25,948 nucleotides of DNA, taken from positions 1 to 25,948 of IMG/VR virus record IMGVR_UViG_3300044267_002764; one strand, 5' to 3'. Position 1 is the first letter of the stretch; every line of letters begins with the position of its first letter. The stretch comes from a virus (Duplodnaviria > Caudoviricetes). A model generated the notes under the pieces. That model was not told the DNA's origin. It ran no database searches and was given only the letters and a program-made list of their open reading frames with translations. A program made the translations under genes and the position numbers. Below are positions 1-25,948 of this stretch, piece after piece.

Positions 1-81
1 CACGACGCCGATGGAGAGGAACACGACGCAGCTTGGGAGTCTGAGCGCAGGCTGCGACTGATGGAAGGCTGGCAAGCCTGA
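1..81 (+). CDS. 3' end of a hypothetical protein, truncated by the window edge
   Basis: Frame 1 is open from base 1 (HDADGEEHDAAWESERRLRLMEGWQA) to TGA at 79-81, followed by the same hairpin/motif block that follows the next genes. Confidence 0.6.
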   Translation, partial: HDADGEEHDAAWESERRLRLMEGWQA

Positions 82-87
82 GAGCAA

Positions 88-111
88 GCGGGGGCCCTTC
101 GGGGCTCCCGC
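88..111 (+). terminator. GC-rich C(UUCG)G hairpin, terminator-like (unit 1)
   Basis: gcgggggccc-TTCG-gggctcccgc shortly after a stop codon; no real U-tract. Confidence 0.6.
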
Positions 112-121
112 CCTCATCGTC

Positions 122-157
122 GCCCTATCACTTGAGGGGGAGCGCACGCGCGCGCGC
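122..157 (+). repeat. Bipartite intergenic motif, copy 1
   Basis: GCCCTATCAC (122-131), 13 nt, CACGCGCGCGCGC (145-157). Confidence 0.9.
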
Positions 158-207
158 CACCCCCTGGAACCATACACCAGGCGCGCGAACTTTCTTACAA
201 TAATGTG

Positions 208-236
208 TTGCCTGCCACGATAACGCGGGTTATATT
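208..236 (+). promoter_or_regulatory. Sigma70-type promoter (unit 1)
   Basis: TTGCCT-17 nt-TATATT with an AT-rich upstream stretch; same layout at 652, 1305 and 2209. Confidence 0.8.
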
Positions 237-277
237 AATAGAGCCCAATGAAGGGCTGTCCAGACGGAGGACATATC

Positions 278-520
278 ATGAAAGCTATTACCATCAATGG
301 AGCCGTGGGCGAAATCATCGAGCGCGGATGCCGGTCGGATGACGGCCTGCCCGAAACTATCGAGTGGCGTGGTCAACTCTTCGACGTGCCCACGTTCGAG
401 GAGATTGAAGGCTGGATTTTCGACAGCGTGTGCGAGACTCTCGACGGCGACATGGTCGAACCCGACGGGTGGAACGTCGAGGGCTGCCCGTCGTGGCTTC
501 TGGTGCTTGGCTTGGTTTAG
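278..520 (+). CDS. Small acidic phage hypothetical protein (80 aa)
   Basis: GGAGG at 266-270, ATG at 278; ends in DSVCE..DG..VEPDG...G.PSWLLVLGLV, a pattern I recall from small phage early proteins. Confidence 0.8.
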   Translation: MKAITINGAVGEIIERGCRSDDGLPETIEWRGQLFDVPTFEEIEGWIFDSVCETLDGDMVEPDGWNVEGCPSWLLVLGLV

Positions 521-527
521 CACATGC

Positions 528-554
528 GGGCGGGGGCTTCGGCCCTCGCCCTTT
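528..554 (+). terminator. UUCG hairpin terminator (unit 2)
   Basis: gggcgggggc-TTCG-gccctcgccc-ttt. Confidence 0.7.
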
Positions 555-560
555 CCTGGT

Positions 561-596
561 GCCCTATCACTTGATTGGGAGCACACGCGCGCGCGC
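561..596 (+). repeat. Bipartite intergenic motif, copy 2
   Basis: GCCCTATCAC-N13-CACGCGCGCGCGC. Confidence 0.9.
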
Positions 597-651
597 TGCC
601 CCTGGACCAGGCAACCCCTGGCAAGCGCCTAAAAAAACACACAATAAAGTG

Positions 652-680
652 TTGCCTTTCAAAACCACACCGGTTATATT
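652..680 (+). promoter_or_regulatory. Sigma70-type promoter (unit 2)
   Basis: caataaagtg-TTGCCT-17 nt-TATATT-aatagag. Confidence 0.8.
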
Positions 681-726
681 AATAGAGTCCATGAGGACAA
701 CAACCCTTTCCAGACGGAAGAAACCA

Positions 727-1164
727 ATGAGTAGATACACTCCAAACCCTGACATCAATCCCCTCCTCACCATTCACACTCTCGAGAAATCCGGGCGCGT
801 CATGTCCGCCGAAATCGAGTACACCGTCGACATCGGCGGAGAGTCCAGCTACGGCTCCGTAAGTCTTGACGATGAAGAGTTCGACGTTCAGGTTGACTTC
901 GATGTCTCGGACGTCGAAGACCTGACGACCGCAGACATCGACAATCTCATCGATGCGCTGGTCAAGTACCATCCCGAGCACATGAGTCGCCGGCTTGTCT
1001 TGTCGGGTCCAACCGACGCGGACGCAATCAAGGCGCTCATGGAACGGATGGATGAGCTTGGTGCCGAGCTTAACAAGTCAACCATTGAGCTTGCTGCAAT
1101 CCGCAGGGCTGCGAAGATGCTGACAGTCGCAGAGCCTGGAAGCGAGCAGCCCGCAAACAAATAG
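727..1164 (+). CDS. Acidic hypothetical protein with a C-terminal coiled coil (145 aa)
   Basis: ATG 727 follows the conserved leader CAGACGGAAGAAA; the longer ORF from 430 runs through the terminator and promoter, so that start is rejected. Confidence 0.75.
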   Translation: MSRYTPNPDINPLLTIHTLEKSGRVMSAEIEYTVDIGGESSYGSVSLDDEEFDVQVDFDVSDVEDLTTADIDNLIDALVKYHPEHMSRRLVLSGPTDADAIKALMERMDELGAELNKSTIELAAIRRAAKMLTVAEPGSEQPANK

Positions 1165-1174
1165 GGAAGGGGCA

Positions 1175-1208
1175 GGGCGGCGGGCCTTCGGGTCCGTCGC
1201 CCATTTTT
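1175..1208 (+). terminator. UUCG hairpin intrinsic terminator (unit 3)
   Basis: gggcggcgggcc-TTCG-ggtccgtcgccc-attttt. Confidence 0.8.
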
Positions 1209-1213
1209 CGCGC

Positions 1214-1249
1214 GCCCTATCACTTGCAGGGGCTCACACGCGCGCGCGC
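1214..1249 (+). repeat. Bipartite intergenic motif, copy 3
   Basis: GCCCTATCAC-N13-CACGCGCGCGCGC. Confidence 0.9.
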
Positions 1250-1304
1250 TGCCCTGGTCCCAGGTCCCTGGTCCCTGGTAAATAAAAAAACCTGCAATAA
1301 AGTG

Positions 1305-1333
1305 TTGCCTCTGTAGATAACAGGGGTTATATT
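1305..1333 (+). promoter_or_regulatory. Sigma70-type promoter (unit 3)
   Basis: caataaagtg-TTGCCT-17 nt-TATATT-aatagag. Confidence 0.8.
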
Positions 1334-1373
1334 AATAGAGTCCAATGAAGGACATGTTTCAGACGGAGAAACA

Positions 1374-2087
1374 ATGCAACTTTTCGATGCAATCAGCAAA
1401 ACCAAAGGCGGCCAATACTTCGCAGTCATCGGCCATGAATCAAAAACAGACGGCTCGGTCAAGAACCGGCTACTGCAAGCGACGACGAACGCAGTACCCC
1501 GAAAGATTGACCTCGACGCCCAGCGGCTCGAAACGCAGACCGCCCTTACAGCGGCGCACCTTCTGAGCAAGTACAGCATTCCGGCTGACCTTGCAGCGGA
1601 GGCGCTCACCATTCTGGTGGACCGGGTCAAGGCTCGCCAGAGCGGCAAGAGTCAAGGCGGCGCACGGGTTAAGCACATTGTCGCCCGAGGCGCTAACGGG
1701 CGCGCAATCGTTCAGATTGTATCGTCCGGCGATACGTGGGCCCTCCAGGTTGTCGGGGAGCAGGTCCAGACATGGACGGTAAAGCCCGGCAACATTGACC
1801 ACGACGCCGTGAACCGTGGCCGACTCATGAAGAACATCGAGCAAGCGCAGAAGCAAGCCGAGAAGCGCAAGAGCAACCCGGCCCAGTCGATTAGCTCTAT
1901 CGTGTCATTGCTCAACAAGTGCATTCCGACACCGTGGGACCAGATACAATACCGGACCCTCACACTGTTGGGGCCTGGCGAGAGCAAGGTCGAGAGCATC
2001 GCAATCAACGGGCAGCGGTTCAAAGACTTCATGTCAATCGTGGCTCACTTCCGTCCGGACCTTCTGCCACTTGTGCAGAGCGTCTGA
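1374..2087 (+). CDS. Basic hypothetical protein (237 aa)
   Basis: GGAGAAACA-ATG; long ORF between a promoter and a terminator; family not recognised. Confidence 0.8.
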   Translation: MQLFDAISKTKGGQYFAVIGHESKTDGSVKNRLLQATTNAVPRKIDLDAQRLETQTALTAAHLLSKYSIPADLAAEALTILVDRVKARQSGKSQGGARVKHIVARGANGRAIVQIVSSGDTWALQVVGEQVQTWTVKPGNIDHDAVNRGRLMKNIEQAQKQAEKRKSNPAQSISSIVSLLNKCIPTPWDQIQYRTLTLLGPGESKVESIAINGQRFKDFMSIVAHFRPDLLPLVQSV

Positions 2088-2097
2088 GTGCGTCACG

Positions 2098-2129
2098 GGG
2101 GCGGGGGCTTCGGCCCTCGCCCCACCTTT
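2098..2129 (+). terminator. UUCG hairpin terminator (unit 4)
   Basis: ggggcgggggc-TTCG-gccctcgcccc; 24 nt identical to the hairpin at 528-551. Confidence 0.7.
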
Positions 2130-2134
2130 CGCGC

Positions 2135-2168
2135 GCCCTATCACTCGCATGGGCTCACACGCGCGCGC
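2135..2168 (+). repeat. Bipartite intergenic motif, copy 4
   Basis: GCCCTATCAC-N13-CACGCGCGCGC. Confidence 0.9.
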
Positions 2169-2208
2169 CCACCATACCCCCCCCATTAAAATAATCGAAT
2201 AAAAACGC

Positions 2209-2237
2209 TTGACGGTTAAAAGTTATTCGGTTATATT
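2209..2237 (+). promoter_or_regulatory. Sigma70-type promoter (unit 4)
   Basis: TTGACG-17 nt-TATATT, with the same GGT before the -10. Confidence 0.85.
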
Positions 2238-2269
2238 ATTAGAAGAAACAACACCACCCCGAGGCTACT

Positions 2270-2956
2270 ATGCATTCGAAATACCTTTGCACGGCTACCA
2301 GTACAAACAAGAAGACAGGCAACGTCCCCACCATATGGATAGGCGAGACGCGCGAGGAATCGCTACAATCCTGTCGGGACGTCGGCTGTCCGTTGCTCCA
2401 CACAAAGCACGGCGGCCAGGGCGGCAACGGTAAACCGCTGTGCTACGCCCAACACGGGACGCCGTCATTCTCTCACGCTGCCATGGTCAAGGCCAACAAG
2501 CGCGGCAAGAACTACAGCCTGCGCGGAGCTTTGGCGACAGCATCACGAGCGGCGCGCATGGTCCGGCTCGGTTCAATCGGTGACCCGGCGGGACTGTCTC
2601 CCATCGATGGCGCGTATATCCGCGAGACCGTAAAGCGCGAGGGCTTCGCCCTCATCGGATACACGCACGGGTGGGCACTTGACGTGTCAACACGTTGGAA
2701 GGGCCACATCATGGCGTCATGCGATACGCTCGCGCAAGCTGACAAGGCCATAGCGGACGGATGGCGGGCGACGGTTCTACTTCCGAAGGGCCACACCGAA
2801 CGCACGTTCACCACGCCCGAGGGTCACACCGGCGTTGTCTGTCCTGCGCAACTGCAACCCGAGGTTGTAACCTGCAACACTTGCCGGCTGTGCGACGGCT
2901 CCAAGGCTGGCCCGGTTATCGGGTTCATCGACCACAGCCCTGGGGGCAAGAAATGA
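2270..2956 (+). CDS. Cys-rich phage protein, GP88/DUF7227-like (probably metal or Fe-S binding)
   Basis: NKKTG, C..GCP, CYA, RLGSIGDP, GYTH, MASCD, VVCPAQ, TCNTCRLC and IGFIDH motifs. Confidence 0.65.
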   Translation: MHSKYLCTATSTNKKTGNVPTIWIGETREESLQSCRDVGCPLLHTKHGGQGGNGKPLCYAQHGTPSFSHAAMVKANKRGKNYSLRGALATASRAARMVRLGSIGDPAGLSPIDGAYIRETVKREGFALIGYTHGWALDVSTRWKGHIMASCDTLAQADKAIADGWRATVLLPKGHTERTFTTPEGHTGVVCPAQLQPEVVTCNTCRLCDGSKAGPVIGFIDHSPGGKK

Positions 2957-3045
2957 TTCCAGTACATGAACAAATATTCGGGGCCGTCGTGTATTCGGCG
3001 CTGGTCTTCGGGTTCATGCTCACCCTCATCCGGCTCACAACCTGA
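2953..3045 (+). CDS. 30-aa single-pass membrane peptide
   Basis: ATGA overlap with the upstream stop; MIPVHEQIFGAVVYSALVFGFMLTLIRLTT. Confidence 0.5.
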   Translation: MIPVHEQIFGAVVYSALVFGFMLTLIRLTT

Positions 3046-3059
3046 GTCGGAACGAGGCC

Positions 3060-3092
3060 GCCCTATCAGCCTGCGTACACACACGCGCGCGC
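3060..3092 (+). repeat. Bipartite intergenic motif, copy 5 (diverged)
   Basis: GCCCTATCAG-N12-CACGCGCGCGC with no preceding UUCG hairpin. Confidence 0.75.
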
Positions 3093-3175
3093 CCTGATAT
3101 GGGTGTGGCCTGTCGCGAGAACGGGGGCGACACACTCACCAACCACGCACGGATTTACCCGCGCCATAAAATCAC

Positions 3176-3204
3176 TTGACCCTTCGCTTGTGCCGTAGTA
3201 GTCT
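3176..3204 (+). promoter_or_regulatory. Sigma70-type promoter with no ORF directly downstream
   Basis: TTGACC-17 nt-TAGTCT. Confidence 0.55.
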
Positions 3205-3470
3205 ACGGAGTGAACGCCGGGTAGACACACCCTTCTTGGAGGCAGACTTCGGGTTCCCGGCCCGCTCGATTCTATCACGCACGCGGATATCGCAGGTTAA
3301 ACCTGCCATTCTGGCTGACCCCAACACGGCGGACACCATTGTGGAAGGGGCGACATTTGCACAGACGGCGCGCACAACTTCTCCCCCACTAAAATCATAA
3401 GGGTCAATCCACGGCGACACTTGTTGTGTTTGCACGTTATCAAAGCCCCGGTAATCGAATAAGGTATCCA

Positions 3471-3914
3471 ATGAACGACAACTACAAAGAAGCTCGACCA
3501 TGGCATCGGTTCCACCGGATGCTTGAGAGGACGAGTCCTTCCTTCCGTCCGTACACGGTTCAGGAGGTGGAGCAGTTCTACCGCGAGTTGGATGGTCATC
3601 TGACTGGTTCATTCATCAAGTCCGAGGTTCAGGCTGGAGGTCTACGCATCTTCATACTGTACCGTGAGATTCAGCAACAACTCAACCGCAGCCATACTGT
3701 GGACTCATTTGCTCGCACACTGGGTGAGCGTCCACCGCAGGTGTATAACTGGCTCCGTGGCTCCACGGGTATCAAGCGGTACACCATCGACATCCTCCAA
3801 TCCTGGACTTGCCTTCTTACGAAGTACTGGAAGGACGAGGGGGTCATCCTGTACCTTCTCTGCCATCCCACCGGAATCATAGAGCCCATGATTTACATGA
3901 AGCCTTCAGAGTAG
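3471..3914 (+). CDS. HTH (XRE/Cro-like) domain protein (147 aa)
   Basis: TVDSFARTLGERPPQVYNWLRG helix-turn-helix pattern; AAGG before ATG 3471. Confidence 0.6.
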   Translation: MNDNYKEARPWHRFHRMLERTSPSFRPYTVQEVEQFYRELDGHLTGSFIKSEVQAGGLRIFILYREIQQQLNRSHTVDSFARTLGERPPQVYNWLRGSTGIKRYTIDILQSWTCLLTKYWKDEGVILYLLCHPTGIIEPMIYMKPSE

Positions 3915-4125
3915 GCTGTCCCTACCTGTCCCCCTGTCCCCACTCTCCCCTATATAACCCTATTGGTACACACTATTATTCCTCTATCCCTATATATCCC
4001 CTTTACTATTTACCCTTTTATAGAAGAAGGTAGGGACAAGAAGGACAGTAGAGAAAGCCAAGGTTCTACCTACATTTTTACCCCGTCCCCCCATGAGGGA
4101 CACTGTCCCAAAGCTCTGGACAATC
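3915..4125. other. Putative replication origin (TGTCCC/GGGACA iterons around an AT-rich core)
   Basis: CTGTCCC at 3916, 3926 and 3934; AT/pyrimidine-rich 3950-4022; 11-bp inverted repeat 3917-3927/4028-4038; palindrome GGGACA-C-TGTCCC 4097-4109. Confidence 0.6.
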
Positions 4126-4146
4126 GAACTTTCTTACAGAAAATAC

Positions 4147-4175
4147 TTGCCCAGTTATTCGATATAGGTTACCTT
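4147..4175 (+). promoter_or_regulatory. Sigma70-type promoter of the early family
   Basis: TTGCCC-17 nt-TACCTT with GGT before the -10; upstream GAACTTTCTTACA (4126-4138) is identical to 187-199. Confidence 0.6.
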
Positions 4176-4275
4176 CTAATACCACACAGGACACCCTCAA
4201 CGCCAATCATAAGGCAGGTCGAGCATACCAATGGGAACCGCTCGCCATTATTCAAATAAGGAAACAATCGCTACT

Positions 4276-4635
4276 ATGGCTACAATCAGAATCAAGTTCA
4301 ACCTTACCGAGGAAGACTTCCAAGGCATCATCGAGATGGCTGGATACGGTATTGCATACTGGGCCCGCTCTCTTGAACAGACGAGTCGAGGCTATGTTGT
4401 TGTCGATAGTATGAAGACTAAGGTGGATGGCGAGTACATCCACATCAAGAAGACCCTCACTCGTGCGTCCCTTGAGCGTGCAGTTGTGGGACTGTTCACC
4501 GAGCGCAAGCTCAATAACTACTACATGTCAGCAATCGACCGACTTGTCTTTCAAGGGGATTCAAGCGACGTTGGCTCGGATATTGCCGATGCCATTATTC
4601 AACAAGCCTGCTTCGGCAGCGTCATCTACGGATGA
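4276..4635 (+). CDS. Phage hypothetical protein (119 aa)
   Basis: GIAYWA and C-terminal DIADAIIQQACFGSVIYG patterns, familiar from phage early proteins. Confidence 0.75.
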   Translation: MATIRIKFNLTEEDFQGIIEMAGYGIAYWARSLEQTSRGYVVVDSMKTKVDGEYIHIKKTLTRASLERAVVGLFTERKLNNYYMSAIDRLVFQGDSSDVGSDIADAIIQQACFGSVIYG

Positions 4636-4650
4636 AGGAGATACAACACT

Positions 4651-5307
4651 ATGTCTGAAATACAACACGCACTCGAAAACCTTGAGAGGGCTCAAGAGCG
4701 GCTCGACCCTCGCTCTGTCTACATCCTCAAGATTCTCATCAACGCTGGACTTCCGTGCCGGGAGTACGCCGACACTGAGTATCTGGAGAAGTTGGCCGAC
4801 TCGGTACACACACTGTGGAACCATCTGTGTCAACTGGACACGGGCAACCTTCGGTGCTGGGACATGAACGTCCTGGAACTGGCGTCCATCTACGGTGAGG
4901 CCATCGGGGCTCGACACTTCCGCGACAACATGCAGCCGTCAGAAGAAGACAGACTGCGCGATGCGCTGGGAGAAATGATTCGACACTTCGAGACGTTCCT
5001 TGCCGAGGACCAGTCAGAGTTTTCTACTGCGCTGACCAAGCGCATCATCGAAGACGCGAAGGATGCCCACACAGGTGGCGCTTGGTCGGCCATGCTTGAG
5101 CAATCCACTCAGTGGCCCACCACAGGGTCCGAGGAATCATTCTGCAAGCTGTCGTCTGAGCAGATGATTGAGGCCGGGTTCACGCTCGACTCCTGTACCT
5201 ACAAAGAGTTCAGGGCCTACCGCGACAAGTGCGACGAAGAAGAAGAAGCAGAGTACCAGCGCACCAATGATGCGATGGACAAGCTGAGCACAGACTTGGA
5301 GACATAA
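4651..5307 (+). CDS. Acidic hypothetical protein (218 aa)
   Basis: AAGGAG upstream; long ORF. Confidence 0.8.
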   Translation: MSEIQHALENLERAQERLDPRSVYILKILINAGLPCREYADTEYLEKLADSVHTLWNHLCQLDTGNLRCWDMNVLELASIYGEAIGARHFRDNMQPSEEDRLRDALGEMIRHFETFLAEDQSEFSTALTKRIIEDAKDAHTGGAWSAMLEQSTQWPTTGSEESFCKLSSEQMIEAGFTLDSCTYKEFRAYRDKCDEEEEAEYQRTNDAMDKLSTDLET

Positions 5308-5422
5308 GTCTCACGTTTCTCTGGCGACGAAAGCCCAGGGTACGCAGCCAAACGGGCGTCCGGTTTGGCACCGCCGATAGCACAGGGCGCACACTTCTTA
5401 AACCCACACCACAAGGTGAACC

Positions 5423-6118
5423 ATGAACCCAATCATTGCCAAGATTGAAAAGCTCCTACGACTCTCCCAAGACCAATGTGACTCGCCAGAAGGTGAGACT
5501 GCCGCCAGACTTGCCAGCAAGATGATGGCAGCCCACGCCATCGACATGGCCAGCATTGACCTGACCAAGGAGGTCGAGCACGACCCCATGGAGAAGCAGG
5601 ACATGAAGGTCCGCGTCAGCGTCTGGCGTCGTCAACTGGCGACTGTGCTGGGTGCCCACTGCAACTGCACTGTTGCCTACACATCCATGAAGGGGATTGG
5701 CCAGTACATCAGCATGTACGGTCACCGCACCGACATCGAACTGCTCAAGTATCTGTACGACATCTGCGAGCGTCAGATTGAAGCCGAGGCTCGACGCTAC
5801 GTGGATAGCTTTCGCAAAGCCTCGCGTGGAGCCAAGAAGATTATGGGCAACAACTTCCGCCGCAGCGCAGTCGTTGGCCTTGACACCAAGCTGGAGGAGA
5901 TTCGCAAGGACGCCCAGGCCGAGAATGTTGAGGGCTTCGCACTCGTCCGCAGCCGCAAGCAGAAGGTGGATGAGTGGGTCAACGAGAACTACTCCTTCCG
6001 CTCTGGAAGCAATGGCAGCTACAACTACAACAGTGACGGGTACTCCGCTGGTCGCAACGTCAGCCTGAGTGCTGGTGTCGGCAGCAGCGGTGGCCGCAAG
6101 CAGATTGGAGGTGAGTGA
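5423..6118 (+). CDS. DUF2786-domain protein
   Basis: N-terminal IIAKIEKLLRLS...EGETAARLASKMMAAHAI and C-terminal GYSAGRNVSL, typical of the family. Confidence 0.8.
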   Translation: MNPIIAKIEKLLRLSQDQCDSPEGETAARLASKMMAAHAIDMASIDLTKEVEHDPMEKQDMKVRVSVWRRQLATVLGAHCNCTVAYTSMKGIGQYISMYGHRTDIELLKYLYDICERQIEAEARRYVDSFRKASRGAKKIMGNNFRRSAVVGLDTKLEEIRKDAQAENVEGFALVRSRKQKVDEWVNENYSFRSGSNGSYNYNSDGYSAGRNVSLSAGVGSSGGRKQIGGE

Positions 6119-6399
6119 TGAACATGCCAGAAGGATTGAAGTACTGGACCGCTGACGAGGTAGCCGAATGCTTGAGCGGCATCGGGCCTGACCTGTATCG
6201 CAAGCTGTGGGACATCCTCAGTGCTGCCAAGAACCCGACACCGCTTGGTGGTGACGGCTCCAACGGCACAGTCGAGACACCGGACGGTCGCCTTGACTTG
6301 GACAACGACGACAAGGCTCCACACTGGTGGGTCAAGCTCACGCCAGCCGAGCAAAAAACTATCGCATCAGCCTACACCGCTGAACATGGAGGTAAGTGA
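6118..6399 (+). CDS. Hypothetical protein (93 aa)
   Basis: TGATG coupling with a GGAGGTGA Shine-Dalgarno. Confidence 0.75.
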   Translation: MNMPEGLKYWTADEVAECLSGIGPDLYRKLWDILSAAKNPTPLGGDGSNGTVETPDGRLDLDNDDKAPHWWVKLTPAEQKTIASAYTAEHGGK

Positions 6400-7022
6400 T
6401 GCGAGTACTCGTAGCCTGTGAATACAGCGGCATAGTCCGTGATGCATTCATCGCCAAAGGTCATGAAGCAATGTCATGCGACATCCTTCCAACGGACAGA
6501 CCAAACTGGACGTATGACCCACTGACCGACATCCGTACTCACCATCCCGAGCGCGGACAACACTACAAGGGCGATGTCCTGGACATCATCTACGACGGGT
6601 GGGACTTGATGATTGCACACCCACCATGCACCTACCTGACCAACAGTGGTGTTCGGTGGCTGCACACCCAGCCGGGCCGATGGGACCAACTGCGTCTTGC
6701 TGGTGAGTTCTTCAACCGACTGCTCGACGCGCCTATTCCGCGCATCTGCATCGAGAACCCAATCCCACACAAGTACGCCATTGAGTGTATGAACGGACGG
6801 AAGTACACGCAGATTATCCAGCCGTGGCAGTTCGGTCACGGTGAGACCAAGGCTACTTGCCTGTGGCTCAAAGGTCTGCCTAAGCTCCAGCCCACCGACA
6901 TTGTTGACGGGAGAGAGCAGCGCATCTGGAAGCTTCCGCCGAGCGAAGACCGCTGGAAGATTCGGAGCACAACCTACCAAGGCATCGCTGATGCGATGGC
7001 TGACCAATGGGGAGGTGAGTGA
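6399..7022 (+). CDS. Short phage DNA (cytosine-5)-methyltransferase-like protein
   Basis: RVLVACEYSG (variant motif I), SCDI, GDV, AHPPCT (catalytic PC), IENP, KATCLW. Confidence 0.75.
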   Translation: MRVLVACEYSGIVRDAFIAKGHEAMSCDILPTDRPNWTYDPLTDIRTHHPERGQHYKGDVLDIIYDGWDLMIAHPPCTYLTNSGVRWLHTQPGRWDQLRLAGEFFNRLLDAPIPRICIENPIPHKYAIECMNGRKYTQIIQPWQFGHGETKATCLWLKGLPKLQPTDIVDGREQRIWKLPPSEDRWKIRSTTYQGIADAMADQWGGE

Positions 7023-7306
7023 TGCCTACGCATACACCTGGACCATGGACCGAAAACGCCTGCGAGATTCAAGCCGAAGATGGCTCACCCATCTGTGAGA
7101 TGCTGGCGCGACCAGAGGACAGTGGGGTCAACTACCCCCATTCACCTGTCGCTGATGCCAACAGCCGCCTAATCTGTGCAGCACCTGACCTGCTCAACTT
7201 ATCGAAGCTACTTGCATCAGCCTTGGAAAGCATGCTCTCTGACGAGCCACCTTGGCATCGTGAAGAAGAGTACAGACAACTAATAAATGAGGTGAGTGAT
7301 GCATAG
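7022..7306 (+). CDS. Phage hypothetical protein (HTPGPW...AAPDLL type)
   Basis: MPTHTPGPW and ADANSRLICAAPDLL motifs; coupled start. Confidence 0.8.
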   Translation: MPTHTPGPWTENACEIQAEDGSPICEMLARPEDSGVNYPHSPVADANSRLICAAPDLLNLSKLLASALESMLSDEPPWHREEEYRQLINEVSDA

Positions 7307-7517
7307 GCTGACCATCACCACGCAAGTCCCTTATCGTGAAGGATACAACGCAGTAAACATTAGCGCCATACCGCACTATAAGACGGTGACAATACTCACG
7401 GCTTACGCCAATAGTGAGGAGGTTCTTCGACAAGTCGCATTAGACTTTGTAACCCCTCGAAGCAGGCAACTGACCGTGAACATCGAGGAGGTGAGTGATG
7501 CCAATGACATGGGTTGA
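7299..7517 (+). CDS. Hypothetical protein (72 aa)
   Basis: GAGGTGAGTG-ATG start. Confidence 0.6.
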   Translation: MHRLTITTQVPYREGYNAVNISAIPHYKTVTILTAYANSEEVLRQVALDFVTPRSRQLTVNIEEVSDANDMG

Positions 7518-7908
7518 GCCAGAGGTGGCATTTGAGATTCGCGTGCAATGCACCCGCGAAGAGATTGAGGGGCACAACGCCCTATCACCAGACAATGACT
7601 TTCGGGACTTCGACAACATGGGTGGCCTGACCTTCGAGGTGTACCACGTCTACAAGGACCAGTCCCTGGACAACAGGATGACCTACTGGTACACGATAGA
7701 CCGTCACGAGGACTGCGAGTTTGAGTTCGATATTCGACTCATACAGAATCACCCCATCGGGCATCAAGAGGCACTACAGCAGGCCCTCGACTCAGGGCTG
7801 TTCTACTTCGATGGTCAAAACTTATCCCAGCGATGCGTTGACTTTGCCAAGGACTACCGAGACAAGTGCAAGGAAGCTCGCGACTGGATGGAGTGGGTCA
7901 ACCAATAA
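7498..7908 (+). CDS. Hypothetical protein (136 aa)
   Basis: GGAGGTGAGTG-ATG start. Confidence 0.75.
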   Translation: MPMTWVEPEVAFEIRVQCTREEIEGHNALSPDNDFRDFDNMGGLTFEVYHVYKDQSLDNRMTYWYTIDRHEDCEFEFDIRLIQNHPIGHQEALQQALDSGLFYFDGQNLSQRCVDFAKDYRDKCKEARDWMEWVNQ

Positions 7909-7939
7909 GAAGCAAGGGAGTGGTTCTTCCTAAGAGCCG

Positions 7940-7976
7940 AGCAGGAAGGCATGTCGGCGCAAAATAGATGCCTTAC
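7940..7976 (+). repeat. AGCAGG-hairpin motif, copy 1
   Basis: AGCAGG-AAGGCAT-GT-N8-AATAG-ATGCCTT-AC. Confidence 0.8.
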
Positions 7977-7977
7977 T

Positions 7978-7995
7978 CCGGACATATTCTGTCCG
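7978..7995. promoter_or_regulatory. Operator-like palindrome
   Basis: cCGGACA-tattc-TGTCCG; same half-sites and spacing as 20403-20419. Confidence 0.45.
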
Positions 7996-8061
7996 ACAAG
8001 TGTAGCCCCACAAGGTTACAGTACTATAGACCGAGCCACTTGCAACCTGGCTCTCCAACCC

Positions 8062-8099
8062 AGCAGGAAGGCATGTGGGTGGTCGAATAGATGCCTTAC
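8062..8099 (+). repeat. AGCAGG-hairpin motif, copy 2
   Basis: AGCAGG-AAGGCAT-GT-N9-AATAG-ATGCCTT-AC. Confidence 0.8.
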
Positions 8100-8128
8100 A
8101 CCACAATAAAAAGAGGAGAAACACCACC

Positions 8129-9550
8129 ATGTCCAGCACATACAAGGGCGACAGCCCCGGCAAGAAAATCACCAGACTACGAATGTGGCACCAGATGTTC
8201 TACTTCGCGAACTGGCTCAACATGACCAACGATGGCATCCTCGTTCTTGCCGGTGATGGTGGTGACATGTCCGCACTCGATGGGTGGGGCATTGACCACG
8301 ACAAGATTACCGCAGTGGACATGGAGAAGAGCAGCGTTGACAAGTGTCGCCAGCGGTTTCCGGGCATGAAGGTTGTGCATGGTAGTCTTGGTTCCGTAGT
8401 AAAGAACCCCAATGTACACTACAACATGGCACACGTAGACTTCTGCGGCGGCTTGACCATGCCAAACATCAACACGCTTGTCGATGTCATAAACAACGCA
8501 GACAAGAGCCAGCCGTTTATCCTTTCAATCACCATGCTGAAGGGCCGAGAGTACAAGCGAGCCAACGGAAAAATGGTGTCGAAGCTGCCTCGTAGTCTTC
8601 GGAAGATGTACGCAAAACAGTTCAGGGCTACTGGAAATGAGATTGCTGCACGCATGATGATGAACGGACCATTTGAGCCCCGCAAGCTCATCGACATTGG
8701 AGAGCAGTCTCTTCTGAAAGAGTGGCATGAAGCAAAGCGCAACGGGAGACACCGCAGACTTTCCGACATGGCTGTGCGTAACGCAGTAACGAAAGGCGGA
8801 AAGATTAGCTATCTCGGAACGTGCGTGTCCAGGATGGAGGTTCTCCGCGAGTGCTTAATCTCAAGAATGATTCAAGAGGAAGCGGTTGAAGCCCTCAACT
8901 GTGGAAGGGTCAAGGTGGGTGGAACCGTTAACGACCTTGACGCTGCGATGGGAATACTTCAAGGTGGGATCCTCGGTTACCACAGTAGAAATGGAAAGCA
9001 GCACGGCACACCGTTCGTCACGATGACATTCGTTATCGCCCACGGGATTGTTCTTGACCTGCTTTGCAGAGAGCAGTCTGAGTACGATGGTCACTCTTAC
9101 TTTAACTATGGCGCAGCAACCTTTGGCTACTACCGAGCCATAACCGCAGCACAAGGGGAACTGGCGCTCAGGCCATTCGTTGCACAGTATGCAAAACTTG
9201 TGGGGACAGCGGCAGCAGCAAAGGTCTTTGACCTGCCCAAGGGCACAGTGGCCGCATGGTTAGCTCATCTTAATATGGGGACGTACAACAATATCCTTGA
9301 GCAACTTAAGGGCCAATACCTGACGCTCGCGCCAAGAGAAGGGCTTGAATATGAGCAAGCAAAGAAGTCTCTGCTTTTGGGGTGCGAGCACTGGGGCTTG
9401 AACTTTGGGCCAGAGCCTCATGCGCTCAACCTTAGAGACGTATACAGAGCCAACCGAGAAGTCATGGCTGCAAACGGACGGTCACCACTAGGTGACTGGG
9501 ACGTTCGACCACATGAGCAGGGCTTCTCAATAATGACACCGGAGTACTAA
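8129..9550 (+). CDS. Class I SAM-methyltransferase-like domain fused to a C-terminal HTH (473 aa)
   Basis: GAGGAG-ATG 8129; ILVLAGDGGD / ITAVD / VVHGSL / AHVDFCG Rossmann-like strand pattern; GTAAAAKVFDLPKGTVAAWLAH HTH pattern. Confidence 0.55.
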   Translation: MSSTYKGDSPGKKITRLRMWHQMFYFANWLNMTNDGILVLAGDGGDMSALDGWGIDHDKITAVDMEKSSVDKCRQRFPGMKVVHGSLGSVVKNPNVHYNMAHVDFCGGLTMPNINTLVDVINNADKSQPFILSITMLKGREYKRANGKMVSKLPRSLRKMYAKQFRATGNEIAARMMMNGPFEPRKLIDIGEQSLLKEWHEAKRNGRHRRLSDMAVRNAVTKGGKISYLGTCVSRMEVLRECLISRMIQEEAVEALNCGRVKVGGTVNDLDAAMGILQGGILGYHSRNGKQHGTPFVTMTFVIAHGIVLDLLCREQSEYDGHSYFNYGAATFGYYRAITAAQGELALRPFVAQYAKLVGTAAAAKVFDLPKGTVAAWLAHLNMGTYNNILEQLKGQYLTLAPREGLEYEQAKKSLLLGCEHWGLNFGPEPHALNLRDVYRANREVMAANGRSPLGDWDVRPHEQGFSIMTPEY

Positions 9551-10038
9551 TGAGCAACGTACCTGATGATTGGGGGTCGTACTACAAGACCTGCCCAGAC
9601 TGTGGATATCGAGCGCACGCAAGCGAGGGATATGACTGCAAATGTGAAGAGGTCTTTCGCTGCGAGAGGTACTACCAGCCTGGTGAGAACGGTAAGTTTG
9701 TAAGGTGCGACACCGAGGTCGCGGACGAAGACAAGCTGACCAAGAACTTCGATGGCGAGGCTTGGTGCAAGGACTGCATCGACCTGCACAGTTTTACGTG
9801 CGGCATCTGCGGAGACATCTTTCCAGACGATAACGACCATCTTTACGATAACGACCGCCTTTCAGAAAACGCCACAGTTGATGAGGACCACTGCTGTATA
9901 TGGTGCGACGAGGACTACAAGGACAAGAGAATCGGTCATCACGCGGTCACAGTGGCCGTTGTTGAGGAGACTGAGGAAACAACAAGCGAGCGCATTATTC
10001 GCGCTCAAATCGAGGGGGGCATCAATGCCAAAGATTAG
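9550..10038 (+). CDS. Multi-CxxC zinc-finger protein
   Basis: CPDC, CKC, CKDC, CGIC, CIWC; TAATG coupling. Confidence 0.7.
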   Translation: MSNVPDDWGSYYKTCPDCGYRAHASEGYDCKCEEVFRCERYYQPGENGKFVRCDTEVADEDKLTKNFDGEAWCKDCIDLHSFTCGICGDIFPDDNDHLYDNDRLSENATVDEDHCCIWCDEDYKDKRIGHHAVTVAVVEETEETTSERIIRAQIEGGINAKD

Positions 10039-10246
10039 AAACAAAGCAGGACAACCACTGCCAGAAGTGAACCCAGAAAACGCTGAGCTTTTGTGGCATG
10101 CGCTGTGGGCCATTACTCACGCAGTCGAGCAGTTGGAGTTTGCCGTCAAGGTCAACACGTACCGCAACGAAGAGATGGACCTTGGTGCCTGGGAGTTTGC
10201 ACGACTCGCGCTGACCACATCACGCGAAGACGTAGCTGCCAACTAA
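10025..10246 (+). CDS. Hypothetical protein (73 aa)
   Basis: GAGGGGG upstream of ATG 10025. Confidence 0.65.
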   Translation: MPKIRNKAGQPLPEVNPENAELLWHALWAITHAVEQLEFAVKVNTYRNEEMDLGAWEFARLALTTSREDVAAN

Positions 10247-10374
10247 TCGAATATCGTTGCTGCCACGCCGTTTTCGTGGTAGAGCACACTGACGCCACAG
10301 GAGAAACAACATGAGCACTATCGTTCTTGAGCTTTGCTGTGGCATTCACCAGAAGCACACGGGGAGGTGTGACA

Positions 10375-11706
10375 ATGCCAAGCGAAAAGTTGGCTGACGG
10401 TATCAAGGGTGCCGTGGGGGTTCACAGCGTTTATCTCGCTGCGAAGCATGATGAGAACCTGGCTGGACGATTCAGCCATACAGATGGGAAGTCGTTGATT
10501 GACGGCCCCTCAAAGGCGACCAAGAGGTCTATTGCTAATGTCATGGTCTACATGGCTGGACGCTACAGTAAGCACTTGACCTTTGAAGAGGTGGAGATGG
10601 GACTGCTTGCTGCTGCACAGTCAGCAACCATCAACGGGAAACGCCAGAAGTCTGGTCCCAACTTCGATGAGCTTGGGTCTTCGCTTGCCAAAGAGATTGA
10701 GGGCAAGCTTACTCAAGACGACATCGGAGCAGAGATTAAAGACATCATCGACAGGTTCCAGCTATACGACCCTGCGTCTCACTCTTACCGCACTATCGAG
10801 CAGGCTCTCGGTGTTGCGCTCAGGATGCTTGGGTGGGACAGGCGGAGACAAATGACTGGAGGCACTCGGGCCTACAGGTGGTACCCGCCAGAAGGCTTCT
10901 TTGACTCCAGCACGCCGAATGAGGTGAGCGAGCCAGAAGATGTAGCCATCGATGCGAGCGGCGTTGACGATGTGTTTGACGACTGGTCTGACGACATTGC
11001 TGAGGAAGAGGTGGTTGAAGAGCAGCCACAGAAGCCGAAGAAGCTGAAGAACAGTGGAGTCAAGCCAGATGAAAAACTGGCCGATAAAATCTCAACAATG
11101 AACCTGTACCCAGGAATCAGTTCGTATGAGATTGCAATGGCGAGCTATGACTTTGTCGGCAACGGGCTCGACATTCCGACCGACGAGTCAGAAATGCCCC
11201 ACAAGGCCAAGCTTTCTATTGGGGCAACGATGAAGGACATGGGCTGGGCCAAGAAGACCAGGCGCATCGATGGTGTGCCGCACGTTGGATGGCACCCGCC
11301 AGAAGGATGGGAGGAGCCAGAGCATCCAGAGACTGTTCTCCGAAAGAAGAGTGACGTTGAGCCAGACGATGTCTTCACTGAGCCTGACGACACAGAGCCT
11401 GCAAGTGTAGCGGACGGTCTGCCAAGACTTAACGAATCTGCTGAGCTTGAAGATGACCTGCCATGGCCAGACATGACTGACTTTTCAGGTGACTCAGGGG
11501 ATGAAGGTGAAGCCGAAGCTGTTGAAGATTCTGCTTACATCAAAGAGATCGGACCTGAAGGCCATGAAAAGGTGTACCTTGCCACGATCATCATGAAGCA
11601 CACAGGCGTGTACTTGAAGGGAACGGAAAAGTATCCAGCAGAGAGGATGCTTGAGTGGGATGCAGATGAAGACATCTGGTTCTTTCACTCTGGGGGCGAA
11701 GAGTAA
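10375..11706 (+). CDS. Acidic protein with a VapE-like N-terminal region and two repeats of a VapE C-terminal-like motif, no ATPase motifs (443 aa)
   Basis: GGAGGT-ATG 10375; internal repeats G..(L/M)..(L/M)GW....(R/Q)..G.....W.PPEG; visual similarity to 17747-19084. Confidence 0.65.
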   Translation: MPSEKLADGIKGAVGVHSVYLAAKHDENLAGRFSHTDGKSLIDGPSKATKRSIANVMVYMAGRYSKHLTFEEVEMGLLAAAQSATINGKRQKSGPNFDELGSSLAKEIEGKLTQDDIGAEIKDIIDRFQLYDPASHSYRTIEQALGVALRMLGWDRRRQMTGGTRAYRWYPPEGFFDSSTPNEVSEPEDVAIDASGVDDVFDDWSDDIAEEEVVEEQPQKPKKLKNSGVKPDEKLADKISTMNLYPGISSYEIAMASYDFVGNGLDIPTDESEMPHKAKLSIGATMKDMGWAKKTRRIDGVPHVGWHPPEGWEEPEHPETVLRKKSDVEPDDVFTEPDDTEPASVADGLPRLNESAELEDDLPWPDMTDFSGDSGDEGEAEAVEDSAYIKEIGPEGHEKVYLATIIMKHTGVYLKGTEKYPAERMLEWDADEDIWFFHSGGEE

Positions 11707-11719
11707 GGCTTCAGCCGCG

Positions 11720-11755
11720 AGCAGGGAGGCATGTCGTACCAATAGATGCCTCAAC
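11720..11755 (+). repeat. AGCAGG-hairpin motif, copy 3
   Basis: AGCAGG-GAGGCAT-GT-N6-AATAG-ATGCCTC-AAC; compensatory A-U to G-C change. Confidence 0.8.
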
Positions 11756-11807
11756 ACCATTGACACCACAACCATTTTACACTACATTTAGTGTTAGGAG
11801 AAACACC

Positions 11808-13217
11808 ATGGCAGACTTGAGATGCGTGGTAGGGGGAGGCTGGTTCTTACCTCCAGGCTCACCACACATAGACGGCATTCGAGCCAAGTACACATGCCCC
11901 AATCCTCAGCATGGTCAGGCAATGTCTCTCCGAAAGAAGGGGAAGTGGATTGAGGTTCCAGACGAAAATGTGTACGCATGCCACATGATTCCGCTTCGAC
12001 ACAAGTGGGGCCTTGGTTTAATGATTCCAAGAGGCATCGCTCTTCAGAATGAGGTTGATGTTGAACTGCACTCGGTCATGTCTTTCCCAGAGCTTGAAGA
12101 TGCCCAATGTGGCCTCAAGCTTGCTGACGGCATGAGCCTGCGGCCATACCAGCAGGAGGCTGTAGACGCAGTGGTAGACAACTACAACGGCCTAATCATT
12201 GCTCCATGTGGTGCAGGGAAGACGATGATAGGGCTTGGAGCGATGACGAAGTTCGACACGCGGATCGTTGTACTTGTCCACACTAATGACCTTGCACAAC
12301 AATGGAAGCAGCGCATCGAAGCGCAGCTACGGACACGCAGCGGTGACGTTCCGAAGGTAAGCATATGCGGCGACGGCAAGCGCGACGACTCAGGCCAGAT
12401 TGTCATTGCCATGTTTCAGTCCCTCGCCAAGGGACGATGGGAAGAGGTTCAAGAGTGGGGCAAGCAGTTCGGTGTCTGCATCGTTGACGAAGCTCACCAC
12501 GTTCCAGCGAACACATTCAGCAAGGTAATGATGTCCATGCCTGCAAAGGTTCGCGTGGGCCTTACAGCTACGCCAGACAGGCCAGACGGGCTTGGTGCGA
12601 TGCTTGGTTGGCACTTCGGCAAAGAGTTGTTCCGAATCACAACCAAAGAGCTAATCGATATGGGCCGGGTAATGAGGCCGGACATTCTATTCACGAAGAC
12701 AAGCTGGACGCCAGCGGGAAAGATGGACTGGCCAAAGCTCATCTCAAGCATGTGCAACGACGATGAAAGGAACGACCAGATACTGGAAATGGTTGAGTCG
12801 TTCATCAAGGAAGGCAGGCAGGTTCTTGTTCTGTCCGACAGAGTCCAGCACTGCGTTGACATGGCTGATGACTTGGCAAATCGCGGCTGTAGTGCTGCTG
12901 CGCTGGTGGGCAGGATGACAAAGAAGCAGAGGGCACAGGTTCTTGCTGATGCCGATAGTCGTCAGTTGGAAGCGATCTTTGCTACTACAATCGCAGACGA
13001 GGGTCTCGACCTTCCAGGGCTGGACACCATTGTGTTGACCACGCCAACAAAGGCACTGGGTCGCATTCAGCAGCGCATTGGAAGAATCATGCGAACAGCA
13101 GAAAACAAGAAGAAGCCCATTGTTGTTGACCTTGTCGATAACAGCAAGGCTGCATGGTACGCACACAAGAAGCGGGCAGAGTTCTACACGGGATTAGGCT
13201 GTAATGTTCAAAAATAA
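11808..13217 (+). CDS. Superfamily 2 DEAD/DEAH-box DNA helicase (ResIII/UvsW-like)
   Basis: LRPYQ, APCGAGKT, DEAHH, GLTATPDR, EGLDLP, QRIGRIMR; AGGAG-ATG 11808. Confidence 0.92.
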   Translation: MADLRCVVGGGWFLPPGSPHIDGIRAKYTCPNPQHGQAMSLRKKGKWIEVPDENVYACHMIPLRHKWGLGLMIPRGIALQNEVDVELHSVMSFPELEDAQCGLKLADGMSLRPYQQEAVDAVVDNYNGLIIAPCGAGKTMIGLGAMTKFDTRIVVLVHTNDLAQQWKQRIEAQLRTRSGDVPKVSICGDGKRDDSGQIVIAMFQSLAKGRWEEVQEWGKQFGVCIVDEAHHVPANTFSKVMMSMPAKVRVGLTATPDRPDGLGAMLGWHFGKELFRITTKELIDMGRVMRPDILFTKTSWTPAGKMDWPKLISSMCNDDERNDQILEMVESFIKEGRQVLVLSDRVQHCVDMADDLANRGCSAAALVGRMTKKQRAQVLADADSRQLEAIFATTIADEGLDLPGLDTIVLTTPTKALGRIQQRIGRIMRTAENKKKPIVVDLVDNSKAAWYAHKKRAEFYTGLGCNVQK

Positions 13218-13234
13218 TAAAGACGGAAGAAAAG

Positions 13235-13498
13235 ATGATGTGTCCAGTTTGCGGGGCAAAAACAAAGGTGGTGGCTTCTCGAAGCATTGCTAAACCAGGC
13301 AGAGGATGGTCCGTAAGCTTGGCTGACAAGGTTGTCGGTTGGTACACTAAGGACTTTATAGTCCGAAGACGGCGCTGCACTGAATGCTCATTCAGCGACC
13401 ATACAGTCGAGATTTTTACTGACGACGTGAAAGGGCTCGTAAAAGAGTCCATAGACGGGCACGCGCCCGAATACTTAACAACAAAGGAGAAGAGATGA
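13235..13498 (+). CDS. NrdR-like N-terminal zinc-ribbon protein (no ATP cone)
   Basis: MCPVCG..TKVVASR...VRRRRCTEC....T.E. Confidence 0.75.
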   Translation: MMCPVCGAKTKVVASRSIAKPGRGWSVSLADKVVGWYTKDFIVRRRRCTECSFSDHTVEIFTDDVKGLVKESIDGHAPEYLTTKEKR

Positions 13499-13881
13499 AT
13501 AGAGTCATTTTGACTGGAAACTTGGGCCAGAAGCCTGAGATTAGAAAGGCCAACTCTGGTATGGCCATTACCAATCTTCGGATTGCAACCAACGAGCGCG
13601 TCAAGGACGGCGACCAGTACAAGGACCACACTGAGTGGCACACTGTAGTTGTCTTCGGCAAGCAGGCTGAGAACTGCTGCAACTTCCTCGACAAGGGGTC
13701 TAAGGTTGGGGTTGAAGGAAAGATTCGCACTCGCGAGTATCAGGACAAAGAAGGCAACAATCGCAAGAGCACAGAGGTTGTTGCAGATCGTGTCGAGTTT
13801 CTGAGCAGGCCAGTGAATGGCGTCTCTCAGAGTCAGCCTCAGTCTGGATACCAGGCGAACGACGAAGAGATTCCGTTCTAG
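13495..13881 (+). CDS. ssb: Single-stranded DNA-binding protein
   Basis: NRVILTGNLGQKPE, TEWH.VV.FGKQAE, KGSKV.VEGKIRTR, acidic tail DEEIPF. Confidence 0.95.
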   Translation: MNRVILTGNLGQKPEIRKANSGMAITNLRIATNERVKDGDQYKDHTEWHTVVVFGKQAENCCNFLDKGSKVGVEGKIRTREYQDKEGNNRKSTEVVADRVEFLSRPVNGVSQSQPQSGYQANDEEIPF

Positions 13882-13889
13882 GAATCGAA

Positions 13890-13963
13890 TGGGGTGAGGC
13901 GTCACAGGCAGACGTACCGGGTTGTTACCCCGGCTGTTGTAGGTTCGAGTCCTACCGCCCCAG
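13890..13963 (+). tRNA. tRNA-Asn(GTT), CCA not encoded
   Basis: Acceptor TGGGGTG/CGCCCCA-G; anticodon arm ccggg-TTGTTAC-cccgg; T arm gtagg-TTCGAGT-cctac; D arm atypical (A at position 8). Confidence 0.85.
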
Positions 13964-13980
13964 CTTTTTGAAATCTAATA

Positions 13981-14102
13981 TGGGGTGATCCACTGTGGGA
14001 ATGTGGCTGCGCACTGACTTAGTCAATCAGCGATACCGACTGACTTAAGGTATTGAAAAGCGCAGGGCTTAGGCCATGCAGGTTCAAATCCTGTCACCCT
14101 TT
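13981..14102 (+). ncRNA. tRNA-like RNA with a 47-nt insert in place of the anticodon loop
   Basis: GGGGTGA/TCACCCT acceptor; ccac/gtgg D stem; ctgcgc/gcgcag stem; ggc-ttag-gcc variable arm; cagg-TTCAAAT-cctg T arm. Confidence 0.7.
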
Positions 14103-14111
14103 ACCTTTATA

Positions 14112-14281
14112 GGGGATGTGGCGAAATTAGTAAACGCGGCAAAGAATGACCTGCGACCTGTGGGGTATACACCTGGGTAGGCAACCAAGAACGATCAACT
14201 TGGCGTGGAATAGATTCTTGCTGGCTCATGTGGCTTTTGCTGGCCCATGTGGCTTTGGGGGTGCAAATCCCCCCATCCCTG
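14112..14281 (+). ncRNA. tRNA-Leu-like RNA with expanded anticodon and variable regions
   Basis: GGGGATG/CATCCCT acceptor; TG-GCG-AAATTAGTAAA-CGC D arm; ggggg-TGCAAAT-ccccc T arm; about 170 nt in total. Confidence 0.7.
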
Positions 14282-14297
14282 CTTTTTAGGAGAAACA

Positions 14298-14480
14298 ATG
14301 CCAATCTATGTTTTTGAATGCAATGCATGCGGCAGGATCGCCGAGGTGCTTCAGAGCTTTGCTGACCCTTGGCCAGACTGTGCCAAGTGCGAAAAGCAGA
14401 TGAAGAAGAAGCCTGCTCTCACAAGCTTCAGCCTTAAGGGCGATAGCTGGGCGAGGGACAACTACGGACTGAAGAAATGA
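14298..14480 (+). CDS. FmdB-family zinc-ribbon protein (60 aa)
   Basis: MPIY.FEC..CG...CAKC...F.LKG..W...Y; AGGAG-ATG 14298. Confidence 0.85.
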   Translation: MPIYVFECNACGRIAEVLQSFADPWPDCAKCEKQMKKKPALTSFSLKGDSWARDNYGLKK

Positions 14481-14786
14481 TTACCGCATCGCATCGATCT
14501 TCAGCTTTAGAAGATCATTCTCGCGCTTCACGTAATCAACCTCAACCTTCAAGGCAGAGACTTCGGTCATCAGTTGTATGATTTGCTCAAGGTGCTCATC
14601 GCGCTCTTGCTCAAGCTTCTCGACCCTCTTGATGAGGTCGTCTCGATACAGCGTCTGCTCAGCCTTTTCTTCGACCTGCTTCTCTCTCTTTTGCTTCAAC
14701 ATGAACTCGTAAAACTTAAACGCACCAGCACTGAACACGCCTGTAACAGCAGCGACGATTGCAGCAGTGGTGGTCGGTTTATCCAC
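14481..14786 (-). CDS. N-terminal TM plus coiled-coil protein
   Basis: Hydrophobic AAIVAAVTGVFSAGAF followed by a heptad-rich charged region. Confidence 0.75.
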   Translation of the reverse strand: MDKPTTTAAIVAAVTGVFSAGAFKFYEFMLKQKREKQVEEKAEQTLYRDDLIKRVEKLEQERDEHLEQIIQLMTEVSALKVEVDYVKRENDLLKLKIDAMR

Positions 14787-15198
14787 GGAGATCCTTATGC
14801 ATTACTTCCACACGCATTTTAACGTATATCCAAACCCACAAGGTAAAGTACACGCCAGTAACAACCAAGCTGCGACCAACGTCGCCAGCGGCAAACTCGG
14901 GATCATTGAAGACGTTGACCAGGAATCGGGTGGTCGAGAAGATGTACAACAGCAAGTATGTACCGACAAAGCGGGAGCAGGATCGGACGTTAGGCAAGCT
15001 GAACAACATGCCCAAGGCGACTACAAAGTACAGGCAGTACTGAAAGTAGGCCCACTCATTGCCCCCATCGATGGCCTCGCCGTAGCTCATCCAAAGCACG
15101 CGGTTGTTGGCAAGGTCAGCGATGTTCCAGAACAACAGCAGGGGTCCGTAGTCGTGGTAGACCAGGATGTCCTTGTATGCCTTGAAGAAGCCTCGCAT
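14779..15198 (-). CDS. Multi-pass membrane protein (139 aa)
   Basis: Three or four hydrophobic segments; start taken at ATG 15198. Confidence 0.7.
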   Translation of the reverse strand: MRGFFKAYKDILVYHDYGPLLLFWNIADLANNRVLWMSYGEAIDGGNEWAYFQYCLYFVVALGMLFSLPNVRSCSRFVGTYLLLYIFSTTRFLVNVFNDPEFAAGDVGRSLVVTGVYFTLWVWIYVKMRVEVMHKDLRG

Positions 15199-15233
15199 TG
15201 AAACACTTATAACACCACAAAAGGAGAAACAAC

Positions 15234-15551
15234 ATGACACTGCTAACCATGCTCATAGGCATGGCTTTGGCTCAAGATTTTGATAACGGTTCTTACCGCT
15301 ACAGGATCTTTAGCGAAGCCGTGAAGGATGAACGATGGATTGTTCAAGCATCAAACGGGTATTACGACTGCAAGGCAACAATAAAATGCGTAGGCCTTAC
15401 GGACGGAATGATCATCAGGTCGCACAAGCCGACTTGGTATGACCCTTTGGTCATCTACTATATGGTTGACTGGACCCCGAAAAGCTGCGAGCTAAAAAGC
15501 TGCACAGTGGCACCGGAGATCACATACGAAGACCTGAAGAGCCCAAGGTGA
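15234..15551 (+). CDS. Secreted/periplasmic protein with signal peptide
   Basis: AAGGAG RBS; MTLLTMLIGMALA-QD cleavage-like site; four Cys. Confidence 0.7.
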   Translation: MTLLTMLIGMALAQDFDNGSYRYRIFSEAVKDERWIVQASNGYYDCKATIKCVGLTDGMIIRSHKPTWYDPLVIYYMVDWTPKSCELKSCTVAPEITYEDLKSPR

Positions 15552-15929
15552 TCAAGTATTCGAGAAGGCCATTGTGATGGATACTGGAGACTTTGGAGCG
15601 CTAACGGCATTGTTATTGCCTGACACCCCTGCTTGGGTCGAGCACCATACTCGAAGCCCAGCAAGAATTGGGTACCCTGTTCCACAGTAGATGGAGCAGG
15701 TGCCGTTTGGCCCGCAGTAAAAGATGTTGTCGTACTGAGTTGCAGTATTGCCACCACTTGCCGCCCAGTTAATGCGAACCCAAACACCGGAAGAATTCGG
15801 ATTTGTGATCTCAAGGGCATACAGTGTCGTATTCGCACCGTTGAACGTCTCAAGATCAAGATCAGCTTGTGAGTCTACGGCTATCGTAGTGTAGAGCTTA
15901 TCGGCAATCGCGCTTGTATTTACAGCCAT
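15552..15929 (-). CDS. Beta-rich putative virion protein, paralog type B
   Basis: LYALEITNPNS...YC...G.P...GL.VW...AP; similar to 24942-25334. Confidence 0.7.
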   Translation of the reverse strand: MAVNTSAIADKLYTTIAVDSQADLDLETFNGANTTLYALEITNPNSSGVWVRINWAASGGNTATQYDNIFYCGPNGTCSIYCGTGYPILAGLRVWCSTQAGVSGNNNAVSAPKSPVSITMAFSNT

Positions 15930-15938
15930 AACAGCACC

Positions 15939-16307
15939 CTATGAGCAAACGAATGTAATTTTAACAGTACCACCGGGAGCATCGGTATCCGACGTGTTGG
16001 GGCCATCATTACACCAGAATGTAAGTTGGTTAAATGGAATCCCATCTGGGAAATCAAACCTCTTTGCTGTGGCGGCTCCCAGTCTCCACATAAAGTCAGG
16101 CTCGCTTGTTCCTGCGGTGTACGTGCCAGAAGTTGTCTTCATCTTAAAGTACACGGTAGCGCTATGAAGATTGTCGATATCAAGGGACAGAATCGTTCCT
16201 GGGGTCCCAAGAGCGTCAACATTCGCTGTTGCGCCAGATGCGCTCTCGTAAACAATCTTGTGCCTAAGACCGCCAGCGGAGCCGTAGCTACTAACTTGAA
16301 GAGCCAT
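15939..16307 (-). CDS. Beta-rich putative virion protein, paralog type A
   Basis: GAGG-ATG 16307; KIVYESAS...G.ILSLDIDN...PDGIPF..LTF...APGGTVKITFVCS; similar to 25341-25703. Confidence 0.7.
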   Translation of the reverse strand: MALQVSSYGSAGGLRHKIVYESASGATANVDALGTPGTILSLDIDNLHSATVYFKMKTTSGTYTAGTSEPDFMWRLGAATAKRFDFPDGIPFNQLTFWCNDGPNTSDTDAPGGTVKITFVCS

Positions 16308-16409
16308 ATTAATCCTCACACAGCAAAGAATTTAACTATTGCTATCATAGCAAACAGGGAGCGACAGCGCCCGTAAAAGATTTGAACAACATGTAGTGTA
16401 GCGCACTCC

Positions 16410-16438
16410 TTGACACGGTGCTTGGTGTGCCCTACGGT
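16410..16438 (+). promoter_or_regulatory. Sigma70-type promoter of the primase/helicase operon
   Basis: TTGACA-17 nt-TACGGT. Confidence 0.6.
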
Positions 16439-16461
16439 GACAACACTAACAAGGGGGCAAA

Positions 16462-16728
16462 ATGCCAGACAAAATTGTAATCGACACCACAAATGCACTC
16501 CAAGCGCTTTTTGATCACGTTGGCGGAAGCTATCGCGAGTGCGCAAACCTGATGGGCTGCGGACATACGCACCTGTGGGGCGTCCTTAATGGAACGCGAC
16601 CACCAGCAACCATTGACACTGTGGTTCGATATGCCGCAAGAGTGGGCAAAGAGACTGGAATCTCGATGTCTCTGCTCATTACTGACCAACAGCAGGTGAT
16701 GTACAAAATCAAGCCAGCGCAAAACTAA
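16462..16728 (+). CDS. XRE/Cro-like HTH regulator
   Basis: SYRECANLMGCGHTHLWGVLNG.R.P HTH pattern. Confidence 0.7.
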   Translation: MPDKIVIDTTNALQALFDHVGGSYRECANLMGCGHTHLWGVLNGTRPPATIDTVVRYAARVGKETGISMSLLITDQQQVMYKIKPAQN

Positions 16729-16749
16729 AGACACCACGGAGAAACAACA

Positions 16750-17760
16750 GTGTGGCTGAAAAAAGTAGAATCTATATCTGTATCTGGAATAGCAAGAAGT
16801 TTAGGGATGACTCCTGGGAGGAGCGGGTCCTTTGGCCCTTGTCCATCTTGCGGCGCTGAGCAGCGGGGAAGCACAGACAAGCGCGGACCAATTGGCTTAA
16901 GAAGGGATGACCTTGGATGGAAATGCCACAAATGTGACATAGGCGGATCGGGTATAGACCTTGTTTGCTACAACATTTGCGGGTCTAACTTTGTGGGGGC
17001 TTCCGACAGGGACAGAGACAAGACCAGAGAGTGGTTTGAGAAATCAAAGAACCTTGAAGTGATCACACCAGAGAAGGCCGCCAGCAAGCAAAACGCTCGC
17101 CCTCCTGCAAAGGAAGTCCAGTCTCTCTGGAAAAGCTCTCTTAAGCTTCATGAGATCCCAAAGGATGACCCCATCTTTTCATTCTTGGAGTCCAGAAAAC
17201 TAGATCTGGAGTCTCTTGCTCGTACAGGTGTTGCTCGCGTTACTCCAAATAGAAACGCATATCTGTGGCCGAAGTGGTGGCCGGGAGGTCGCAGCATGAC
17301 ATGGAGGCTTATTGTCCCTGCGTTTGACGCAGAGGGTAGGTTTTGCAGCATTCACGCCAGAGCCGTGTGTGACACAAACGGAGCACCCAAGACGCTATGG
17401 CCGAGTGGGTTTCAAGCCGGTGGTTTGTTTATGCCAAACAGGCACGCCGTAAAGATGATGAAGGGAAGCGTTGAAGACCTTGACGGGGTTCTTTTTGTAG
17501 AAGGGATTACTGATTTTATTAAGGTGTCATCAGAGGCCGAGAAAGAGTCTATTAAGCTTGCTGTGCTTGGTGGAACCTCTGGCTCATTTGGAAGTGTGGG
17601 CAAGCTCAACATCCCAGAAGGTGTAGACGTATTTGTCGGGACAGACCCAGACGCCAAGGGTGACGAGTACGCCAGAACAATCCAGATGCAACTTGGCTCT
17701 CGAGTTTGTTATCGTCTTCCTCTTGCTGAAGTAGAGGGAGGCGAAGGTGAAAGACCTTGA
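16750..17760 (+). CDS. DNA primase (Zn ribbon plus TOPRIM)
   Basis: GPCPSCG...DR...WKCHKC; VEGITD and DPD.KG TOPRIM motifs; GGAG-GTG start. Confidence 0.85.
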   Translation: MWLKKVESISVSGIARSLGMTPGRSGSFGPCPSCGAEQRGSTDKRGPIGLRRDDLGWKCHKCDIGGSGIDLVCYNICGSNFVGASDRDRDKTREWFEKSKNLEVITPEKAASKQNARPPAKEVQSLWKSSLKLHEIPKDDPIFSFLESRKLDLESLARTGVARVTPNRNAYLWPKWWPGGRSMTWRLIVPAFDAEGRFCSIHARAVCDTNGAPKTLWPSGFQAGGLFMPNRHAVKMMKGSVEDLDGVLFVEGITDFIKVSSEAEKESIKLAVLGGTSGSFGSVGKLNIPEGVDVFVGTDPDAKGDEYARTIQMQLGSRVCYRLPLAEVEGGEGERP

Positions 17761-19084
17761 TCAAATACTAAACGGGGAGCCTGGCTCACCAACCCTCTCC
17801 CAGCTACTCAGTGATGCAAAGGATGCATACAATCGAGGCGACCAAGTCGGGCCCCAAGCCCGAGTTGTATCGCGCCTTGAGGTGACAACGAAGAGGGACG
17901 GAACTGAAAAGGTAGCCTCAACTGTTCCAAACTTGATCACCATCCTTCAATACGATCGAAGATGGGCTGGAAGGGTTTGGCTGGACACCTTCAGAAACGT
18001 CATCAAGATGGATGACAAAGACTTTTCTGATACGGATGCAACTCGCATCAAGAGATGGATGCACCGACATTACGATGTACACTTCAGTACTGACTGCATT
18101 CTTGAGTCTATTGGATTCTTTGCCGAAGAGAACGGCAAGAACCCCTTGGTTGACTGGCTTAAGGAAATTGAATGGGACGGTACTCCACGCATTGACGAGT
18201 GGCTTGTCAGGGCTGTTGGGGCAGAGGACACAAAGCTTACGCGAGAGATGGGCAGGCGATGGCTTGTTCAGTGCATTGCCCGCGCCATGGATCCTGGCTG
18301 TAAGGCAGACTGTGTACTGATCCTGGTTGGACCTCAAGGCGCAAGGAAGAGCACGACATTCAGGCTTCTGGCTTCAGATGAGTACTTTTGCGACACACCT
18401 ATGGATATCGGGTCAAGCAACGCCTACATGCAGATTCACCGAGCGTGGCTGTATGAGGTTGCCGAGCTTGACTCTATTCGTCGAGCGCACAACTCATCCA
18501 CTAAAGCGTTCCTCTCAGCGCAGGAGGACACCTTCAGGCCCCCATACGGTCGCATGCCAATCACACTTAAGAGGCACACCGTTTTCTGTGGAACTACCAA
18601 CAAGGGTGAGTTCATTACAGACATGACTGGCTCTCGAAGGTACTGGCCTGTACAGATTGGTACAATCGATACTGACTGGACGGTCAGTAACAGGTCGCAG
18701 ATATGGGCAGAAGCTGTCGTTGCATACAATAACGGCGAGAAGTGGTACCTTGAGAATGAGGCCGCGCAGGAGCTTGAGGCTCAGTCATCTGACTTCAGGC
18801 AATACGACCCATGGCACGAAGTTATTGAAGAATGGCTGATAGGGAACATGAGAAAGTCATCAACCAGCGAGATAATGACCCAAGCCCTGAGTTTGGAAAA
18901 GTACCAGATGACCAGAAACAACGAGATGCGTGTTGGAGACATCATGCGTCAGCTTGGGTATGAGCGGGTACGCAGAAGAATAATGGGCCAGAGAACCTAC
19001 GTATGGGTAAAGGATAAAGACGACAACGTTATGCCAATGAAGAAGCCATCTCTCGTTGAAAAATCTGAAGGAGGGGAGGCATAG
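17747..19084 (+). CDS. VapE/VirE-like P-loop helicase
   Basis: WDG.PR, PGCKAD, GPQGARKST, E.AEL, D.FRPPYGR, GTTN, D.TGSRRYWP. Confidence 0.92.
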   Translation: MKDLDQILNGEPGSPTLSQLLSDAKDAYNRGDQVGPQARVVSRLEVTTKRDGTEKVASTVPNLITILQYDRRWAGRVWLDTFRNVIKMDDKDFSDTDATRIKRWMHRHYDVHFSTDCILESIGFFAEENGKNPLVDWLKEIEWDGTPRIDEWLVRAVGAEDTKLTREMGRRWLVQCIARAMDPGCKADCVLILVGPQGARKSTTFRLLASDEYFCDTPMDIGSSNAYMQIHRAWLYEVAELDSIRRAHNSSTKAFLSAQEDTFRPPYGRMPITLKRHTVFCGTTNKGEFITDMTGSRRYWPVQIGTIDTDWTVSNRSQIWAEAVVAYNNGEKWYLENEAAQELEAQSSDFRQYDPWHEVIEEWLIGNMRKSSTSEIMTQALSLEKYQMTRNNEMRVGDIMRQLGYERVRRRIMGQRTYVWVKDKDDNVMPMKKPSLVEKSEGGEA

Positions 19085-19689
19085 TGTCTGCATCAGCGCA
19101 TGGAATAGAAGACATGTCTACCTTTGTAGACAAGTACCTGACCGAAGACGACAAGTCGATTATCCTCAAAAAATCAGGGACACCAAGGGCCATTGGTGAT
19201 GGAAACAAGTTTCTGCTGCATTCAAATGCATCAATGGTAAAAAAGTTCATCGATGACGGGCATTACACTCAGTTTATTGCATATGGACTGGATTACATCA
19301 TGCTTCAGACATCGAGCACGTTTGTCGCTAACGTGAGCCAACTTGATGGAATAGAAGACCTCATAGACTTTGCGGATGCGTACTTTTTTGAGTGGTACCA
19401 AGAGGGGTCGCTCGACGATGAAACATTAGACAAAGTATACGTTTGGAGAATGATTACACCATATGTAGCGTTGTCTATGACGGAAAAAGCCCGCCAAGAA
19501 ATGCACAAGGCTGTGGACTACCTTTGGATGTCTCCAGTGCTTTCCGACAAGTCTCTATATGTTCAGTGTTACGACATTGGTCGAAGACTGATTGAAGAGG
19601 CTGTTGAGCATTGGATGGAGAATGCACCAGTCGCGTATAGTGGTTGTGGGTACAACAACATTATCAGGCCCCAGGAAGTAGATGCTTAA
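19084..19689 (+). CDS. Hypothetical protein (201 aa)
   Basis: GGAGG and TAG/GTG overlap with the helicase stop. Confidence 0.75.
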   Translation: MSASAHGIEDMSTFVDKYLTEDDKSIILKKSGTPRAIGDGNKFLLHSNASMVKKFIDDGHYTQFIAYGLDYIMLQTSSTFVANVSQLDGIEDLIDFADAYFFEWYQEGSLDDETLDKVYVWRMITPYVALSMTEKARQEMHKAVDYLWMSPVLSDKSLYVQCYDIGRRLIEEAVEHWMENAPVAYSGCGYNNIIRPQEVDA

Positions 19690-19903
19690 CGAGCACAAAA
19701 AGCAATGGCCCACACCAGATGGATGGACCATTGAGACTACAGATGAGTCTATACAGGTTTTTGATGCAGACGACGACCCTGTTATCGAGGCGATAACCAA
19801 GGACGCCGTTCTTCAAAAAATAGAAGAGCACATCAAATCGCAAGAAAACCATGCTGCATTTGAACTTCTAATGGCAGCACTGAAGGACCCAATAGAGGCC
19901 TGA
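19682..19903 (+). CDS. Hypothetical protein (73 aa)
   Basis: Overlapping start with AGGA RBS. Confidence 0.7.
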   Translation: MLNEHKKQWPTPDGWTIETTDESIQVFDADDDPVIEAITKDAVLQKIEEHIKSQENHAAFELLMAALKDPIEA

Positions 19904-20131
19904 CTACTTCTTCTTAGCAGGGGCCTTCTTCTTAGCAGGGGCCTTCTTCTTAGCCGGGGCCTTTTTAGGCGCAGGCTTTGACGCCTCTGCAAGCTTAGTT
20001 TCAAGCTCATCTACGTACGAGTAGAGGGTAGAAATAACCTCTGTTGAGTTATAGCCGTGGCGACCCCATTTAAGTTTGGTGACAACCCGCATTTGATCGA
20101 CTCTTTCTTTAAGACTCATTGTCTGCTCCAT
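19904..20131 (-). CDS. Small protein with a histone-H1-like APAKKK tail
   Basis: C-terminal PAPKKAPAKKKAPAKKKAPAKKK; three 18-nt tandem repeats at 19907-19960. Confidence 0.7.
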   Translation of the reverse strand: MEQTMSLKERVDQMRVVTKLKWGRHGYNSTEVISTLYSYVDELETKLAEASKPAPKKAPAKKKAPAKKKAPAKKK

Positions 20132-20371
20132 TTATGAACGAAGGCTCGAGTTCAAGCCCGGCCATTCTCTTACAGATACTACACCACCCGTAGCTTTTTC
20201 GATACCAATGGCTAACGGAAGGGATGGCGTTTTTCTTCCGTACTCAAGGTCACGAAGGTATCCAACGCTGAGCTTTAGCTCAAACCTGATCAACTCACCG
20301 TTGAGCCATTGTATGAACAGCACTCTAGTGCTCTTGCCTGGAAGGCTCTTCCGATAATTTTCGATAAGCAT
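20132..20371 (-). CDS. Cro/YdaS-like HTH regulator (79 aa)
   Basis: LSVGYLRDLEYGRKTPSLPLAIGIEKATGGVVS; AAGG-ATG 20371. Confidence 0.75.
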   Translation of the reverse strand: MLIENYRKSLPGKSTRVLFIQWLNGELIRFELKLSVGYLRDLEYGRKTPSLPLAIGIEKATGGVVSVREWPGLNSSLRS

Positions 20372-20391
20372 TTGGCACACCTTGTAAATAA

Positions 20392-20420
20392 AAAATAGCG
20401 CACCGGACAAGTTTTGTCCA
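20392..20420 (-). promoter_or_regulatory. Promoter of the Cro-like gene, overlapped by a palindromic operator
   Basis: Minus-strand TGGACA-17 nt-TATTTT; palindrome GGACAA-gtt-TTGTCC at 20405-20419. Confidence 0.6.
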
Positions 20421-20437
20421 CATGGGGGTGTGGCCCC

Positions 20438-20466
20438 TTGACACACTTCTGGGAAAGAAGTATCTT
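20438..20466 (+). promoter_or_regulatory. Sigma70-type promoter of the recombination operon
   Basis: TTGACA-17 nt-TATCTT followed by AAGGAG RBS. Confidence 0.75.
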
Positions 20467-20485
20467 TCTTGAAGGAGAAACTACC

Positions 20486-21466
20486 ATGAACCAAACTGAG
20501 CGCGAAGCATGGCTTGCTGAGCGAAAAAAAGGCCTTGGCGGAACAGATGTCGCAGCAATCATGATGGCTGGGGCAGACGCTGTAGATAAGATTGGTTCAT
20601 TTGAGAAGAGTCTCTTTAAGATTTGGTCCGAAAAGACAGGTCTTTTTAAATCAGAAGACCAGGACAACTCAGTTTTGATGCGTGGCCGGGTGATGGAGAA
20701 ATACGTATTTGAGCTATACGAGCTTCATTTAGGGGAGGGATGTCGCCTTTGGGAGAAGGGATTAACTTGGCACCCAACTCGGCCACGCATCTTCGGCACA
20801 CCAGACGCAATGGTTGAGCACGGTGGCGTTTCGTTTGGCATGGACGCCAAGACTCGCAGATTTAGAAAGGGGTGGGGGAAGACAGGCACCACCGAAGTAC
20901 CACTAGATGTAGAGGTACAGATGCGAGTTTACATGGAGATATTTGACGCTCCATACTGGGACATTGCCACCTTATTCAGCCTTGATGACTTTAGGGTTTA
21001 TCGCCTGGAAAGAGACAAGGAGCTTGGCCAGCAAATACTCGATGTCGCAGAAGAGTGGTGGGAGAAGTACGTTGCATCTGAAACCCCGCCACCACCAGAC
21101 GGCACAGACATGTGCCGAGAGGCTCTTGGTAAAGTCTTTAAGGTTAATCCTAAGACCATAGACCAGCCGCTCAGGACAGCAAGCGTTGCCGAGCGGGACC
21201 TCTACGAAAAGATACTCAAAGCCAAAGCAGAGCACAAGGCTGCTACAGAGAAGAAGACCGAGCTAGAAAACCAGCTAAGAAGCTGCATCGGCGAGGACAT
21301 GGGCATTGCTGGGGTGGCAACATGGAAGCCATCTAAGCCACGGCAAAACTTCGATAAGAAAAGATTCGCAAGCGATCACCCAGATCTGTACAAAGAGTAC
21401 GTTACTGAGAGTCCAGGCAACCGGACACTACGAATAATGGAGCCAAAAAATGACGACAGCAATTAG
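20486..21466 (+). CDS. YqaJ/lambda-exonuclease family protein
   Basis: WLAERKKGLGGTDVAAI, RGRVME, GTPDA, DAKT, Q...YM. Confidence 0.9.
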   Translation: MNQTEREAWLAERKKGLGGTDVAAIMMAGADAVDKIGSFEKSLFKIWSEKTGLFKSEDQDNSVLMRGRVMEKYVFELYELHLGEGCRLWEKGLTWHPTRPRIFGTPDAMVEHGGVSFGMDAKTRRFRKGWGKTGTTEVPLDVEVQMRVYMEIFDAPYWDIATLFSLDDFRVYRLERDKELGQQILDVAEEWWEKYVASETPPPPDGTDMCREALGKVFKVNPKTIDQPLRTASVAERDLYEKILKAKAEHKAATEKKTELENQLRSCIGEDMGIAGVATWKPSKPRQNFDKKRFASDHPDLYKEYVTESPGNRTLRIMEPKNDDSN

Positions 21467-22337
21467 CCGCAGAGACCAACTTACAGCCCTCAATCAATTT
21501 CTTGGAACCAAGAAGAAAAGCCTGACTCAGATTGCACCGAAGGGCGCAGACGTGGATCGCATCATTCGCATTGCGATGATGGAAGCAGCCAAGAATGAGC
21601 GCCTTGTTCAGTGTTCTCCGACTTCGGTCTACTTGGCTTTGGCGAAAGCCTGTGAGCTTGACCTTATTGGTGGCGGCGCGCTTCACCGAGCATCTCTTGT
21701 GCCCATGTGGAACAAGCGAGCAAAGTGCTTCGATGCTGAGCTTTGGATTGAGTACACGGGCCTGATGGACCTGGTAAAGCGCTCTGGCGAGGTTGCTCAC
21801 TTTAAAGCTGAGATAGTGTACGAGAACGATGAGTTCGAGCATTCGTTTGATCTTGAGCAAGGGGAGATCCTCAAGCACAAGAAATGCTACCAAGATCCTG
21901 GTGAGATGCTCTTGGCTTACGCGGTGTGCTTCTACAAAGATGGCCAGCGCCAAGTCGAGGTGATGCGAAAGGATCAGATCAACAAGATCAGACAGTCATC
22001 TCGAAGTCCCGATAGTGGACCATGGTCGCAGCACACAGAAGAAATGTGGCGCAAAACCGTTATTCGGCGCATCTGCAAGTACCTGCCGCTTACGCCAAGA
22101 ACACAGGAAGTTCTTGCCCACGACATCAAGTCAGACTTTGAGGAAGACTCGTGGTCAGACCAAAATATTGATGACAATGGTGTTTCTGCTGCCAATGGTG
22201 TTACAATCGAACAGAACGTTATCGATGTCCAGCCGGACGAAAAACCAAAGAGGCAGCGGAAATCAAAGGTTAAGGACTTGGTCGAGAAGGCCAAAGATAG
22301 TAATCTTCCCGAGCCAGAAGAAGACTTCACAGAGTAG
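21450..22337 (+). CDS. recT: RecT-family single-strand annealing protein
   Basis: L.QC.P.S, YTGLMDLVKRSG, VYENDEF, GPW.....EMWRKTVIRR..KYLP. Confidence 0.9.
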   Translation: MTTAISRRDQLTALNQFLGTKKKSLTQIAPKGADVDRIIRIAMMEAAKNERLVQCSPTSVYLALAKACELDLIGGGALHRASLVPMWNKRAKCFDAELWIEYTGLMDLVKRSGEVAHFKAEIVYENDEFEHSFDLEQGEILKHKKCYQDPGEMLLAYAVCFYKDGQRQVEVMRKDQINKIRQSSRSPDSGPWSQHTEEMWRKTVIRRICKYLPLTPRTQEVLAHDIKSDFEEDSWSDQNIDDNGVSAANGVTIEQNVIDVQPDEKPKRQRKSKVKDLVEKAKDSNLPEPEEDFTE

Positions 22338-22345
22338 GAGAATGA

Positions 22346-23014
22346 ATGTCGCTCATTGACCAGATCGCAGAAGGCGGAAAGAACAAACTGAAGATGTCTG
22401 AATCGGCAGGTACCAAGCAGGGCCCACCAAAGATGATTCAGGCAACAGACTTTATGTCTATTGTTCGAGAAGTCTACGAGTCAAAAGTTGTGGACAAGAA
22501 GTCCAAGAAGGACTTTAAAGGCTTTCGCACACGCCTTCGTAAGGCAGAGTGGCCACTTGAGGGAGTAATGGGCAAGGTGGACAAGAAGGCATGGACGGAG
22601 ATGTGCGAAGACACTATCAAGTACATGATTAAAAACATTCGCAATTCTCAGCCAAACGGTGAGTGGACGCTTCTCGACTATGAAGCAGACATTCGGATGA
22701 ATCCCCTGAACCAGGAATCGATTGTTGTTGCATGCAAGTTCGTTGATGCTGAAAACAATGGGGATCTTCGCTACCAGAACGGCGTCCCTGCTGTCGATGT
22801 CAACATCAACATGGCTGACAACAACAAAGAGCTTATTGAGGCCATCAGTAAGAAGACTGAAGAGTCTGACGATACAGAGCTAAAGGACCTGATGAAGCAA
22901 TTCATTCAAGTCATGGCTGCTGATGTAATCAAGAAGAAGGCCGCAGAGCCAGCACCGGCACCAGCGCTTCAAGAGGATGCCCCAGAAGACCTTGCACAAG
23001 GCTTTGAGGGCTAA
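22346..23014 (+). CDS. Hypothetical protein with acidic tail (222 aa)
   Basis: AGGAG RBS; follows recT. Confidence 0.8.
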   Translation: MSLIDQIAEGGKNKLKMSESAGTKQGPPKMIQATDFMSIVREVYESKVVDKKSKKDFKGFRTRLRKAEWPLEGVMGKVDKKAWTEMCEDTIKYMIKNIRNSQPNGEWTLLDYEADIRMNPLNQESIVVACKFVDAENNGDLRYQNGVPAVDVNINMADNNKELIEAISKKTEESDDTELKDLMKQFIQVMAADVIKKKAAEPAPAPALQEDAPEDLAQGFEG

Positions 23015-23095
23015 GATCCCCCCTTGCCCCCTTGGCATGCCACACGACAGCATGAACTGTGGACCCTGCCGCCAGGGGGGTTTAGGGGCAGATCT
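23013..23095. terminator. GC-rich stem-loop between convergent operons
   Basis: cccccttggc pairs with gccagggggg, enclosing ccaca/tgtgg; alternative tgcccc/ggggca pairing. Confidence 0.5.
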
Positions 23096-23400
23096 TACGA
23101 CTTTTCTATAATGCGCTCAAGCTTGGCAACAATGTCGTTGTGAACCTTGGTGCGTGTAATCAAAAAGTCTTTTGATTGCTCTTCTATTTGGCTTCGGTAT
23201 TCATCGATTACTCGATCGTACCGCTCACGCATCTTCTCAGACCGAGACTCATACTCTTTGCGGATCTCGTCCAGTTGCTCTTGAAAGCCCTCTACAAGCT
23301 TATCCAGGCGCTTCTGCATGGTCATAAACTGGTAGACCAGAAACGCTGCGAAGACCCCTAAGTGTCCCCCCGACAATAGTGTGTCTATGAGGGCTTCCAC
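23095..23400 (-). CDS. Holin-like protein (one TM plus coiled coil)
   Basis: GHLGVFAAFLVYQF TM segment; directly after the lysin-like gene. Confidence 0.55.
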   Translation of the reverse strand: MEALIDTLLSGGHLGVFAAFLVYQFMTMQKRLDKLVEGFQEQLDEIRKEYESRSEKMRERYDRVIDEYRSQIEEQSKDFLITRTKVHNDIVAKLERIIEKS

Positions 23401-23976
23401 TTAAAACTCCGGTTCGTCAATCAGCGTATACGTAAAGCTGTTACCCCACTTGCTTTTGGCTGCGTAGCAGATACTCATAAATTCCTCAAAGTCCGCACTG
23501 TGGCTGAATACCTGGCATCCGGCAGACCACTTATCTACTTGCGTTGACGCGGATCCAGCCTTGTGTATATTGATTCCGTAATAGCCTTCAGTAATAGACT
23601 GTATATCAAGGTCAACAATAGCGTCTTTATTGCTATCACGAAAAGTCTTGACTGTACCGTTTCTCTGGCAGAGCGCGTCATACTTCCCTTGATGCTTGTC
23701 AATCTTCCAAACGGACCTGTACTGGCCTGGCACTAGAATAGCAGTTCCATGAACGTTGGTGGGGTGCTCAAGCCAGTATTTTCCAGGCTCTGTTGTGCAT
23801 TCCCAAGTACGTGTGACCCAGCCCTGCTCGTCCTTAAAGACCGCGCAGATGCGATCGTCAAAGCTATTGGCCTTGTGATCTCTGCTTCGGATGCCAATGA
23901 TGTTCAGGTTGTATTCGCCTTTCTCAAACACAACGTGACCAAGGGACTCCACATAATCCAACAGGATAGGGCGCAT
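23401..23976 (-). CDS. Putative endolysin, L,D-transpeptidase (YkuD)-like Cys/His enzyme
   Basis: GINIH...WSAGCQV matches the H...SxGC catalytic pattern; lysis-gene context. Confidence 0.7.
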   Translation of the reverse strand: MRPILLDYVESLGHVVFEKGEYNLNIIGIRSRDHKANSFDDRICAVFKDEQGWVTRTWECTTEPGKYWLEHPTNVHGTAILVPGQYRSVWKIDKHQGKYDALCQRNGTVKTFRDSNKDAIVDLDIQSITEGYYGINIHKAGSASTQVDKWSAGCQVFSHSADFEEFMSICYAAKSKWGNSFTYTLIDEPEF

Positions 23977-24263
23977 CAGTCACAATCCGCATTTGTCGCA
24001 GAGCAAATCTTCGCTTGGTTGATAGCCTGCTGTTGTTGGACCTCAAGCATCTTGGCCATCAGGTCTTCCATCTTATCAAGGCGCTTTTCTACGCCCTCGA
24101 TTTTAATGTCTACAATCTCTTGCTTGCCCGATTTAGACTCAAGCTCTGTGACGCGCTTATCTAGATCGTCTGTATCTTTTGCGGCAGACTCTAGAGACGC
24201 GAACGAGATACCAGCAGCGAAAACTATCGTCATTCCAGGAACGATCCAATCTTTAACGTTCAT
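23976..24263 (-). CDS. TM plus coiled-coil protein (lysis module)
   Basis: N-terminal hydrophobic helix followed by heptads. Confidence 0.7.
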   Translation of the reverse strand: MNVKDWIVPGMTIVFAAGISFASLESAAKDTDDLDKRVTELESKSGKQEIVDIKIEGVEKRLDKMEDLMAKMLEVQQQQAINQAKICSATNADCD

Positions 24264-24706
24264 TTTCCTGCCCCCGATGTGTAGTAGTAAGTAGTCCCTA
24301 ACCCGGCAGTGACAATGCCGACTACGACTATCGTCTCCATTCTACCAAGCCAGCGCTGAGTTGCGGGTCTTTCCACCCATGGTTTTGGCTTTAACTCGTT
24401 ATCAAGCTTCTCTTTGTACCAATCTCGTTCCATCTCCAGAGCGGCAGTCCTTATCTTGTACTGTTGCGCTACAGCCGTTCCCCACTCTTCGGTCTGAAGT
24501 AAATCTGAGAACTGAGAAAGAGGCACAGCCACTGCTGAACAAACTGCATTTCCAGACGGAGAAAAAACTGAAGGTGGCAGCGGCTGGCCCCTATTTATTG
24601 GATAAACCTTTGAGCACTCTCCGTCCACTGCTTTTGGAGCCTCAGGTCGTTTAATTGGATCAGATGCCCATGCCGTGCCAAGGAAAAGGAGGGCCTTGAT
24701 CATCAT
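24260..24706 (-). CDS. Signal peptide plus C-terminal TM protein (spanin-like topology)
   Basis: MIKALLFLGTAWA-S signal; IVVVGIVTAGLG TM; two Cys. Confidence 0.6.
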   Translation of the reverse strand: MMIKALLFLGTAWASDPIKRPEAPKAVDGECSKVYPINRGQPLPPSVFSPSGNAVCSAVAVPLSQFSDLLQTEEWGTAVAQQYKIRTAALEMERDWYKEKLDNELKPKPWVERPATQRWLGRMETIVVVGIVTAGLGTTYYYTSGAGK

Positions 24707-24945
24707 CGTCTCCGTGCATTGCCAAGATCAGCAAGATCATCAGCAGGAGAATCACCTGTAGTTGCAGATTTGATTCGATCTACTTGCTCTTCAAAGCTCT
24801 CCTGAACAGCACCCTCAGCAACGTCCGCCGCTTTGTTCTCCGGTGGCTCAGGCTTTTCTTTCTTTGGCTTTGATAGCCTCTTTCCTGCCAAGATCGCAAA
24901 GATTGCAGCAAACACAGACAGCACTATTGCGATTGCCTTCTTCAT
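24703..24945 (-). CDS. N-terminal TM protein (i-spanin-like topology, 80 aa)
   Basis: MKKAIAIVLSVFAAIFAILAG; ATGA overlaps at both ends. Confidence 0.6.
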   Translation of the reverse strand: MKKAIAIVLSVFAAIFAILAGKRLSKPKKEKPEPPENKAADVAEGAVQESFEEQVDRIKSATTGDSPADDLADLGNARRR

Positions 24946-25334
24946 GAGCAAACCAGCTTAACTACAACGCTATTCGTTGGCGCAGTAACTGTTCCAACCG
25001 TTGCACTTGTTGTCCCCCAAAAAGAAACCCCAGCAGAATAAGCAAACCCACCAGGTATGGCGTAAGAAACGTTTTGACGGGCCGGGCAGTACAGCATCAA
25101 GTTTGGCGTTCCCGCTCCATTTGCAGCGGAAGTGCTTGGAGTTGCACTAGCGTTATCGCGAATCTTCAAAAAGAAAGAAGTGCTGTTTGGGTTGTCGATT
25201 TCAACAAGGTAAATTGACCCGCTTGTCGCAGCAGTTGCGTTGTTGTTTACAGTTTGATCATTTGACCCCACAGCAAGGTCAACAACGAGCTTTCCACCCA
25301 ACGCAGAGATTGTCGATATTGTTGTAGAAGCCAT
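24942..25334 (-). CDS. Beta-rich putative virion protein, paralog type B
   Basis: IYLVEIDNPNS...YCP...G.AY..GVSFW...APTNSVVVKLVCS. Confidence 0.75.
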   Translation of the reverse strand: MASTTISTISALGGKLVVDLAVGSNDQTVNNNATAATSGSIYLVEIDNPNSTSFFLKIRDNASATPSTSAANGAGTPNLMLYCPARQNVSYAIPGGFAYSAGVSFWGTTSATVGTVTAPTNSVVVKLVCS

Positions 25335-25340
25335 GGTGCC

Positions 25341-25703
25341 TCAACTGCAAACAAGGGTAACGGCAACAGTGTTGCCTGATGGCGCGGTTGAGTCCAGCGG
25401 GTTTTGGTTCAGGGTGCAGGCAAAGCTAAGCGATGTAAACTCAAGACCGTTTGGTATCTCGTAAAAAGTAGTGGCGCTGCCAGCAACAGGAAGAACAAGT
25501 ACCGGGGTCGTGCTCCCGAGAGTTGCGCCAGCAGAGCCAAAGATCTTTGCGTACGCAACACTTGATGAACCATTCACTAGACGCACAGAAAACAGCTTTC
25601 CTTCCGTCGTGGTGACGTTGGAATTCAAGCTGTTTGTTGAAGCAGTTTCATGAATGACCTTGTAGTCAAGGGCATCATCAAATCCGGTAGCGCTCAAGCT
25701 CAT
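25341..25703 (-). CDS. Beta-rich putative virion protein, paralog type A
   Basis: KVIHETAS...GKLFSVRLVN...PNGLEF..LSF...APSGNTVAVTLVCS. Confidence 0.75.
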   Translation of the reverse strand: MSLSATGFDDALDYKVIHETASTNSLNSNVTTTEGKLFSVRLVNGSSSVAYAKIFGSAGATLGSTTPVLVLPVAGSATTFYEIPNGLEFTSLSFACTLNQNPLDSTAPSGNTVAVTLVCS

Positions 25704-25948
25704 TTCTTCTGCTGCCCTCCAGCCTTATATTGAAGAGGGTCTGGCTCTTCTGGAGTTGTGGTTTTTCTCAGAAGGTATTTTTGCAACTCTGCGTCCATTG
25801 CAGCCTCTTCTGCGGCTTTAGCCTCGATAGCAGCCGCAGCATCCTGCATCATCTTAAGCAGCTTCTGCTGTTTGGTTAGCGGGGCCGTCACAGCCCCCGC
25901 AGCAGGCGTTACAGGGGCCGTCACAGCCCCAGGATAGGGCGCTCCCCT
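25700..25948 (-). CDS. 3' end of an Ala/Pro-rich hypothetical protein, truncated by the window edge
   Basis: Frame is open to the window edge (RGAPYPGAVTAPVTPAAGAVTAPL...); 17-nt direct repeat at 25881-25897 and 25914-25930. Confidence 0.6.
   Translation of the reverse strand, partial: RGAPYPGAVTAPVTPAAGAVTAPLTKQQKLLKMMQDAAAAIEAKAAEEAAMDAELQKYLLRKTTTPEEPDPLQYKAGGQQKK

Follow-up and report, generated by a model that had tools for sequence, protein, structure and literature searches.

A tRNA-shaped element with a forked anticodon arm in a marine phage, tentatively read as a non-decoding tRNA look-alike

A fragment of a marine phage genome carries a tRNA-shaped element, here called E1 (13981 to 14102, coding strand), which has a Leu-type tRNA body in which the anticodon loop is replaced by a fork of two hairpins. 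We tentatively read E1 as a non-decoding tRNA look-alike that would be processed as tRNAs are, a reading to which we give somewhat less than an even chance and which leans, by analogy, on the precedent of E2, a second and larger tRNA-like element (14112 to 14283, + strand) that starts ~10 nt after E1 and that comparison with relatives marks as a conserved, non-decoding RNA derived from tRNA-Leu. The window, i.e., the whole stretch of DNA that was analyzed, is an IMG/VR virus record of 25,948 bases, estimated to be 36% complete, and its gene content is that of a phage replication and recombination module, with two helicases, a primase, a single-strand DNA-binding protein (SSB), RecE-like and RecT-like proteins, and a methyltransferase.

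A tRNA body with a forked anticodon arm

The minimum-free-energy fold of positions 13981 to 14102 is a cloverleaf of -42.8 kcal/mol (z = -2.5, with 2 of 200 shuffles folding as well), which bears out the acceptor, D, variable, and T arms recognized in the original prediction. The acceptor stem pairs 13981 to 13987 with 14095 to 14101 and carries a U.U and a G.U at its top, the D arm (13990 to 14006) has a CCAC/GUGG stem and a loop containing GG, the variable arm (14066 to 14075) reads GGC-UUAG-GCC, as in a long-variable-arm (Leu-type) body, and the T arm (14078 to 14094) reads GCAGG-UUCAAAU-CCUGU. Taken as a whole, E1 has a four-arm cloverleaf with a UUCRANY T loop and the D-loop GG; it has no 7-nt anticodon loop with U33 on a 5-bp stem, the stem at this position closing 47 nt.

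Three other results bear on this shape. In intron mode, ARAGORN called E1 at 95% of its default threshold, and 372,579 shuffled bases yielded no calls. The covariance model R1, built from E2, gave E1 25.4 bits (E about 1e-4), with the genuine tRNA-Asn of the window at 26.0 bits and the next-best match in the window at 8.9 bits, and the alignment of R1 to E1 covers the whole tRNA body while skipping the insert. An exact 9-mer repeat within 47 nt, as found in the E1 insert, has by our own arithmetic an expectation of about 0.003. Together with the fold z-scores of the cloverleaf and the anticodon arm, these results indicate that the tRNA shape of E1 is real and above chance.

Standard searches tell less. 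The search with ARAGORN suggested alongside the original prediction missed E1 in default mode and found it only in intron mode, and neither E1 nor E2 was detected by ARAGORN in bacterial mode or by Rfam. At the gathering score, tRNA-Asn was the sole Rfam match and E1 was unmatched; in the search of 471 nt, the tRNA family (RF00005; threshold, 29 bits) did not match E1 even at E up to 10. At this relaxed cutoff, positions 13850 to 14320 returned, besides tRNA-Asn, weak chance-level matches to blv_FSE, Tymo_tRNA-like, and YrlA and no hammerhead or other ribozyme family. By eye, a GAAA adjoins the closing stem of the insert and there is no CUGAUGA box.

The forked anticodon arm (14007 to 14065, + strand) consists of a 6-bp stem, CUGCGC/GCGCAG, that closes the 47-nt insert (14013 to 14059). 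Folded alone, it forms the stem and two hairpins with a z of -3.2, and 2 of 200 shuffles were as good; the insert without its closing stem folds more weakly (z = -1.8; 9 of 200 shuffles as good). Hairpin 1 (14015 to 14025, + strand), UGAC-UUA-GUCA, overlaps the first ACUGACUUA copy, and hairpin 2 (14031 to 14055, + strand) is a 7-bp CGAUACC/GGUAUUG stem capped by an 11-nt loop, GACUGACUUAA, in which the second copy is displayed. By inspection, the GUCA of hairpin 1 could alternatively pair with the UGAC of the second 9-mer copy. The landmarks of the original prediction, i.e., CTGCGC at 14007 to 14012, GCGCAG at 14060 to 14065, the 47 nt between them, the pair of 9-mers, and the TTGAAAA end, were all verified in the sequence. 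Its two-hairpin insert holds as well, with the proposed ATACC/GGTAT pairing lying within hairpin 2, while its CTGA/TCAG pairing gives way to the UGAC/GUCA of the minimum-free-energy fold, to which it is an alternative.

The 9-mer ACTGACTTA occurs exactly twice, 26 nt apart, at 14013 to 14021 and 14039 to 14047, and both copies contain the Leu-type CUUAR (CUUAG and CUUAA). Elsewhere in the window it shows no enrichment (4 matches with no more than 1 mismatch versus 4.5 expected), and a search of the window for its complement as an antisense target, again at up to 1 mismatch, found none. The insert had no significant similarity to any sequence compared. Its 3' end, TTGAAAA (14053 to 14059, + strand), was singled out by ARAGORN and an in-silico deletion series as the sole stretch that would yield a canonical 7-nt loop (U33, anticodon GAA, and A37), given a hypothetical removal of 14013 to 14052.

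The remark in the original prediction that the element is Leu-like receives some support. A 22-mer spanning the variable arm and T arm of E1 was matched exactly in only two places among 185,579 bacterial and archaeal genomes, each of them a bacterial tRNA-Leu(GAG) gene, which suggests that the 3' half of E1 is tRNA-Leu-like.

Several other assignments were considered and rejected. For a tmRNA with a tag peptide in the E1 region, ARAGORN called none at default settings and a "permuted tmRNA" only at an 80% threshold, the tag frame of which sits in E2 and is broken in relatives by a 2-nt indel. The YrlA Y RNA (RF02553) reached 13.2 bits (E 9.7) versus a gathering score of 69, over a match (13935 to 14006) that runs from the end of tRNA-Asn into the start of E1, and the Rfam check proposed with the original prediction, Y RNA and tmRNA models included, gave no family match for E1 at the gathering score. 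Finally, MAFFT placed the 5' ends of tRNA-Leu genes on the GGGAATGTGGC of E1. We set this alternative parse aside because a 10-of-11 match is expected, by our estimate, about once among the position pairs of the 471-nt region.

The tRNA slot and its occupants

The tRNA slot that contains E1 is bounded by the SSB gene and a zinc-ribbon gene; within it, E1 follows a tRNA-Asn(GTT) gene and precedes E2. The SSB gene (13495 to 13881, + strand; PHROG 44 single-strand DNA-binding protein, E 9.4e-49) encodes a C-terminal end of ...DEEIPF, and its stop codon is 9 nt from the start of the slot. The first cassette, tRNA-Asn(GTT) (13890 to 13964, + strand; called by ARAGORN, Rfam tRNA 47.5 bits), is genuine and is the sole ordinary tRNA of the slot by both programs; a gap of 16 nt separates it from E1. 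The zinc-ribbon gene (14298 to 14480, + strand; Pfam Zn_ribbon_8, E 7e-11), which is conserved in relatives, forms the downstream edge, and its ribosome-binding site, GGAG, is immediately 3' of E2. No promoter-like or terminator-like sites were called on the + strand near the slot, and positions 13400 to 14600 had no match among phage GenBank records.

Searches based on the SSB gene provided 24 viral and 80 metagenome loci related to this one (104 in all). We inspected the DNA 3' of the SSB stop codon in 23 of the viral and 32 of the metagenome loci and ran ARAGORN in intron mode on all 104. No relative of E1 was found by inspection (0 of 23 and 0 of 32, respectively) or by ARAGORN intron mode (0 of 104), three E1-specific patterns had no matches in viral contigs, and an insert-free E1 allele, sought as the E1 flanks with a 5- to 35-nt gap, had none in metagenome contigs. 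The original prediction would have been in difficulty if a relative had a normal tRNA of the E1 body at this site; no such relative was found, which does not in itself speak for the prediction. The tRNA-Asn(GTT) gene was called in 15 of 23 related viral loci, and it is the only tRNA of a near-complete relative (70,768 bases, 98% complete), where no look-alike is present. Since the occupants differ across the loci of relatives, we regard the slot as a site of interchangeable cassettes. In four related loci, the slot contains a GC-rich hairpin with a 7-bp stem (GCGGGGT...ACCCCGC) and, after it, a run of T (about 3394 to 3440 in L005, and also in L006, L153, and L156); it stands alone or after tRNA-Asn, is terminator-like, and may be another alternative occupant.

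A second 22-mer, from the T arm and acceptor of E1, matched 119 viral stretches, which are mostly tRNA-Pro, and none is E1-like among the matches listed. Oddities of other kinds came up as well. Two IMG/VR loci found with the T-arm pattern (L074 and L143) have a normal T arm and acceptor and a middle unlike a standard anticodon arm, and may be a further look-alike. A 96-nt gene in L252 (401 to 496) has a tRNA-Leu-type 5' end and a long variable arm and is called tRNA-Ile(GAT) by ARAGORN, an odd pairing of body and anticodon. Eight loci (L040, L058, L060, L065, L091, L097, L114, and L118) and their duplicates have tRNA-Pro 3' halves without a matching 5' half, and such lone halves are typical of phage attachment sites in tRNA genes.

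The population of the phage itself could be sampled in seawater metagenomes. Among the 24 runs listed with window DNA, 10 contain at least half of the sampled words, and none of the 24 is an RNA run. E1 is covered with no differences by contigs in five runs (X2, X5, X8, X9, and X10) and, with 1 difference, by a pair of overlapping contigs in X11; a contig from X7 shows 5 differences, located no more exactly than within 13960 to 14300. The identity of E1 across runs indicates that the DNA is real and the phage population uniform and does not speak for selection, and several of the runs may be the window's own source.

The same contigs reveal how the slot changes. tRNA-Asn and E1 begin with the same 9 bases, ATGGGGTGA (13889 to 13897 and 13980 to 13988), and an X11 contig joins 13890 to 13979, so that exactly the 88 bases between the ATGGGGTGA copies are gone and E1 directly follows SSB. 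E1 is thus found without the preceding tRNA-Asn and acts as a cassette of its own, and the cassettes of the slot seem to be lost and gained by recombination at the shared acceptor-stem sequence. Other contigs lack both E1 and E2 (13969 joined to 14294 and 13970 joined to 14289, in X11 and X9). As strains without the two elements co-occur with those that have them, E1 is dispensable.

E2, a neighboring tRNA-Leu-derived RNA

E2, which the original prediction does not list, was found in 10 of the 104 loci (L002, L003, L007 to L009, L151, L155, and L158 to L160), where it directly follows SSB with no intervening tRNA-Asn; besides the window copy, it lies at 3403 to 3553 in L002, 1743 to 1893 in L007, and 1024 to 1172 in L155. 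Its body is of the tRNA-Leu type, and its insert is about 72 nt in relatives. RNAalifold folded the four sequence variants (alignment A2) into a cloverleaf in which the anticodon position has a 5-bp stem and the insert forms two hairpins, and with a 3-bp extension this structure is paired in 164 of 164 cells (41 pairs in 4 variants). Three pairs change on both sides (columns 32-131, 55-66, and 81-93), two of them in the insert hairpins and one in the anticodon-position stem, and two further pairs alternate between G-U and Watson-Crick. The covariation score was reached by 5 of 500 shuffles, and sliding the partners lowers the pairing to 35 to 57%. Covariation over just four sequences is suggestive and is not proof.

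The names that ARAGORN gives E2 in intron mode vary: Lys(CTT) in L002 and L155, Glu(CTC) in L007, and His(GTG) in the window. The base that turns CTT into CTC partners a compensating change in the stem, so the supposed anticodon of E2 is a paired strand that varies between relatives. The GTG call makes use of a 19-nt tandem duplication in the variable-arm region (14218 to 14255), by which ARAGORN was misled to tRNA-His(GTG); this duplication is lineage specific, being absent from the relatives and from one co-occurring X7 contig.

Searching other phages with the 5' end of E2 gave 17 hits, comprising 5 E2 copies, 1 non-tRNA, and 11 tRNA genes, 10 of which are tRNA-Leu. Those tRNA-Leu genes have A73 in 10 of 10 cases and CCA in 9 of 10, and E2 has C or G at position 73. 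E2 also has no D-loop GG, and three variants have G at T-loop position 55. A conserved, covarying insert and the lack of a stable anticodon point to a non-decoding RNA. On comparative sequence evidence, E2 is a tRNA-Leu gene remodeled into a conserved, predicted non-decoding RNA, and the case for a new RNA family is stronger for E2 than for E1. The two inserts have no detectable sequence in common by blastn-short, and R1 skips that of E1, which places E1 outside the E2 family. What would link the two elements, by analogy, is a shared design (long-variable-arm body, anticodon-position stem, and a pair of hairpins) and their adjacency.

Readings of E1 and comparison with known systems

As a non-decoding look-alike, E1 would be transcribed together with its neighbors and cut from the SSB-tRNA transcript as tRNAs are, its tRNA body acting as a stable carrier for the fork. 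Host RNase P and the 3'-end enzymes would release it, given that the features which they recognize (the acceptor, the T arm, and the D-loop GG) are intact. Unspliced E1 would be unable to read codons. Its working part would be the fork, with two displayed ACUGACUUA copies that each hold a Leu-type CUUAR loop sequence, and the partner bound by the fork would be a protein or an RNA, possibly a host factor that checks the anticodon loops of tRNA-Leu. Against the look-alike reading, E1 is a singleton among the 104 loci and in four exact-pattern scans, so its insert shows neither covariation nor signs of selection. We also count against it the U.U and G.U at the acceptor top, the lack of an Rfam tRNA match, the dispensability of E1, and the fact that an in-silico spliced form passes ARAGORN.

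In a special case of this reading, which we think very improbable, the fork is bait: two imitations of a Leu-type anticodon loop that soak up an anticodon nuclease or another enzyme that inspects tRNA-Leu. Phage tRNAs are known to counter tRNA-cutting defenses, CUUAR is present in both 9-mer copies with one of them displayed in the 11-nt hairpin loop, and the 3' half of the E1 body is Leu-like. Neither hairpin, however, has a 7-nt loop or a 5-bp stem of the anticodon type, the E2 insert contains no anticodon-like loop, and we know of no phage-defense nuclease specific for tRNA-Leu. A decoy function of E1, including the role that the original prediction proposed against anticodon nucleases, synthetases, or RelA, is speculation.

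Two other explanations compete with the look-alike. E1 might be a decoding tRNA from which a small intron is removed by an unknown route, which we consider improbable. In one form of this idea, 40 nt (14013 to 14052) would leave at 31/32 and the loop UUGAAAA (Phe-GAA) would remain; in a second and less likely form, 14016 to 14055 would leave between U34 and A35, joining ACU to AAAA (Leu-UAA). ARAGORN in intron mode does call a tRNA-Phe(GAA) with a 40-nt intron at 90 to 95% of threshold, and deleting 14013 to 14052 in silico yields a sequence that passes its default as tRNA-Phe(GAA); seven other split points reached 92 to 97%, close to the score of the E1 body alone. The 34/35 model has a U before the 5' cut and a G as the last intron base, as group I introns do, at the classic tRNA-Leu(UAA) intron site. 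Nevertheless, 40 to 47 nt is far short of any group I or group II core, no Rfam family (Intron_gpI included) was matched even with E up to 10, a (3-4-3) bulge-helix-bulge motif is missing from the fold, and the location is 31/32 and not 37/38. A canonical 37/38 intron is absent since the would-be position 33 after the stem is C or A and not U. A Phe anticodon on a long-variable-arm body would make an abnormal tRNA, the Leu model has C33, and by our estimate about two in three random inserts would contain a U33/R37 loop by chance. The search for RNA ligase or endonuclease genes suggested with the original prediction came back empty: no RtcB, RNA-ligase, or splicing-endonuclease domain was found in the window fragment, in a 47%-complete relative, or in a 98%-complete relative (PF01974 in 0 of the 3 records), although the host might supply such an enzyme. 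For E2, the corresponding intron calls can be shown to be artifacts. Unexplained introns in phage tRNA genes are described in one report, on Lak megaphages (PMC6784885), which makes the idea of a phage tRNA intron not absurd; nothing here favors an intron over the alternatives. The original prediction had left the choice between an intron and a non-decoding mimic, and of these the mimic fits better in view of the E2 precedent, the intron finding neither canonical features nor, in the three records searched, splicing genes to support it.

E1 might instead be dead, a tRNA gene of the Leu type in which slippage or tRNA-gene recombination scrambled the anticodon region and which now rides as a functionless passenger in a recombination-prone slot. 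This is a serious rival, possible if still doubtful, because the slot duplicates and recombines and E1 is a singleton with a weak acceptor top. It would explain why E1 has no relative in the 104 loci, and the 9-mer repeat resembles a local duplication; E2 of the same lineage carries its fresh 19-nt tandem duplication, missing in one co-occurring strain, and cassette ends recombine, as in the 88-base deletion between ATGGGGTGA copies. The imperfect acceptor stem, the unmatched Rfam tRNA model, and the existence of E1-free strains are of a piece with decay. Against a relic, E1 retains an intact T loop (UUCAAAU), its D-loop GG, and each of the four body stems, the insert and stem fold better than shuffles (z = -3.2; 2 of 200), and its neighbor of the same design, E2, is clearly under structural selection. 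Outside the 9-mer, the 26-nt units agree by our own count at 4 of 17 positions, so the insert is no simple recent tandem duplication.

The look-alike reading can be set beside several known arrangements. In the engineered "tRNA scaffold," a term from biotechnology, the anticodon stem of a tRNA carries a foreign structured RNA, which the cell processes and protects like a tRNA. E1 has the same layout, but the scaffold is a laboratory design whereas E1 is natural, with its processing and stability predicted. Group I introns of bacterial tRNA genes, such as that between U34 and A35 of tRNA-Leu(UAA), are about 200 nt or more and contain a catalytic core (P3 to P8). E1 shares with them an insert in a Leu-type anticodon loop and, in one split model, the U and G at its borders, but at 40 to 47 nt it has no core. 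YrlA-type Y RNAs, which also occur in phages, are non-decoding and contain a tRNA-like module, with the RNA ends opposite the acceptor-like end; in E1, by contrast, the RNA ends form the acceptor stem.

The species I and II RNAs of phage T4 have tRNA-like folds. They are stable, are encoded beside tRNA genes, and derive from the same primary transcript as the tRNAs (PMC2330249). By that description, E1 is likewise a putative extra RNA gene next to phage tRNAs but keeps a full cloverleaf. "Enigmatic" tRNA introns of no known intron class were reported for Lak megaphages (Devoto et al. 2019, PMC6784885). These are short inserts in the anticodon region of phage tRNA genes, identical across samples and present or absent by strain (PMC6784885), in all of which they resemble E1. 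The likeness is again one of description: the Lak inserts were assigned with tRNAscan-SE run in eukaryotic mode, and a named anticodon is left without them, whereas E1 has no canonical split, and the Lak phages are 540-kb gut phages whereas the E1 phage is a marine phage of roughly the 70-kb class. With respect to whether removal restores a named anticodon, one E1 removal gives Phe-GAA, and no insert-free alleles were found in metagenome contigs. By description, the Lak tRNA inserts and the stable RNAs of the T4 tRNA cluster come closest to E1. Our literature search listed no paper on short inserts outside group I in the tRNA genes of marine phages.

The usual view of phage tRNA genes is that they help with codon usage or stand in for host tRNAs cut by defense systems. 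In the small slot described here, a normal tRNA has two tRNA-derived RNAs as neighbors, neither able to decode as it stands, and one of them, E2, is clearly kept by selection. The slot is also a compact test system for whether phage tRNA inserts are spliced out or kept. A wider proposal, which we find rather unlikely, is that this marine phage group uses tRNA bodies as carriers, with the anticodon arm swapped for folded cargo RNAs (E1 and E2) that are released by the host and do not decode. If true, such carrier RNAs would be an undescribed class of phage small RNAs that arises through the remodeling of tRNA-Leu genes, and the cargo of E1 would be a doubled Leu-anticodon-like motif. If the E1 and E2 RNAs are made and stable, phage tRNA genes would be raw material for new small RNAs, and tRNA finders would undercount such RNAs, as both elements were missed in bacterial mode.
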